Positions 1-64,000 of a stretch of DNA of 64,000 bases are shown here, piece by piece (position 1 is the stretch's first letter; the number at the start of each line of letters is the position of its first letter). The position numbers were made by a program, and so were the translations under genes. Origin of the DNA: an uncultured Nitrospiraceae bacterium (GTDB lineage: Bacteria; Nitrospirota; Thermodesulfovibrionia; Thermodesulfovibrionales; UBA6898). The notes below the pieces were generated by a model. The model searched no databases. It was not told the origin of the DNA and was given only the letters and a program-made list of their open reading frames with translations. Location of the stretch: the NCBI GenBank assembly GCA_963811165.1, contig CAWEQH010000004.1:576001-640000 (forward strand), given 5' to 3'.

Positions 1-1624
1 CCATGCCTATATATTCTCCGGCCCAAGGGGCGTGGGCAAGACTTCTTCTGCCCGCATACTGGCTAAGGCGCTAAACTGCAAGGAAGGGCCGACGCCTGCG
101 CCGTGCGGTGTCTGCGAGACCTGTACGGCGATCACGGACGGCTCATCGGTAGATGTCATCGAGATAGACGGGGCGTCCAATAACAGCGTCGACGACATAA
201 GGGACTTAAGGGAGAGGGTAAAATACGCACCCTCAGGCGGCAGGTATAAGGTCTATATTATCGACGAGGTGCATATGCTTTCGAGCTCTGCCTTCAACGC
301 GCTTTTAAAGACGCTCGAAGAGCCGCCCCCTCATGTTATCTTTGTCCTTGCAACGACCGAAATGAAAAAGATACCGGCAACGGTACTCTCCCGCTGCCAG
401 CACATGCCTTTCAGGAGGATTTCGAGCAGCGTGATAAAGGCACGGTTGAAGAAGATCTCCGATGCCGAGGGCATACGGATATCCCCGCCTGCAATAGGCC
501 TTGTTGCCAAGGCGGCGGAGGGAAGTATGCGGGATTCACTTACGATACTCGACCAGATATCTTCTTTCTCTACCGAGATAACCGAGGAGGACGTCAAGAA
601 CCTTCTGGGGATCACCGATTTTGGCCTGCTGGCTGATATGTCGAAGTCCCTGATCTCTGGCGACAGGGTACGGATACTTGAGATGGTGGACCTCATGTCG
701 GAGCAGGGGGCGGACATCCGCACCTTCTCAAAGGAACTTGTCCAGTTCTTCAGGGACCTTCTGGTTGCCAGCGTGATGAGGAGCCCCGGAGAGGTCCTCG
801 ACCTAAGCCCGGAGGAGACCGCCGTTGTCGGGGAGCTTGTCTCGGCGACTTCGGAAGATCAGCTGACGTTGATGCTTTCTGAGATCATGAAGTCGGAGGC
901 TGACATAAGGAATTCGGCGTCGCCCCGGCTGGCCTTTGAGATGGCCCTCATCAGGGCGAGTTTCCTTAGCTCTGTGAAACCTCTGAAGGAAGTAATAGAG
1001 CACATTAACCGGTTCAGAGGCCAACAGGATGTGATTGCCCCTGAGGTCCACCGGAGCGCGGAGGCTGAGGAGAGGCGGCCACGACCGGCTTCGGGAACAC
1101 ATGAGGTGAAGGGGAAAGGGGAAAGTGCGGCCAAGAAAGAGACGAAGGAGATAATCATATACCGGACGGATAAAGAGGCCGGACAGGAAGAGACTCCCGC
1201 GGTTTCGGAAAGCCCTGGGACGGAAGGGGATGCAACCGAGGAGATGCCGGCGGCAACGGATGTCTGGGAGAGGACCATCTCAAGGGTGGAGCCTCCTCTG
1301 GCGTCGAAGCTTGTAAAGGCCGCTGCGGAATTGAGGGGCGACGAACTCTTTCTTACCCTCAATGGAGGACAGGCGGTGTTTGAGGACTCTATTAAGAGCA
1401 ACCTTAAAATGCTCGAAAATATTGCATCGGAGGAGGCCGGAAGAAAGATCAGGATCAAGCTGGCTACCTCCCATAAAAAAAACGTACGGAAAAGGGACCT
1501 TAAGGAAAAGGTCCTCGAAGAACCCTTGATCAGGGAGGCACTTGAACTCTTTGAAGGAAGGATAGTCGATGTGACCCCTGTCGATGGTTCTGAAAACATA
1601 CAAAACGGAGGAGATCATGTCTAA
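1..1624 (+). CDS. dnaX: DNA polymerase III subunit gamma/tau (5' end lies before the window)
   Basis: Frame from base 2 reads HAYIFSGPRGVGKT (Walker A), then a Cys Zn module (CGVCETC), EIDGASNN, IIDEVHML, SRC; followed by ybaB-recR. Confidence 0.97.
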   Translation, partial: HAYIFSGPRGVGKTSSARILAKALNCKEGPTPAPCGVCETCTAITDGSSVDVIEIDGASNNSVDDIRDLRERVKYAPSGGRYKVYIIDEVHMLSSSAFNALLKTLEEPPPHVIFVLATTEMKKIPATVLSRCQHMPFRRISSSVIKARLKKISDAEGIRISPPAIGLVAKAAEGSMRDSLTILDQISSFSTEITEEDVKNLLGITDFGLLADMSKSLISGDRVRILEMVDLMSEQGADIRTFSKELVQFFRDLLVASVMRSPGEVLDLSPEETAVVGELVSATSEDQLTLMLSEIMKSEADIRNSASPRLAFEMALIRASFLSSVKPLKEVIEHINRFRGQQDVIAPEVHRSAEAEERRPRPASGTHEVKGKGESAAKKETKEIIIYRTDKEAGQEETPAVSESPGTEGDATEEMPAATDVWERTISRVEPPLASKLVKAAAELRGDELFLTLNGGQAVFEDSIKSNLKMLENIASEEAGRKIRIKLATSHKKNVRKRDLKEKVLEEPLIREALELFEGRIVDVTPVDGSENIQNGGDHV

Positions 1625-1958
1625 AAAGATGTTAGGGGATTTGATGCGCCAGGCCCAGAAACTGCAGGAAGAAATGATGAAGGCGCAGGAAGAGGCCAAG
1701 AAAAAGACGGTCGAGGCCACTTCGGGCGGCGGCATGGTTTCGGTCGTTGCCAGCGGCGCGGGAGAAATCGTATCGATCAGGATAGAGAAGGACGTGGTCA
1801 ACCCTGAGGATGTGGAGATGCTCCAGGACCTCATACTTGCCGCCGCAAATGAGGCGCTCAGGAGGGCACACGACCTCGTCAACGAGGACATGTCCAAGCT
1901 GACGGGCGGACTGCAGATCCCGGGTATGGGCGGCCTGGGCAATATGTTCGGAAGGTAA
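1617..1958 (+). CDS. ybaB: YbaB/EbfC nucleoid-associated protein
   Basis: MRQAQKLQ..GGGMV..D.EMLQDLI.AA.N.A; GGAGGA RBS before ATG 1617; lies between dnaX and recR. Confidence 0.95.
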   Translation: MSKKMLGDLMRQAQKLQEEMMKAQEEAKKKTVEATSGGGMVSVVASGAGEIVSIRIEKDVVNPEDVEMLQDLILAAANEALRRAHDLVNEDMSKLTGGLQIPGMGGLGNMFGR

Positions 1959-2033
1959 GAAAACTGTCGGCGGTCTTAAAGTCCAGGATGAAATCAGCGC
2001 AATATGCCGCTTCACGGCCGACATCGGTCCACT

Positions 2034-2624
2034 ATGCACGGAATTATCGATAGTCTGATAAACGAACTCACACGGCTTCCCGGGATAGGAAGAAAGACCG
2101 CGCAGAGGCTGGCCTTTTTCATCCTCTCGATGCCGGAATCAGAGGCATTGGCGATCGCAAAGGCGATAGAGGCGGTGAAGGAAAAGGCAAGGTTCTGCAG
2201 ACAATGCTTTAATATTACGGAAAACGAGCTCTGCGAAATCTGCAGCGACGAGTCCCGCGACCCAAGCAGGATATGCGTAGTGGAAGAACCAAGCAATATC
2301 CATGTGATCGAGCGGGTGAAGGGCTTCCATTGCCGGTATCATGTGCTGCTCGGGGCCCTCTCCCCGCTGGACGGCATTACTGCCGAGAAGCTCAAGATAA
2401 GGGAACTCGTAGAGAGGGTCAGGGAAGGTGATGTGAAAGAGGTAATACTTGCGACGAACCCCAATACAAAGGGCGAGATCACCGCGCAATTCATCAAAGA
2501 GACGCTCGCACCGCTTCAGGTCAGGGTGACCCGCATAGCCTACGGACTTCCGATGGGCAGCGATATCGAATTTGCAGACGAGGTCACCTTAGGCAAGGCC
2601 CTTGAGGGCCGCAGAGAGATTTAA
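2034..2624 (+). CDS. recR: Recombination mediator RecR
   Basis: LPGIGRKTAQRLAF HhH, C4 zinc finger, Toprim ICVVEE, YHVLLG.LSP; start chosen at the second ATG. Confidence 0.97.
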   Translation: MHGIIDSLINELTRLPGIGRKTAQRLAFFILSMPESEALAIAKAIEAVKEKARFCRQCFNITENELCEICSDESRDPSRICVVEEPSNIHVIERVKGFHCRYHVLLGALSPLDGITAEKLKIRELVERVREGDVKEVILATNPNTKGEITAQFIKETLAPLQVRVTRIAYGLPMGSDIEFADEVTLGKALEGRREI

Positions 2625-2832
2625 ATCGCAGGTTGTTTCAGCCCGGATTATTTCATAGGCCGGAGCATCATATCCCCTCGCACTCATCATCCTTAGCTGT
2701 TTGCGTAATTGATAGTTCACTATTTTTGTACGGCCATTGACTGTTGAGGCACTTCTGCCTATGCTATTGATGGTATCATAACCATAACCCCATGGAGGCA
2801 TTCGGCTTCTGACGGGATAAAGGGAGACCATA

Positions 2833-5639
2833 ATGCTCAACTTTCTCATCTTTGCCTTTATAGCTCTAATCTTCTTCCTGCCTGCATTACGCAACCTGAA
2901 ACATAAACGTTACAAAAGCGCCGGGATCTTTGCCTTGCTCGGAATTGCAGCGCTTGCCGGTGTCCGCATCTGGAGCGAGGTGTACCTTACCTCGCTTTGG
3001 TACAGAGACCTTGGATACGAGGGCCGCTACTGGAAGGTGCTCTTTCTCCAGGGCGAACTTTTCATGGCCGGCGGGCTTATCGCAATAACTTTTGGAATTG
3101 CGAATGTCTTTTTTTGGCACCACGGCGCAAGGCCTGTGGGACCATCCGCTGCAGGGGACTATCGCTCCAAACTTATCCTCCTGGGCGCCCTTCTCCTGCA
3201 ACTGCCTTTGTTCATTGCCGCAGGTACTGCAACCTCAGCCTACTGGAATGAGGCGCTTCTTTTTTCCAATGCCGTACCTTTCGGGCATGAAGACCCGGTA
3301 TTTCTGAAAGACATGGGGTTCTACATTTTCAGGCTTCCCTTCCTGGGTTTCGTAGTGGATTCGCTAAGCAGCCTTTTTACCGTCAACCTCTTACTCGTCG
3401 GGGGACTGTATGCGGTCGAGAATGCCCTTTTCCGTCTGCTCCCGCGCCTCGCCTTCGACAATTTTACGCGGAACCCTTTTGTCCACCGCCTCGTTACGCA
3501 GGTCTCGGTGAATTTTGTTTTCGGTACCCTGGTATTTATCGCCAGGACCCTCCTGGCCCGCTATGAACTTCTCTATTCCCATCGGGGTGTGGTCTATGGG
3601 GCGGGGTGGACCGACCTGCATGCACAGTTGCCCGCATACAGTGTTGCCCTCGTGGCCCTGACGGGTTGCCTTGTCCTGTTTCTCTACGCGTCGTTTACCA
3701 GTTCTACGAGGCGGACCGTCGGCATCTATCTCGCAAGCGCTGCCCTCCTCGGCGGAGTATGGATTGTCGGGCTTCAGGTGATTCCTGAGTTGGTCCAGCA
3801 CTTCAGGGTAGCCCCCAACGAACTCCCCCTCGAAAAGCCTTACCTCAAGAGGAACATCGAGTTTACGAGGGAGGCCTATGGGCTATCGAATGTCTCGGAG
3901 ATAGAATTTCCCGTTAATCCTTCGCCCAGCGGCGTCCTCGCACCGGGCGACCTGACTATCATAAACGGCATACGGCTCTGGGCCCCGGATATCCTCAAAG
4001 CGGTAAACGACCAGACGCAGTTCATACGCCTTTACTATAATTTCCCCGATGTGGATGTCGACCGCTACATGCTGGGGGGAAACTCACGCAGCTCATGCTG
4101 TCACTACGCGAGCTGAACATAGACCGCCTCGCCGCTCAATCCAGGACATTCCAGAACGAGACGATGATCTACACCCACGGATACGGGGATGTTGCCGCAC
4201 CAGTAAACAAGTTTACCCACGAAGGACTGCCCGAATACTACATGAAGGACATCCCTGTGGTTTCGTCGTATCCGGAACTTAAAATAGACCAGCCGCGGAT
4301 CTACTTCGGCCAGGAGACATTTAACCATGTCTACGTCAATACGAAGCTGAAGGAATTCGATTTCCCAAAAGGCGACATCAACGCCCAAAATACCTACGGC
4401 GGAAAAGCAGGCGTGAAGATCGACAGCTTCCTGAAAAAACTCGCTGTCGCAATTAATTTCGACGGACTGAGGCTATTCACTACCCAGGAACTTACTCCCG
4501 AAAGCCGCATCCTCTTTATGAGGGACATCAGCCGGAGAGTTCGCACCATCGCACCTTTTCTTACCTTCGATAACGACATGTACCATGTAATCGCAGACGG
4601 CAAGATCTATTTCATCTGGGACGCTTATACGACCGCGACGACATACCCATATTCCCAGCCGGTCATGAAAAAAGCCAATTACATAAGAAACAGCGTGAAG
4701 GTGGTGGTCGACGCATATGAAGGTTCGGTAGATTTCTATATCGCCGATAAAACCGACCCCGTCATCCGGGCCTATGCCAGGGCCTTTCCCGCTCTGTTTA
4801 AGCCGTTTGAGGCCATGCCCCTGTCACTGAAGGCCCATGTGAGATATCCCGAAGACCTTCTCACCATCCAGAGCCATGTCTTTGCAATCTACCATATGGC
4901 AGACCCGGGGGTGTTTTACAACCGGGAAGATGCCTGGGAAGTATCGCGGGTCGCGGCGGCGCAAGGGGAAGCGCAGCCCATTACGCCCTATTACCTGATC
5001 TCCAAACTGCCAGACTCCGATAAGGAGGAGTTCGTTCTCACCCTCCCGTTTTCCCCATACAGCACCGACAAAAACAGTCCGAGGAACAACATGGTCTCCA
5101 TGATCATGGCCCGGTGCGACGGTAATAATTACGGGAAACTGATGCTCTTTAAATTCCCTAAAGACCGGCAGGTCTACGGGCCGCTTCAGATCGGTATCCG
5201 CATAAATCAGGACGAGACCATAAGCAAGGACCTCACTCTTTGGAACCAGCAGGGCAGTCAGGTGAGGTTCGGCAACCTCCTGGCCGTGCCGCTATCCGGA
5301 TATCGCCTCATGTACATACAGCCAATCTATATTCAGGCATCCGTGGGGAAGATGCCTGAGCTCAGAAGGGTCGTGGTGGTCTTTGGAGACCAGCTCGCCT
5401 ACGGCGCGTCTTTTGAAGAAGCGCTGAACAAGTTCTTCCCTCAGATTTCAGGTTCTGCCGGTGAAAGCGCCTTAAGGCCGGCAGTGGCAAGAGAGGAAAA
5501 GAAGGCTGAGAAGAAAGACCTCGTTGCGGCCGCAGCAAAGGCGTTCGAGTCCTACCGCAGCCTCATGGGCAAGGGCAGGTACGAAGAGGCAGGGAAGGAG
5601 CTTGAGGAAGTAGGAAGAATTCTCAACCAGCTGAAATAA
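2833..5639 (+). CDS. UPF0182 family membrane protein, split by a single frameshift near 4074-4083
   Basis: DPVF..D.GFY.F.LPF, V.PNE...E.PY...NI..TR.AYGL, DVDRY in ORF1; YTHGYG, PRIYFG, NYIRNSVK.VVDAY.G in ORF2; adding one base at GGGGGGAAAC joins the frames. Confidence 0.85.
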
Positions 5640-5678
5640 AGCGGCAGCGGTAGGGACTGTTTTGCCCTCTGTGATATG

Positions 5679-8390
5679 TTAACCCGGGTCAAGGGGCGCC
5701 GCACCTCCGTCGGGCGGCGCCTTCAGAATGCCGCTGACAACTTCACTCACCTCGTTGGTGTTATAGGGTTTATTTATTACCCCGCAAAAACCGTACTTCT
5801 TGTAATCCGACATTATGGGGTCAACAGAATATCCGCTGGAAACAATGACCTTTGCGTGAGGGTCAATCCGCTGGAGCTTAACCACGGCTTCCTTCCCTCC
5901 TAATCCACCGGGAATGGTTAGATCCATGATCACAAGATCAAAGGGTTTTCCTTCCCTTGTTTCCCTCCCGTATATGTCTATCGCTTCATTGCCGTCCTTT
6001 GCGAAATCAACTTCATAGCCAAGGCGGGTCAATATGTGAACGCATATGTCCCTCACAAATTCCTCGTCATCCATGACTAGGATTTTACCCTTGCCCTTTC
6101 TTATGGCCCCGGTTTCCTCGCGTTCAGAATTAACGATATCTTTCAAGGCAGGAATATAAATCGTGAACGTAGTTCCCGCACCTGCAAGCGATTTTACCGA
6201 TATGGTGCTTTCGTGGCGTTTCAGAATTGAAAATACCGTTGCAAGCCCAAGTCCGCTTCCGGTCTTTTTCGTTGTGTAATATGGGTCAAATATTTTTCTC
6301 AAATTTTCCTCTGCAATGCCGTCCCCCTCGTCGCTGAATATAACCCTCACATAGTATCCGGCACGCAGATCCGCTATTTCTTCTTCAGCAAGGGTGACAT
6401 TCTGAAAATCTAAACGGACTGTTCCTCCGTTAGGCATGGCTTGGATGGCGTTAATTATGAGATTATTGAAGACCTGGTTGATCTGTCCCTTATCGACTTC
6501 AACACTCCACAGATGTGTCGGAATACTGTATACGCATTTCACATTTGAGCCTGAAAGTGCAAAGTTTACCGCCTCCCTGGCTATATCCGTAATGGAAACA
6601 ATCTTCTTTATGGGTGCCCCACCTTTTGAAAAAGTAAGCAGTTGATGGGTCAGATCTGCTGCCCGCCGTCCCGCTCTTTCTGCATCTGTTAAAAGTTGAA
6701 AAGCTACCTTGTCAGCTCCTATCTCCATCTTTGAGAGACTTACATTCCCAATGATCGATGTAAGCAGATTATTGAAGTCATGAGCCAATCCGCCGGCCAG
6801 CACCCCCAGTGATTCCAGTTTTTCCATCTTCTGCATCTCTTGTTCCATGTGATATTGTGCCGTAATGTCACGAAATACGAGTACGACACCTATGGTTTTA
6901 TTCTTCCTGTCCTTAATCGGGGCGCCGCTATCAGCAATAATGATTTCTGTTCCACCTTTTCTGATCAGGGCCGTGTGGTTTGCCAAGCCGGCAACCATGC
7001 CTGTCCTGATGACTTTTTCAGCAGGATTTTCGCACGTTTCCCTAGTGGTTTCATTGATAATGTTGAAGACCTCATTCAGCGGTTTACCGATTGCCTCTTC
7101 GTTAGACCAGCCCGTAAGTTCTTCGGCTGCCTTGTTAAGTAACGCAACATTACCGGAAACGTCAGTGGTGATAACCCCATCCCCGATACTTCTTAGGGTC
7201 ACTGCCAGTCGCTCCTTTTCTTCTGCCAAAGCAGCTTCTGCACGCCTGCGCTCCGTTACGTCACGGGTTACACTCAATAGAGCCACGATTTCATTTTTTT
7301 CGTTGCGGAATGGTACTGCATGGGTCTCAAGCCATAACCGTCTGCCTTGCGCTCCGACCATCTCAAACAGGAGTTCACCTGAGTCGCCTCTAAAGATTTT
7401 TTTTGTAAGCTCCTTGAAATCTTCCCGGTATTCAGGACAAACGAAAGGATAGACACACTGACCCTTGACCTGCTCAACAGAATCCAACCCAAGCATGGAC
7501 AAACCTGCACGGTTCATCATAATCAGGTTTCCATTTTCTTCAAGCAGCTTCACACATTCCGGCCCGGTATCAAAGATAGCCTGTAGCATATTCTCTGCTT
7601 TTGCCCTCTCGGCTATCTCGGCTTCAAGATGTTTTGTTTTATCAATGACGCGTTGCCTCAGTCCTGTATTGAAAAAAAACAATATAATTATGGCAAACAA
7701 ACCCGATCCGGCCGAACCTGTCAACATAAGTGCCATGTATCCTTGTTCTTCAATAGGCACCCTCATAGATTCTATGGCTCTCCTCTCTCCTAATTTCTCA
7801 TGAAAGCCTCCCTCTCCGGGATATAACCTGCGCAAACCAGGTGGGGCGGTCTCCGGGTCGCCATGGCATCTCAGGCATCGTTGTTCATTTTTGAGGAATG
7901 GTATTGCATAATACAAATACTTCTTGCCGTTAACTTTGACAACTTCTTCATACTCCTTAATGTTCGGGTTTTCGTTGAAAAACCTGATTAGTTTGGCTTC
8001 CTGTTCATCCGCCTTGTTGAGGGGGTTTCTGGGGTTGTTCGCAGCCATTTTATAGTAGACCGGCGTCAGTCCGACTTTTTCCCGTTCTTTATTATAGAGA
8101 CCGTGCATCGTTCTTACGATGTATGTTGAAGAAAGCACTTTAGGATTATAGAAATCATTGGCGATTTGCCCGTCCTTTATCGCTTCAAAGACAGTGGGGT
8201 GCAATACCTTCTGGATGTACTGATGGAACCCTCTGTTGGACAAAAGAATATTCTTGATATCTTCTTTCGCCTGTTGAATGAAATACCTGGTTATCGCATA
8301 ATGGAGAATGCCGGAAGCAATAACCACGACAACGAAAGGAAAAACAAGAAAGATGAAGACTTTCTTATTCACAGTAAAATAATAGAGCAA
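5679..8390 (-). CDS. Hybrid sensor histidine kinase (periplasmic DUF3365-like CxxCH domain, 2 PAS, HisKA, HATPase, REC)
   Basis: TM, A.NPRNP.N.AD..E, CLRCH, two PAS/PAC, AHDFNNLL H-box, GSGLGL, C-terminal ILVMDDE..MDLTIPGG; start uncertain. Confidence 0.9.
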   Translation of the reverse strand: MLYYFTVNKKVFIFLVFPFVVVVIASGILHYAITRYFIQQAKEDIKNILLSNRGFHQYIQKVLHPTVFEAIKDGQIANDFYNPKVLSSTYIVRTMHGLYNKEREKVGLTPVYYKMAANNPRNPLNKADEQEAKLIRFFNENPNIKEYEEVVKVNGKKYLYYAIPFLKNEQRCLRCHGDPETAPPGLRRLYPGEGGFHEKLGERRAIESMRVPIEEQGYMALMLTGSAGSGLFAIIILFFFNTGLRQRVIDKTKHLEAEIAERAKAENMLQAIFDTGPECVKLLEENGNLIMMNRAGLSMLGLDSVEQVKGQCVYPFVCPEYREDFKELTKKIFRGDSGELLFEMVGAQGRRLWLETHAVPFRNEKNEIVALLSVTRDVTERRRAEAALAEEKERLAVTLRSIGDGVITTDVSGNVALLNKAAEELTGWSNEEAIGKPLNEVFNIINETTRETCENPAEKVIRTGMVAGLANHTALIRKGGTEIIIADSGAPIKDRKNKTIGVVLVFRDITAQYHMEQEMQKMEKLESLGVLAGGLAHDFNNLLTSIIGNVSLSKMEIGADKVAFQLLTDAERAGRRAADLTHQLLTFSKGGAPIKKIVSITDIAREAVNFALSGSNVKCVYSIPTHLWSVEVDKGQINQVFNNLIINAIQAMPNGGTVRLDFQNVTLAEEEIADLRAGYYVRVIFSDEGDGIAEENLRKIFDPYYTTKKTGSGLGLATVFSILKRHESTISVKSLAGAGTTFTIYIPALKDIVNSEREETGAIRKGKGKILVMDDEEFVRDICVHILTRLGYEVDFAKDGNEAIDIYGRETREGKPFDLVIMDLTIPGGLGGKEAVVKLQRIDPHAKVIVSSGYSVDPIMSDYKKYGFCGVINKPYNTNEVSEVVSGILKAPPDGGAAPLDPG

Positions 8391-8421
8391 AGTTTCTAAT
8401 TTTTCAACGTATTTGCTTACT

Positions 8422-8937
8422 TTAGGTTGTGAGGAGTTTCTCTATTTCTTCCGACCAGGCCCCGTATCCTTCTTCACTCAGGTGGACCCCGTCGTCGAGC
8501 AGATACGACTTTTTAGGAATGCCTGAGGAATCGAGGAAGACGGTATGGATATCAAGGTAAAATACATCTTCTTCTTTCGCCATCTTCCTTAACTCCGTGT
8601 TCATCTCCCGGATTTCGTCATTCGAAATAAATGGAAAAAGCACCGGCAGCAGGCTTTGAACAAAGATCTTCAAAGATGGTGATTTTGCCCTAATCTCACC
8701 TATTATCTTCCTGTAGGTCCCCGAGAAGTCTTTGTCCGCCATGGCCATATTATTTATGCCTGTCATGATGAAGACGAAATCGGGGTTTACTACTCTTTCG
8801 AGGACACCGGGGAGTCTCAAAAAGAGTCCCTCCACGGTCTCTCCCGCAATACCGTAATTGGATACCTCGTGGCCCGGAAATCTCCGCGCCCAGTCATAAA
8901 ACTCGATCAATGAATCGCCGATAAACAGGAGTCTCAT
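8422..8937 (-). CDS. SGNH/GDSL-family hydrolase
   Basis: FIGDSL, GIAGET, GINN, DGVH blocks. Confidence 0.9.
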   Translation of the reverse strand: MRLLFIGDSLIEFYDWARRFPGHEVSNYGIAGETVEGLFLRLPGVLERVVNPDFVFIMTGINNMAMADKDFSGTYRKIIGEIRAKSPSLKIFVQSLLPVLFPFISNDEIREMNTELRKMAKEEDVFYLDIHTVFLDSSGIPKKSYLLDDGVHLSEEGYGAWSEEIEKLLTT

Positions 8938-8940
8938 GAG

Positions 8941-10263
8941 CTATCGGCCCTTGCCCCTGATCTTTCTTCCCCACTCATTTGCACGGCGTAAGATTTCCGG
9001 CTCGTCCCCGGTAAGCAGCGTGCGTCCGTTCATGACCAGCTTCCCGTCAATGATGACACTATGGATATCCGCAGCGCTCATTGAATAGACGATACTGGAA
9101 TACAGGTCATACATCGGCGTCAGATTGGGTTTCCTCACGTCGGCAAGGACGATGTCCGCCGCTTTTCCGGGCTCGATGCTTCCGGTCACGTCCCCGAGTC
9201 CCAGGGCCTCGGCCCCCCAGCGCGTGGCCATGAGCATTACCCTTCGGGCACTGAGGACGGTGGGGTCTTTAGAAAGGGCCTTATGGACCTTTGCGGTCGT
9301 AGACATCTCACTCAGGATATTGAGGTCGTTGTTGCTTGCTGCGCCGTCGGTGCCGAAGGTGACCCTGATTCCCTGGGCAAGCATCGAGGCTATCGGCGCG
9401 AATCCGGACGCCAATTTGAGGTTGCTCTCCATGCAGTGGGACACTCCCACCCCGCACCTTGCAAGGGTTTCGATCTCTTCGTCCTCCAGCCAGATACAAT
9501 GTGCCGCGGTCACGCTTTCGTCGAAAAAACCTATGGAATCGAGGAAGGTGGCGGGACGGCTCCCGTGCAGGGCCATCAGTTCTCCCACTTCCCACTCGGT
9601 CTCAGACAGGTGGATATGGATGCGCACAGCGTGCTTTTCAGAAAGCGCCTTTGCCTTTCTCAGAGTGTCGGGACTGCAGGCGTAAGCGGAGTGGGGCGCT
9701 ACGCACGGAGTAATAAGTCTGTCGCCTTTCCATCTCCCGATGAACGCCTCGGCCTTCTCGATGTATCCTGCGGCGTTTTGCGCGGTGCTCGTCGGAAAAT
9801 CGAGAATGCCAGCTCCTACCGACGCCCTCATCCCGATCTTCTTTGCAGCAGCCGCGATCTCATCGCCATAGAAATACATATCGTTGCAGGAGGTAATCCC
9901 GGATTTGAGCATTTCCAGGAAGGCGAGTTCTGCGGCGTCGGCAACGAATTTCGGGCTGAGCCATTTTTTTTCGGCTGGCCATATATGCTCCTCGAGCCAT
10001 TCTTTAAGAGGCAGGTCATCGGCAAGCCCCCTAAAGTAGACCATGGGAGAATGGGTGTGGGTATTGACGAGGCCGGGGAATGCAATAAACCCGTCGCCTC
10101 CGATGATTCGTTTTGAGGAGTATTTCCTTAAGATATCGTCGACAACCCCGACCGACACGATGCCGCCTCCATCAACGGCGATTGCACCGTTTTTTATTAC
10201 CGTGAAGTGCCTGTCCATCGTAAGGAGATGGTCAGCTTTTACAATTATGTCGACGTCCTGCAT
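8941..10263 (-). CDS. mtaD: Amidohydrolase, 5'-methylthioadenosine/S-adenosylhomocysteine deaminase-like
   Basis: PGLVNTHTH, RGLADDLPL..WL...IWP.E, HIHLSET, SNLKLASG, GTDGAASNN. Confidence 0.85.
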   Translation of the reverse strand: MQDVDIIVKADHLLTMDRHFTVIKNGAIAVDGGGIVSVGVVDDILRKYSSKRIIGGDGFIAFPGLVNTHTHSPMVYFRGLADDLPLKEWLEEHIWPAEKKWLSPKFVADAAELAFLEMLKSGITSCNDMYFYGDEIAAAAKKIGMRASVGAGILDFPTSTAQNAAGYIEKAEAFIGRWKGDRLITPCVAPHSAYACSPDTLRKAKALSEKHAVRIHIHLSETEWEVGELMALHGSRPATFLDSIGFFDESVTAAHCIWLEDEEIETLARCGVGVSHCMESNLKLASGFAPIASMLAQGIRVTFGTDGAASNNDLNILSEMSTTAKVHKALSKDPTVLSARRVMLMATRWGAEALGLGDVTGSIEPGKAADIVLADVRKPNLTPMYDLYSSIVYSMSAADIHSVIIDGKLVMNGRTLLTGDEPEILRRANEWGRKIRGKGR

Positions 10264-10284
10264 TTTCGGCTCCCTTCGGAATCA

Positions 10285-10363
10285 TAACTCCCCTTAACCC
10301 CCTCTTATCTTAAGAGGGGGAGAGGCGCCTGCCTGCCGGCAGGCAGGGAGCCTGGGGGCGTTA
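10285..10363. repeat. Intergenic REP-like composite palindrome
   Basis: CCCCCTCTTA-tct-TAAGAGGGGG hairpin (10298-10320) and perfect 20-bp palindrome CCTGCCTGCCGGCAGGCAGG (10328-10347). Confidence 0.6.
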
Positions 10364-10458
10364 CCTAAAAGCCGGATACCCGCCTACGGCGAGCAATACG
10401 AGAAATTGAATCCGCTCAAAGACAGTTCCCATACTGGCCTATAGTTCGTATATGATGA

Positions 10459-11571
10459 CTATCTCTCGACCAGGATGCGGAGCATCCTCCTGAGCGGTTC
10501 GGCAGCGCCCCAGAGGAGCTGGTCTCCGCAGGTGAATGCGGCAAGATAGTCAGGTCCCATGTTCATCTTGCGTATACGGCCGACAGGCACGGTGAGGGTG
10601 CCTGTCACCGCGGCAGGGGTGAGTTCCCGTACGGTGATGTCCCGCTGGTTCGGCACTACCTTTACCCACTGGTTGTGGCTTGAGATCATCTCGTTGATCT
10701 CGTCGAGCGGCACGTCCTTCGTAAGTTTGATCGTAAGGGCCTGACTGTGGCAGCGCATGGAGCTGATGCGTACGCAGATACCGTCGATCGGGACAGGGTT
10801 TTCTTCCCGCCCCAGGATCTTGTTCGTTTCAGCCTGGCCTTTCCACTCTTCCTTGCTCTGCCCGTTTTCAAGCTCTACATCGATCCATGGGATCAGGGAG
10901 CAGGCCAGAGGTGCGCCGAAGAACTTCGTAGGATAGGCGTCGGAACGCACGTGCTCCGCGACTCTGCGGTCGATATCGAGGATCGCACTTGCAGGCTGCT
11001 CAAGGAGGTCCTTCACGGAACCGTGGGCGGAACCCATCTGTGAGAGAAGTTCTCTCATGTTTTGGGCGCCTGCACCGGATGCCGCCTGATAGGTCATGGC
11101 CGACATCCACTGGACGAGTCCGCGCTCATAAAGCCCTCCTAAGGCGATGAGCATCAACGAAACCGTGCAGTTGCCGCCGATATAGTTTTTGATGCCCCTG
11201 GCGAGGCCCTCTCTGATCACCTTTAGATTTACCGGGTCGAGAATGATGATGGAATCTTTTTCCATACGGAGCGCGGAAGCGGCGTCGATCCAGTAGCCGT
11301 TCCAGCCCGAGGCCCGTAATTTGGGAAAGACCACCTTTGTATATTCGCCCCCCTGGCAAGAGACGATCGTATCCATCGCCTTCAACTCATCGATATTTCT
11401 TGCGTCCTTGAGGACCGGGGAGTTCTTGCCGATCTCCGGCGCCTTGCCCCCGACGTTCGAGGTGGTGAAGAAGACCGGCTCGACGAGATCGAAATCTTTT
11501 TCCTCGGCCATGCGGCCCATAAGCACCGAGCCGACCATGCCGCGCCACCCTACAAAACCTACTCGCATCAT
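10459..11571 (-). CDS. asd: Aspartate-semialdehyde dehydrogenase (E. coli-like long type)
   Basis: [39 protein letters not shown]. Confidence 0.97.
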
Positions 11572-11747
11572 CTCTTCGCTCCTGATAAAGAATTCTTGGT
11601 CATAGCCGATAACGCCGCTTTGGGCGTTACGCAAGGATTATTCTTTTTATTATATCCAATATCCGGAAACTTTACACGGCCAGGGGAAGACCGCAATCTG
11701 CCTTCAACTTCGCCCGGAGACCCATTTTACCGCGCGACCGTAATTCA

Positions 11748-12815
11748 TCAGATAGTGGCCGCGAGCTTTGAAACCAGGTCACCGACTTCGGCAGTGCCCA
11801 TTCCCATCTTGCCTGCCGCGAGGCTCTTGATATGTTTCCCGGTGACTTCCATTACCGCCTTTTCGATCGTCTTCCCCGCGGCGTCCTCTCCGAGATATTC
11901 GAGCATCATGCCTCCGGCGCATATGGCAGCAAGAGGGTTAATGACGTTCATGCCTTTATATTTGGGGGCCGAGCCGCCTATAGGCTCGAACATCGAAACG
12001 CCCTGAGGGTTTATATTGCCGCCCGCTGCAATACCCATTCCCCCCTGTATCATCGCGCCCAGATCGGTAATAATGTCACCGAACATGTTGTCTGTCACGA
12101 TCACGTCGAACCACTCGGGGTTTTTCACGAACCACATCGTGATCGCGTCGACGTGGGCATAATCGGCTTTTACCCCGGGGTATTCCTTTGCTACTTCATA
12201 AAAGGTCCTTTCCCATAAATCGAAGGCGAAGGTGAGGACGTTCGTTTTTCCGCAGAGGGTGAGTTTGTTCGACTTGTTCCGCTTTTTGCAGTATTCGAAG
12301 GCATACCGTATGCAGCGCTCCACGCCCTTTCTCGTATTGATCGACTCCTGTATCGCAACCTCATCCTTCGTGCCTTTTTTGAGGGTGCCGCCGGCCCCGG
12401 CATAAAGCCCTTCGGTGTTTTCTCTTACAACGACGAAATCGATATCATCGGGCCTCTTGTCCTTAAGCGGACATTCTACGCCGGGGTAGAGCTTCACCGG
12501 CCTGAGGTTGATGTACTGGTCGAGCTCGAACCTAAGTTTCAGCAGTATACCCTTTTCGAGGATGCCCGGCTTGACATCGGGATGGCCGATGGCGCCCAGG
12601 AAGATTGCATCGAACTTCTGTAATTCCTCGACCGCATTGGCCGGGAGCACCTCTCCGGTCTTAAGATACCTGTCCCCCCCGAAGTCGAAATAGGTGAGGT
12701 CCGTATTGAACCCGAACCGTTTAGAGACAGTATTTAAGACCTTAATGCCCTCGGCAACGACCTCCGGGCCAGTGCCGTCTCCCGGTATTACGGCTATGTT
12801 ATATGTCTTTGACAT
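11748..12815 (-). CDS. leuB: 3-isopropylmalate dehydrogenase
   Basis: [36 protein letters not shown]; adjacent to asd. Confidence 0.85.
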
Positions 12816-12929
12816 GTCTTCCTCCTGATATCAAAAAAGTCTGATATATTATCATATCGGGGTGATTTCTTAGTAGTTCTGCGGCTGGCTTATCTAATGT
12901 CCGGGGGAAAAAAACGGGTTCCCAGCGGG

Positions 12930-14393
12930 TCAGGGATGCGCATATCCGCCTATAGCTTTCCTCTTAAGGATAAGAAAACCGTCATACTCATATACGGTCT
13001 CAAAAGACGGAGAAGACGAGGCGAGCGCTTTCTCAGAACGCTCGTATTCATCAAGCGGCTCTCTGAGCGCATACGCACCTCTTCGGAGCACAAAATCGAC
13101 TAGCTCCTTCGCCCGTTTTTTGTCATAGACTACATAGTCTGCGAGCATTCCCGTTCCCGCAGAAGCGGCAACTCCGGCTGGGAATGTAAGATAATGCATC
13201 CGGTTGGCCAGGACCGCATGGTTTACCAAATTGGAACTTGAAACCACGATAGACGGGTCGGCCGGGACAAATGTTTCCAGTGCGTTTCTGTTCCTGTCAT
13301 CCCTCGGCGTGACAAGATAGCGGGAATAATGATAGCTATCGTTTTTGTAAAAAAGGAAAAATCCGAGATGGGCCATGTTCAGGAGTAAAAAGGCCCCGAC
13401 AAGGAACTTAAAAAAATTGCCCTGAAGGGAAGGACGCTTTCCCATCACATCTACGAAGGCGGCAAAGATAAAGGGTACAACCGTGGCAGGATAATGATAT
13501 GCGAGCGACTGGATCCTCCAGAGGTCTGAGAGTAAGGCAAGGGCCATGCCGGGGAGGGCGGGAAGTAAGGTGAGGGGAGCAAGGAAAGGCAGGAACAGAA
13601 ACGATCCCAAAAGGATTACCACATAGGCGGCTCTCCAGTAATTGACAAAGGTAGCGGCGACTTTCCCCGGATTCGTGAAAACCGCTCCGAATACTCCTCC
13701 CATGTCCTGTCCCAGCCATGAAACGCCTGCTATGTTCATCAGGGCATGCCCCTCGACGGCAGGCATCAGGAAATCGATGACGAGCAGCCCTGATACAAAA
13801 ATCGCTGCGGAGAGGGCATACCGTAAGATTCCCTTCTTGCGCTGTAAAGCGCCGGATAGACAGATAAGAGATGCGATAAAGAAGGATATTTCCTTAACGG
13901 TCAAAAGAAGGGCCAGTGAAAGAGCGAACGGGACATTCCTTTCTTTTTTCTGAAAGTACATTGCAGACAGACCCAAGGGTATAATGAGTGAATCGGGATG
14001 GAAATTTGTCAGATTAATGAGCCATACCGGGGAGAAGAGGCAATATAGCGCCGCGACGATGAATGCCTTTTCCCTGCCGAGCATTTCGGATGCATAGGCA
14101 TGGAGAGGGAAAACAGCGATGGAAATAGACAGCGATTGAAGGACGAGGAGGGTTTCTCCGTAAGGCATGATTTTATAGACGAGTGCGTAAAGGCCGAGTA
14201 TCGGCCTGAAGTGATGACGGACGACGAGGGACCCGATACTTCCTATCGAATAATTCCAGAGGCCATTTTGATACATGCCCATATCCCAGATTTGGGTATG
14301 AAGGGCGCGATATCGCTGGACGCTTGGGTAGATAAGGGCAAGAGAGTAAACCATCCACAATATGATGAGTTTGAATTTTTTAAGCGTATCCAT
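12930..14393 (-). CDS. DUF2079-like polytopic membrane protein (possible GT-C glycosyltransferase)
   Basis: D.G.Y...LW, HF.PIL, NFHPD, L.VKE motifs and many TM segments; start placed at ATG 14393. Confidence 0.7.
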   Translation of the reverse strand: MDTLKKFKLIILWMVYSLALIYPSVQRYRALHTQIWDMGMYQNGLWNYSIGSIGSLVVRHHFRPILGLYALVYKIMPYGETLLVLQSLSISIAVFPLHAYASEMLGREKAFIVAALYCLFSPVWLINLTNFHPDSLIIPLGLSAMYFQKKERNVPFALSLALLLTVKEISFFIASLICLSGALQRKKGILRYALSAAIFVSGLLVIDFLMPAVEGHALMNIAGVSWLGQDMGGVFGAVFTNPGKVAATFVNYWRAAYVVILLGSFLFLPFLAPLTLLPALPGMALALLSDLWRIQSLAYHYPATVVPFIFAAFVDVMGKRPSLQGNFFKFLVGAFLLLNMAHLGFFLFYKNDSYHYSRYLVTPRDDRNRNALETFVPADPSIVVSSSNLVNHAVLANRMHYLTFPAGVAASAGTGMLADYVVYDKKRAKELVDFVLRRGAYALREPLDEYERSEKALASSSPSFETVYEYDGFLILKRKAIGGYAHP

Positions 14394-14660
14394 TTTTAAA
14401 AAAACACTCTTCTTTATTGCCCCGCACATCAAATGCAGTGTGATATCCCAAATTCTATAGTAGCCTAGGTAATGGGTAAGAATAAAGCAATCCCCGAGTA
14501 GGATTACGAGCAAGGCAGAACGACATACTTCTTTGCGCAACGTCCTTACGATAAACTCAAGTCGACGAAGATCGGGGAGGCCGACCGCATCATTTTTTTT
14601 GTCGTTACATGGAGATTAAGGTAAAATAAACGTGCTTGATTAATTATTCCGGAGGATTCG

Positions 14661-16295
14661 ATGGCCCAGGATTTTGAAAACGCCGCTTCATGTTGGAAAG
14701 TGATCTTATCGGATGTCTCTAAGAACAAAGGACTTCTGTCTGAGATAGAGAGATTCGCCAGGGAAAATACCGCTCCGGCAAAAATTGTCTTTGGCACGTC
14801 GGGGTGGCGCGGGGAGATAGGTACGGATTATACGTTCAATAACGTGCGCATCGTGACCGCAGCCATTATCGAGATGTGTAAAAGCGGAGACCGTAATGTC
14901 ATGGAAGCCATGGGTGTTTCTGATTTCGAAGAGATAAGGAGGCGTGGAGCTATTGTCGGCCATGATAACCGGTTCCTCGGGGAGGATTTCGCCATGGAGG
15001 TCCTCGGTCTTCTCAAGAAGGAGGGCGTTAAGACCTGGTATGCGGGCGAGGCCCCTACTCCGGAGTTTTCGGCAGGCATCGAAATGCTGGATGCGGCCTG
15101 TGCGATAAACCTTACGCCGTCACATAATCCGGCCAATTACGCGGGCTTCAAGTTCAACCCTTCAGACGGCGGTCCGGCTGGGGCGGAAATTACCACTAGG
15201 ATAGAAGAGGTCGCAAACAGGATGATGGGGGGAGCTCTTGTCCCGCCGCCGGCGGTCCCGTCCGACATCGAGAAAATCGATCTCACTTCTCTCTATATAC
15301 GTTACCTTGACGAACGCAATACCATCGATGCCGGCCGTATCCGCGACTTTCTTGCGAAGGCGGACTGCACCATATGTATCGATAACGTCCATGGTGCGAC
15401 GCGGGGACGGGTCCGGAGGATCCTCGGTGAGAGCGAAAAGATCGTGTATCTCAGGACCGGAGACGATTATCTCTTTGGAGGAGTTGCTCCGGAGCCCTCC
15501 GAAAAGAACATGGCGGGTGTGGAGGAAACGTTAAAGGGCAGCGCCTCGAGGTTAAGACTTGGCGTGATCATGGACCCTGACGGCGACAGGATACGGTTTT
15601 CCGACGGGGATATGCAGATACCGATGAACTATTTCGGTGCGATGGCGTTCCATTTCCTTCACGTCCATAAAGGTATTTCGGGCGTTGTCGCCAAGTCGGT
15701 CGGCACGAGTAATCTCGTAAACGCGATAGCCGAAAAACTCAGGGTTCCCGTCAGGGAGACGAAGGTCGGGTTCAAGAACTTCAGGCCCTACCTGCTCGGG
15801 TCGGCCCTTGAAAGGGCGATTGTCGCCTTCGAAGAGTCCGACGGGATTTCAGGGTACAACCACACACTCGAAAAGGACGCGCTTTTCGGACTGCTTCTTG
15901 CCCTTGAGATGATGTCTGTTACCGGAAATAACCTGGGGGGGTACCTTAAGGCTATCATGGACGAATTCGGCCACTACTATCCCGATCGCTCGGGGATCTC
16001 GGTGGACAGGTCGCTTGTCGGCGAACCTCTTATAAGAAGGCTTTCCGTCATCCGGGAACTTTACAAAAAGGGCACTTTACTCAAAATCGGGGGGAGCGAG
16101 AAGAAGGTCAGGGACGTGATCACCGTCGATGGGACGAAGCTTGTCTTTGACGACGGCTCGTGGCTTATGATAAGGCCCTCGGGGACTGAACCGAAGGTGA
16201 GGTTCTATATCGAGTCGAGGACGGAAGAGGGAAAAAAGGCGGTGTTTGAGACAGCCGAGAGGATGACGAAAGAGGCGCTGGGGATGAAATTGTAG
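14661..16295 (+). CDS. Phosphoglucomutase/phosphomannomutase family protein
   Basis: FGTSGWRG, TPSHNP, DPDGDR, FEES.G, RPSGTEP. Confidence 0.93.
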   Translation: MAQDFENAASCWKVILSDVSKNKGLLSEIERFARENTAPAKIVFGTSGWRGEIGTDYTFNNVRIVTAAIIEMCKSGDRNVMEAMGVSDFEEIRRRGAIVGHDNRFLGEDFAMEVLGLLKKEGVKTWYAGEAPTPEFSAGIEMLDAACAINLTPSHNPANYAGFKFNPSDGGPAGAEITTRIEEVANRMMGGALVPPPAVPSDIEKIDLTSLYIRYLDERNTIDAGRIRDFLAKADCTICIDNVHGATRGRVRRILGESEKIVYLRTGDDYLFGGVAPEPSEKNMAGVEETLKGSASRLRLGVIMDPDGDRIRFSDGDMQIPMNYFGAMAFHFLHVHKGISGVVAKSVGTSNLVNAIAEKLRVPVRETKVGFKNFRPYLLGSALERAIVAFEESDGISGYNHTLEKDALFGLLLALEMMSVTGNNLGGYLKAIMDEFGHYYPDRSGISVDRSLVGEPLIRRLSVIRELYKKGTLLKIGGSEKKVRDVITVDGTKLVFDDGSWLMIRPSGTEPKVRFYIESRTEEGKKAVFETAERMTKEALGMKL

Positions 16296-16365
16296 GGGGC
16301 GCACCTGTGCGTGCGCGCCCTTCCTTGTGGGCCGTCATTGGGCAGACACTAAGGTCTGCCCCTCC
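16292..16365. repeat. GTAG-type REP doublet (REPIN-like)
   Basis: GTAGGGGGCGCACCTGTGCGTGCGCGCCC and the inverted GGGCAGACACTAAGGTCTGCCCCTCC between convergent genes. Confidence 0.65.
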
Positions 16366-16369
16366 AACA

Positions 16370-17134
16370 TTATTTCACTATCGGGCTGGCGTGTATGTCC
16401 ATCGGGTTCGTCCTTATTGCCAGTGAGAAGAGATACGGGTAGTCGCCCTTGAGATGTTCCATATAGGAGAGCCACTGCGAAAGCAGCTGGGTATAGGCCC
16501 GGTTGATATCTCCGGTGAGGTGGTCGTAATCGGTCTCCGGCAGTCCTTCAAGCACGGGTCTCGACGACAGTTCCCCCAAGAGGTGGAAGACCGCCCAGAG
16601 GAGGTCGGTAAATGTATCATGTTCGAGGAGGTTCGGGTTTGCAAGAAGACTGAGAAGGAACCCCCTTTTTTGTTCGAGGAACCTCTTTAATTCCTTCAGG
16701 TCGTTTCTTCTCGAATCTATTTTTGGGTCTGCGGTATGGATCTGTTTCATCGCAGAGGTGAAATCTTTATGCGTCCATGAGTCGGCGACGAGCAGATGCG
16801 GCGCCAGCCCGGAGAGGTCGGAGCTGAATTGTGAACAATATTTCATCAGGTACGTCCCTACCTCGCTATAGAATGCGCCGATGAGCATATTAAGCTTCTT
16901 CAGCAGTGTCCGCTTTTCTCTTTCGTTTAGGAGACGCGCAATGATAAATGTCACCAGGAGTACCTGGATGGGTACGAAGGCGATGTCCTGCAGCATGTAA
17001 AAGAAGGTGTCATCCGAGCGGTGAAAAATGGCTATCTGAATAACGTATGAGACGACGGAGAAACCGATCAGGAGACACGACAGTATTATGTACCACTTCA
17101 GACTCTCTTTGTTTCGTTTGCCGAGCATATTCAT
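16370..17134 (-). CDS. Hypothetical membrane protein (2 N-terminal TM)
   Basis: 254-aa ORF with DIAFVPIQVLLVT and NPNLLEHD.FTDLLWAVFHL segments. Confidence 0.75.
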   Translation of the reverse strand: MNMLGKRNKESLKWYIILSCLLIGFSVVSYVIQIAIFHRSDDTFFYMLQDIAFVPIQVLLVTFIIARLLNEREKRTLLKKLNMLIGAFYSEVGTYLMKYCSQFSSDLSGLAPHLLVADSWTHKDFTSAMKQIHTADPKIDSRRNDLKELKRFLEQKRGFLLSLLANPNLLEHDTFTDLLWAVFHLLGELSSRPVLEGLPETDYDHLTGDINRAYTQLLSQWLSYMEHLKGDYPYLFSLAIRTNPMDIHASPIVK

Positions 17135-17299
17135 TTTATTAGTGTAGCGGAACAGAGGGGGCAGGTCTAGTACTGATGCTTCACGAATGCAGCGTGGACC
17201 GCTTTTCGCTGACTAGTCATCATGCCGGATCTTGTATTGGAAGACCGCATGAGCATACGGCTGCAAATTTGGGACGTACTCCCTTTTGCGGGAAGCGCC

Positions 17300-17512
17300 T
17301 TATACTTTAGTGGTTTTCGTCTCCTGATCGACCGCCTCTTTATTATTTTCTATCAGAGGTTTCTTCTCTTCGGCGGCAAGGGCCTTCTTGAACTCCCGGA
17401 TGCTTTTACCAAGGCCTGCCCCTATCTCGGGCAACTTACCCGGGCCGAAAATGACCAGTACGATCGCCAAAATGATGATCATGTGCATGGGCTGAAACAA
17501 TCCTTCAAACAT
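17300..17512 (-). CDS. tatA: Twin-arginine translocase TatA/E
   Basis: [33 protein letters not shown]. Confidence 0.93.
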
Positions 17513-17679
17513 AATTTTTCACCTCCCTACAGTTCTTATTTTACCTTATCCGGACATGAAATTGCCTTTTTTTTCTCCAGGGCCGTTTCAACTCCGGAAA
17601 ACGCCCTTGTCACATGATGGCGCGCGAGAGGGGGAGTTACCCCCCCTCAGGGAGTCAGGTTTAATCCGAAAGGAAAGTA

Positions 17680-18990
17680 CTATGAAGTATACCCGCTCTC
17701 TTCGTGCTGGGTAAGGTCGAGGCCCATAACTTCATCTTCATCGGAGATGCGAAGTCCGATCGTCTTTTCCATTATTTTCAGCACTATGAAGGAGACTGAA
17801 AATGAATAGAATGCCACAACAGCCACAGCCATCCCCTGGATTGCAAGCTGATGCGCATTGCCGAAAAAGAGACCGTCGGCACCGGCATTATTGATCAGCT
17901 TTTGCGCAAAAAATCCGGCCGAGATGGTCCCTAAAATGCCTCCTACCCCGTGGACGCCGAAGGCGTCGAGGGAATCGTCATACCCGAGTTTACTTTTGAG
18001 ATTAAGGGCGGTATAACATGCAGCGCCGGCAAGCAGCCCGATAATGAGGGAAGACATTGGTCCGACAAAGCCTGCGGCAGGGGTTATTGTTGCGAGCCCC
18101 GCTATAGAACCGGTAGCTGCGCCGAACATGGTGGGCTTCCCTCTATGGAGCCATTCTATTATGACCCATAACAATGTTGCTGAAACGGCGGCGATATGCG
18201 TGGTCACAAACGCCACTGCGCTGAGGCCCCCTGATGCAAGGGCGCTGCCGCCGTTAAATCCAAACCATCCGAACCAGAGCAGACCCGCCCCGAGAACCGT
18301 CATGGGCAGATTGTGAGGGGGCATGGGCTCCCGTAAATACCCTTTCCTTTTTCCAATGACGAGGGCCGCTGCAAGGGCTGACAGCCCAGAGGTTGCATGG
18401 ACCACGATGCCCCCCGCAAAATCCAGCACCCCGAGGCTTTTCAGCCAGCCGCCGGTCCCCCATACCCAATGGGCCACCGGATCGTAGACAAGGGTCGTCC
18501 AGAGCAGGATGAATAGGATATATGCCGAGAATTTCATCCTTTCGGCGATGGCCCCGCTGATAAGAGCAGGCGTAATTACTGCAAACATCGCCTGATAAAT
18601 CATAAACGCCAGATGGGGGACGGTTGGGGCGTAGTCTACGTTAGGCGCGGTCCCTACCCCCCTAAGAAATGCCCAGTCCAGTCCTCCGATGACACTCTTA
18701 ATGTCAGGTCCAAAAGAAAGACTGTATCCTATGAGGACCCATTGAAGGCTCACGATAGCGATGGCGATAAAACTGTGCATAATGGTGCCCAGTACGTTTT
18801 TCTTCCTCGCCATGCCTCCGTAAAACATGGCAAGCCCCGGGGTCATGAGCATGACAAGGGCTGCCGACAAGAGAACAAAGGCCGTATCGCCCGTGTCTAT
18901 TTTCCCCTCTGTCTGGGCATATACGCTCAAGGGCATGAGAAAAAGCAGCGCTAGGGAAAAGATAGTGGGCCGGATCATTTTTTTATTCAT
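17680..18990 (-). CDS. amtB: Ammonium transporter
   Basis: LMTPGLA.FYGG, DFAGG.VVH, GW.GFNGGS, DDSLDAFGVHG. Confidence 0.97.
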   Translation of the reverse strand: MNKKMIRPTIFSLALLFLMPLSVYAQTEGKIDTGDTAFVLLSAALVMLMTPGLAMFYGGMARKKNVLGTIMHSFIAIAIVSLQWVLIGYSLSFGPDIKSVIGGLDWAFLRGVGTAPNVDYAPTVPHLAFMIYQAMFAVITPALISGAIAERMKFSAYILFILLWTTLVYDPVAHWVWGTGGWLKSLGVLDFAGGIVVHATSGLSALAAALVIGKRKGYLREPMPPHNLPMTVLGAGLLWFGWFGFNGGSALASGGLSAVAFVTTHIAAVSATLLWVIIEWLHRGKPTMFGAATGSIAGLATITPAAGFVGPMSSLIIGLLAGAACYTALNLKSKLGYDDSLDAFGVHGVGGILGTISAGFFAQKLINNAGADGLFFGNAHQLAIQGMAVAVVAFYSFSVSFIVLKIMEKTIGLRISDEDEVMGLDLTQHEESGYTS

Positions 18991-19039
18991 CGATAACTCC
19001 TCTAGTCAAGATATCCCTTTTAGAGATTGTGGAGAAAGA

Positions 19040-19056
19040 AGCGAAAGGCATGCCAG
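19040..19056 (-). promoter_or_regulatory. Putative sigma54 (-24/-12) promoter of amtB
   Basis: Minus strand CTGGCATGCCTTTCGCT, GG-N10-GC, about 50 bp upstream of the amtB ATG. Confidence 0.7.
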
Positions 19057-19108
19057 AGGGAATCCTTTGTTTTCTCGGGGATAGAAGGAGACAAAAAGAG
19101 AAGAAAAA

Positions 19109-19210
19109 CAACAAAAATGTAGGTCTTTCCCGGTCCCAAAGCGTGTTTATGCTTTAAAAACGCGAGCATATCAATGAAGCTACAAAAATGTTCTATCGAC
19201 ACAAATGTAG
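19109..19210. promoter_or_regulatory. Three CTACA-N4-TGTAG-like palindromic boxes (putative activator sites)
   Basis: CAACAAAAATGTAG 19109-19122, CTACAAAAATGTTC 19180-19193, CGACACAAATGTAG 19197-19210. Confidence 0.55.
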
Positions 19211-19555
19211 CCTATTTTTTGGACGGACCTAAGGCTGCCCGCACTCGTTGTAATCGTCCCGGTCTTTGCCGCAAGAGGACTGATTCGTCGGAAAAAAGCC
19301 TTTTTTTTTGGCATATCCGAGCTTCCCAACCTGGCATCCGGTAAAGAAGCGGGCAGTAAGCCTCAACCGTGAATATGCCAGAAGCGTGCCAATTCTGATC
19401 GGTCGCTCCGTCTGCTCACTCCGTGAAGCATTCCTTCCCCTGGTGTCTGTGCGAGGGCCTTTGGCCGGACCGCGGGACGTATAGGGCAGGGGAGAGATGG
19501 TATAATAGGGCTTACAATGGCTGCTTTTTTAAAGACACGTTAAGCGGAGGAAACC

Positions 19556-20752
19556 CTGACAGGGCTAAGAGACATAACAGACGCGGCAGCAAGGGTAGGC
19601 ACTTTTATCCATAAAACACCTTTGGTCTATTCGAGCTCGTTTAGCAGGATGACAGGCGCCGAGGTCTTTCTTAAGGCCGAGAACCTGCAGAAAACCGGCT
19701 CATTTAAGGTCAGAGGCGCCTTCAACAAAATCATGGAGGTTCGTGGGGACAAGGTGATCGCTGCTTCGATGGGCAACCATGCCCAGGGGGTCGCCTTCGC
19801 GGCCGCGAGGCTTGGCAAAAAGGCAAAAATCGTGATGCCCGTCACGGCCGCCATAGTGAAACAGGAAGCGACAAGGGGCTATGGCGCCGAGGTAATACTT
19901 TTCGGCGATAGTTTTGGCGAGGCGCTGGATTACGCACTTTCCCATAAAGACCATGAGTTCATACATGCCTTTGACGACGACGCGATCATCGCCGGTCAGG
20001 GGACTGTCGGTCTGGAGATAGCAGAGGACGTCCGGGACGTCGACTATGTCTTGGCGCCGGTCGGAGGGGGAGGCCTTGTTTCAGGGATCGCAGTAGCGCT
20101 CAAATCACTGTCTGCGGGATCGAAAATTATAGGTGTTCAAACAGCGGCCGCCCCTTCGGCATATGTCTCCTTCAGAGACAATACGATCTCTGAACGCACT
20201 CCTCATGCGACAATAGCAGACGGCATCGCAGTGGGAAGGGTGGGCGAGAGGCCATTTGAGATTATCAGCAAATATGTGGACGATATGCTCCTGGTTGAAG
20301 AGGATGACGTCGCGATGTCCATCCTCTTGTTTTTAGAGCGGAAGAAACTTGTGGTCGAGGGCGCGGGCGCCGTGGCGCTGGCCGCGCTGTTTACGAATAA
20401 AAAAATGTTTGAGGGCAAGAAGGTAGTGCTCGTTGTCAGCGGGGGGAATATCGACTTCACGCTAATCGACAGGATAATACACAAGGGCCTTGTGAGTAGC
20501 GGGCGGATAGGGGTGTTTGAGGTAACGGTCGACGATGTCCCCGGCAGACTCCAATCGCTCGCCGGAATCATAGCCGGCCGCAGGGGGAATATCCTGAACG
20601 TCGTGCATGACAGGTTGTCTGCCGACCTGCCGGTAGTCAAAACAAGGGTAATATTTACCGTCGAGACAAAAGGGAGAGACCATCTTGAGGAGATCCTTTC
20701 CGCCCTGCAGGAAAAAGGGTTCGAACTGAGAAAAAGGGAGGGTGTCTCATAA
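19556..20752 (+). CDS. ilvA: Threonine ammonia-lyase with C-terminal ACT domain; probable CTG start
   Basis: ENLQKTGSFK.RGA PLP site, SMGNHAQG, VGGGGL, SGGNID; homologous N-terminus extends to CTG 19556 behind GGAGG. Confidence 0.9.
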   Translation: MTGLRDITDAAARVGTFIHKTPLVYSSSFSRMTGAEVFLKAENLQKTGSFKVRGAFNKIMEVRGDKVIAASMGNHAQGVAFAAARLGKKAKIVMPVTAAIVKQEATRGYGAEVILFGDSFGEALDYALSHKDHEFIHAFDDDAIIAGQGTVGLEIAEDVRDVDYVLAPVGGGGLVSGIAVALKSLSAGSKIIGVQTAAAPSAYVSFRDNTISERTPHATIADGIAVGRVGERPFEIISKYVDDMLLVEEDDVAMSILLFLERKKLVVEGAGAVALAALFTNKKMFEGKKVVLVVSGGNIDFTLIDRIIHKGLVSSGRIGVFEVTVDDVPGRLQSLAGIIAGRRGNILNVVHDRLSADLPVVKTRVIFTVETKGRDHLEEILSALQEKGFELRKREGVS

Positions 20753-22168
20753 CCAGTGAGCAAGTAAGTGGAAAATCCATTCCCTGATCCTGGGGAACAA
20801 AGGTCTTTTCCTCCACTCTTCCCACTGGATCTGATTGGATTCCTGAAGGTCTCCGACGAACATCTTCTCCATTTCTTCGGCGAAATGCCGACTCAAAATT
20901 ACCGCGTTCACCTCATCGTTGTTTAAGAAACTCCAGAAGTCCATATTAGTGGACCCCACCGTCGACCACACACCGTCGATTACTCCGGTTTTGGCGTGCA
21001 GCACTGCATTGCGTCTCTCATAGAGGTTTACCCCCGATTTCAAAAGGTCAGAGTAGTAGTATTTGCCCGCATAAAACGCGATCGGGGAATCACTTATGCT
21101 GGGAAGGACAATCTTTACGTCTACGCCGCGTTTGGCGGCATCGGTCAGGGCCCGCACAAGCTGCTTGTCGGGGATAAAATAGGAGTTCGTGAGGTGAACG
21201 GCATTCTCCGCGAAGGTCACGGCTGAAACATACATGATGAAGGTGATCCTGTTCATCTGCCCCGGGGTGCTGTCGATTACCTGCACCAGGTCATGTCCCG
21301 CTTCCTTAAGTTCAGGGAAGTAATTTCTTTCAGGAAGTTTCGGACCTTTTTGGTTCTGCCAGCTTCGGAGAAATATTCTTTGATACTCCGCGACTGCAGG
21401 GCCTTCAATATACACATCTGTGTCACGCCAGGGGATCTGTTGCCCTTTTTCCTGCTCGCTGCCCGAAAGCCCGCCGGAATATACCTCGCTGATATTGACC
21501 CCGCCCGTAACAGCGACTTTACCGTCGACGATCAGTATCTTTCGGTGATCGCGATTTATCAGACGCCATCTTCCATGGGCCTTCATCGGATTTATGGGGT
21601 TGAATTCGAGGACCTGGATCCCGGCCTCCCTCATGCGCTGGAAAAAAGCCTGCGGCGTACTGATACTTCCCACGCTGTCATACATGAGATTGACCTGAAC
21701 GCCCTCCGACTGTTTTTTCAGCAGGAGGTCTGCGAATTTGCGCCCGGTTTCATCGTCTTCAATAATGAATGTTTCGAGATTGATATGGTCTTTGGCGGCA
21801 TCCACTGCGCCGAACATGGCGGCATAAGTGGCCGGGCCGTCAATGAGAAGACTTACTTTGTTTCCTTTGACCAGGGGGGTGCCGCTTACGGATTCTATTA
21901 CCGCGATGTGATGATCGAGAAGGTCCGTAGGTCCGACGGATTTTTTCAGCCGTTCTATGAGGACCTTGCTTTGCTTCGGAGAGAGAAATCCTCTGGCCGA
22001 AAGGATCTGGGGCTGATCTTCGGTATCAGGGGCACCTTTAATTACTTCGGAAACCCTGGGGAGGCTTGCACAGCCGGTGAAGGAAAAAAGAGAAATCGAT
22101 AAAAGAAATAAAAAAAAGAGGATCCTGAAACTTTTCATAGTTCTTCGAGTAAAGGATTTCGACATCAC
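20747..22168 (-). CDS. cls: Cardiolipin synthase / PLD-family phosphatidyltransferase
   Basis: Two HKD motifs (HRKILIVD, HAKTGVID); lipoprotein-like N-terminus (..FTGC); start uncertain. Confidence 0.88.
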   Translation of the reverse strand: MMSKSFTRRTMKSFRILFFLFLLSISLFSFTGCASLPRVSEVIKGAPDTEDQPQILSARGFLSPKQSKVLIERLKKSVGPTDLLDHHIAVIESVSGTPLVKGNKVSLLIDGPATYAAMFGAVDAAKDHINLETFIIEDDETGRKFADLLLKKQSEGVQVNLMYDSVGSISTPQAFFQRMREAGIQVLEFNPINPMKAHGRWRLINRDHRKILIVDGKVAVTGGVNISEVYSGGLSGSEQEKGQQIPWRDTDVYIEGPAVAEYQRIFLRSWQNQKGPKLPERNYFPELKEAGHDLVQVIDSTPGQMNRITFIMYVSAVTFAENAVHLTNSYFIPDKQLVRALTDAAKRGVDVKIVLPSISDSPIAFYAGKYYYSDLLKSGVNLYERRNAVLHAKTGVIDGVWSTVGSTNMDFWSFLNNDEVNAVILSRHFAEEMEKMFVGDLQESNQIQWEEWRKRPLFPRIREWIFHLLAHWL

Positions 22169-22446
22169 AATTCATATCGCCCTGGGATTAAAATTACCAG
22201 GGGCGAAGCCCCTTTATGATTCCGAGCAAAACCATGACGACTCCCCCCTGAACAAGCGCTCCATATTCCACTAAAATACCTTCGTCCTACTCCATATCTT
22301 ATTATCTATCACAGCGCCGACCCTAAAGCAAATTGCGGTAAGCGGGTGACACTGGCAAGCCGGGAATGTTGACAATAACACTGGATGTGTTAGGCTTTAC
22401 TAAGCGCTGTTAAACGGCGGCACCTTACGAAAAGGAGGAGACGGAT

Positions 22447-23037
22447 ATGCCTTACGCAGCTAAAGATTACGGTAAATTAATCGGGATGAGCGGGTTTAGT
22501 GAAACACTCCTGAAGAACCATTTTACCTTGTACCAGGGGTATGTGACGAATACAAACAAGGTGCTCGATGTCCTTGGCCAGATGCTCAAAGACGCAAAGA
22601 CGGGGACCCCGGAGTATGCCGAACTCAAGAGGAGATGTGGCTGGGAATTCAACGGAATGAGGCTCCATGAGTACTACTTCGAAAACCTCGGCGGAAAGAC
22701 CCCCCTCGACAAGTACGGCGCCCTGGGCAAGCAGATGCAGTGCGACTTCGGCAGTGTTGAGGAATGGGAGAAGGACTTTAGGGCCACGGGGGCGATGAGG
22801 GGCATCGGTTGGGCGGTGCTGTATCAGGACAACCTAAGCCAAAGGCTTTTCAACTTCTGGATAAACGAGCATGATGCCGGACATCCGGCCGGGTGCGTGC
22901 CGGTACTGATTATGGATGTGTTCGAGCATGCATTCATGATCGATTACGGACTAAAGAGGGCCGATTATATCGAGTCCTTTTTCAAAAATATCGATTGGAA
23001 GGCCGCCGAATCAAGGATGCTCAATAAGGTGGGTTGA
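22447..23037 (+). CDS. Fe/Mn superoxide dismutase family protein
   Basis: NHF.LY.GYV, LHEYYF, DVFEHAF metal ligands; AGGAGG RBS. Confidence 0.9.
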   Translation: MPYAAKDYGKLIGMSGFSETLLKNHFTLYQGYVTNTNKVLDVLGQMLKDAKTGTPEYAELKRRCGWEFNGMRLHEYYFENLGGKTPLDKYGALGKQMQCDFGSVEEWEKDFRATGAMRGIGWAVLYQDNLSQRLFNFWINEHDAGHPAGCVPVLIMDVFEHAFMIDYGLKRADYIESFFKNIDWKAAESRMLNKVG

Positions 23038-23049
23038 TGCCGACCTGAC

Positions 23050-23084
23050 AAAAAAACCCTGATCCCTTCGAAAAGGGATCAGGG
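23050..23084 (-). terminator. Rho-independent terminator closing the rSAM-peptide unit
   Basis: CCCTGATCCCT-tcgaaa-AGGGATCAGGG stem with an A7 run on the left, giving a U-tract on the minus strand. Confidence 0.85.
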
Positions 23085-23108
23085 GCATTATCGCGGGGTC
23101 TTACTCTT

Positions 23109-23171
23109 CTAGCAGGAACTTTTGCACTTACAGGTGAGAGCGGACTTTTTCTGGACCTTCCTGATCGTCAT
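23109..23171 (-). CDS. 20-aa Cys-rich peptide MTIRKVQKKSALTCKCKSSC, putative RiPP precursor (not in the ORF track)
   Basis: Hand translation; RBS AAAGGTGGTG 5 nt before the ATG; 33 nt after the rSAM stop; terminator follows. Confidence 0.75.
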   Translation of the reverse strand: MTIRKVQKKSALTCKCKSSC

Positions 23172-23204
23172 ACATACACCACCTTTCATACAGGAATCCC
23201 GGCC

Positions 23205-24356
23205 TCATGCAGGACCGTCATACTGATCCATTATATCATACATGGCGCATCTGTAAAGGTCCCTTCCGAGCGGACCTTCAAGGGCCTCGGCCCTGTATCT
23301 GCATCCGCCCCGGCAGTGCTCAAGATGCGTGCAGTCGCATCTGAGGGCGGCGAGCCTGACGGGCGCTATCCTTTGCCAGCACGCTGCGAGTCCGTCGGCG
23401 ACGCTGCCGGCAGGGCTATCGGAATAGAAGGTGCATTTTGAAGCCGCCCCTTTTGCGGATACGGACATTAAGTGCAGACCGCATGCAAAACCGGGTTCTC
23501 CTGCATGGATCCCGCTGCCGTACCCATAAGCGAGGTACCTCCCGCCCTCCCGGGGGCTTACCATGAGCTCCCTATTGCGTTTCATTCTCCCTTCCGCGCA
23601 CGGCACGTCGACGGTCCAGTCCTTGACCCCCATTTCTCTGAAGAGTTTTTCCATGGCATCGAAATCATTCAGATTTGCGCAGTGGACCATAGTGGAGACT
23701 GAGACAGCGAATCCTTTCGCGAGGCAGTTTCTCGCCGCGTCGAGGGAGGCATGAAAGGTCCCTTTCCCACGCAACAGGTCGTGTGGGCCTTCAAGACCGT
23801 CTATGCTTATCTGTATTTCATTGACATTGAGTCCTTCGATGATCTCCCCTTTCAGCAAGGTGCCGTTTGTAAACAGGACCTTTCTGAATGAAAATGCCGG
23901 GAGCATCTCGTTGATCTCGGCAAAGCGGCTGTGCAAAAGCGGTTCTCCTCCGGTAATAAGCAGTCTCAGACCCTGCATTTCCTCAAACTCTTGCAGGACC
24001 TTTTTTATCTCATGCACGGAGAGTTCAGCCTTCCCGTTTTCTTCGATATAGCAATGTCTGCATCTCAAATTGCACCTTCCCGTGATCTGCAGTTCCAGAT
24101 ACCGAAGTGATGGGCGGGGGGACTTCATAAGGGGAGGTCTCATGAGCGGCATTCTTTCGGTCAATAAAATGCCTTCCCCGAGGCAGTAGTCTGTAAAATC
24201 CCGGCTATCGGAACATCCGCCGTGTTCGGAAGAACATCCTTTAAGGAATTCAAAGGATTCTTCGTCCAGATCATAAAGCTCGTCTGTCCCGATATGATAA
24301 ACCGAAGGCGTTTCGAGCCATTTGAGCGCGCATGCATTCGATAAGAAAAAACGCAT
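23205..24356 (-). CDS. Radical SAM/SPASM-domain protein with N-terminal extension (putative peptide maturase)
   Basis: CNLRCRHC, TGGEPLLH, ISIDG, C-terminal C..C..CDC.....CRGGCRYRA..DLYRC; about 80-aa N-terminal domain. Confidence 0.9.
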   Translation of the reverse strand: MRFFLSNACALKWLETPSVYHIGTDELYDLDEESFEFLKGCSSEHGGCSDSRDFTDYCLGEGILLTERMPLMRPPLMKSPRPSLRYLELQITGRCNLRCRHCYIEENGKAELSVHEIKKVLQEFEEMQGLRLLITGGEPLLHSRFAEINEMLPAFSFRKVLFTNGTLLKGEIIEGLNVNEIQISIDGLEGPHDLLRGKGTFHASLDAARNCLAKGFAVSVSTMVHCANLNDFDAMEKLFREMGVKDWTVDVPCAEGRMKRNRELMVSPREGGRYLAYGYGSGIHAGEPGFACGLHLMSVSAKGAASKCTFYSDSPAGSVADGLAACWQRIAPVRLAALRCDCTHLEHCRGGCRYRAEALEGPLGRDLYRCAMYDIMDQYDGPA

Positions 24357-24640
24357 TTCTTATTTTACTGCGGATCGGTATCTAAAGCCAACAGCCGATA
24401 GAACTGTGGGCAGATGATAATTAAGCGGGCAGGCCTTTGGGGATCGGGGATAGGCCTGCCCTTTGGGGATCGAAGGTAAGTTTTCAAAATGGGGATCATT
24501 TGGAGGGTACTTACCTTCATAAATATCATACCACGACTAGCCGGCTGTCCGCCAGTGGAATGTGCATGTCCGATAAAATATCCAGGATAACGGCGTCGAA
24601 TAATTTTGCCCTGGAGTGGTTATTGGAGATAATATAAACA

Positions 24641-24970
24641 ATGACGCTTATACGACAACTTTGCCTTCAATTCTGTCCCTACTACAAATCCTCAAAAAAT
24701 GAGGAGCTTGCCTGTGGCGGGTTTGTTGAGGTGCAGTCGCTATTAGAGAAGGGCAGGCGGATCTCATTTGATATGCGTGGCAGGGCGGTCGGACCGGAGA
24801 CTGTCAGGGCGCTTATGCGGAAAGTGTGCACGGCCTGCCCGTTTTACGGGGAGGATTGCGACTTTATCCTGAAGGGTGGAGCGGCCTCGCCGTGCGGCGG
24901 CTTTTTGTTGCTGGGACAGCTTGTGGATGAAGGGACAATATCTGTTGACGACGTAGGGGAGATGGACTAA
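24641..24970 (+). CDS. Small Cys-rich hypothetical protein
   Basis: GGAG RBS; twice-repeated C..CP(Y/F)Y...CGGF motif. Confidence 0.7.
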   Translation: MTLIRQLCLQFCPYYKSSKNEELACGGFVEVQSLLEKGRRISFDMRGRAVGPETVRALMRKVCTACPFYGEDCDFILKGGAASPCGGFLLLGQLVDEGTISVDDVGEMD

Positions 24971-25011
24971 GCTTTACGTATATTTATTCGGAATCTTATA
25001 CGGGGGGAACC

Positions 25012-25482
25012 ATGGAAAAATTTTCACTTCGCGAGGCGATCGAACAGGCGGTACAGACGGAAAGATTGGGGTTTGAGTTTTACCGTGAGATGGCGAAACG
25101 GTTTAGTGATAAGCAGCAGATGAGGGATTTGTGCGAGACGCTTGCGCGGAAAGAGCTCGATCATGAGAAAAGGTTTTCGCAACTCATGGGGGCGGTGAAG
25201 GATGGAGGGGAAGAGGATTGGGATGAGGTCTCGAAATATTTGAGGGCGATCGTGGAGTCCGAGTTTTTCCTGGGCAAGGGGAAATCACTGCCTTCACTCG
25301 ACAAAGTAAAGACGGTTGCCGATGCGGTCAGGTTTGCGATCGGTTTTGAGAAGGAGACGCTGCTTTATTTCTATGGGATAAGGGATGTGCTCAAGGAAAA
25401 AGACGTTGTCTCTGAGATCATCGCCGAAGAAAAGAGCCACATACTTTGGCTTAGCGGATTCGCCCCCGGCACGAAACAATAG
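25012..25482 (+). CDS. Ferritin-like / rubrerythrin-family protein
   Basis: E..G.EFY, E..H, FEKETLLYF, EE..H diiron pattern. Confidence 0.85.
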   Translation: MEKFSLREAIEQAVQTERLGFEFYREMAKRFSDKQQMRDLCETLARKELDHEKRFSQLMGAVKDGGEEDWDEVSKYLRAIVESEFFLGKGKSLPSLDKVKTVADAVRFAIGFEKETLLYFYGIRDVLKEKDVVSEIIAEEKSHILWLSGFAPGTKQ

Positions 25483-25904
25483 TGCGGCAGTTGATAGGGT
25501 ATTTGAGGCTCTTACATGGTGCTTTCAATCTCTTTGTCATGATGTTTTTTATCTACCAGGGACGCGCGGGGCTGAGGATAAGAAAGGAAAGGGACAAAGG
25601 CATCGTTACGCCTTCTCTTATTAAAAAGCACCGAACGACCGGTCCTGTTCTGGCGGTATTGGGGCTTTTAGGGTTCATTTCGGGGATCGTAATAGTCTTG
25701 TTCCATTTCGCCACCGTGGTGAAGTATCCCCTCCACCTTGCGGTTGGATCGGCGTTGGCACTTTGTATTGCCGCAACTTACCGGATATCCAGGGGAATAA
25801 AGGTCCACGAGCCTCAGTGGAGGACATTGCATTTTGCTTTTGGCCTGGGTGTCTTGAACCTGTACGCTGCTCAGGTCTTTCTTGGATTTGGGATCCTTTT
25901 TTGA
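25482..25904 (+). CDS. DUF4079-like membrane protein with conserved His residues
   Basis: Four TM segments, each with a His (LLHG, KHR, PLH, LHF). Confidence 0.6.
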   Translation: MRQLIGYLRLLHGAFNLFVMMFFIYQGRAGLRIRKERDKGIVTPSLIKKHRTTGPVLAVLGLLGFISGIVIVLFHFATVVKYPLHLAVGSALALCIAATYRISRGIKVHEPQWRTLHFAFGLGVLNLYAAQVFLGFGILF

Positions 25905-25987
25905 GGCGGCGGCAGACCGCAGGACCACAGGAAGTATCTTGCCTTTGGCAGTGGTTTAACTGATGACCGCCACTACCTTGCCGTTCC

Positions 25988-26016
25988 TTTACAAAGGGGA
26001 GGAGTTGTTGTATTAT
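25988..26016 (+). promoter_or_regulatory. Putative sigma70 promoter for tRNA-Ser
   Basis: TTTACA-N17-TATTAT ending 11 nt before the tRNA. Confidence 0.6.
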
Positions 26017-26027
26017 ATTCTGTTTTG

Positions 26028-26120
26028 GGAGAGGTGGCCGAGTCGGTCGAAGGCAGCCGCCTGCTAAGCGGTTGTGGGGGTAAAACTTCACCCAGGGTTC
26101 GAATCCCTGCCTCTCCGCCA
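26028..26120 (+). tRNA. tRNA-Ser(GCT)
   Basis: GGAGAGG/CCTCTCC acceptor stem, anticodon loop CT-GCT-AA, long variable arm, GGTTCGAATCC, encoded CCA. Confidence 0.97.
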
Positions 26121-26201
26121 TTTGGCAGTTATTGATGTGTGACGATAGTTGTGAAGTGAAGGTCCGAAAGATAGGTTTATTTTAAGATAAGGAGGTTAAT
26201 T

Positions 26202-26822
26202 ATGAAGAAAGTCCTAATTGTAGTCTGCAGTCTTTCGTTGCTTTTGGCAGCAGGGGCCTGCAAGAAAAAGGAGCAGACGGTTCCGCAGCCGTCTATGCCC
26301 GGACCCCAGCAGCAGCTTCCGCCCGGTCATCCGGGGATGGCGCCTGGCGGACCTGTTGCGCCTGCCGCGCCTGGTGTACCCGGTGCCCCTGCTGGCGTAC
26401 CTGGAACAGCCGGGGTGCCCGGCAACATAGTGATGCCGAAAGGTGAAACGATGGTCAACATTCCCGATGCGGTAAAGGGAAAATGGAAGGCCGTAATCCT
26501 GATAGTCGAAGACAAGGCAAGCAAGAAGTCATCGGAATATACGATAAAACTTAACAGCGATTTCAAGATCCCGAATTCGAATCTTAAGATTACTGTTGGA
26601 GATTTCCTGCCTGATTTCAGGATGAACGGACTTGAGATCACGTCGATGTCTAATGATCCCAACAACCCTGCGGTCGGGATTAAGGTCTTTGAGGGCGGCA
26701 AAGAGATATTCCCCGCGCCCGGGAAGAAGTGGGGATGGCTATATGCCAAGTTCCCCACAATGCATCCCTTCGAGCATGCAAAGTACGGGATTTCATTGAA
26801 AGAGGGAATAAAGAAAGGCTAA
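26202..26822 (+). CDS. Proline-rich lipoprotein (DUF2155-like C-terminal domain)
   Basis: Lipobox LAAGAC, Pro/Gly/Ala-rich linker, TAAGGAGG RBS. Confidence 0.75.
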   Translation: MKKVLIVVCSLSLLLAAGACKKKEQTVPQPSMPGPQQQLPPGHPGMAPGGPVAPAAPGVPGAPAGVPGTAGVPGNIVMPKGETMVNIPDAVKGKWKAVILIVEDKASKKSSEYTIKLNSDFKIPNSNLKITVGDFLPDFRMNGLEITSMSNDPNNPAVGIKVFEGGKEIFPAPGKKWGWLYAKFPTMHPFEHAKYGISLKEGIKKG

Positions 26823-26836
26823 ATGTATTAAGGAGT

Positions 26837-26913
26837 GCGCCCTTAGCTCAGCTGGATAGAGCGTCGGACTACGAATCCGCAGGTCGGGGGTTCGACTCCC
26901 TCAGGGCGCGCCA
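26837..26913 (+). tRNA. tRNA-Arg(ACG)
   Basis: GCGCCCT/AGGGCGC acceptor stem, AGCTCAGCTGGATAGAGC D-arm, loop CT-ACG-AA, GGTTCGACTCC, CCA. Confidence 0.97.
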
Positions 26914-26947
26914 CCTTTTCTTGGCTTAGATAAAGGATTTACAAGGG

Positions 26948-26976
26948 GCTGTGAGCAAAACTCACAGCTTTTTTTT
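26948..26976 (+). terminator. Rho-independent terminator after tRNA-Arg
   Basis: GCTGTGAG-caaaa-CTCACAGC followed by T8. Confidence 0.9.
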
Positions 26977-27154
26977 GTGGGCTGATGCCACACTGTGAAA
27001 TTTCGTTTCAGAGTTTCCTTTATTGTCTTTTAGGGGGAGGAAATCTAAACGGACCAGCCATAGAATTTTGCCATAGGATTTCCGGTCGGAATCGATCTAT
27101 TACCTGTCGGAGAGGAGCTTTGCCGGGAAGCGCGGCAGCGGATCAGCGTGTGCA

Positions 27155-28126
27155 CTACCCCCGCCCCTTTACGGCAGGGAACAGGGTTTCGATGTCCAAT
27201 CGCGGAAGGACGGAAGAAAGTGCCTTCAGTATGCCGGGATCAAAGTCGGTTTGTGCCTGCTGCATCATCTTCCGTTGTACTTCTGAAGGCGATACGCCCT
27301 TCCCTGAAGAGGGACCGGACATAAGAGAATCGTACGCGTCCGCCGCTGCGATGATTCGCGCTCCGAGCGGAATTTCATCTCCCGCCAAATGGAATTCTCC
27401 GCTGCCGTCGAATTTCTCGCGGTTATACAAAATGGAAGGCAATACGTCGAGGATCTTCCCGCAGACCGGTTCTAACGCATCTGTACCGCGCGGCGTGCGA
27501 ATCCCGGCGTGGCAGTATTCCTCGCTCGTCATCTTGTCAATCTTCTTAAGGACTTCACTGCTGACGCCGAGTCTGCCGAGGTCGTGCAAGAGAGAGGCAA
27601 TCCGGATATTTTCTACCCAAACCTCCGACAGCCCCAACTCTCTCGCGATCATTCCCGAGATCACGGAAACCCTGTAAGAGTGGCTCTGGGTAGCCTTGTC
27701 GGCGGAATCTATGATAAGCGACATCATCTCGATAATCCCCTGGTAGGTCTTTTTGATTTCCTTGTTCGCCTTCTCTTTCTTTTCGTATAAATGGCCCATG
27801 AAATACCCCGTGATAATCAGGAAGCTTCCCCATGTGGCGATATTCAGCCATCTGAAAAAAGGTGTTTCCTTATCCGTAGTGAAGGTGGAAGGGTAATTGT
27901 AGGCAATCAGAGAGATAAGTATTATAGAAAATAGTGCGGATTGGGTAGCATAGCGCTTGCCGAAAAAATAAGCGCCGATTAAAACGGGAAGGTAAAAGAA
28001 ATTAAGAAAGGTCCACTGGTTGGAGACAAAAAAGAAGATAATCCCTGTGATGGAGACAAGAAAAAAAACTATGATGAGTTCCTTGTCGATCGTGAAATAT
28101 TTCGTTAGTTTTCTTTTGGAAAGCAT
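27155..28126 (-). CDS. Membrane-anchored degenerate HD-GYP domain protein
   Basis: N-terminal TMs; HS.RV, LLHDLG, IPLGARIIAAADAYD; HHE and GYP motifs altered. Confidence 0.8.
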   Translation of the reverse strand: MLSKRKLTKYFTIDKELIIVFFLVSITGIIFFFVSNQWTFLNFFYLPVLIGAYFFGKRYATQSALFSIILISLIAYNYPSTFTTDKETPFFRWLNIATWGSFLIITGYFMGHLYEKKEKANKEIKKTYQGIIEMMSLIIDSADKATQSHSYRVSVISGMIARELGLSEVWVENIRIASLLHDLGRLGVSSEVLKKIDKMTSEEYCHAGIRTPRGTDALEPVCGKILDVLPSILYNREKFDGSGEFHLAGDEIPLGARIIAAADAYDSLMSGPSSGKGVSPSEVQRKMMQQAQTDFDPGILKALSSVLPRLDIETLFPAVKGRG

Positions 28127-28412
28127 TTTCCCTTATGACGCCGGTCCTCTGCCGGCGGCCGGGTTACCAGGCAGAAATATTCGTGAGTTCATCTCGGGAC
28201 ATGTCCTTCATCTGACCACATTACGGGGAATGATAGCCTGCTCGGCAGAGAAAATTCCACTTTAGCTCCGCACCATAGCGGGTGGCCCCGATAGTGCGCG
28301 ACGTTTGTGTCTCTGCCGCAATGGGGAGGAAAAGACGCAATGACGTGCGAAGTGCAGGAGAGGGAGGTTGGGGAACGCGAGATTATGCCCCGATGTAGCG
28401 CGCGGTCCGACA

Positions 28413-28994
28413 CTATTTTCTGATGATCGCCCTGACAATGTCCCTCCGGGAGATGATCCCGATGAGCTTGTTCTCCTTGTCGATGACGGGCAGCCTCCGT
28501 ATTCTTTTTTCATCCATGGCCTTCGCCGCCTCGCTGATATCGACATCGGGCTTTATGGTTACTGCCGGAGCGGTCATGATGTCTCCGACGAGGTCCCCCA
28601 TCCTTCTTTCATGGAGCGGTTCGCCGAAAAGATGTCGTATGATGTCTGTAAAGGTGTGGCCCCTTTTTGCCCCCATCATGGAAAGGACATCCGCTTCGGA
28701 TATGATGCCGATGACGCGGTTTTCCTTGTCCACCACGGGAAGGCCGCTGATATTATTTTCCGAGAGGATCTTTGCCGCCGCGTTAATGTCGTCGAATTTC
28801 TGAACCGCCACCACATCCCTCTTCATCACATCCTGTACCCGTATCTTTGATACTATCCGCGATCTCGCATGTTTGAAGGCCGTGGCGTAGATTTTTTTCA
28901 GCTCTTCTGCGGTAATGTTCGAATAGGTCTTCGTTTCCTTGAGCGCTGCGATAAGGTCTTCATCCGAGATTTCTTCATGAATGTTGTCGTCCAT
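28413..28994 (-). CDS. CBS domain-pair protein
   Basis: V.DVM, SGLPVVD..GIISEAD, RRLPVID..GIISRRD. Confidence 0.9.
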   Translation of the reverse strand: MDDNIHEEISDEDLIAALKETKTYSNITAEELKKIYATAFKHARSRIVSKIRVQDVMKRDVVAVQKFDDINAAAKILSENNISGLPVVDKENRVIGIISEADVLSMMGAKRGHTFTDIIRHLFGEPLHERRMGDLVGDIMTAPAVTIKPDVDISEAAKAMDEKRIRRLPVIDKENKLIGIISRRDIVRAIIRK

Positions 28995-29203
28995 TTATTC
29001 CCTCGTAAATGAAATTTCGGCCGTCGACTGATGAGGCCATCCCCCACCGTCATACAAAACTACTAGCACAATAAAGTGCGTAATTCAAGCCACTCAATTA
29101 TACAGCATGGCCGCTGCATATAGGAAGACGTTTGATGCCGGGCCCCGGCTATACGGGAATGCGACCGGTTGTCAAAGGGCGGGGCCGGGAACTATAATTC
29201 AGG

Positions 29204-30328
29204 ATGAGCTTTAACGCACTTGAACGCAAAATCATTCAAATAATCGGCAGGGAGGGCCCGATTACCTTCGAGAGATTCATGGAAATGGCCCTCTATGACA
29301 CCGGGTTCGGTTATTACCGTTCGGGAAATGCAAGGATAGGAAGGGAAGGAGACTTTTATACGAGCTCCTACCTGCATCCCGTATTCGGCGCAATGATCGG
29401 CAGACAGATCGAAGAGTTCTGGGAGTTTATGGAAAAGCCCCGTGAATTTGAGGTCCTTGAGATGGGGGCGGGCGCGGGGTATCTCTGCAAGGACATCCTC
29501 GATTTTTTGAAAGGACGCGAAGTTTTTGCGGCGCTCAGGTACGGCATAATAGAACCCGGCCCCGCTTCGGCGAAACAGCAGAACGTGCTCCTCAGCGATT
29601 ATCGGAGCAGGGTGAAGTGGTTTTCATCGCTGGGCGAAATCGGAGGCATAAGAGGCTGTCTGTTGTCTAACGAACTTCTCGATGCTTTCCCCGTGCACCT
29701 CGTCCAGATGGAGGACGAATTAAAGGAGGTGTATGTCGGTATGGAGAGAGGCCGGCTGAGGGAGTCCTCCGGGCCGCTGAGCACCCCGGCGTTACTTAAG
29801 TACTTTGAAGAGTTCTCCGTCGAGCTGGAAAGAGGACACAGGACGGAGGTGAATCTAAGGATCAGAGACTGGCTGGGAAGCGCGGCCTCCGTGCTGACCG
29901 AGGGGTTTGTCCTTACGATAGACTACGGCTATACCTCGCGCGAATATCACAGCGAAGACAGGGACAGGGGCACGCTCATGTGTTATCGCCGGCACCAGAT
30001 TATTGAAGACCCTCTGGTGAATGTAGGCGAAGAGGACATCACCGCCCACGTGAATTTTTCGGCGGTCAAAAAATGGGGAGAGGAGTCCGGTTTCGAAACG
30101 GCAGGCTTCTGCGGGCAGGGCGCGTTTCTCGCTTCCCTCGGCATAGACGAGGAAATAAAGAGGCTCTCCCTGGAGTCAAAAGACTACCTCTTTGAACTTG
30201 CGAGGATAAAAAAACTCATACTGCCGCAGGGGATGGGCGAGTCGCATCAGGTGATGATACAGTATAAGGGACCAGGTGCTCCAAAACTCAAAGGCTTTAC
30301 GATGCGGAACCGGATGAAATACCTTTAG
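29204..30328 (+). CDS. MidA/NDUFAF7-family SAM-dependent methyltransferase
   Basis: F..FME.ALY...GYY, GDFYTS, EMGAGAG, NELLDAFP, IDYG, DITAHVNF. Confidence 0.9.
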   Translation: MSFNALERKIIQIIGREGPITFERFMEMALYDTGFGYYRSGNARIGREGDFYTSSYLHPVFGAMIGRQIEEFWEFMEKPREFEVLEMGAGAGYLCKDILDFLKGREVFAALRYGIIEPGPASAKQQNVLLSDYRSRVKWFSSLGEIGGIRGCLLSNELLDAFPVHLVQMEDELKEVYVGMERGRLRESSGPLSTPALLKYFEEFSVELERGHRTEVNLRIRDWLGSAASVLTEGFVLTIDYGYTSREYHSEDRDRGTLMCYRRHQIIEDPLVNVGEEDITAHVNFSAVKKWGEESGFETAGFCGQGAFLASLGIDEEIKRLSLESKDYLFELARIKKLILPQGMGESHQVMIQYKGPGAPKLKGFTMRNRMKYL

Positions 30329-31073
30329 CCTTAAGGTATTCCAGGCTCTTAAGTACGTGTTCGGTGGTGTGTGCTTCAATGGTATGCACGCAGTGATTGC
30401 GGGCGAGAAGTCCGAAGAATTCCGTGAAATCAAACGTACCTTCACCCATCGGCAGGTGCTGGTCGGCTGATCCGTCGTTATCGTGCAGGTGGAGTTCTGC
30501 GATGTAGGGATTTAGTGCTTCGAGCCAATCCGAAAGAGGCACCGTCGAGAAAAGGTTGCAATGTCCGGTATCGAAACAGATGCCGAAGTTATCGGAACCC
30601 ATCTGTTCCATGAGCAGTCTCAGGTTGGAGGGCTCCTCCTCGAAGATATTTTCGATCGCGATCTTCACCCCGATGCCCGATGCCCTTTCGTTCAACGGCC
30701 GCCATGTCAGAAGGCTCTTTTCGAGCCAGAAGCCGACGTCAAGGGCATACTTCCATTTTTCGTAGCCGGAATGAAAAACGATCGCCTTCGGCCTGAGGAC
30801 CTCTGCGATATCCAGGACATGGAAGAACCTTTCGGTCGTCGCCTTCCGCACCTTCGAATCGACTGCAGCGGGAGAAAGGTCCATAAAAGGCGCGTGGAAA
30901 GAAAGGGAAGGGCGGTAGTCGAGTATATCAGTCAGGCCTTGTATGTCGTCCGGCGATATCGAATCGAGAACGGCCGAACTGAAATATATCTCGAGATCCA
31001 GCCTCTTTTCTCTGATAAAGTCTGCGAATTCCGGTATCCGGTTGTAGGGGACGTGAATGTGAGGACCGGCCAC
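30297..31073 (-). CDS. Sugar phosphate isomerase/epimerase (AP endonuclease 2 TIM barrel)
   Basis: HAPF.DL, IENIFE, FDTGH, HLHDN.G..D.H. Confidence 0.85.
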   Translation of the reverse strand: MAGPHIHVPYNRIPEFADFIREKRLDLEIYFSSAVLDSISPDDIQGLTDILDYRPSLSFHAPFMDLSPAAVDSKVRKATTERFFHVLDIAEVLRPKAIVFHSGYEKWKYALDVGFWLEKSLLTWRPLNERASGIGVKIAIENIFEEEPSNLRLLMEQMGSDNFGICFDTGHCNLFSTVPLSDWLEALNPYIAELHLHDNDGSADQHLPMGEGTFDFTEFFGLLARNHCVHTIEAHTTEHVLKSLEYLKAKGISSGSAS

Positions 31074-31378
31074 TACTTAGAGACCGCTGCCTCAGCCGGC
31101 GCCTTCTTCCCCGCCTTCGTCTCTGTCTTACTTTCCGGATTGCTTTCCGATTTCGTATCCGCAGCTTTTTCAGCCTTCGGACTGACTGAGGCCGACTTGC
31201 CCGCTGCGTAATCGGTTGCATACCATCCCGTGCCCTTTAGCACAAAGGAGCTGCTAGAGATCATCTTCTTCATTTTTCCGCCGCACTCACTGCACTCCGA
31301 AAGCGGCTTAGCGGTGATCTTCTGCATTATTTCGTGATGTTTCCCGCATTTTGTACACTCATATTCATAAATAGGCAT
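31073..31378 (-). CDS. FmdB-family zinc-ribbon protein
   Basis: [23 protein letters not shown]. Confidence 0.9.
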
Positions 31379-31505
31379 GATGCATCAATCTCCTTTTTAA
31401 AACCTTACTCTATACTATAACGCACCGGCGGAAACCGCGTCAATTTGCAGGCAGACAATAGCCCCCACACCAGGGTGTGAATGCGACGCCGAAAAAGAAT
31501 ATAAT

Positions 31506-32117
31506 ATGCTGATGCTGATAGCCGCCTTAACAGGTAATTTCGGGATGGGCAAGAGCTATGTCCTTTCCCTCTTCAGGGAACTCGGTGCGGTCACGCTTGA
31601 AAGCGACCGCGTAGTCGGGATGCTTCTGAGGGAGGATGCGGTCATTGCGAAGGTGAAGGGCCTGCTGGGGAGTGACGTGGCGGGCCCGGGGGGGGGCCTC
31701 GACAAAAGGGCGATCGCCGAGATGATATTTCATGATCGGGCAATGAAAGACAAACTTGAGTCGTTTCTCCACCCCCTGGTTTTTGAAAAGGTGGAGGATT
31801 TTATCAGCAGGATAAAAAATAGGGATTCCCTTGTGATAGTCGAGGTGCCTCTGCTTTTCGAAGGAGAGTATCAGGCCCGTTTTGAAAAGATCATTACGGT
31901 CTGCAGTTCAGAGGAAACAGCACTTAAGAGACTGGAGGGATCGGGAGTTTCGGCAGGCGATGCAAAGGCGAGGTTGAAGAACCAGCTGCCCATTTCCGAG
32001 AAGAAGGCCCGGGCCGATTATGTGATCGACAACAGCAGGTCGAAGGAGGAGACGAGAAAGCAGGTGGAGGAGGTGTACCACTCTCTTTGCGAGGGGATAG
32101 CGAAGCGGAAGCGCTGA
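31506..32117 (+). CDS. coaE: Dephospho-CoA kinase
   Basis: LTGNFGMGKS, LHP.V, EVPLLFE, ADYVIDN. Confidence 0.92.
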   Translation: MLMLIAALTGNFGMGKSYVLSLFRELGAVTLESDRVVGMLLREDAVIAKVKGLLGSDVAGPGGGLDKRAIAEMIFHDRAMKDKLESFLHPLVFEKVEDFISRIKNRDSLVIVEVPLLFEGEYQARFEKIITVCSSEETALKRLEGSGVSAGDAKARLKNQLPISEKKARADYVIDNSRSKEETRKQVEEVYHSLCEGIAKRKR

Positions 32118-32128
32118 CACAAGATGGA

Positions 32129-34048
32129 TTAGGCCGGGTCCACGTCTATTACGATCCTTATCCCCTTTGCCTTTTCGTGCCGGCCCAGGACAGCCCGTGC
32201 CGCCTCGTTCAGGGGTTTTCGGCTTCCGGACTTGAGAAAGATGGAGAATTCATCTCCCCCTTTTTTGTTTTTAGAGACGACCGGGCCGAGAACTTCAATG
32301 CCTTTCCCGACGTCTCTGATTGTTCCGACGAGCGCGTCCGCCACGCGGCTGCTTCCCGAGACGGTGATTTTTACGAGTTTGGAATAGGGAGGATACGCAA
32401 GCTCCTTTCTGGCCGCCAGTTCGTCTTTTACGAAGGCGTCGTAATCGCCTTTTTTCAAGTGGCGGAGGAGGCTGTTCTGCGGAAGCCTTGTCTGGACCAT
32501 CACGTCACCCCCCGGTTCGGCGAGATCGATCACGGCCGCCAGCTCGCGATACGCCTTTTCAGAGGCCCTGAAATCCGGGAAATTCAGATAGGCATCCGTA
32601 TTCATGACAGCGGCCAGAGAGAACTTTTCGGAGGGCCCGATCCGTTTCGTCATCATCTTTGTGCCGATGACCACATTTGCCGAATCGCCGGAGAGACTTC
32701 TCAAGAGTTCCCTGACCTCGGACCGCTTCGTCACCCCGTCGCTGTCGAACCTGAGTGTGCCTACACCGAAGAGTTCTTCGATCTCCTCCTGTATCCTCTG
32801 TGTGCCGGAGCCCAGAAGCTCCAGATGAAGGCCCCCGCATCTTCCGCATCTCTCCGGTATGGCGCGGACCTTGCCGCAATAGTGGCACTTCAGGTTTTTT
32901 TCATCCTTGTGCATGACCATGGGTATGTCACAGTGGTCGCACCTTTCCTCATGGCCGCAGTCGGCGCAAAGCAGAAGGGTGGAATAGCCCCGCCTGTTCG
33001 TCACGAACATTATTTTTTTCTTTGCCTTGAGCTTGTTCCTTGCCGCATCGAAGACCTCTTTAGAGATACCGGGCCTTATCTTCTTGGCGTATCGCATATC
33101 TATTATCGTTATCCGCGGGCGCCTCTCCTTCGCGGCCGGCTTCAGCAAAATATATTTCTGCCTCATCGCGTTGAAGGAAGATTCGATGGAGGGCGTGACC
33201 GAGGAGAGCAGCACGGTGGATTTTTCCAAGAAACCCCGCATGACGGCCACATCCCGGATATTATATCTGATCCCTTCTTCGAGCTTGTAGGAGCCGTTGT
33301 CTTCCCTAAGGACAGCGATCAAAGAGACGGTCTTCATCGGTGCAAAGAGGGCGGCTCTCGTCCCTATGACGATATCATGCCTGCCGGAGATGATCCCCTC
33401 CAGAGACTCTGAGCGACTTCCCCGTGAGATTTCCCCATGTAAGAGACAGACCCTCTCTTGCAGGGACTCCGATACCGTCGAATAGAAAGTCTCCGCATGG
33501 GAGACCTCCGGAAAAATCACGATCACATTGCGCAAAGCGGAGTGCAGGAGTGCGCAGATAAAGGAGTATTCATAGTTTGTCGATGGTGTGCGGAGGAGGT
33601 AAGTGCGGTACCGTCTGTCCGCGGCGGATTCTATTATCCGTAAGGTCTCTTCGCCGGGGACGTCCAGGAGATTGAACCGGGAATTTTCCGGCTTACTCTT
33701 CGTCTTTCTTTTCTTGGTGCGCGTGAATAACTCCTTCGGGCACATCTGCTGGAGTATGGTCCCTTCGGAAGCGATATAGTAGTCCGACATCCAGCGAAGA
33801 AGCTTCAGCATGCCTTTTCCAAGGACCGGAAAATCGCCGGCAGCCGATGAGAGTTCTTTTATCGGTCCTTCGGGCGGGGACACGGGGATGTCTAGGACAA
33901 CGCCCTTTGCCGTCCTGTTTCTAAGCGGCGCCGAGACGATCATCCCCGGCCTGAGCAGGCCTGCCAGATGCTCGGGACATTTGTAAGTCAGGGGCCGTAG
34001 GTTGACCGGAAATACGATATCGACATAGTGCACAGATGATTTTATCAT
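32129..34048 (-). CDS. priA: Primosomal protein N' (PriA) with degenerate helicase motifs
   Basis: 3'-binding N-terminus, GTRAALFAP, NRRGYS, four CxxC, GTQRI.EE, FPDFRA.E, YPPY; Walker A/B not recognisable. Confidence 0.88.
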   Translation of the reverse strand: MIKSSVHYVDIVFPVNLRPLTYKCPEHLAGLLRPGMIVSAPLRNRTAKGVVLDIPVSPPEGPIKELSSAAGDFPVLGKGMLKLLRWMSDYYIASEGTILQQMCPKELFTRTKKRKTKSKPENSRFNLLDVPGEETLRIIESAADRRYRTYLLRTPSTNYEYSFICALLHSALRNVIVIFPEVSHAETFYSTVSESLQERVCLLHGEISRGSRSESLEGIISGRHDIVIGTRAALFAPMKTVSLIAVLREDNGSYKLEEGIRYNIRDVAVMRGFLEKSTVLLSSVTPSIESSFNAMRQKYILLKPAAKERRPRITIIDMRYAKKIRPGISKEVFDAARNKLKAKKKIMFVTNRRGYSTLLLCADCGHEERCDHCDIPMVMHKDEKNLKCHYCGKVRAIPERCGRCGGLHLELLGSGTQRIQEEIEELFGVGTLRFDSDGVTKRSEVRELLRSLSGDSANVVIGTKMMTKRIGPSEKFSLAAVMNTDAYLNFPDFRASEKAYRELAAVIDLAEPGGDVMVQTRLPQNSLLRHLKKGDYDAFVKDELAARKELAYPPYSKLVKITVSGSSRVADALVGTIRDVGKGIEVLGPVVSKNKKGGDEFSIFLKSGSRKPLNEAARAVLGRHEKAKGIRIVIDVDPA

Positions 34049-34077
34049 ACGCGAAAGTTTGCTACACGGTAAAGATG

Positions 34078-36660
34078 TCAGGACAATATCTTTTTTTCTT
34101 TATTGATGATCTTGAACCCTTCAAACCATAGTACGCTCACCGCACCGGCGGCGAGACAGACAAGGAGGTCGAAGGCGTGCAGGGTGCTAAAGCGAAAGAG
34201 ATCCCGCAGGAAAGGTACGTACACCGCCAGCGCCAGAAAAAAAAGCGCGCCCGTCAGGACATACCAGAAGGCCGTGTTTGGTGTGCGCACCGACTGAAGT
34301 ATCGACCGCGTCCAGGACCTGTTCGTTGCGATCAGACCGAGGTTTGCGATGATGAGCGTGGTAAAGCTCAGGGCCCTGGCTTCGTATTCCCCGCGTCCGC
34401 TATGCATGGAAATAAGAAAGACGGCAAGGACTACGAAGAGCACGCCTATGCCCTGAAGGAGGCTGAAGGATATCGTGCGCCTGTTGAACACAGGGTCGGC
34501 GAGATTGCGCGGCGGACGTCTCATCACATCCGCCTCTTCGGGCTCTGCCTCAAACACTATGGAGCAGGCAGGATCGATGATCAGCTCCAAAAATACTATA
34601 TGCACGGGAAGAAGGACGAGCGGCCAGTTGAACACAACCGGGAGCAACGACATGCCGGCGATAGGCACATGGATCGCCAGGATATAGGCCATCGCTTTTT
34701 TGATGTTATCGAAGATCCTTCTGCCCATCCTTACCGCCTGAACGATTGATGAGAAGTCGTCGTCGAGGAGCACTATGGCCGAGGCCTCACGGGCGACATC
34801 GGTCCCCCTGCCGCCCATGGCGATGCCGATATGGGCCGATTTGAGCGCCGACGCGTCATTTACCCCGTCGCCCGTCATTGCCACCACTTCCCCTATGGCC
34901 TTAAGCGCATTGACCAGGCGGAGTTTTTGTTCGGGGAGGACCCTTGCGAAGATGTTCACCGTTGCGACCCCTTTCCGGAGCGCGGCGTCATCCATCCTGC
35001 CGAGTTCATGCCCTGTGATTACATTCTCCGGTTGCCTCAACCCTATCTGTTTCCCTATGTTCTGTGCGGTGACCGGATAATCCCCGGTGATCATTACGAC
35101 ACGTATGCCCGCATCGTAGCATTCATGTATCGCCTCTGCGACCCCCGGCCGCACAGGGTCGGCAAGTCCGATCAGTCCGAGGAAGTCGAACCTGAAATCG
35201 TGTTGTCCGCCGGGCAGTCGAGGCTGCGGGAATTCTGATTTGGCGACCCCCAGGACCCTCAGGCCCTGGGCCGCCATTGAGTTTATTTTTTCAGAAAGTC
35301 TTCCGATCTCTTCTTCTCCCAGATGGCAGATATCGAGGACCGCCTCGGGCGCGCCCTTTGCAGCGATCACGTAGCTCTTGCTGTCAGGCGACTTCCAGAC
35401 CCGGGACATCGCCAGCAGGTCCTTTGAAAGAGGATATTCCTGTACAAGCGACCAGTCGTTATGCAAGTGCTCTGTGTTTGAGAGGGTTTTTTTGCCCAGT
35501 TCCCTGACGGCCTTTTCCATCGGATCAAACGGGTCCACCTGGCTTGCGAGTATACTGAATTCGATGATCTCGTGTATGTCGTCCGGCAGCGCATCCGGCG
35601 CCCCGTCTATGTCATAGAATTTTCCGCAGACATAGAGCTTTCGCACCGACATCTGGTTAAGTGTCAGGGTCCCGGTCTTATCCACGCAAAGGACGCTGGC
35701 CGATCCGAGGGTCTCCACGGCAGGCACCCTCCTTGTGAGGACGCGCTTTCTTGAAATTCTCCATGCGCCCAAGGCGAGGAAGATCGTCAGCACCACAGGG
35801 AATTCTTCGGGAAGCATGGCCATCGCAAGGGTGATGCCGGCCAGCAGCCCGTTGAGCCAGTTATGCCTGGTCAGTCCGTAGACGATCACGACCAGCGCGC
35901 ATAGCGATAAGCCTAACAGGGCGAGCCTGCGCACCAGGGTGGCGGTCTCGCGCTGAAGCATGGTCTCTTCCGGTTCTATCGATTCCAATGCCTTCCCGAT
36001 CTTGCCCAGTTCGGTATTCGGGCCGGTCGCGGCGACCTCGGCGATCCCCACGCCCTGGACCGCAAGCGTACCGGAATAAAGACAGGGCAGGTCGTCACCT
36101 CCCGGCCGGCACATCTCTGCCGGTCCAGCCGTACGGGTCTTTCGGACCGGGACCGACTCGCCGGTGAGCAGTGATTCATCGACTGAAAGGTTTACCGAAG
36201 AGATCAATACCGCATCGGCAGGTACCCTGTCCCCTTCGGATACGATAATGATATCGCTCCGCACGACCTCGCGGCCGGAGATCCTCTTCTGAACACCGTC
36301 TCTGATAACCAATGCCCGGGGGCTCGACAGGTCCCTCAGTGCCTCAAGGGCCCTCTCCGTCTTTCGTTCCTGATAGAGCGTGATCCCCATGACCACGAAG
36401 ACAAAGCCCAGCAGCATCGCGGCCTCCTGCACATCTCCAAGCAGCAAATATATCCCGCCGCCGCCCAAAAGAAGAAGGAACATAGGCTCTCTGACTACTT
36501 CATAGGCGATCTCAAAGAAGCTGCGTCTTTTGGTTGAGGGGAGTTCGTTGTACCCCTCCCCCTTAAGCCTCTCTGCAGCCTCTGATTCAGAGAGACCCTG
36601 GATATTTCCGGCGTCGATGGCCGATTCCGACAGTGTATTCATTTTCCCCCGACTCTCCAT
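34078..36660 (-). CDS. Cation-transporting P-type ATPase (P2-type)
   Basis: LTGES, PEEFP, DKTGTLT, KGAPE, TGDGVND; start could be a few codons downstream. Confidence 0.95.
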   Translation of the reverse strand: MESRGKMNTLSESAIDAGNIQGLSESEAAERLKGEGYNELPSTKRRSFFEIAYEVVREPMFLLLLGGGGIYLLLGDVQEAAMLLGFVFVVMGITLYQERKTERALEALRDLSSPRALVIRDGVQKRISGREVVRSDIIIVSEGDRVPADAVLISSVNLSVDESLLTGESVPVRKTRTAGPAEMCRPGGDDLPCLYSGTLAVQGVGIAEVAATGPNTELGKIGKALESIEPEETMLQRETATLVRRLALLGLSLCALVVIVYGLTRHNWLNGLLAGITLAMAMLPEEFPVVLTIFLALGAWRISRKRVLTRRVPAVETLGSASVLCVDKTGTLTLNQMSVRKLYVCGKFYDIDGAPDALPDDIHEIIEFSILASQVDPFDPMEKAVRELGKKTLSNTEHLHNDWSLVQEYPLSKDLLAMSRVWKSPDSKSYVIAAKGAPEAVLDICHLGEEEIGRLSEKINSMAAQGLRVLGVAKSEFPQPRLPGGQHDFRFDFLGLIGLADPVRPGVAEAIHECYDAGIRVVMITGDYPVTAQNIGKQIGLRQPENVITGHELGRMDDAALRKGVATVNIFARVLPEQKLRLVNALKAIGEVVAMTGDGVNDASALKSAHIGIAMGGRGTDVAREASAIVLLDDDFSSIVQAVRMGRRIFDNIKKAMAYILAIHVPIAGMSLLPVVFNWPLVLLPVHIVFLELIIDPACSIVFEAEPEEADVMRRPPRNLADPVFNRRTISFSLLQGIGVLFVVLAVFLISMHSGRGEYEARALSFTTLIIANLGLIATNRSWTRSILQSVRTPNTAFWYVLTGALFFLALAVYVPFLRDLFRFSTLHAFDLLVCLAAGAVSVLWFEGFKIINKEKKILS

Positions 36661-36849
36661 GATGAAAGAATATGAAAAAAAGATAGGGTATTATACTACA
36701 CAAGGCGCGGGTGCAGAAAAAAGGGAAAGGGGGGTAGTGTCTCCCATTAGGACACGGCAAGCCGCGGACGTTCTTCTGAAAGACGGCAGGAAAAAGATGT
36801 CAGAGACCCTTAATGTAAGAGAGGAGTGATGCGCTGAAAGATTAATGGC

Positions 36850-36988
36850 GGCAGGATGACGTTTCCGGACTTTATCTACAGGTTCAACGAAAAAATCAGC
36901 CAGTAGCAAAGACGGCCTGTCCGCCATTGCCGCGCGCCATCACGTGATATACAGCCCCTATATAATGCAGCCTCGGTTTTCGTGCCAT
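36850..36988 (-). pseudogene. Remnant of a REP-associated tyrosine (Y1/RAYT) transposase
   Basis: ATG 36988 reads MARKPRLHYIGAVYHVMARGNGGQAVFATG* (stop 36896), the typical RAYT N-terminus; a weaker match continues in another frame. Confidence 0.7.
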
Positions 36989-37126
36989 ACCGACAAAACT
37001 TTATCACAAAGTCGCTTCAAATACAAACATACAAAGCCTAATGGGTGACCCCGCCACTGCGCGCGGAAAAAGGGGCTCTGCCCCTCATACCCCGGGCGCT
37101 TTTCATTAATGCGAATGAAAAGTGCC

Positions 37127-38188
37127 ACTGGATTCAATCTCGAAGTGCAACACTTGAAGAAGCGACTTCGATAGGTGTTTTATAGTCCAAGCATTTTCTG
37201 GGCCGATGGTTAATCAACGACTCAATAAGAATAATTTGCTCTACCGGAATTTTATTCAAATCAGTCCCTTTTGGTAAATACCATCTAACTAGCCCATTGA
37301 TATTTTCATTTGTTCCTCGTTCCCAAAACGAATAGGGATGAGCAAAGAAACATTTAACATTGATAGACGCTGTAATCTTTTCGTGCCCGGCGTTTTCAGT
37401 TCCATTATCCAATGTGAGCGTTTTTCTGGCATGCTGAGGAAAACTCCCAAGTCTTTTGACAATAGCATTACAAACAAGATCAGCTGTTCTTCTTTTTAAT
37501 TTTGTAAGCATTAGCAGCCGACTCTTTCTCTCAACTAGACAACTTAGGGACCCGGTGCTTTTGTTTGAGACGATTGTGTCACCTTCCCAATGTCCAAATT
37601 GACATCGCGTCTCTACATCAGCAGGTCTTTCCTCGATCGAAATACGATTTATAATCTTGGGCTTACGGCATCTTCTCCCCATGCTTTTTTCCCATCGCTC
37701 CGGGTGCTTACGCCGCAGATACACGGTAAACTCCTTACATCTTTTTCTTCCGAGGCTGTAGATATATTGATAGATCGCTTCATGACTGATGGACAGTCCA
37801 GGGCAGTCGATCCGTATTCGTCCAGAGATCTGCTCCGGAGACCATCCCTCCTTCAGCTTCGAGCGAACGTATGAGACCGTCGCCTCGTTCTTTAGTCGGG
37901 AACGGCTGTGCGCCCTCAAACTCCGCCGATCTGCTTTGATGTGAACCCATGGCATCGTATAGTAATTAACTTTAGGAGAAGAATTCCGTTTGATCTCACG
38001 AGAAATCGTGCTTTTGTTACGGCGAAGTGCCGTAGCTACTTCACTAAGATTTTTCCCATCCTTCAACATAATGCTGATTGCCACTCTCTCATCCCTGCTT
38101 AGATGCTGATATCTTTTTTCCATAGCAACTTAGGATAGCAGTTCCCTTTCTGCTCTCCAAAATGTTGCACTTCGAGATTGAATTCAGT
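37127..38188 (-). mobile_element. IS30-family insertion sequence (1062 bp)
   Basis: IRs ACTGGATTCAATCTCGAAGTGCAACA / ACTGAATTCAATCTCGAAGTGCAACA; 3-bp flanking duplication GCC (37124-37126, 38189-38191). Confidence 0.9.
37134..38123 (-). CDS. IS30-family transposase
   Basis: HTH STISRE, WSPEQI, GHWEGDT, LTLDNG.E, WERGTNEN.NGL.R. Confidence 0.95.
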   Translation of the reverse strand: MEKRYQHLSRDERVAISIMLKDGKNLSEVATALRRNKSTISREIKRNSSPKVNYYTMPWVHIKADRRSLRAHSRSRLKNEATVSYVRSKLKEGWSPEQISGRIRIDCPGLSISHEAIYQYIYSLGRKRCKEFTVYLRRKHPERWEKSMGRRCRKPKIINRISIEERPADVETRCQFGHWEGDTIVSNKSTGSLSCLVERKSRLLMLTKLKRRTADLVCNAIVKRLGSFPQHARKTLTLDNGTENAGHEKITASINVKCFFAHPYSFWERGTNENINGLVRWYLPKGTDLNKIPVEQIILIESLINHRPRKCLDYKTPIEVASSSVALRD

Positions 38189-38598
38189 GCCCAAAAGAGC
38201 TCACCCCAGGGAAAATCCTTTTTCGCTTTGCTCGGTCGGTCCGGCTAAATTGTTGAAACTCGCCCGCAGCGGGCTCAAACAGTCTACAATTTTTTACGCC
38301 GGCCCTCGGTCGCAAATCGGGATTTTCCAAAGGGGCCCCGTAAGACTCTAAAAACATACTACAGTTTCTGGTATTAGGGCCGTTCCCTTCGAAAATTTAG
38401 GCGAGCATGGGCGCCCGCAGGGTTAAGCATTTTCCCATGTTTGAGCACCGATGTTGGGGGCGAGTTGGAAAATGTACCGAGGACGACCAGCGCAGCCGTT
38501 AATAATTTTCGCCGGGGCGCCGTTCTTTACGTTAGCTTTCTTGGAGCGAGCAAGAAAGGTAGCTGGGGTGCGGGGCAAAGCCCCGAGGACCGATCTTC

Positions 38599-39231
38599 TT
38601 AGCGGTGGATGAGACCCAGCGCGATGTTTGTTCCCATGCCCTGAACGTGTCCGAGCTGTATCATAAGCATCGCGAGGGGTTCCAGATAACGCGCGCTTTT
38701 GAGGGGCCCCGCGTCTATCGGCTCAAAGCCGGTTTCTCTGATCAGCCGTGAGACAGTCGTCTTTGCGCCCTCGTCATCACCGCAGTAAAACATCGACGGC
38801 ATGCGTGAGCCGTAGAGCCTTGTTTCGGAGTGGTATACCTCGGCAAAGGCCGTGTTAAACGCCTTGACGACCCGGCAGCCGGGCACGAGACCTGCGATCT
38901 CTTCGGCCGCAGAAGTCGTCAGCCCGACGGAGAGACCGCTTAAGTCCGGTTTTACGGGGTTGGTGCAGTCGATGATGATCTTGTCCTTTATCGGGCCCGC
39001 CGCAGCCAGGGCCTCCCTGATCATCCCGTATCCTACGGAAAGGAGTATGATGTCGCCCGACGATACCGCCTCGGAAGGGGACCCGGCCTTTGTATTAGGA
39101 ATGGATCTTGCGAGGGCATCCAGTTTTTTTTGATCGCGGGAAAAACTGAAGAGGACACGATGGCCTCTCGCCGCCCACAACTTTCCAAGGCCGCTCCCCA
39201 TTTTTCCCGATCCTATTATTCCGATATTCAT
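38599..39231 (-). CDS. NADPH-dependent F420 reductase-like oxidoreductase
   Basis: IGIIGSGKMG, IDCTNP, SAAEE, VVKAFNT, DAGPL..AR.LEP. Confidence 0.85.
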   Translation of the reverse strand: MNIGIIGSGKMGSGLGKLWAARGHRVLFSFSRDQKKLDALARSIPNTKAGSPSEAVSSGDIILLSVGYGMIREALAAAGPIKDKIIIDCTNPVKPDLSGLSVGLTTSAAEEIAGLVPGCRVVKAFNTAFAEVYHSETRLYGSRMPSMFYCGDDEGAKTTVSRLIRETGFEPIDAGPLKSARYLEPLAMLMIQLGHVQGMGTNIALGLIHR

Positions 39232-39422
39232 AAATTTCTGTATTTTCCCTGCTTCTCCTCTCCAAATCTTATGGCATAAAGGTACTTTTATCAAGTCCTC
39301 CGGAAATGGTCAGCGAGAATGCATCTTTTCCCCATTCCCGGGGCAGTAATCGGGAATCCATCGACTTCAAAAGAAGGCTCCGGATTCCCGCTCTGCGAAT
39401 TGCTAGACCCTTAAGTACCTCT

Positions 39423-39740
39423 CTAGTTCCCGGCCCCATACTGGACGGCCAGGTAGCCTTCGATTACCTTTGCGTCTTCCTGAGGGATGGGTGCCCCCAT
39501 TACTTTTATCATTTTATCGACCTCGGCTGTCCACTGTGCCTTCGTGAATTTCGGTTGCATAGTGATGTAATCGAGGCTGTGGCAGATGCTGCAGAACCTC
39601 TCCGTAACATCCTTTCCTTCCCCAGCCTTCAGTTCGGTCGTGACCGAGGGCAGTTCAATCGAATGAACGGACCCCTTCGTTGCTGCATATGCGAACCCCG
39701 TAAGCGCAGAGAGTATGAGGAGAATGATGATATTTTTCAT
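39423..39740 (-). CDS. Monoheme cytochrome c, SorB-like
   Basis: Signal peptide, CSICHS.DYI..QP, W...V.KM...GAPI; follows the Mo-enzyme. Confidence 0.85.
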   Translation of the reverse strand: MKNIIILLILSALTGFAYAATKGSVHSIELPSVTTELKAGEGKDVTERFCSICHSLDYITMQPKFTKAQWTAEVDKMIKVMGAPIPQEDAKVIEGYLAVQYGAGN

Positions 39741-39749
39741 GTCGGCCTC

Positions 39750-40942
39750 CTACTTTACGATGACTTCTGTTTTTTCGACTTTGTTTCTCAGAAACCCCGC
39801 CGGGTTCCAGAGGCCCTCGAAGGGCTGTGACCCGCCGATCATGTCGGTCGCCCGCGCCATAAGGACATATCTGCCGGGCTTTGTCGGACGCCAGGGATAG
39901 AACCACTGTCTCCACGAGTATTTCCCTTTGTCCTGGCCCAACCGTGCCTCTTCCCAACTCTTTCCGCCATCGACAGAAACGACAACGTCCTGTATGCCGT
40001 ATCCCCCGGAAAAGGCGATACCCATGACCTCAATCGGTTTGTTCAAAACGAGCTCGCCGTTTTCCGCTGGCTCGACGATCAGGGACCTTGTGGTCATTTT
40101 GTATATCGGCACCGTCTTTTTGGGCGCGGTCCCCGGCGCCACGCAGCCGCAGTCGTTGTCGGGGATCCTGTACGCGGACTTGACCCAGAACCCTTCGAAT
40201 GGTTTCGTAAGGACCGTAATGCTGCTCAATGACTTCACCCAGTAGGTGGCATACCAGCCCGGCACGATGAGTCTGGCAGGAAAGCCGTTTAACATCGGAA
40301 GAGGATTTCCGTTCATCTCATAGGCGATGATGATATCTTCTTCCATTGCCTTGTCGACAGGAAGGCTTTTCTAGAAAATCGGGCACTGTTGGGCAGCGGC
40401 GGCCCGTCGAACCCGTCGAAGGAGACGTCGACCGTGCCGGCCTTTACCCCGGCGGCATTGAGGACGTCCCTCAGCCGCACCCCCGTCCAGGTAACATTCC
40501 CCATCGCCCCGTTTTTCCACTGCCCGCCTGCAACGCGCGGCTCGAACAGACTCCTTCCGTTCCCTGAACACTGAATGACGGCGGTGTAGGAGACCCTTTC
40601 GAATTTTTTGAGGTCATCCATCGAGACCTGCAATTCTTTTTCGGTATTGCCTCCTACCTTGATCCTCCATGTATCCATGTCGACCGACGTAGGGACATTT
40701 GCTATGTGCCATCTGACAAAGAGCGCCTCATTCGGGGTAATCAACTCCTTGTAATAGCCGAGGGGTGTTTCTAACTGTGGAGGCCTCGAGGTAAGGAGGA
40801 TCAGGTCGGTTTTTTCAGGGAATTTGGCCATCCTCCTTTGCTGGGCGAAAAGCTCAGTCGGGAAATCCCCCACCGCGGCCATTGCAGTCACGGCCCCGGC
40901 CACTTTCAGAAAAGTCCTCCGCGTAAAATAATTTTCGATCAT
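39750..40942 (-). CDS. Sulfite-oxidase-family molybdoenzyme (SorA-like), Tat-exported; frameshifted near 40365-40392
   Basis: TRRTFLK Tat motif, RPPQLETP, QCSGNGR Mo-Cys, LNGFP.RL.VPGWY.TYWVK in the second ORF. Confidence 0.85.
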
Positions 40943-41088
40943 GGTCTTGCCCTCCTTTTAGTCCACTTATATCACAAAAAAGGGGAGGGCACAACCAATG
41001 AAGGAGAAGGCAGGCAGACATTCTTCTAAGCGGCAAGACGGGCGCAGGCCGTCATGCCGTTGTCGAAGACCCGGAAGGCCTCAAAATT

Positions 41089-42201
41089 CTACGGCTTCCA
41101 GTATTCCGCGAACTTCCCGCCCTTTGTGATCCATAGGACATACGGGGCGGAGATGACATCTCCCTTTGCATCGAATTTTATTTTTCCGGTGGCCCCGCTG
41201 AACTCCAGAGAGTGAAGTTTGTCGATGATCGCCTTGCCGTCGGCGGCATTGGCCTCCTTGATCGCAGTAATGAGAATATTTGCTGCATCGTAAGAGTAAA
41301 TAGAATAAGGGCCGATCTCTCCGAATTTGGCGTGGTAATTTTTCAGGAAGTCCTTTGCGGTGGGTATGTTGTTGGGGTCGGGACTGAAGGTCAGGTACGT
41401 GCCCTCTGCGGCCTCGGCCCCGGCGATCTCGATGAACTTACGGTCGATAGTTCCGTCACCGCTCATAAATGGCGCCCTGATCCCGAGTTCTTTCGCCTGC
41501 CTTACCAGAAGGCCCGCCTCCGGGTATATGCCGCCGAAGAAAATCAATTCCGGACTCTTTTCCCGAATCGTGGTCAGTACGCTTTTGAAGTCTTTGTCGC
41601 CCGCGACGATGCCGCCGTAGTAGACAACTTCAACGCCCCCCCCAAGGGCCTTCTTAAATTCATCGGCCAGCCCCTGACCATAGGTCGTTTTATCATGGAT
41701 TACCGCGACCCTTTTCAGTTTGAGCTGATTTTTTGCGAACTCGGCGCCCACTTTGCCCTGCTGGTCGTCCCTTCCGCAGACCCTGAAGACGCCCCTGTAT
41801 CCCCTTTCCGTGAACTGGGGGTTTGTAGAGCCCGGTGATATCATGGGGATGCCCGCCCTGTTATAGTTATCGGATGCAGGGATCGAGCAGCTCGAGTTGA
41901 AATGACCGATCACCCCGACGACACCGTCGTCAACGAGTTTGTTTGCGACCGAGACCGCCTGCTTCGGGTCGTGCTGGTCGTCGCCTACCAGTAGTTCTAT
42001 CTTTTTACCGAGTATCCCGCCCTTTGCGTTCCATTCCTCGACGGCGAGGGTGACGCCGTTTCTGAAATCCATACCCATCTTCGACTGGTCGCCCGTCATG
42101 GGGCCAGCAACGCCGATCTTTACCGTGTCGGTTTTTTTCTTGCAGGCGGTTGCGGAAAACAAAGCGGCAACAACCAGCAGCACTGCACAGATTTTCTTCA
42201 T
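41089..42201 (-). CDS. Branched-chain amino acid ABC substrate-binding lipoprotein (LivJ/LivK-like)
   Basis: AAAGAGGTG RBS, ATG 42201, lipobox SATAC, GVAGPMTG, DD..DPKQA, GHFNSS, HDKTTYGQGLA. Confidence 0.9.
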   Translation of the reverse strand: MKKICAVLLVVAALFSATACKKKTDTVKIGVAGPMTGDQSKMGMDFRNGVTLAVEEWNAKGGILGKKIELLVGDDQHDPKQAVSVANKLVDDGVVGVIGHFNSSCSIPASDNYNRAGIPMISPGSTNPQFTERGYRGVFRVCGRDDQQGKVGAEFAKNQLKLKRVAVIHDKTTYGQGLADEFKKALGGGVEVVYYGGIVAGDKDFKSVLTTIREKSPELIFFGGIYPEAGLLVRQAKELGIRAPFMSGDGTIDRKFIEIAGAEAAEGTYLTFSPDPNNIPTAKDFLKNYHAKFGEIGPYSIYSYDAANILITAIKEANAADGKAIIDKLHSLEFSGATGKIKFDAKGDVISAPYVLWITKGGKFAEYWKP

Positions 42202-42834
42202 CTCGCACCTCTTTATGTGTATTGTACGGCCTTCAAAATAAGAAAGGAACTGCGCGGCATTTGAAGCTACGTCGCCTTTACAGATCGCCGAAGCTACCGC
42301 CGCCGCTCCGGCGCCGGCTTTCATTATTGCCCAAATATTATCGGCATTTATCCCTCCTATTGCAATTACCGGAATGCCGACGTTCTGCGTGATCAGCTTC
42401 AGATTGTCGATCCCCCTTGGTGTGCCGGCATCTTTGGTCTTCGTCTCAAAGACAGGACCAAAGCCGATGTAATCGGCCCCTCCTGTCTCTGCCTCTTTTG
42501 CCTGCTTCAGATCATGGGTCGAGATGCCGATGATCTTTTCGCCCATTATTTTCCTGGCCTCAGCCAAAGGAAGATCGTCCTGCCCGAGATGGACGCCGTC
42601 GGCGCCGACGGCCAGGGCTATGTCGGCATGGTCGTTTATGATGAGTGTGGCGTTGAATTGGCGGGTCAGTTCCCTCAACTTCACTGCTTCTTCATAAATC
42701 TCCCGCCTTGTCCCCTCTTTCTGCCTGTACTGGATAAAACTGATCCCCGCCTTAAGGACCGCAAACACCGTCTCGTAAAGCGCTGCGCCGCAGGAACTCT
42801 TATCAGTAATAAAACAGATGCCGTTAAGATACAC
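42202..42834 (-). CDS. thiE: Thiamine-phosphate synthase; no stop codon, runs in frame into the LivJ-like gene
   Basis: QYRQK, IIND..D.A, GVHLGQDD, GISTH, DYIG.GPVF.T.TK, AIGGI. Confidence 0.88.
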
Positions 42835-42972
42835 CGTCGTCCCCTTATTTTCAGAATCTTATCGCCGACATGATATCGTTTATTTTACAGGATATGCATC
42901 ATGCCGACAATGCGGGGATGGACTCGTAAACCCTTTTGGGTAGATTTGAGGAAAAACCGCTATCAGCGTTTT

Positions 42973-44337
42973 CTACTTACTGACCGGAACGGACGCCGGG
43001 TTGAACTTCTCTACGAAGCTTGTGGTGAAAGTCCCGTTATAGAAGTCCGGGTCGTTAACGACCTTTTTATGGAAGGGGATCGTCGTCTTTATGCCCTCGA
43101 TGATAAATTCGTCGAGAGCCCGCTTCATCCGGGAGATAGCCTCTGCCCTGTCCTTTCCGTGTACGATCAGCTTGGCGATAAGGGAATCGTAATGCGAGGG
43201 GATGACGCAGCCGTTATACGCAGCGGTGTCGACCCGAACTCCCGGACCGCCGGGGAGGGACATGAACGTGATCTTCCCGGGACACGGGATGAACCTCTCG
43301 GGGTCCTCGGCGTTGATCCTGCATTCTATTGCATGCCCGGAGAGCTTTATCTGTGTCTGCTTCATTTCAAGGGGAAAGCCCGCCGCTATCTTGATCTGTT
43401 CCTTTACTATGTCGACGCCGCTTACATATTCAGTGACCGGATGCTCGACCTGCAGCCGTGTGTTCATCTCCATGAAATAAATGTTGCCTTCGCCGTCGAC
43501 GATGAATTCGACGGTGCCGGCATTCTTATATTTGGTCGCCTTTGCGGCCTTGACTGCGTATTCCCCGATTTTTTTCCTGAATTTTTCAGTGGCGATAGGG
43601 GAGGGCGACTCCTCGATAAGTTTTTGGTGCCTCCTCTGGATCGAGCAGTCCCTCTCGCCAAGGTGCAGTACGTCGCCCTTGGTGTCGGCGAGTATCTGGA
43701 CCTCGATATGCCTGATCTCCGGTATATATTTTTCTATGTAGAGCTCTCCGTTGCCAAAGGCGGTGAGGGCCTCTCTTTGGGCCATGAAGTATAACTTATC
43801 AAGTTCCTCTTCGGAAGATGCGACCCGCATCCCCCTGCCGCCGCCTCCCGCGGAGGCCTTGATGATGACCGGAAACCCGATTTTCTTTGCCGTCTTGAGT
43901 GCCGCCTCTTCAGAGACGACCGCGCCCTCGCTTCCCGGGACCACCGGAACTCCCCTTCGCTTCATCACCTGTCTTGCCTTTGCCTTGTCGCCGCCGAGCC
44001 TTATCGATTCAGGTGACGGACCGATGAACGTGATGCCGGAAGTCAGACATGCCTCGGCAAAATGAGGGTTTTCGGACAGGAACCCGTATCCGGGGTGGAT
44101 CGCCTCTGAGTCGGTGATCTCTGCGGACGTGAGGATGCTGGGGATATTATTATAGCTCTGCGCTGAGTTCGCAGGACCGATGCAGATGGATTCATCCGCG
44201 AATTTTGTATGGAGGGAGTCCTTGTCTACGTCGGAATAGACCGCGACCGTCTTGATCCCGAGTTCCTTGCAGGCCCTTATTATCCTGACCGCAATCTCTC
44301 CGCGGTTGGCGATGAGTATCTTCTTAAAGAGTCTCAT
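42973..44337 (-). CDS. accC: Biotin carboxylase
   Basis: [42 protein letters not shown]. Confidence 0.97.
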
Positions 44338-44768
44338 GCCGGCTCAATAAGGAAAAGGGGCTCGCCGTACTCTACCGGCTGCCCGTTTTCAACGAGGGCC
44401 TTCACCAAAATCCCGTCGGTCTCGCTCTCTATCTCGTTCATAAGCTTCATCGCCTCGATGATACAGAGCACCTGGCCTTTTTTGACCCTCTGACCCCCAT
44501 CGACAAAAGGGGGAGCGTCCGGGGAGGACGACCGGTAAAACGTGCCTACGATGGGAGAGGTGACGGTGATCAGTCTCTGTGTCTCCTCCTCGGTCTCCCT
44601 GATGATCGTCTCCTTCAGGGCAGGGGGCTTTTGGGAAGGGATCTCGAGGGAAGAAAAAATCTTTTCCCTCTTTATCTTCACTTTCGTACCGTCTTTTTCC
44701 ACCAGCAATTCGGTGATGTCGGTTTCCTTGAGAAGCTCGATCAGCCCCTTCAGGTCCTCAAGTTCCAT
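44334..44768 (-). CDS. accB: Biotin carboxyl carrier protein
   Basis: [16 protein letters not shown]. Confidence 0.97.
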
Positions 44769-45328
44769 TATTTTACCCTTTCTATGTATTCAGACGTCCT
44801 CGTGTCTACCTTGATGGTGTCTCCTTCGTTTATATGAAAAGGGACCCGGACGACCGCGCCGGTTTCAAGTGTCGCCGGCTTTCCGCCGCCGGATGCGGTA
44901 TCTCCCTTAAACCCGGGGTCGGTCTTGACGATGACGAGTTCGATAAACGTAGGCAGTTCGACATTGAGCGGCTGTCCCCTATAGTTGAGGATCTTCACCT
45001 CTGTATTTTCCTTCAGAAAAAGTTTGGCATCTCCCAGTTGGGCCTCGCTCAGCGGCACCTGCTCGAACGTCTCCTGGTCCATGAAATAATAGTGCCCGTC
45101 CTGCATGTAAAGGTACTGCATCTTTCTCTCATCGAGTTCAGGAGTGGGAAACTTTTCTCCCGACCTGATCGTTTCTTCTATCACCGCGCCGGTCTTTATG
45201 TTCTTCATCTTCGTTTTAATGACGGCGCCGCCCCTGCCCATCTTCACGTGCTGAAAATCAATGATCTCGTACGGGTCGCCCTTGTACTCCATTTTCAAGC
45301 CTTTTCTAAAATCCGATGTTGAAATCAA
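44768..45328 (-). CDS. efp: Elongation factor P (Arg32 tip)
   Basis: [31 protein letters not shown]. Confidence 0.97.
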
Positions 45329-45355
45329 CTCTTATTTCCTCCTGGTGCTGATAAT

Positions 45356-46414
45356 TTACCGTATATCGAGTTCCTTGGAAAGCGTCGTCATTACCCTGCA
45401 GCTTTTGCCGCGGGCGACGACCATATCCTCTATGCGCACGCCGCCGAGACCAGGCAGATATATTCCGGGCTCGACCGTAAAGACCATGCCCGTCTTTACC
45501 GACTCCCTTCCCAATCTTGAGATGCGCGGAAGTTCATGGACGTTGAGTCCGACCCCGTGGCCCGTCCCGTGTCCGAAGAAATCCCCGTATCCTGCATCCT
45601 TTATTACATCCCTGGCGGCCTTGTCCACCATCCGTGCGGGAACGCCGTCACTTACCGCTGCGATCCCTGCAAGGTTTGCCCTAAGGACGGCCTGGTAAAT
45701 TTCCTTCTTTTTCTCAAGGTCCCGACCGTGCATCAAGAAAGTCCTCGTCATGTCCGAACAGTAGCCGCCTGCTTCTCCGCCCCAATCGACGACGACAAGG
45801 TCTCCGGACCTGATCTTGGTATCTCCCGGCTTTGCGTGAGGCATCGACGAATTCGGTCCGGCGGCAACTATTATATCAAATGGCAGGGAGACGCAACCGT
45901 TTTTTTTCAACGCTTCTTCGAGTCGCGCGGCCAGTTGGACCTCTTTTGCTCCTTCCCGTATATGCGGCCGTATTTCGGTTAAGGCTTTTTCCGCCCTCAT
46001 TACGGCCTTGCCAATCAGGTCCAACTCGGTCCGGTCCTTGACCCTGCGCAGGTCCTCCACCAGATTCGTCACCGCACGCACCCGCAGTCCTTTCCCTATT
46101 ATTGACTTATAGAAGGCATAGGAGGCGGACGACTCGAACCCGAGCGTCTTGATCCCGAGCAAACGCGCCTTCTCCAGTACCAGTTTGGGCCTTTCTTCCT
46201 TTTCGATGAAGATATCGAATCCGGCCACCTCTTTTTTTGATTGTTCTTCGTAACGGAAATCGGTGAAGAAAAGGCGATGTTTCCCTGAGATGAGAAGACA
46301 TGCCGATGACCCTGTGAAGCCGGAAAGGTACCTGATGTTCTTCAGGTCGGTGATAATAATCCCGTCGGCGCCCTTCGAACGGAGGGCATCGGTTATATCA
46401 GTGAGGCGGCTCAT
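45356..46414 (-). CDS. Xaa-Pro aminopeptidase (M24)
   Basis: [46 protein letters not shown]. Confidence 0.93.
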
Positions 46415-46842
46415 TTCGAAAGGATTTTTTTTGCGGCCCTTACCGCCAGCAGGTAGCCTTCCACGCCCAGGCCGCTGATCTGGCCTGTAGCGACCCCGGA
46501 AATATAAGAGTGTTTCCGGAAGTCCTCCCGTTTGTAAATGTTTGAGATATGCACTTCTATCGTCGGTTTTCCCACCGCGGCGATCGCGTCCCGTATGGCC
46601 ACGCTCGTATGCGTGTAGGCGGCCGGATTAATGATGAGCAGATCGTATGTCTTTCCTTGGATCGCATCAACGATAGCGCCCTCGCTGTTGGATTGGAGCA
46701 CCTCGGATTCCATGCCGAGTTCGGAGCATAGCAAGCGGATCCTGCCGTCGAGGTCGCCCAGGGAGTCCGAGCCGTAAATACCCGGTTCTCTTTTGCCGAG
46801 AAGGTTTAAATTTGGTCCGTGTATTACAAGAATTTTTTTCAT
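46411..46842 (-). CDS. aroQ: Type II 3-dehydroquinate dehydratase
   Basis: [30 protein letters not shown]. Confidence 0.97.
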
Positions 46843-46940
46843 TATCAGTGATTAAGAACCGCTCAAGCCGCCTAAGACATATTCCGCCGATCGAACCGTT
46901 AGCTATAACGCGTTTGAAGCGGCCAGCAGCAAAAATGGAG

Positions 46941-47297
46941 CTAGAACTCTCCCTCGATTTTCGGGACCGCAGTTTTGAGAATGAACCGCCCTTTGCCGTA
47001 ATTGCCCTCCGGTTTGATTACAAGGGCGAGATAATAATCGTTATTTATCTTCCTCATGATAATGCCGCACCTATCGGAGATGATCGAAAATTCGCGCGCC
47101 TCGCCGAGTCCCAGATTTTCCGCTGCGAGCCCGATGTCCCGTATCATTGCGGAGGCCTCGGCCCCCAGACCGGTAAGGTCAATGAGTTTCTCCGAGACAT
47201 ATTCTTCGACGGGGATCCCGTCAGAGGCTATGATCATGGCGGAGACGGCGCCGTCGACCTTGGAGACAGTCTCTTTAAGAACTTCCGTGAAACTCAT
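46941..47297 (-). CDS. Roadblock/LC7 domain protein (MglC-like)
   Basis: DGI.V..., GN.GKGRF.L roadblock pattern; AAGAGG RBS before ATG 47297. Confidence 0.8.
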   Translation of the reverse strand: MSFTEVLKETVSKVDGAVSAMIIASDGIPVEEYVSEKLIDLTGLGAEASAMIRDIGLAAENLGLGEAREFSIISDRCGIIMRKINNDYYLALVIKPEGNYGKGRFILKTAVPKIEGEF

Positions 47298-48342
47298 CGC
47301 GCCTCTTTTGGATGCCATTCAAAAAGTCGTCTAACTTCGCTATTAATGTCTCTTTGTCTTTTCCCATGAGTTTCATAAGGGACCTCAGTTCCTCTATCCT
47401 TTGCAAAACGGCCTTGTTGTTAGGATCGGCAGAGAGCATTTTCCGGTACGCGTTCATTGCCCCGAGATAATTCCCCGCGGTGATCAGACCATCGGCGTCT
47501 TCCGGTCTCGCGCCTCCGGCAAGAGACTCAGGAGAAACGCTTTCGGCCTTTTCTTCTTCCCAGTGTGCCGCTGGTATGGGTCCCCCCGTATCTGAAGAAA
47601 CGTTCGCAGGGTGAGGGACATCGACCAAGACAGCATCGCCTACGTCTTCGAAGGAAATCTCTTCCTCCGGCGCATCGTCCTCGACAACCTCTATTGTATC
47701 CTTTTCCTCAACCTCACTGTCCGTCTCCACTACCTCTGCGGCTTCGGCAGACTTGTCCCCGAAGATCGAGTCCTTAAAGGCGTTCAGCTCTTCATCGGTA
47801 TGTTGTGGAAGCGTTATCTCGGGGACGGGCTCGACTTCTTCCGCCTCGGGTACGCTGATATCTCCGAAAGACCGTGGAGGCACTGCAGCATCAGGTTCGC
47901 CTTTCCCTTCATGTGCCGTTTCGACTTGTTTATTTTCTTCTTCATTTTCTTCCAGGTCTCTAAGGTTTGAGATCGCGTCGTCATCGAGCGCATTAAGGCT
48001 AAGCACCGCCTTATACGACCTCATCGATAATGTTTTTTCGCCGAGGTCCCGATAGATTTCGGCCAATTTCTTGTGTGCATAGAGATTGTCGGGTATGGAT
48101 TTTATCACATTTTCGAACTCGGACCGGGCCTCGTTCATCATCCCCTTCTCAAGGTATATTTTCCCGAGGGAAACCCTTGCGCTCATGTAGCCGGGTTGTC
48201 TTTCGATCCCTCCCAATAAGACGCTTATGGCCTCATCGAGCATGCCTTCTTTCTTATATTCCTCTGCAAGAGGGACAAAGAGTTTCGAGTTTGGGTCTTT
48301 ATCGACCCGTTCCTTTAATTTTTCTATATCTTTTAGTGACAT
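47275..48342 (-). CDS. TPR protein with acidic linker
   Basis: DP.S.LF.PLAEEY, TPR helices, long D/E-rich middle, C-terminal TPR-like helix pair. Confidence 0.85.
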   Translation of the reverse strand: MSLKDIEKLKERVDKDPNSKLFVPLAEEYKKEGMLDEAISVLLGGIERQPGYMSARVSLGKIYLEKGMMNEARSEFENVIKSIPDNLYAHKKLAEIYRDLGEKTLSMRSYKAVLSLNALDDDAISNLRDLEENEEENKQVETAHEGKGEPDAAVPPRSFGDISVPEAEEVEPVPEITLPQHTDEELNAFKDSIFGDKSAEAAEVVETDSEVEEKDTIEVVEDDAPEEEISFEDVGDAVLVDVPHPANVSSDTGGPIPAAHWEEEKAESVSPESLAGGARPEDADGLITAGNYLGAMNAYRKMLSADPNNKAVLQRIEELRSLMKLMGKDKETLIAKLDDFLNGIQKRRDEFHGSS

Positions 48343-48379
48343 AACCCTGCCACTTTTTTATCAAATCACGCCGATAAAG

Positions 48380-49597
48380 TCAAGCTTTGATTTCAAGAAG
48401 TCTGTCGAGTATTGAATCGGCAACGCTCTCTTTGTCCATCATTTCCAGCCTCGTCTTCCCCTTTTTATCGATGATGACCACGCGGTTGGTATCTACGTCA
48501 AATCCGGCGCCGGGCTCAGTAACGTCGTTAAAGACGATCATATCCATTTTCTTGGCCTTCCTCTTCTTTTCAGCCCTGGCGACGTTGTTCCCGGTTTCCG
48601 CCGCAAAGCCGATAATAAAAGGCCTTTTGTCATACGCGCCGACCGCGGAGATGATATCTTCTGTCGGACGCACCGGAATATGCATCTCGCCCGTTTTTTC
48701 CATCTTGCTCTTCAATGTGAGGGCCGGGGAGAAATCGGCGACTGCAGCGGCCATGATAAGGACGGTTGCGTCCGCCTGTACCGCACCCTTTACCGCCTCC
48801 ATCATCTGAGCCGACGTCTCAACCCCGACGAACGTAACGGCTGCGGGTCTTGTCAGGGAAGAGGGGCCGCTTATAAGGGTCACATCGGCGCCCCTGTTTC
48901 TTGCCGCCTTTGCCAGGGCATATCCCATCTTGCCCGATGACCTGTTGGAGATGAACCTGACAGGGTCGAGATATTCACGTGTGGGTCCGGCGGTTATTAC
49001 GATTTTTTCGCCGGAAAGGTCTTTTTCCGAGAGGGCTGTCTTGACCGCTTCCAAAATCTCCACCGGTTCCGCCATCCTGCCTATCCCTTCCTCGCCGCAG
49101 GCGAGCTCTCCCCTCTCAGGACCTACCTGGATGACCCCGAGGGACAACAGTTTCTGAAGGTTTTCGCGAAAGATCCTGTTTTCGTACATCCTCCAGTTCA
49201 TGGAAGGAGCGATAAGGACCCTGCCCGGGTAGGAAAGGAAACAGGTGCTCAGGAGGTCATCGGCGATACCGTGGGCAAATTTTGCGATGATGTCGGCCGT
49301 GGCCGGTGCGATGACCATCATGTCGGCCGATGCCGGAAGCGATATATGCGCCATCGGTTCATCGAAAAGAGAGGTGTATACCTTGTTCTGTGAGGCCACC
49401 TCGAGGGAAAGCGGGGTTACGAACCGTGCGGCGGCCCCGGTCATCGCGACGACAACCGAGGCGCCTTCGTCTTTTAGTCTGCGAACAAGGTCGATAGACT
49501 TGTAAGCGGCGACTCCTCCTGTAATACCGAGCAGTATGCGCTTATTCTTCAGAATCCTCAGGTGCTTCTTCCTTTTTGTCCGAGAAGAGCTCGTCAA
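48380..49597 (-). CDS. coaBC: Bifunctional PPC decarboxylase/synthase
   Basis: GITGGVAAYK, APATA, APSMN, LACG..G.GR, TAGPTRE.LDPVR..SN.SSGKMG; start uncertain. Confidence 0.96.
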   Translation of the reverse strand: MTSSSRTKRKKHLRILKNKRILLGITGGVAAYKSIDLVRRLKDEGASVVVAMTGAAARFVTPLSLEVASQNKVYTSLFDEPMAHISLPASADMMVIAPATADIIAKFAHGIADDLLSTCFLSYPGRVLIAPSMNWRMYENRIFRENLQKLLSLGVIQVGPERGELACGEEGIGRMAEPVEILEAVKTALSEKDLSGEKIVITAGPTREYLDPVRFISNRSSGKMGYALAKAARNRGADVTLISGPSSLTRPAAVTFVGVETSAQMMEAVKGAVQADATVLIMAAAVADFSPALTLKSKMEKTGEMHIPVRPTEDIISAVGAYDKRPFIIGFAAETGNNVARAEKKRKAKKMDMIVFNDVTEPGAGFDVDTNRVVIIDKKGKTRLEMMDKESVADSILDRLLEIKA

Positions 49598-49949
49598 ACG
49601 CCTTCTTGTCGATCGTCTCCCTTTCGTGCAGGTAGACCTTCAGGTCTTTTTCAAGTTCGCTGAGGTCCTCCCCGGCCGAAATCTTTCTGCTTTCTTCAAG
49701 AAGTTTTCTGTAATCGAACTTGCCGGCCTCTTCTCTGGCCTTTATCGCCTCTTCACCGGTGAGAAATTCGAGTGCGCCGCTGGCGGCTTCTTCGATCGCT
49801 ATGGATGTGACCTTCTTCGACTTGGTCTGTATCTTTGGCTTCGACCCCAAAGAGAGGTCCTTGGCCCTCTGGGAAGCGATTGCAACCAGTCTGTATTTGC
49901 CGTCGATTTTAGTGTTGTCGTACTCTACGGGCAGGGAAATGATGTCCAT
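49542..49949 (-). CDS. rpoZ: RNA polymerase omega subunit with C-terminal extension
   Basis: KYRLV..ASQRAK.L, K.T.IAIEE; gmk-rpoZ-coaBC order; GGAGGAAGG RBS. Confidence 0.85.
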   Translation of the reverse strand: MDIISLPVEYDNTKIDGKYRLVAIASQRAKDLSLGSKPKIQTKSKKVTSIAIEEAASGALEFLTGEEAIKAREEAGKFDYRKLLEESRKISAGEDLSELEKDLKVYLHERETIDKKAFDELFSDKKEEAPEDSEE

Positions 49950-49959
49950 TCCTTCCTCC

Positions 49960-50610
49960 TCATTCTTTAAGAAAATTACGTTTGATCCATTTCGGATCAA
50001 TCTTGCCGATACTGACCCTCTCGGCCGTGATGACTGCATCGAGTTTCTTGATCGAGTCGCTTAATACGTCATTAACTATAACATAGTCATACATTTTATC
50101 GCCCGTTATCTCGTGCATCGCTTCCTTGATTTCATCAACCGCCCTTTTAAGACGGCGGTCAATATCCGTATCTTCTTTCGCATCATTACTTTTCCGCTTC
50201 TCCAACCTGTCCCGCAGGACGTCCATGGAAGGCGGGAGGATAAAGATGAATACCCCTTCAGGGAAGGAGCCTCTGATCTGTCTGGCACCCTGTGTATCGA
50301 TATCGAGTATCACGTCGAAGCCGGAGCGCATGAGCCCCTCCAGTCTTTTCTTTGAGGTCCCATAGAGGTTGCCGTGCACCTCGGCCCATTCGGCGAACTC
50401 CCCCCTGGCTACCATTTTTCGGAATGTACTTTCGTTTACAAACGTATAATCCACCCCATCGACCTCGCCCTTTCTGGGCCGGCGGGTGGTGAAGGAAACC
50501 GACGCCCTGAGGTTCCCTTCCCTCTCAATGATTTTATTGCCTAACGTCGTCTTGCCGGCGCCCGACGGCGCGGAGATGACGAAGATGCTGCCTTTAGCCT
50601 TCTTCTGCAA
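49960..50610 (-). CDS. gmk: Guanylate kinase
   Basis: [34 protein letters not shown]. Confidence 0.97.
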
Positions 50611-50881
50611 GGTCGGTCTTTTCCTCCAGGAACCTCTGGGTAATTGTTTCAGCCTGAAGTGCAGAGAGGATTATATGGTTGCTGTCGGTGACTATTATGG
50701 ACCTGGTGCGCCTGCCCTGCGTGGCGTCGACGAGTTTCCTGTCCTTTTTCGCCTCTTCCCTCATCCTCTTGATGGGAGCCGACCCGGGTGTCACAATCGC
50801 AACGACCTTGGACGATGCAACTACGTTTCCGAATCCGATGTTTACGAGAACGGGACTCGTATCACCTTTTTTCATGTCCAC
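50594..50881 (-). CDS. remA: RemA/DUF370 family protein
   Basis: [30 protein letters not shown]. Confidence 0.9.
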
Positions 50882-50907
50882 CTCTCCTCTTTTTCCGTTT
50901 CTTGGGG

Positions 50908-51756
50908 TTACTGAATGTTTTGGACCTGTTCCCTCATTTTTTCTATCTCGGTCTTCATCCCGACGGTGAGACTCGAAACTCCGTAATCAGCCGATTTCGA
51001 AGCGATCGTATTCACTTCCCTGTTGAGTTCCTGAAGGATGAAATCGAGTTTCCTCCCTATTATACCACCGCTGGACAGTATTTCCCTGAACTGTGAGAGG
51101 TGGCTGTCTATCCGCGCGATCTCCTCCGCGATGTCGAGTTTTGCGGCAAATATCGCAGCCTCCTGGAGCATACGGCCCTCCTCGACATCTTGTCCCTCAA
51201 GGAGCTGTTTCAGTCTCTCGTTAAACTTTTCCTTCACCTCGACAAGGACCCTGCCGCACGACGCCCTGACCTTCTCGTTCATTTGGGCGAGCCCATCCGC
51301 TATCCGGTGGAGCTCCGCCGCGAGGCTGTCGCCTTCTTTCGACCTCATACCGCTCAGATCATCTAATGCCCGCGTAAAGATGCCCGTAACGACCTCAAGG
51401 TCATATTTCGGCTTTGCTTCGACGAACATCTCGTGGAGTCCTATGAACGTATTGATGTCGATCTCTCCTTTCACCGTAAGTTCCTCTTGCAGGCCCTTAA
51501 AGGCATGGTACATCTTCTTGACCGCGTCCATATTGATATTGACTTCCGCCGAACCGAGCTCGGATATCGTAAGGGTAACATCGAATTTTCCCCTCGCAAA
51601 ACGTTTTTTCATCATATTTCTAAAGGGTATTTCAAGCTGGTTCAAAGAAGACGGACAACGCATGTAGATGTCAAGGAACCTGTGGTTGACCGACCTTATC
51701 TCGACCCTGCAGCCGTCCTTCTCTGCGCTTCCGAATCCCGTCATGCTTTGAATCAT
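50908..51756 (-). CDS. yicC: YicC/YloC family endoribonuclease
   Basis: [40 protein letters not shown]. Confidence 0.95.
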
Positions 51757-52014
51757 AATAGAATTAACCCCGTTATGTAATAGATTAACTAAATCATACC
51801 GATTACATTTCGGTATATCAAGCGTTTGTCCGCTGCATGCATTGTCAAGAGATGTCCGCAGCGACGGCGTAAACTATAAGACGGTCTTCCGATTTAGTCA
51901 AGTCAGCGGTGGAGGCATGTTGCCATTAAATCTTTAAATATATCAATAACTTTATTGAAAAATATTTTAAAAATCGATTACTATTGAAGTCCATTTTATT
52001 ATCCGGAGGAGATT

Positions 52015-52590
52015 ATGGCTGAAATGACAGAGATCAGATGGCATGGTCGCGGCGGACAGGGAACAGTTACCGCGGCAAAGGTGCTCGCGGACGCCTGCTT
52101 AAGCGGCGGCAGACATGTACAGGCCTTTCCCGAATACGGACCCGAGAGGGCCGGTGCACCGCTGAGGGCCTATAACCGAATAAGTTCGAAGGAACTCAGG
52201 ATGCATTGTCCGGTCCTGAGCCCGGACGTCGTGAGTGTTGTCGATGCGACCCTTCTTGACAGCATCAATATTGCCGAAGGATCAAAGGAAGACACTGTCT
52301 ATATCATAAATACGACGAAAGACCCGAAAGAGGTAAGGCAAAAACTCGGCGTGGGCCAGAAACAAAAAGTATACACCGTCGATGCGACGAAGATCGCGAT
52401 CGACTGTTTCGGAAGGGCTATGCCCAATTCCCCTATGCTCGGAGCGCTCTGCAAGGTGACGGGCCTGATCACTCTCGAACATCTCCTTGAGGATGTCAGG
52501 AAGAGTTTCGGCAAGAAATTCGCACAGAAGGTCATAGACGGTAACCTCGATGCGACGAAGAGAGGGTACGAGGAGGTAAAAGAAGGATGA
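52015..52590 (+). CDS. porC: Pyruvate/2-oxoacid:ferredoxin oxidoreductase gamma subunit
   Basis: EIRWHGRGGQG.VT, FPEYGPER.GAP. Confidence 0.92.
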   Translation: MAEMTEIRWHGRGGQGTVTAAKVLADACLSGGRHVQAFPEYGPERAGAPLRAYNRISSKELRMHCPVLSPDVVSVVDATLLDSINIAEGSKEDTVYIINTTKDPKEVRQKLGVGQKQKVYTVDATKIAIDCFGRAMPNSPMLGALCKVTGLITLEHLLEDVRKSFGKKFAQKVIDGNLDATKRGYEEVKEG

Positions 52591-52880
52591 AACCAAAGGG
52601 ATGGAAAGATCTGCCCGCGGGCTCAGTGGTGCTCGAGGGGGGTAGCGCGGTCAAATTCAAGACCGGTTCCTGGCGCGCCTTCAGGCCGCTTTGGAAGGAA
52701 GAGAACTGCATACAATGTCTTTTTTGCTGGGTCTATTGTCCTGATATGGCGGTAAAGGTCAAGGACGGCAAGAGGGCCGAATTCGACTATGACTTCTGCA
52801 AGGGCTGCGGCATATGCGAGCTGGAGTGCCCCGGCAAAAAGGGGAAGAAGGCGATAGTAATGGTTGAGGAGGGCAAATAG
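52587..52880 (+). CDS. porD: POR delta subunit (2x[4Fe-4S])
   Basis: TGSWR..RP, CIQC..C...CP, CKGCGIC...CP. Confidence 0.92.
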   Translation: MKPKGWKDLPAGSVVLEGGSAVKFKTGSWRAFRPLWKEENCIQCLFCWVYCPDMAVKVKDGKRAEFDYDFCKGCGICELECPGKKGKKAIVMVEEGK

Positions 52881-54060
52881 ATGGCTAAGGTTGTTGCAGT
52901 TACAGGTAACGAAGCGGTCGCCAATGCGCTTCGTCAGGTAAATCCCGACGTCTGCGGTATTTATCCGATCACACCCCAGACCGACATGATGCAGAGGTAC
53001 GCATCGTTTATATCTAACGGCAAGGTCGACACCGAGGCGATCTTGGTCGAAAGCGAGCACAGTTCCATGTCCGCCTGCATCGGCGCTTCTGCCGCGGGCG
53101 GCAGGGTCGTGACCGCAACGTCTTCACAGGGTCTCGCACTTATGTGGGAGATGCTCCATATCGCCTCCGGAGACAGGCTCCCGATCATCATGCCGGTGGT
53201 AAACCGGGCGCTCTCGGCCCCGCTGAACATTCACGGCGACCACTCAGACGCCATGGGTGCAAGGGACACCGGATGGATACAGCTCTGGTCCGAAAACGGC
53301 CAGGAGGCTTACGACAATACTATCCAGGCGTTCAGGATAGGCGAGCATATGGACATCAGACTGCCGGTGATGGTCTGTATGGACGGGTTCATCATCAGCC
53401 ATTCCATAGAGAGGCTGGAATATCTGGAAGACGCCGAAGTGAAGAAGTTTGTCGGCGAATTCAAGAACCTCCATCCGCTCCTTGATCTCGATAAACCGAA
53501 GAGCTACGGTCCGCTGATCCTTACGGACCTCTATCACGAATACAAGAGGGCGCAGCACGAGGTGATGCTGAAGGCCAAGAACGTTGTCCTGGATGTCGCG
53601 AAGGATTTCGAGAAGATGAGCGGCAGGAAATACGGCCTTTTTGAATCATACAGACTTGAAGACGCCGACATCGCGCTGGTCATCCTGAATTCTGCCGCGG
53701 GCACCTCAAAGGACGTGGTCGATGAGTTCAGGTCAAAGGGGCATCAAGGCCGGGCTTCTTAAGCCGAGGCTCTTCAGGCCTTTCCCTTACGAAGAGGTGG
53801 CCGAGGCGCTTAAAAGCACAAAGGCGGTCTGCGTCATGGACAGGGCCGATTCTTTCGGCGGATACGGTCCGTCTGTTTATGGAGGTCAGTTCGGCGCTTT
53901 ATCAGCTTAAGAAAAAACCGGCGCTGATAAACAAGATCTACGGCCTCGGAGGCAGGGACTATCTGCCGTCCCATGCCGAGCTTGTCTTCAAGAACTCAAC
54001 GGGATCGCGAAAGGCGGAAAGATAAAAATAGTGAAAGAATATATAGCAGTGAGAGAATAA
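52881..54060 (+). CDS. porA: POR alpha subunit, with about three single-base indels in the 3' part
   Basis: YPITPQT, ESEHS, TATSSQGL, GDHSD; C-terminal FRPFP and YGLGGRD lie in shifted frames; TAA at 54058-54060. Confidence 0.88.
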
Positions 54061-54105
54061 AACTGCTGGCTGAAAGGATCGTGGATAGGTAGATCTTTTA
54101 TTTTT

Positions 54106-54184
54106 TGTCATTCCGGACCTGATCCGGAATCCAGGGACTTTAGGACAACGTCACTGGATACCCCGATCAAGTCGGGGTATGACA
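54106..54184. repeat. RPE/REP-like palindromic element between porA and porB
   Basis: TGTCATTCCGGA-cctga-TCCGGAATCCAG ... CTGGATACCCCGA-tcaag-TCGGGGTATGACA. Confidence 0.75.
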
Positions 54185-54240
54185 CCACGCGAAACCCTGA
54201 AGAGCCAAAAAATGATAGACGACTAATAAAGGAGAATATT

Positions 54241-55173
54241 ATGGCGACAGGACTTACGTTAAAAGAGCTTTCGAAGAAAGAAGACCGCTTGACCCATGGT
54301 CACAGGATGTGCGCCGGCTGCGGCGCGCCGACTATCGTAAAGATGGTGCTTCTTGCCACAGAGGGGCCGGTGATTGCCGCAAACGCTACCGGATGTCTTG
54401 AGGTATCCACCTGTATTTCCGAATATACCGCGTGGAAGATACCCTGGATCCATACGGCCTTTGAAAACGCCGCTGCGACTTTGTCAGGCGTCGAGACGAT
54501 GTACAGGTCATTGAAGAAACAGGGGCAAGATAGACAAGGACGTAAAGTTCATCGCCTTCGGAGGCGACGGCGGGACCTACGACATCGGTTTCCAGAGCCT
54601 GTCCGGGGCAATGGAGCGCGGTCATGACATGATGTACGTCTGCTACGATAACGGCGCTTACATGAATACCGGAATCCAGCGTTCGAGCGCGACGCCGCTC
54701 GGCGCCGACACGACCACATGCCCTGCCGGAGACGCCATCCCCGGGAAGCTGCGTGCGAGAAAGAACCTCACGAAGATAATGGCCGCCCATAACATCCCCT
54801 TTGCCGCGCAGGCCTCGCCTTCTCACTGGATGGACCTGATGAAGAAGGTCAGAAGGCCCATTCGTATGAAGGGCCGAAGTTCCTTAACGTCATCTCTCCT
54901 TGCAACAGGGGATGGCGGTCGAAGACCAACGACGCGATCACGCTGAGCAGGCTGGCGGTAAACACCTGTTACTGGCCGCTCTATGAGATCGAAAACGGGG
55001 TGACGAAGGTCACCTTTACCCCGAAGGAGAAGTTGCCGATTGCCGATTTCATGAAGCCCCAGGGCAGGTTCAAGCATCTTTTTGCTCCCGAAAACGAGTG
55101 GCTGCTGAAAAAAGTCCAGGAAGAAGTCGATGCCGAATGGGAAAAATTGCAGAAAGAGGCAAAATGCGGTTGA
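54241..55173 (+). CDS. porB: POR beta subunit (TPP-binding), frameshifted
   Basis: GHRMCAGCG, ATGCLEV, FENAAA; GGDGGTYDIG and YDNGAYMNTG.QRS in the next frame; SPC.RGW in a further frame. Confidence 0.88.
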
Positions 55174-55208
55174 TTAAGCGATACGACTTGTGATATTTTG
55201 TAAGGACC

Positions 55209-55705
55209 ATGAGCGGCTCTGATCTTGTAATGTATGAAGAGGAGTTCCGTAGGATCGACGAGGAACTCCAGAGGCTTTACCTGCAGACAAACGCAAAGGT
55301 CGTCTTTCTTGTGGACAAAAACGGCCAGCTGATCGCGTCTGCCGGGGAAACGCACGATATCGATACCACCTCACTGGCCTCTCTCACTGCGGGAAACATC
55401 GCGGCCACGGGCGGGATAGCCCGGCTTCTGGGCGAAAAAGAGTTCACGATCCTTTTCCACGAAGGCGAAAAGGACAATATCCATATTTCGCTTATCGGCC
55501 AGAGGATGATTCTGGTAGTCATCTTCGACAGCCGCTCCTCGTCTAGGGCTGGTTCGACTTAGGGTAAAGAAGGTATCAGAGGCCCTCGTAACGATATTCA
55601 CCGATATTACCGACAAATCCGAACGCGATAAGGGCTCGAGGCAAGATGGAGGATTCGCCTTTTGCAGAAATCAGCGATGAAGACATCGATAATCTATTCA
55701 GGTAG
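55209..55705 (+). CDS. mglB: MglB roadblock GTPase-activating protein, frameshifted near the 3' end
   Basis: LVDKNGQLIA, SLASLTAGNIAATGG.A, FHEGEKDNIH; C-terminal SPFAEISDEDIDNLFR* recovered after indels. Confidence 0.9.
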
Positions 55706-55717
55706 GGACCTTACTCA

Positions 55718-56305
55718 GTGTCTTTCATAAATTATTCCTCCCGTGAAATCAATTGCAAGATTGTCTATTACGGTCCCGGACTATGCGGAAAGACGACCAA
55801 TTTGCAATACGTCTACAAGAAAACAAACCCGGACCAGAAGGGCAAGCTGATCTCGTTGGCGACCGAGACCGAAAGAACGCTATTTTTCGACTTTCTGCCG
55901 CTTGCGCTTGGCGATATCAAGGGGTTCAAGGTGCGGTTTCATCTGTATACGGTCCCCGGGCAGGTTTTTTATGCTGCCAGCAGGAAGCTCATACTGAAAG
56001 GCGTCGACGGGGTCGTATTCGTTGCAGACAGCCAGATCGAGAGGATGGAGGCCAACATGGAGAGTCTTGACGACCTGAAGATCAACCTCGCCGAGCAGGG
56101 GTATGATCTCGACAAACTTCCCTATACTGTCCAGTACAACAAGAGAGACCTCCCCAACGTCGCTCCCATCGAGAATATGAACAGGCTCCTTAATCCGAAA
56201 AACGTTCCTTTTTTCGAAGCCGTTGCGGTAACCGGGCCGGGTGTCTTCGAGACGCTGAAGAATGTTGCGAAACAGGTCCTTGTCGAGCTTAAAAAGCATT
56301 ACTAG
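55718..56305 (+). CDS. mglA: MglA small Ras-like GTPase
   Basis: [45 protein letters not shown]. Confidence 0.97.
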
Positions 56306-56993
56306 CAGATCCGCCGACCAGCTGGTCCTGCCGTTCAGTCTTTCCGAAGAGTACCTGAGAGATCGCCTCCAAAAAGCCATAGGCAGAAAGGTTTCCCTCG
56401 TGGTCACAGACAATTCGACCTCCATGATTTCAGCGAGGAAAAAGGGCGACGTGTTACATGTCAGGCTACACCGCATGTTCCTGCAGTCGGATGCCTTATT
56501 GCTTGACGAGATATCCGCGTTTATCCGGGGAAAAAAGTCGAAGACCCCGCTCATAAGGAACTTCATCAAACAGAACAGTGGCTTTGTAAAAAAGGGCAAA
56601 CAGAAGAAGTCTTCCCTCAAACAATTAGGTAAATATCACGACCTGCGGATACTGGCGGCGTCCGTAAATGAAGAATATTTCGGCGGTCGGATAACCGCTC
56701 CGGTTACATGGGGAACAGGACGCCTTGGCCGTGCCGTCAGACGGAGGACGCTCGGGAGCTACAGCGGCCACTCAAACACCGTCAGGATAAACCCGATACT
56801 TGACAAGAAAAGGGTGCCTTCCTATTTCATCGAATTTATCATCTACCACGAGATGCTCCATGCCGATATGGGTGTCGAAGGCGGCAAAGGGAGGAGAACG
56901 GTTCATTCGCGGGAGTTTCGGAGGCGCGAGAGACTGTTCAAAGAATATGCCGCGGCGCTGGACTGGGAAAAAAGCACGAATTTTCTGTTTTAA
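56262..56993 (+). CDS. SprT-like zinc metalloprotease domain protein
   Basis: N..YF.G, LGSY, I.I.P.LD, YHEMLH, H...FR..E; start uncertain (overlaps mglA). Confidence 0.8.
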
Positions 56994-57136
56994 GGTGCCT
57001 TTCCGTTCCTTTATCAGGTTCCCCCGTTTCCTCAAATCGTATTTTCTTTTATGAAAACACCAATAAATCCATATTTGGCAAGATGCTACTGGATTTTTGG
57101 CTTTCAAATGTAGCCATATAAATTAGCATTTTATAC

Positions 57137-57165
57137 TTGACATAGCTATTGTTATACTCTATAAT
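57137..57165 (+). promoter_or_regulatory. Perfect sigma70 consensus promoter inside the IS left end
   Basis: TTGACA (57137-57142), 17-nt spacer, TATAAT (57160-57165); ATG at 57173. Confidence 0.8.
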
Positions 57166-57172
57166 AGTAGCC

Positions 57173-58804
57173 ATGCCATTAAAGAAGAAGCCACGTCCCC
57201 ACCTCGAAATACAAACCTCCGGCAACAAGTGTTACGGGGTCATCCGCACCACATTCCGTGAGAAGGGCGAAATCAGACACACAACTCATGGGACCATCAA
57301 GGATATGAGCCTTGAACAATTAAAGCTCATACAGGCCGCCTTCAGAGGCGATGTGCTGGTAAGGGGTTCAGCCGACGCTCAAAAAGTTACAGAATCGAAG
57401 GAGTACGGCGCTTCCTATGCGGCATTGCAGTTGGCGAAGGAATTAGAGTTGGACAAAATGATCTATTCGAGATATTCCGAGCAGTGGGTTAAAGACTGTC
57501 TCGCCATGATAGTCGGCCGTCTGGTATATAGCGGCAGCAAGCTGGCGTTATCGCACAGATGGGAGGACACGGCACTATGGGAACTCTGCGGGATAGAAGG
57601 GGCGGTTGACGTAGATAAACAGTGCTATGGGCCTATGGATCGTCTTTTACAGAGGCAGGATGCGATCCAAATGACATTGGCGAAAAAGCATCTCCGAAAC
57701 GGGGCGCTTGTACTTTACGATATAACCAGCAGCTATTTTGAAGGCGAGTATGAAGACAGTGAGATCGTTAAATTCGGATATAACCGTGACGGTAAGCGGG
57801 GGCATGAACAGATGGTGATAGGGCTGCTTTGCAGTCCTGATGGCTGCCCTGTGGGTGTGGAAGTTTTCCCTGGAAATACGCAGGATGCCCAAACGGTCCT
57901 CGATAAGATAGCTGAGGTGCAGAAAAGATACGGGATACAGGAGATAATTTTTGTTGGGGATCGCGGAATGGTCACTCATGCCAATTACGAGAAGGTCAAA
58001 GATGTGAAAGGGCTCAATACAGTATCGGCATTAACTCACCGTCAGATAAACGAGCTTTTGCAACGCAAGGTGATCCAGGTGGACATGTTTGATGAAAAGG
58101 AGATTGTTGAAGTAGTGGATCCCCAAGACCCGGCACGGCGATACTGTTTATGCCGTAATCCAAAAACCGCAACGAGGGAAGCAACTACACGCAAAGGCTT
58201 GCTTGAGGTCACCAGAAAAGCATTAGACAGGATAGCCCAATCAAAACGGAAGTCGACAACCGAGAAGATAGCGGCAAGAGTAGGAAAGATTTTTGGAAAG
58301 ACAAAGACAGAGAAATTCGTAGAGTGGGCAGTACAGGATGGGCATCTCACCTGGAAATTCAAAACAGATAAGATCGAGGCTGAGGAATTGATTGACGGCT
58401 GTTATATAATTGCCTCCGATGTTCCTGCCGGGCTGATGGCAAAACAGGAAATAGTTGCGGCATATAAAAAGCTCGCGCTTGTAGAACAGGCTTTTCGTAA
58501 CCTAAAAAGCGTACAACTTGAAGTGCGGCCCGTTTATCACAAAACAGATGAGCGAATCCGCTGTCATGTGTTTATTTGCATACTTGCCTATTACTTGCAG
58601 TGGCATATGAACCAGAGGCTGAAACCTCTGTTTCAGTCTGACGGCAAGAATAAAAACCGTAAGTGGACATTTGAGTATGTGATTGAGAGATTAAAGAGCA
58701 TAAGAAGACAGACACTTCAAATGCAGGGGGCTTCGTGCAGAATAGTTTGCACTCCCGATAACAATCAGCAAAAGATTCTCGATCTGCTTAAGGTAAAATT
58801 GTAG
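57173..58804 (+). CDS. IS1634-family DDE transposase
   Basis: LYDITSSYFEG, FGYNRDGK, VF.GNT.D, FVGDRGM, YK.L..VE.AFR.LK, RP.YH, HVF.C.LAY. Confidence 0.93.
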   Translation: MPLKKKPRPHLEIQTSGNKCYGVIRTTFREKGEIRHTTHGTIKDMSLEQLKLIQAAFRGDVLVRGSADAQKVTESKEYGASYAALQLAKELELDKMIYSRYSEQWVKDCLAMIVGRLVYSGSKLALSHRWEDTALWELCGIEGAVDVDKQCYGPMDRLLQRQDAIQMTLAKKHLRNGALVLYDITSSYFEGEYEDSEIVKFGYNRDGKRGHEQMVIGLLCSPDGCPVGVEVFPGNTQDAQTVLDKIAEVQKRYGIQEIIFVGDRGMVTHANYEKVKDVKGLNTVSALTHRQINELLQRKVIQVDMFDEKEIVEVVDPQDPARRYCLCRNPKTATREATTRKGLLEVTRKALDRIAQSKRKSTTEKIAARVGKIFGKTKTEKFVEWAVQDGHLTWKFKTDKIEAEELIDGCYIIASDVPAGLMAKQEIVAAYKKLALVEQAFRNLKSVQLEVRPVYHKTDERIRCHVFICILAYYLQWHMNQRLKPLFQSDGKNKNRKWTFEYVIERLKSIRRQTLQMQGASCRIVCTPDNNQQKILDLLKVKL

Positions 58805-59018
58805 CCATTTTCTTGAAATCGGAAATCGCCCACGAATCATTGCAGCATATGGAGTTCCTCGCAGTTTTAAAAAAGAAGATACGTCAAATCTTAAGGTTTT
58901 AGCCTTTTGTTCCGATATGTTCATTAGTGAGTGTTGTCGGGATTGCGATCGGCGGTTTTTCTGATGGGCACGATAACATCTAACTATGGTGTAATAACGT
59001 CGGGAGGAAAGGATCGGT

Positions 59019-60314
59019 ATGGCCGCGAAACAGGAAGGCCTTAACAGAGGCGGAAACGTCAATTCGGAAATCTTATTCGATGTCCACGACAAGACAGTAG
59101 TCGAGGGCCTGCTGAAGCTTTTCAAGCAGATAGAATTCATAAAAAACGAGCTTGAGAATACGATTGACTGCGTAGGGGACATGATCGTCCTAATCGACGG
59201 CAAGGGGCTGGTCAGGCGATGCAACAGGACATTCAAGGATTTCACGGACAGGCCGTATGACGCCATCATCGGCAATGACTGGGAGGAGCTTTTCTTCGGG
59301 GAAAAAAGGGGCATCGATCTGTCGACCGGACAGAGAAATGAGGTATTTCATCCCGGTAACGGCAGGTGGTTTCTGGTGACGTCCTACCCCTTCGACGGAG
59401 GAAAGAACTACGGGCCTGCGGGCAGGGCCGTGACGATTTACGATTCGACGGAACTCAAGAAGATCACGGGGGAACTCGAAAGAAAAAACCGCGAACTCGA
59501 GAAGGGATATCTGGACCTGAAGTCGGCGCATTCCCAGATCATCCAGCAGGAAAAGATGGCTTCTATAGGTCAACTCGCTGCGGGAGTTGCCCACGAGATC
59601 AACAACCCCATAGGGTTCATTTTGAGCAATCTGGGGACCCTCGACAAATATCTCTCGAGGCTTATCGAATTTATCGATTTCCAGGCCGGGGTGATAGGGG
59701 CCTTTGAAGCGGCCGACCTTAGAGGTCTGGACGAAAAGAGAAGGCAATTAAAACTCGATCTCATCATCCCTGACACCAGGGCGCTTATCAGGGAATCGGC
59801 AGAAGGCGCCCAGCGGGTAAAGAACATCGTCCGCGACCTAAAGAGTTTTTCCCGGGTGGACGATGAAGGGATTTCCCGGGCGGACATCAACGCGGGCCTC
59901 GAAAGCACGATCAATATTGTATGGAACGAGATCAAATACAAGGCAACCCTGAAGAAGCAATACGGTGAAATCCCTCTGACGAAGTGCAACCTTGGACAAC
60001 TCAACCAGGTGTTCCTCAATGTCCTGGTGAATGCAGCCCATTCCATAGAAAAACAGGGCGAGATATCCGTAAAGACCTGGCAGGAAAACGGGTCTATCTG
60101 TGTCGCGATATCTGATACCGGCTGCGGAATCCACAACGATAATCTCGGCAGGATTTTCGAGCCCTTCTTTACCACGAAAGAGGCGGGCAAGGGGACCGGT
60201 CTCGGACTGAGCATAGCGTACGACATCGTAAAGAAACATAACGGCGAGATATCGGTGGCGAGCGAAATAGGGAAGGGAACGACATTCAGCGTGAGAATAC
60301 CGGTGGTGGAGTGA
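59019..60314 (+). CDS. Cytoplasmic PAS sensor histidine kinase
   Basis: PAS, EKMASIGQLAAGVAHEINNP, NQVFLN, FFTTK..GKGTGLGL. Confidence 0.93.
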   Translation: MAAKQEGLNRGGNVNSEILFDVHDKTVVEGLLKLFKQIEFIKNELENTIDCVGDMIVLIDGKGLVRRCNRTFKDFTDRPYDAIIGNDWEELFFGEKRGIDLSTGQRNEVFHPGNGRWFLVTSYPFDGGKNYGPAGRAVTIYDSTELKKITGELERKNRELEKGYLDLKSAHSQIIQQEKMASIGQLAAGVAHEINNPIGFILSNLGTLDKYLSRLIEFIDFQAGVIGAFEAADLRGLDEKRRQLKLDLIIPDTRALIRESAEGAQRVKNIVRDLKSFSRVDDEGISRADINAGLESTINIVWNEIKYKATLKKQYGEIPLTKCNLGQLNQVFLNVLVNAAHSIEKQGEISVKTWQENGSICVAISDTGCGIHNDNLGRIFEPFFTTKEAGKGTGLGLSIAYDIVKKHNGEISVASEIGKGTTFSVRIPVVE

Positions 60315-60319
60315 GAGGG

Positions 60320-61138
60320 ATGGAAGCAAAGGTGAGGATCCTCTGCGTTGACGACGAGGTCAATGTCCTTAACTCGATAAGGCGGCTCTTCATCGACGAA
60401 GATTACGAGATACTGAGCGCAACGTCGGGTGAAGACGGTCTTGCCATTCTGATGGAAGTGTCGCCTGTCCAACTGGTGATAGCGGACTACCGGATGCCCG
60501 GGATGAACGGGGTCGATTTCCTGAAAGAGGTGTGCGCCTTCTGGCCCGAAACAGTGAGGATCATACTTTCCGGATACGCCGATACGGCCTCGATCGTCTC
60601 CGCAATAAACGAGGGAAAGATATACAAATTCATACCGAAGCCCTGGAATGACGATGAACTGAAAATGACCGTCGCGGGCGCACTCGGACAAGGTTCCCTT
60701 CATAAGAGGAACTCGGAGCTTGCCGAGGAACTCAGATGTTTAACCGATAAGCTCAAGGCGTTGAGTGAGAGTTTCGAGAGACGTGTGGCAGAAAAGATCT
60801 CAGGCCTGACGGTCTGGAACACCGGGCTCACCTGCGCCCGAAACATACTCGATTCCCTTCCTGTTGCGGTCATCGGCATAGATGCGGATGGCCTGATCGT
60901 CCTTTGTAACAAAAAAGCGAGTGAATTGTTTCCGGGGGACGGAGGGATTGTCCCGGGGATGCCGCATGGTACCGCGTTGCCGGCATCAGTCAACAATCTT
61001 ATAGACAAGGCCGACAGGGACGGGGATCTCCCGCGGGCCATCACACTCGACGGAGGGAAAGTCCGTATCAAAAGTACCAGCGTCACCTTTCCCGACGAAA
61101 GAGAAGGGCTCGTCCTGGTCTTTGACCGGGACGATTGA
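60320..61138 (+). CDS. Response regulator (REC + coiled coil + PAS-like)
   Basis: ILCVDDE, ADYRMPGMNG, KPW; C-terminal PAS-like segment. Confidence 0.88.
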   Translation: MEAKVRILCVDDEVNVLNSIRRLFIDEDYEILSATSGEDGLAILMEVSPVQLVIADYRMPGMNGVDFLKEVCAFWPETVRIILSGYADTASIVSAINEGKIYKFIPKPWNDDELKMTVAGALGQGSLHKRNSELAEELRCLTDKLKALSESFERRVAEKISGLTVWNTGLTCARNILDSLPVAVIGIDADGLIVLCNKKASELFPGDGGIVPGMPHGTALPASVNNLIDKADRDGDLPRAITLDGGKVRIKSTSVTFPDEREGLVLVFDRDD

Positions 61139-61150
61139 AGGCCGAAAACA

Positions 61151-61819
61151 ATGATCGAGTTCGACGAATTGGAAAAGAGGATGGTCCTGAAGCTGGTCTA
61201 TTACGGGCCTGCGCTTTCGGGAAAGACCACCAATCTCCTAAGACTTCACGACATGCTTGAGAGAAAGGGAAGGGGAGACCTGATGGTGCTCGACACCAAG
61301 GACGACAGGACAATTTTCTTCGATCTCCTCCCCTTTTTTTTCACGGCTCCCAGCGGGCTGAAGATCAAGGTGAAACTCTATACGGTGCCGGGACAGGTGA
61401 GGCACGACGCTACCAGGAAGGCCGTGCTTCAGAGGGCGGACGGGGTTGCCTTCATCGCGGACTCCCGGGCGGTGGAGAGGGAGAACAACTCTGAAAGTTT
61501 TCGCAATCTCGAAAGCAATCTCCTCATTGTGGGACTCGACATAGAAAAGATCCCGCTGGTCATACAGTTCAACAAGAGGGACATCCGGGATATCATTCCC
61601 GAAGAGGAGATCCGGCGGGTCTGGGGACCCTCAGGGATCCCCGTGGTCATGGCTTCTGCGCTGGAAGGGTGGGGTGTGATCGAAACGTTGGGCAGACTGG
61701 CTGAATTGACCTATCATGCAATCGACGGAAGATTCGGACTGGCGAAGGACCACGGCCTCGGGAAAGATGAATTCGTAGGGAGGCTCACGAACAAGGCAGA
61801 AGAAAAGGATTATGCGTGA
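61151..61819 (+). CDS. Second MglA-family small GTPase (no adjacent MglB)
   Basis: KLVYYGPALSGKTTN, DRTIFFD, YTVPGQ, NKRD. Confidence 0.88.
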   Translation: MIEFDELEKRMVLKLVYYGPALSGKTTNLLRLHDMLERKGRGDLMVLDTKDDRTIFFDLLPFFFTAPSGLKIKVKLYTVPGQVRHDATRKAVLQRADGVAFIADSRAVERENNSESFRNLESNLLIVGLDIEKIPLVIQFNKRDIRDIIPEEEIRRVWGPSGIPVVMASALEGWGVIETLGRLAELTYHAIDGRFGLAKDHGLGKDEFVGRLTNKAEEKDYA

Positions 61820-61832
61820 GGACTGAGGACGG

Positions 61833-62837
61833 ATGGGAATGATGTACAAAAAAGATGCCGGCATCTCTGTAGGCGCCTCCTTTGGCGACGACGCCGGAAA
61901 TATCAGTCTCCTTTTCGTCGACGACGAAAAAAACGTGTTGAACGCTCTTGAAAGGGCGTTCATGGACAGCGGCATGAGGGTCAACACTGCAGCCGACGCA
62001 TTCGAGGCGATCGAAATTCTGAGGAATTGCGATATCGCGGTCATCGTTTCAGACAACCTGATGCCCGGCATGACCGGTGTCGAATTCTTCCGCAGGGCAA
62101 AAGACATTTCACCCGATAGTGTCAGGATCATGATGACCGCCTACGCGGATGTGGGATCCGCGATCGACGCGATTAACAAGGGCGAGGTCTACCGCTTCAT
62201 CACCAAGCCCTGGGACGAAGAAGAGCTCAGGGAGATAATCGGCGGCGCGGCACAGAAATACCGGGTGGTACAGTCCCTGAAGGAGGCCGACGAGGCGAGG
62301 CTGCTTTCCCTGGCCCAGACGATCGAACTCAAGGACCCCTACACGAGGGGCCACTGTGACAGGGTCGCGCGGTATGCGATGCTCATTGCCGATTCCATGG
62401 GACTCGATGCGGAGATGAAGAGAGACATAAAGTACGGCAGCTGGCTGCACGACTGCGGCAAGATCGGGGTGCCGGAGGCGGTTTTGAATCACCCCGGTCC
62501 GCTTTCCGAAAAGGACATGGAGATCATCCGGAGCCATCCGGTGTGGGGGGCCGACGTAGCGAGACAGGCGAGATTGTCGGAGAGGATCATAAACATCGTC
62601 CTTCATCACCACGAGAGGTTCGACGGCCTCGGCTATCCTTCAGGCCTGAAGGCAGGCGAAATACCGTTTGAGGCAAGAATCGTGGCGGTCTGCGACGCCT
62701 ACGACGCGATCACTTCGGACCGCCCGTATGCAAAAGGAAAGAGTAACAAGGCGGCGATCGACATAATGGAATCGCTGAAGGAAAAAGTGTTCGACCCGCA
62801 TGTAACGGATATTTTTTGCGGAACTCTCAGGGAATAA
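61833..62837 (+). CDS. REC-HD-GYP cyclic-dinucleotide phosphodiesterase
   Basis: LFVDDE, SDNLMPG, D.YT.GH..RV, LHDCGK, HHHERFDG.GYP, VCDAYDA....RPY. Confidence 0.92.
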   Translation: MGMMYKKDAGISVGASFGDDAGNISLLFVDDEKNVLNALERAFMDSGMRVNTAADAFEAIEILRNCDIAVIVSDNLMPGMTGVEFFRRAKDISPDSVRIMMTAYADVGSAIDAINKGEVYRFITKPWDEEELREIIGGAAQKYRVVQSLKEADEARLLSLAQTIELKDPYTRGHCDRVARYAMLIADSMGLDAEMKRDIKYGSWLHDCGKIGVPEAVLNHPGPLSEKDMEIIRSHPVWGADVARQARLSERIINIVLHHHERFDGLGYPSGLKAGEIPFEARIVAVCDAYDAITSDRPYAKGKSNKAAIDIMESLKEKVFDPHVTDIFCGTLRE

Positions 62838-62857
62838 AGCAGGGCCAAAAGAAAGAT

Positions 62858-64000
62858 ATGGCTGAAAAAGAAGAATCATACCCCGGCATCGAGTATATCG
62901 TAGGCGCTGATAAGAGGCTCAGTGAGGTGCTCTCCGGAGACGAGGTGACCACGATCCTTAAGGGTGCGGTCGGCGCAGGCGCCTCTTCGGCGGCGATAAA
63001 AGACTCAGGCGGAGAAGTCCTATGGACATGGGGAATCGCTACGTATGACGATATCCTCTCCGAAGAGCTGCCGATTTCCCTTGAAGGCGAAAGCGTGGGG
63101 ACGGTGTCGCTTCAATGGCGGGAGGGTGACGGACCGCGCGTGAAAGGGCTTCTCGTCCTTCTTCGTGAGATACTCAACGCGATCGCGTATGCAAATCTCA
63201 GGAGGATGCTTACCACAGAGACTCATACCACGGTCGTCAACAGCTCTTACGAAGAGCTCCTTGAGACGAATAGGAGGCTTGCGCTCTCCGAGGCGAAATA
63301 CCGTGAACTCGCTGAAAACCTCGAAAAAAAGGTCATCAAGCGCACGGAGGATCTTAAACGCACTTATGGGAGGCTTCTCCAGAGGGAGAAGATGGCCTCT
63401 GTAGGCCAGCTCGCCGCCGGAGTGGCCCATGAGATAAACAACCCCCTCGGCTTTATCGTGAGCAACCTCCATACCCTCGGGAAATACGTCGGCCGCTACC
63501 GGGAGATGCTCGAGTGCTACCGCGCAGCGTTTGAGGACGCCGGAGTGACCGTGCGGGCAAAAGAGCTGCCGCATAGAAAGTGGCGTGAGCTGAGGCTCGA
63601 CTTTATCACCGGGGACAGCGAAGAATTGATCGGGCAGTGCCTCTTTGGAGCCGAGAGGGTAAGGAAGATTGTATCGGACCTGAAGGGGTTCTCCCATATC
63701 GAAGACGGAGATGAGATGCCCGTAGAACTGCATGTCGAGCTGGACAGGACACTCAATGTGCTTGCCCACGAGATACCTCAGGATGCACAGATCATCCGGG
63801 ACTACCGCCCGGTCCCGGTGTTTGTCTGCAACCCTGCGCTTCTGTGCCAGGTATTTCTAAACCTCGTCCTCAATGCGCTTGAGGCGCGGCCTGCCGGCCT
63901 CAGGCTTACGATCCGCACCGACCAAGTGGAAGACAGCGTTCTTGTCAGCTTTTCGGACAACGGCCCTGGTATCCCCGGGGAGATCATCGACAGGATCTTT
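62858..64000 (+). CDS. Sensor histidine kinase, truncated by the window end
   Basis: Frame from ATG 62858 reaches EKMASVGQLAAGVAHEINNP, QVFLNLVLNA and DNGPGI with no stop seen. Confidence 0.88.
   Translation, partial: MAEKEESYPGIEYIVGADKRLSEVLSGDEVTTILKGAVGAGASSAAIKDSGGEVLWTWGIATYDDILSEELPISLEGESVGTVSLQWREGDGPRVKGLLVLLREILNAIAYANLRRMLTTETHTTVVNSSYEELLETNRRLALSEAKYRELAENLEKKVIKRTEDLKRTYGRLLQREKMASVGQLAAGVAHEINNPLGFIVSNLHTLGKYVGRYREMLECYRAAFEDAGVTVRAKELPHRKWRELRLDFITGDSEELIGQCLFGAERVRKIVSDLKGFSHIEDGDEMPVELHVELDRTLNVLAHEIPQDAQIIRDYRPVPVFVCNPALLCQVFLNLVLNALEARPAGLRLTIRTDQVEDSVLVSFSDNGPGIPGEIIDRIF

Follow-up and report, generated by a model that had tools for sequence, protein, structure and literature searches.

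A conserved 20-residue cysteine peptide encoded beside a radical SAM/SPASM enzyme in Nitrospirota: a RiPP-like system with a candidate role in copper binding

Introduction

The precursors of mycofactocin and PQQ are short peptides with a fixed C-terminus, a promoter and terminator of their own and a housekeeping-like spread, and the mycofactocin maturase performs an oxidative decarboxylation at the C-terminal residue of its precursor. In the SCIFF (ranthipeptide) systems, the open iron of the SPASM domain of CteB was proposed as the site for a substrate cysteine, and SCIFFs are counted among quorum-sensing peptides (PMC8326336). SbtM makes a thiooxazole from cysteine (PMC9204691), the thiooxazoles of bufferins bind copper (PMC11626156) and CrpC is a radical SAM enzyme that cross-links a cysteine-rich protein (PMC13692751).

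Here we describe a locus that shares the broad features of radical SAM/SPASM RiPP maturation, namely a CxxxCxxC domain, a SPASM domain, an RRE-like domain and a precursor gene that tracks the enzyme. It lies in the window, a 64,000-nucleotide stretch of the genome of an uncultured Nitrospiraceae bacterium, whose initial annotation had proposed a minimal pair of enzyme and peptide. The features of the locus are collected in Table 1; the coordinates first given for the enzyme, the peptide, the Shine-Dalgarno sequence and the terminator were all correct when we rechecked the sequence.

Table 1. Features of the locus, in coordinates of the window
Feature	Position	Strand	Basis and remarks
Intrinsic terminator	23049..23084	-	12-bp stem 23084-23057, T run; starts 24 nt past the peptide stop
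20-aa precursor MTIRKVQKKSALTCKCKSSC, basic leader and CKCxxSC C-terminus	23109..23171	-	Conservation, codon pN/pS; start ATG 23171, 33 nt past the enzyme stop; stop codon ends at 23109
Shine-Dalgarno AAAGGTGGTG	23177..23186	-	Sequence
Leader region; in relatives two ANGAA-loop hairpins, the second over the Shine-Dalgarno	23181..23213	-	Degenerate in this genome
Putative maturase of 383 aa: radical SAM/SPASM enzyme, RRE-like domain at the N-terminus	23205..24356	-	Profile matches, tree
Putative peptide-gene promoter TTTACA-16-TATAAT, TG-extended, within the final codons of the enzyme	23230..23257	-	Sigma70-like, 11/12 matches
SPASM domain	23247..23483	-	Seven conserved Cys: 292, 308, 340, 342, 348, 352, 370
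SAM-cluster motif CxxxCxxC, C95/C99/C102 (residues 95-102)	24051..24074	-	Invariant in 44/44 homologues
RRE-like domain, residues 1-70	24147..24356	-	AlphaFold2 model and structural matches
109-aa Cys-rich partner, divergent, no known family	24641..24970	+	Seven invariant Cys, two look-alike halves

Results

A conserved peptide gene that tracks the enzyme

The unannotated 20-codon ORF is a genuine gene. Among 301 genomes of the Nitrospirota phylum (130 enzyme-positive, 171 enzyme-negative), a strict DNA pattern for the peptide tail matched in 87, every one of them enzyme-positive, with no match in the 171 enzyme-negative genomes and no control match across all 301; a second strict-pattern match in one genome was due to chance. 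The strict pattern missed 43 enzyme-positive genomes, and a variant peptide was found 3' of the enzyme in 28 of 40 such loci. In the 15 enzyme-positive genomes still remaining, a relaxed pattern recovered an unlinked tail in 12, two of which carry only a copy of the second type described below (one with a broken start). Strict matches, downstream variants and relaxed matches together place a peptide tail in 127 of the 130 enzyme-positive genomes; with the relaxed pattern, the peptide was not found in the enzyme-positive genomes G107, G191 and G200. Of 33 enzyme-negative genomes to which the relaxed pattern was applied, it matched in one. This genome, G154, is 99% complete and holds the peptide and the partner protein (L267, L339) without an enzyme match, possibly through loss of the enzyme or a gap in the assembly.

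The small ORF conserved beside enzyme homologues that the initial annotation had anticipated was recovered as a near-identical peptide after the enzyme in 61 of the 76 enzyme loci examined. In a second phylum, to which a Desulfobacula record belongs, the enzyme is present in 30 of 251 genomes; the peptide lies up- or downstream of it, often upstream, in 21 of the 30 loci and elsewhere in 8 of the 9 other genomes, so that 29 of the 30 enzyme-bearing genomes have it. A metagenome scan gave at least 120 matches, with mostly complete peptide genes among the matches listed, and a first scan of a genome collection gave two loci, one of them a true relative. Three pattern matches in viral sequences were all due to chance, and phage carriage was therefore rejected.

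The census of all loci comprises 242 loci with 191 distinct sequences of 19-20 residues and three cysteines. It should be noted that the invariance of the three cysteines, the serine and part of the leader is partly built in, because the census filter fixed them; a looser tail search recovered the same tail. All gathered peptides stop at the tail cysteine, which the search patterns required. Over codons 2-13, pN/pS is 0.27 (952 close pairs), and the differences fall mostly on the third codon position (1497, 1282 and 4260 at positions 1, 2 and 3). The other frames are interrupted by a stop inside 60 nt in 210 (+1) and 134 (+2) of 223 genes. A chance ORF is thus excluded by the specificity of the strict pattern, the recurrence beside the enzyme and the pN/pS. 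None of nine peptides that were looked up is present among ~15 billion predicted proteins, which indicates that gene callers miss the family.

Expression signals and leader RNA hairpins

The signals around the peptide gene recur among its relatives. A purine-rich, Shine-Dalgarno-like run lies upstream of 75 of 75 peptides among those listed, and an extended -10-like box is found 5' of 92 of 186 Lys17 loci (those whose tail has lysine at position 17, as in the window), compared with 4.6 in shuffles. Downstream sequences fold with a mean of -23.7 kcal/mol versus -14.2 kcal/mol when shuffled (186 loci). The strong sigma70-like promoter in the final codons of the enzyme makes a short transcript of the peptide's own likely, and translation is likely controlled at the Shine-Dalgarno hairpin. 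The basic 20-residue peptide has neither a hydrophobic stretch nor a Sec signal peptide in its sequence, and its gene holds no selenocysteine codon.

ANGAA-loop hairpins occur within 70 nt 5' of the Lys17 genes at 75 of 186 loci versus 6.4 in shuffles, and as tandem pairs at 42 of 186 versus 0.1, with the Shine-Dalgarno forming the 3' arm of the second hairpin. The second-type copies, with His or Tyr at position 17, are mostly without such hairpins (3 of 26 have them). In the first stem, 40 aligned leaders show double changes at 7 of 7 pairs and a covariation of 0.567 versus 0.207 shuffled, figures to be read knowing that 33 of the 40 were picked for having both hairpins and that the motif was defined by eye on the same loci. 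The leader has no Rfam match near any gathering score. Overall, these patterns indicate that the leader likely carries a regulatory RNA element. CsrA was considered as the reader of the hairpins and rejected: it was not found in this genome, where tandem ANGAA hairpins are also infrequent (2 pairs).

A radical SAM/SPASM enzyme with an RRE-like domain

The enzyme has a single match per genome in 130 of the 301 genomes. Its radical SAM domain matches PF04055 with 70.4 bits, and each of its seven C-terminal SPASM cysteines is kept in 42-44 of 44 homologues. The SPASM model TIGR04085 matches with 25.3 bits (E 1.5e-5), just below the cut-off of 27, and the structure model of this region is of low confidence. 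Seven cysteines are one fewer than two fully ligated clusters would take, which suggests two auxiliary clusters with one CteB-like open iron site, as predicted from the sequence.

The initial annotation had proposed that the N-terminal extension is an RRE, and the predicted fold agrees, with moderate support. Residues 1-81 modelled separately with AlphaFold2 gave a confident structure (pLDDT 86.5) whose structural matches are TigE (Z 6.8), TbiB1 (Z 6.7, rmsd 2.2 over 64 aligned residues), lasso B1 (Z 6.7) and PqqD (Z 5.5); the best scores of 6.7-6.8 lie below 8. The top three and many of the best 22 matches are RiPP proteins. With Foldseek, the best matches were TbiB1 and SuiB, every one with E > 0.001, and the Pfam PqqD model matched weakly in 1 of 58 members of the enzyme family. 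For the whole enzyme, the nearest folds are SkfB, BlsE, CteB and SuiB.

No described peptide or maturase family was matched, in keeping with the possibly new family of the initial annotation. The NCBIfam models matched none of 49 peptides, and the window protein passed no NCBIfam cut-off among its best 25 of 73 matches, of which NirJ is the highest (96.7 bits versus 515). The cut-offs of the curated maturases AlbA, StsB, GggB, PapB, SbtM, MftC, PqqE, NirJ and AhbC/D were all missed by a wide margin, the scores for GggB, PapB and SbtM being those of relatives of the enzyme and not of the window protein. In a quick tree, 73 members of the enzyme family group together as a clade that excludes 13 other radical SAM proteins (SH-aLRT 95), and distant relatives carry the archaeal source names Promethearchaeota, Archaeoglobi and Methanosarcinales. 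At two loci of the second phylum, a second, distinct radical SAM gene lies directly 3' of the enzyme (L236:2392-3559, L243:1182-2244).

A third conserved gene

The locus is more than minimal, because a conserved gene missed by the initial annotation, that of the divergent seven-cysteine protein (24641-24970), belongs to the system. A search with one query sequence matched this partner in 115 of the 301 genomes. Of these, 113 also encode the enzyme, often at a distance from the partner; the other 17 genomes with the enzyme showed no partner match. Among the 30 loci of the second phylum, 4 encode partner and enzyme as one fusion protein and 20 have the two genes side by side, and the same fusion appears in five proteins of the profile search. 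It has no passing match in Pfam, NCBIfam or the PDB. The partner probably assists the enzyme as a protein that binds a metal or an Fe-S cluster.

Two further genes accompany the partner at some loci. A cupin (a weak Cupin_2 match) is fused to the partner or lies 3' of the enzyme at 21 loci, two of them an identical place (L001:3261-3959, L004, L005, L021 and many of L226-L245); it was rejected as a core component, being not found in this genome. At 10 of 20 loci with an unlinked partner, the gene cutA immediately precedes it, all 10 coming from two related families, and stop and start codons often overlap in the cutA-partner pairs (L336-L338, L345-L347, L349, L351, L352, L354, L357-L359). In three genomes such a pair lies ~3 kb from dsrAB. 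This pairing gives the copper role a second, weaker support, as CutA is described as binding copper with pteridines (PMC12685090).

Among the commonest neighbours, read from their sequences, we recognised no protease, peptidase, exporter or other transporter, no sensor and no conserved family of client enzymes; the absence of a protease and an exporter had been remarked at the outset. An intracellular redox or metal role had been suggested from the neighbouring SOD and ferritin-like genes, and this argument is weak because SOD adjoins only 9 of 196 loci and the rubrerythrin type of the window 7 of 196; the metal role itself draws support from the His17 copies in copper clusters described below. 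SOD and rubrerythrin were accordingly ruled out as components of the system. In the window, the genes next after the partner are a rubrerythrin-like and a DUF4079 gene (25012-25904, plus strand), which are not widely found with the system, and a listed short ORF at ~26850-26930 (plus strand) looks like a tRNA gene and not a protein. One large group of loci has a rubrerythrin-like gene near the peptide (41 of 196 loci) and, near the peptide in 28 of 196 loci (L126:767-1039 and 27 others), a 91-residue protein outside Pfam families.

A strict tie to dissimilatory sulfite reduction was also rejected: dsrA passes its cut-off in 147 of the 301 genomes, many of them free of the system, and two complete genomes that carry the system, G003 and G015, gave no dsrA match. 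The dsrA of the genome studied here (G000:C8:231910-233082; L341-L344) is split into four pieces in different frames, which suggests that the assembly may carry indel errors.

Second copies in copper-linked clusters

Second copies of the peptide were sought with a loose pattern for tails without Lys17, which also gave many chance and control matches; from 29 candidate loci, two chance loci and two with broken starts were removed. True second copies end in CKCH-x-SC or CKCY-x-SC, and every confirmed one belongs to a genome that also encodes the enzyme, at a site separate from the enzyme gene. The window's genome has the Lys17 copy only. Some genomes have three peptide copies (L324:4050 and L324:5734; L322, L323), among them an Arg17 variant that starts with ATA and lies within a copper cluster.

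A P1B ATPase gene lies within 2.5 kb of 12 of 22 enzyme-free His/Tyr17 loci with a flank of at least 3 kb. For Lys17, the count is 1 of 24 enzyme-free loci with the same flank and 2 of 113 overall. When short contigs are included, the ATPase is near 15 of 25 Nitrospirota His/Tyr17 loci, in 9 of 10 families, and 10 of the 25 are without one nearby. A random 5-kb segment of this genome would meet its single such gene ~0.2% of the time. Related loci are non-independent, and Fisher p-values overstate the copper link; the copper clusters may be a single mobile island. CPC or CPH is present in 13 of 15 ATPases examined, and 12 of those 13 also have YN and MxxSS-like motifs, a set which we take to be copper-type. 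The Pfam domains near the second copies are HMA, HMBD, YHS, MerR, DUF4396 and ICMT. A thioredoxin-reductase-like protein with a fused YHS domain is a recurrent neighbour of His17 peptides in the copper clusters (L313:3723-4787, L317:6059-7243, L331:3675-4763), and the same clusters encode Met-rich exported proteins outside Pfam families. Two His17 peptides of the second phylum adjoin the enzyme, with the copper marker absent. Copper genes are nearly absent around the Lys17 copy, that of the window included (2 of 113 loci), and a role in copper handling may therefore be confined to the paralogue.

Discussion

Based on these findings, we tentatively favour a reading in which the enzyme modifies the peptide by thioether formation and the cytoplasmic product would bind or buffer copper. 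Its parts differ in strength. That the 20-residue peptide is the substrate of the adjacent enzyme is very probable from the conserved pairing; a role of the product in handling copper or another soft metal is an evenly balanced proposition, drawn from gene neighbourhoods; and Cys-to-carbon thioether chemistry in the CKCxxSC tail, proposed by analogy, falls a little short of even. The open SPASM site also fits SbtM-like cysteine oxidation, which argues against the thioether reading (PMC9204691). The product probably stays in the cytoplasm, since there is no sign of an exporter, a protease or a signal peptide.

We envisage that the RRE-like domain would grip the basic N-terminal leader and that one core cysteine would be bound at the open SPASM iron. 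A thioether ring would then close to the invariant Ser19 or the near-invariant Lys15, the likeliest acceptors, leaving the remaining thiols positioned for Cu(I). In the paralogue, His17 would add a nitrogen ligand beside Cys16, and the single enzyme of each genome would modify both peptide copies in trans. More speculatively, and with somewhat less confidence, these elements may belong to an old three-part system of anaerobic bacteria, its enzyme having archaeal relatives, in which the radical SAM enzyme and the seven-cysteine protein, as a new metalloprotein, turn the 20-residue peptide into a cytoplasmic copper ligand. Such a ligand would be a metal buffer made by radical SAM chemistry in sulfidic, anoxic cells, with the Lys17 form as a housekeeping copy under a new tandem-hairpin RNA element and the His17 form as a recruit to copper-resistance islands.

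The same gene pair and metal role would also suit an enzyme that oxidises cysteine, through a thioaldehyde to a 5-thiooxazole, and so yields a bufferin-like metallophore. SbtM is a radical SAM/SPASM enzyme that makes this conversion (PMC9204691), the thiooxazoles of bufferins bind copper (PMC11626156) and the His17 copies, lying in a copper context, agree with it; we nevertheless consider this unlikely, since members of the enzyme family score 54-65 bits with the SbtM model, whose cut-off is 350, and SbtM acts at a Gly-Cys that is absent from the core here (PMC9204691); the peptide also has no signal sequence. It is equally improbable that the product is a redox cofactor, or its precursor, made at the C-terminal Ser-Cys, the copper setting of the second copies being secondary. 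One enzyme per genome, wide conservation and retention even when unlinked speak for a cofactor, as do the dedicated partner, the optional cupin and the predicted promoter and terminator of the peptide; the tails all stop at Cys, as the search patterns required. However, we recognised no family of client enzymes conserved around the loci, the mycofactocin maturase model reaches 71 bits versus 265, and dsrA is not strictly tied to the system.

SCIFFs, equally lineage-wide, are classed as quorum-sensing peptides (PMC8326336), and a leader with a likely regulatory RNA element could suit a SCIFF-like RiPP that acts as a signal or regulator and leaves the cell through a general export system encoded elsewhere. 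We regard this as very improbable, because we recognised neither a transporter nor a protease or sensor in the commonest neighbours and because the copper clusters would stay unexplained. We give still less credence to a peptide that stays unmodified and either binds metal through its plain thiols or regulates, or carries a cluster for, the enzyme, whose true substrate would be another molecule, for example the Cys-rich partner. CxC-x3-C could hold a metal unaltered, and CrpC sets a precedent for radical SAM cross-linking of a Cys-rich protein (PMC13692751), but the RRE-like domain and the conserved leader-like N-terminus fit a substrate, and the fusion of partner and enzyme in 4 of 30 loci suits a subunit role for the partner better than that of a substrate.

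The peptides form a widespread RiPP-like family across many anaerobic bacteria that gene callers have overlooked, in which a precursor of very small size is accompanied by a partner protein outside the known families. The copies in copper clusters give a peptide of 'function unknown' a directly testable role, and the leader hairpins hint at an undescribed RNA-protein control. If the thioether and copper reading holds, it would show how strict anaerobes handle thiophilic metals and extend radical-SAM peptide chemistry into metal homeostasis.

Among described systems, mycofactocin and PQQ resemble this one in having a short precursor whose C-terminus is fixed and whose gene has a promoter and terminator to itself (predicted here), and in their wide spread; they differ in that the MftC and PqqE models score 71 of 265 and 53 of 381 bits and in that no peptidase or client enzyme was recognised nearby. 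Bufferins are likewise Cys-based RiPPs linked to copper stress, similar to the role proposed here, yet they have a Sec signal, cores of 60-70 residues and a non-haem iron MNIO enzyme in place of a signal-free peptide of 20 residues and a radical SAM enzyme (PMC11626156). SbtM, too, is a radical SAM/SPASM enzyme acting on peptide cysteine (PMC9204691), and is set apart by its model score (54-65 versus 350 bits, family members) and by the Gly-Cys motif and selenocysteine codon, both absent here. CrpC belongs to a family other than that of this enzyme (PMC13692751). In the literature we found no description of the system or of the tails CKCKSSC, CKCKGSC, CKCKASC and CKCHSSC, although large mining tables may list the enzyme; matches to TCKCK were unrelated by title, and the RRE-Finder supplements readable as text gave no match.

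The closest likeness is to the sactipeptide and SCIFF systems. SkfB is the top PDB match by both sequence and fold, and sactipeptide precursors likewise contain cysteines, whereas the sactipeptide maturase models stay far under cut-off (AlbA 53 of 850, StsB 58 of 625 and, for a relative, GggB 54 of 650 bits) and no exporter or protease was recognised near this locus. With the SCIFF systems (CteA-CteB, Tte1186a), the locus shares the combination of RRE, radical SAM and SPASM domains with a predicted open iron site, the lineage-wide conservation and a Cys-rich precursor with a leader (PMC8326336). The resemblance of the peptide itself to SCIFF precursors, suggested at the outset, extends to a few residues and fails in size and cysteine count, with ~45 residues and 6 Cys in SCIFFs versus 20 residues and 3 Cys here, ending at the last Cys (PMC8326336). 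The SCIFF maturase model is outside the best 25 of 73 NCBIfam matches and hence below ~53 bits, and this system differs in its additional Cys-rich partner and in its hosts, Nitrospirota and Desulfobacterota. Judged by sequence, the system therefore appears to be a RiPP of the CteB/SkfB kind that stands outside SCIFF and every named family compared.
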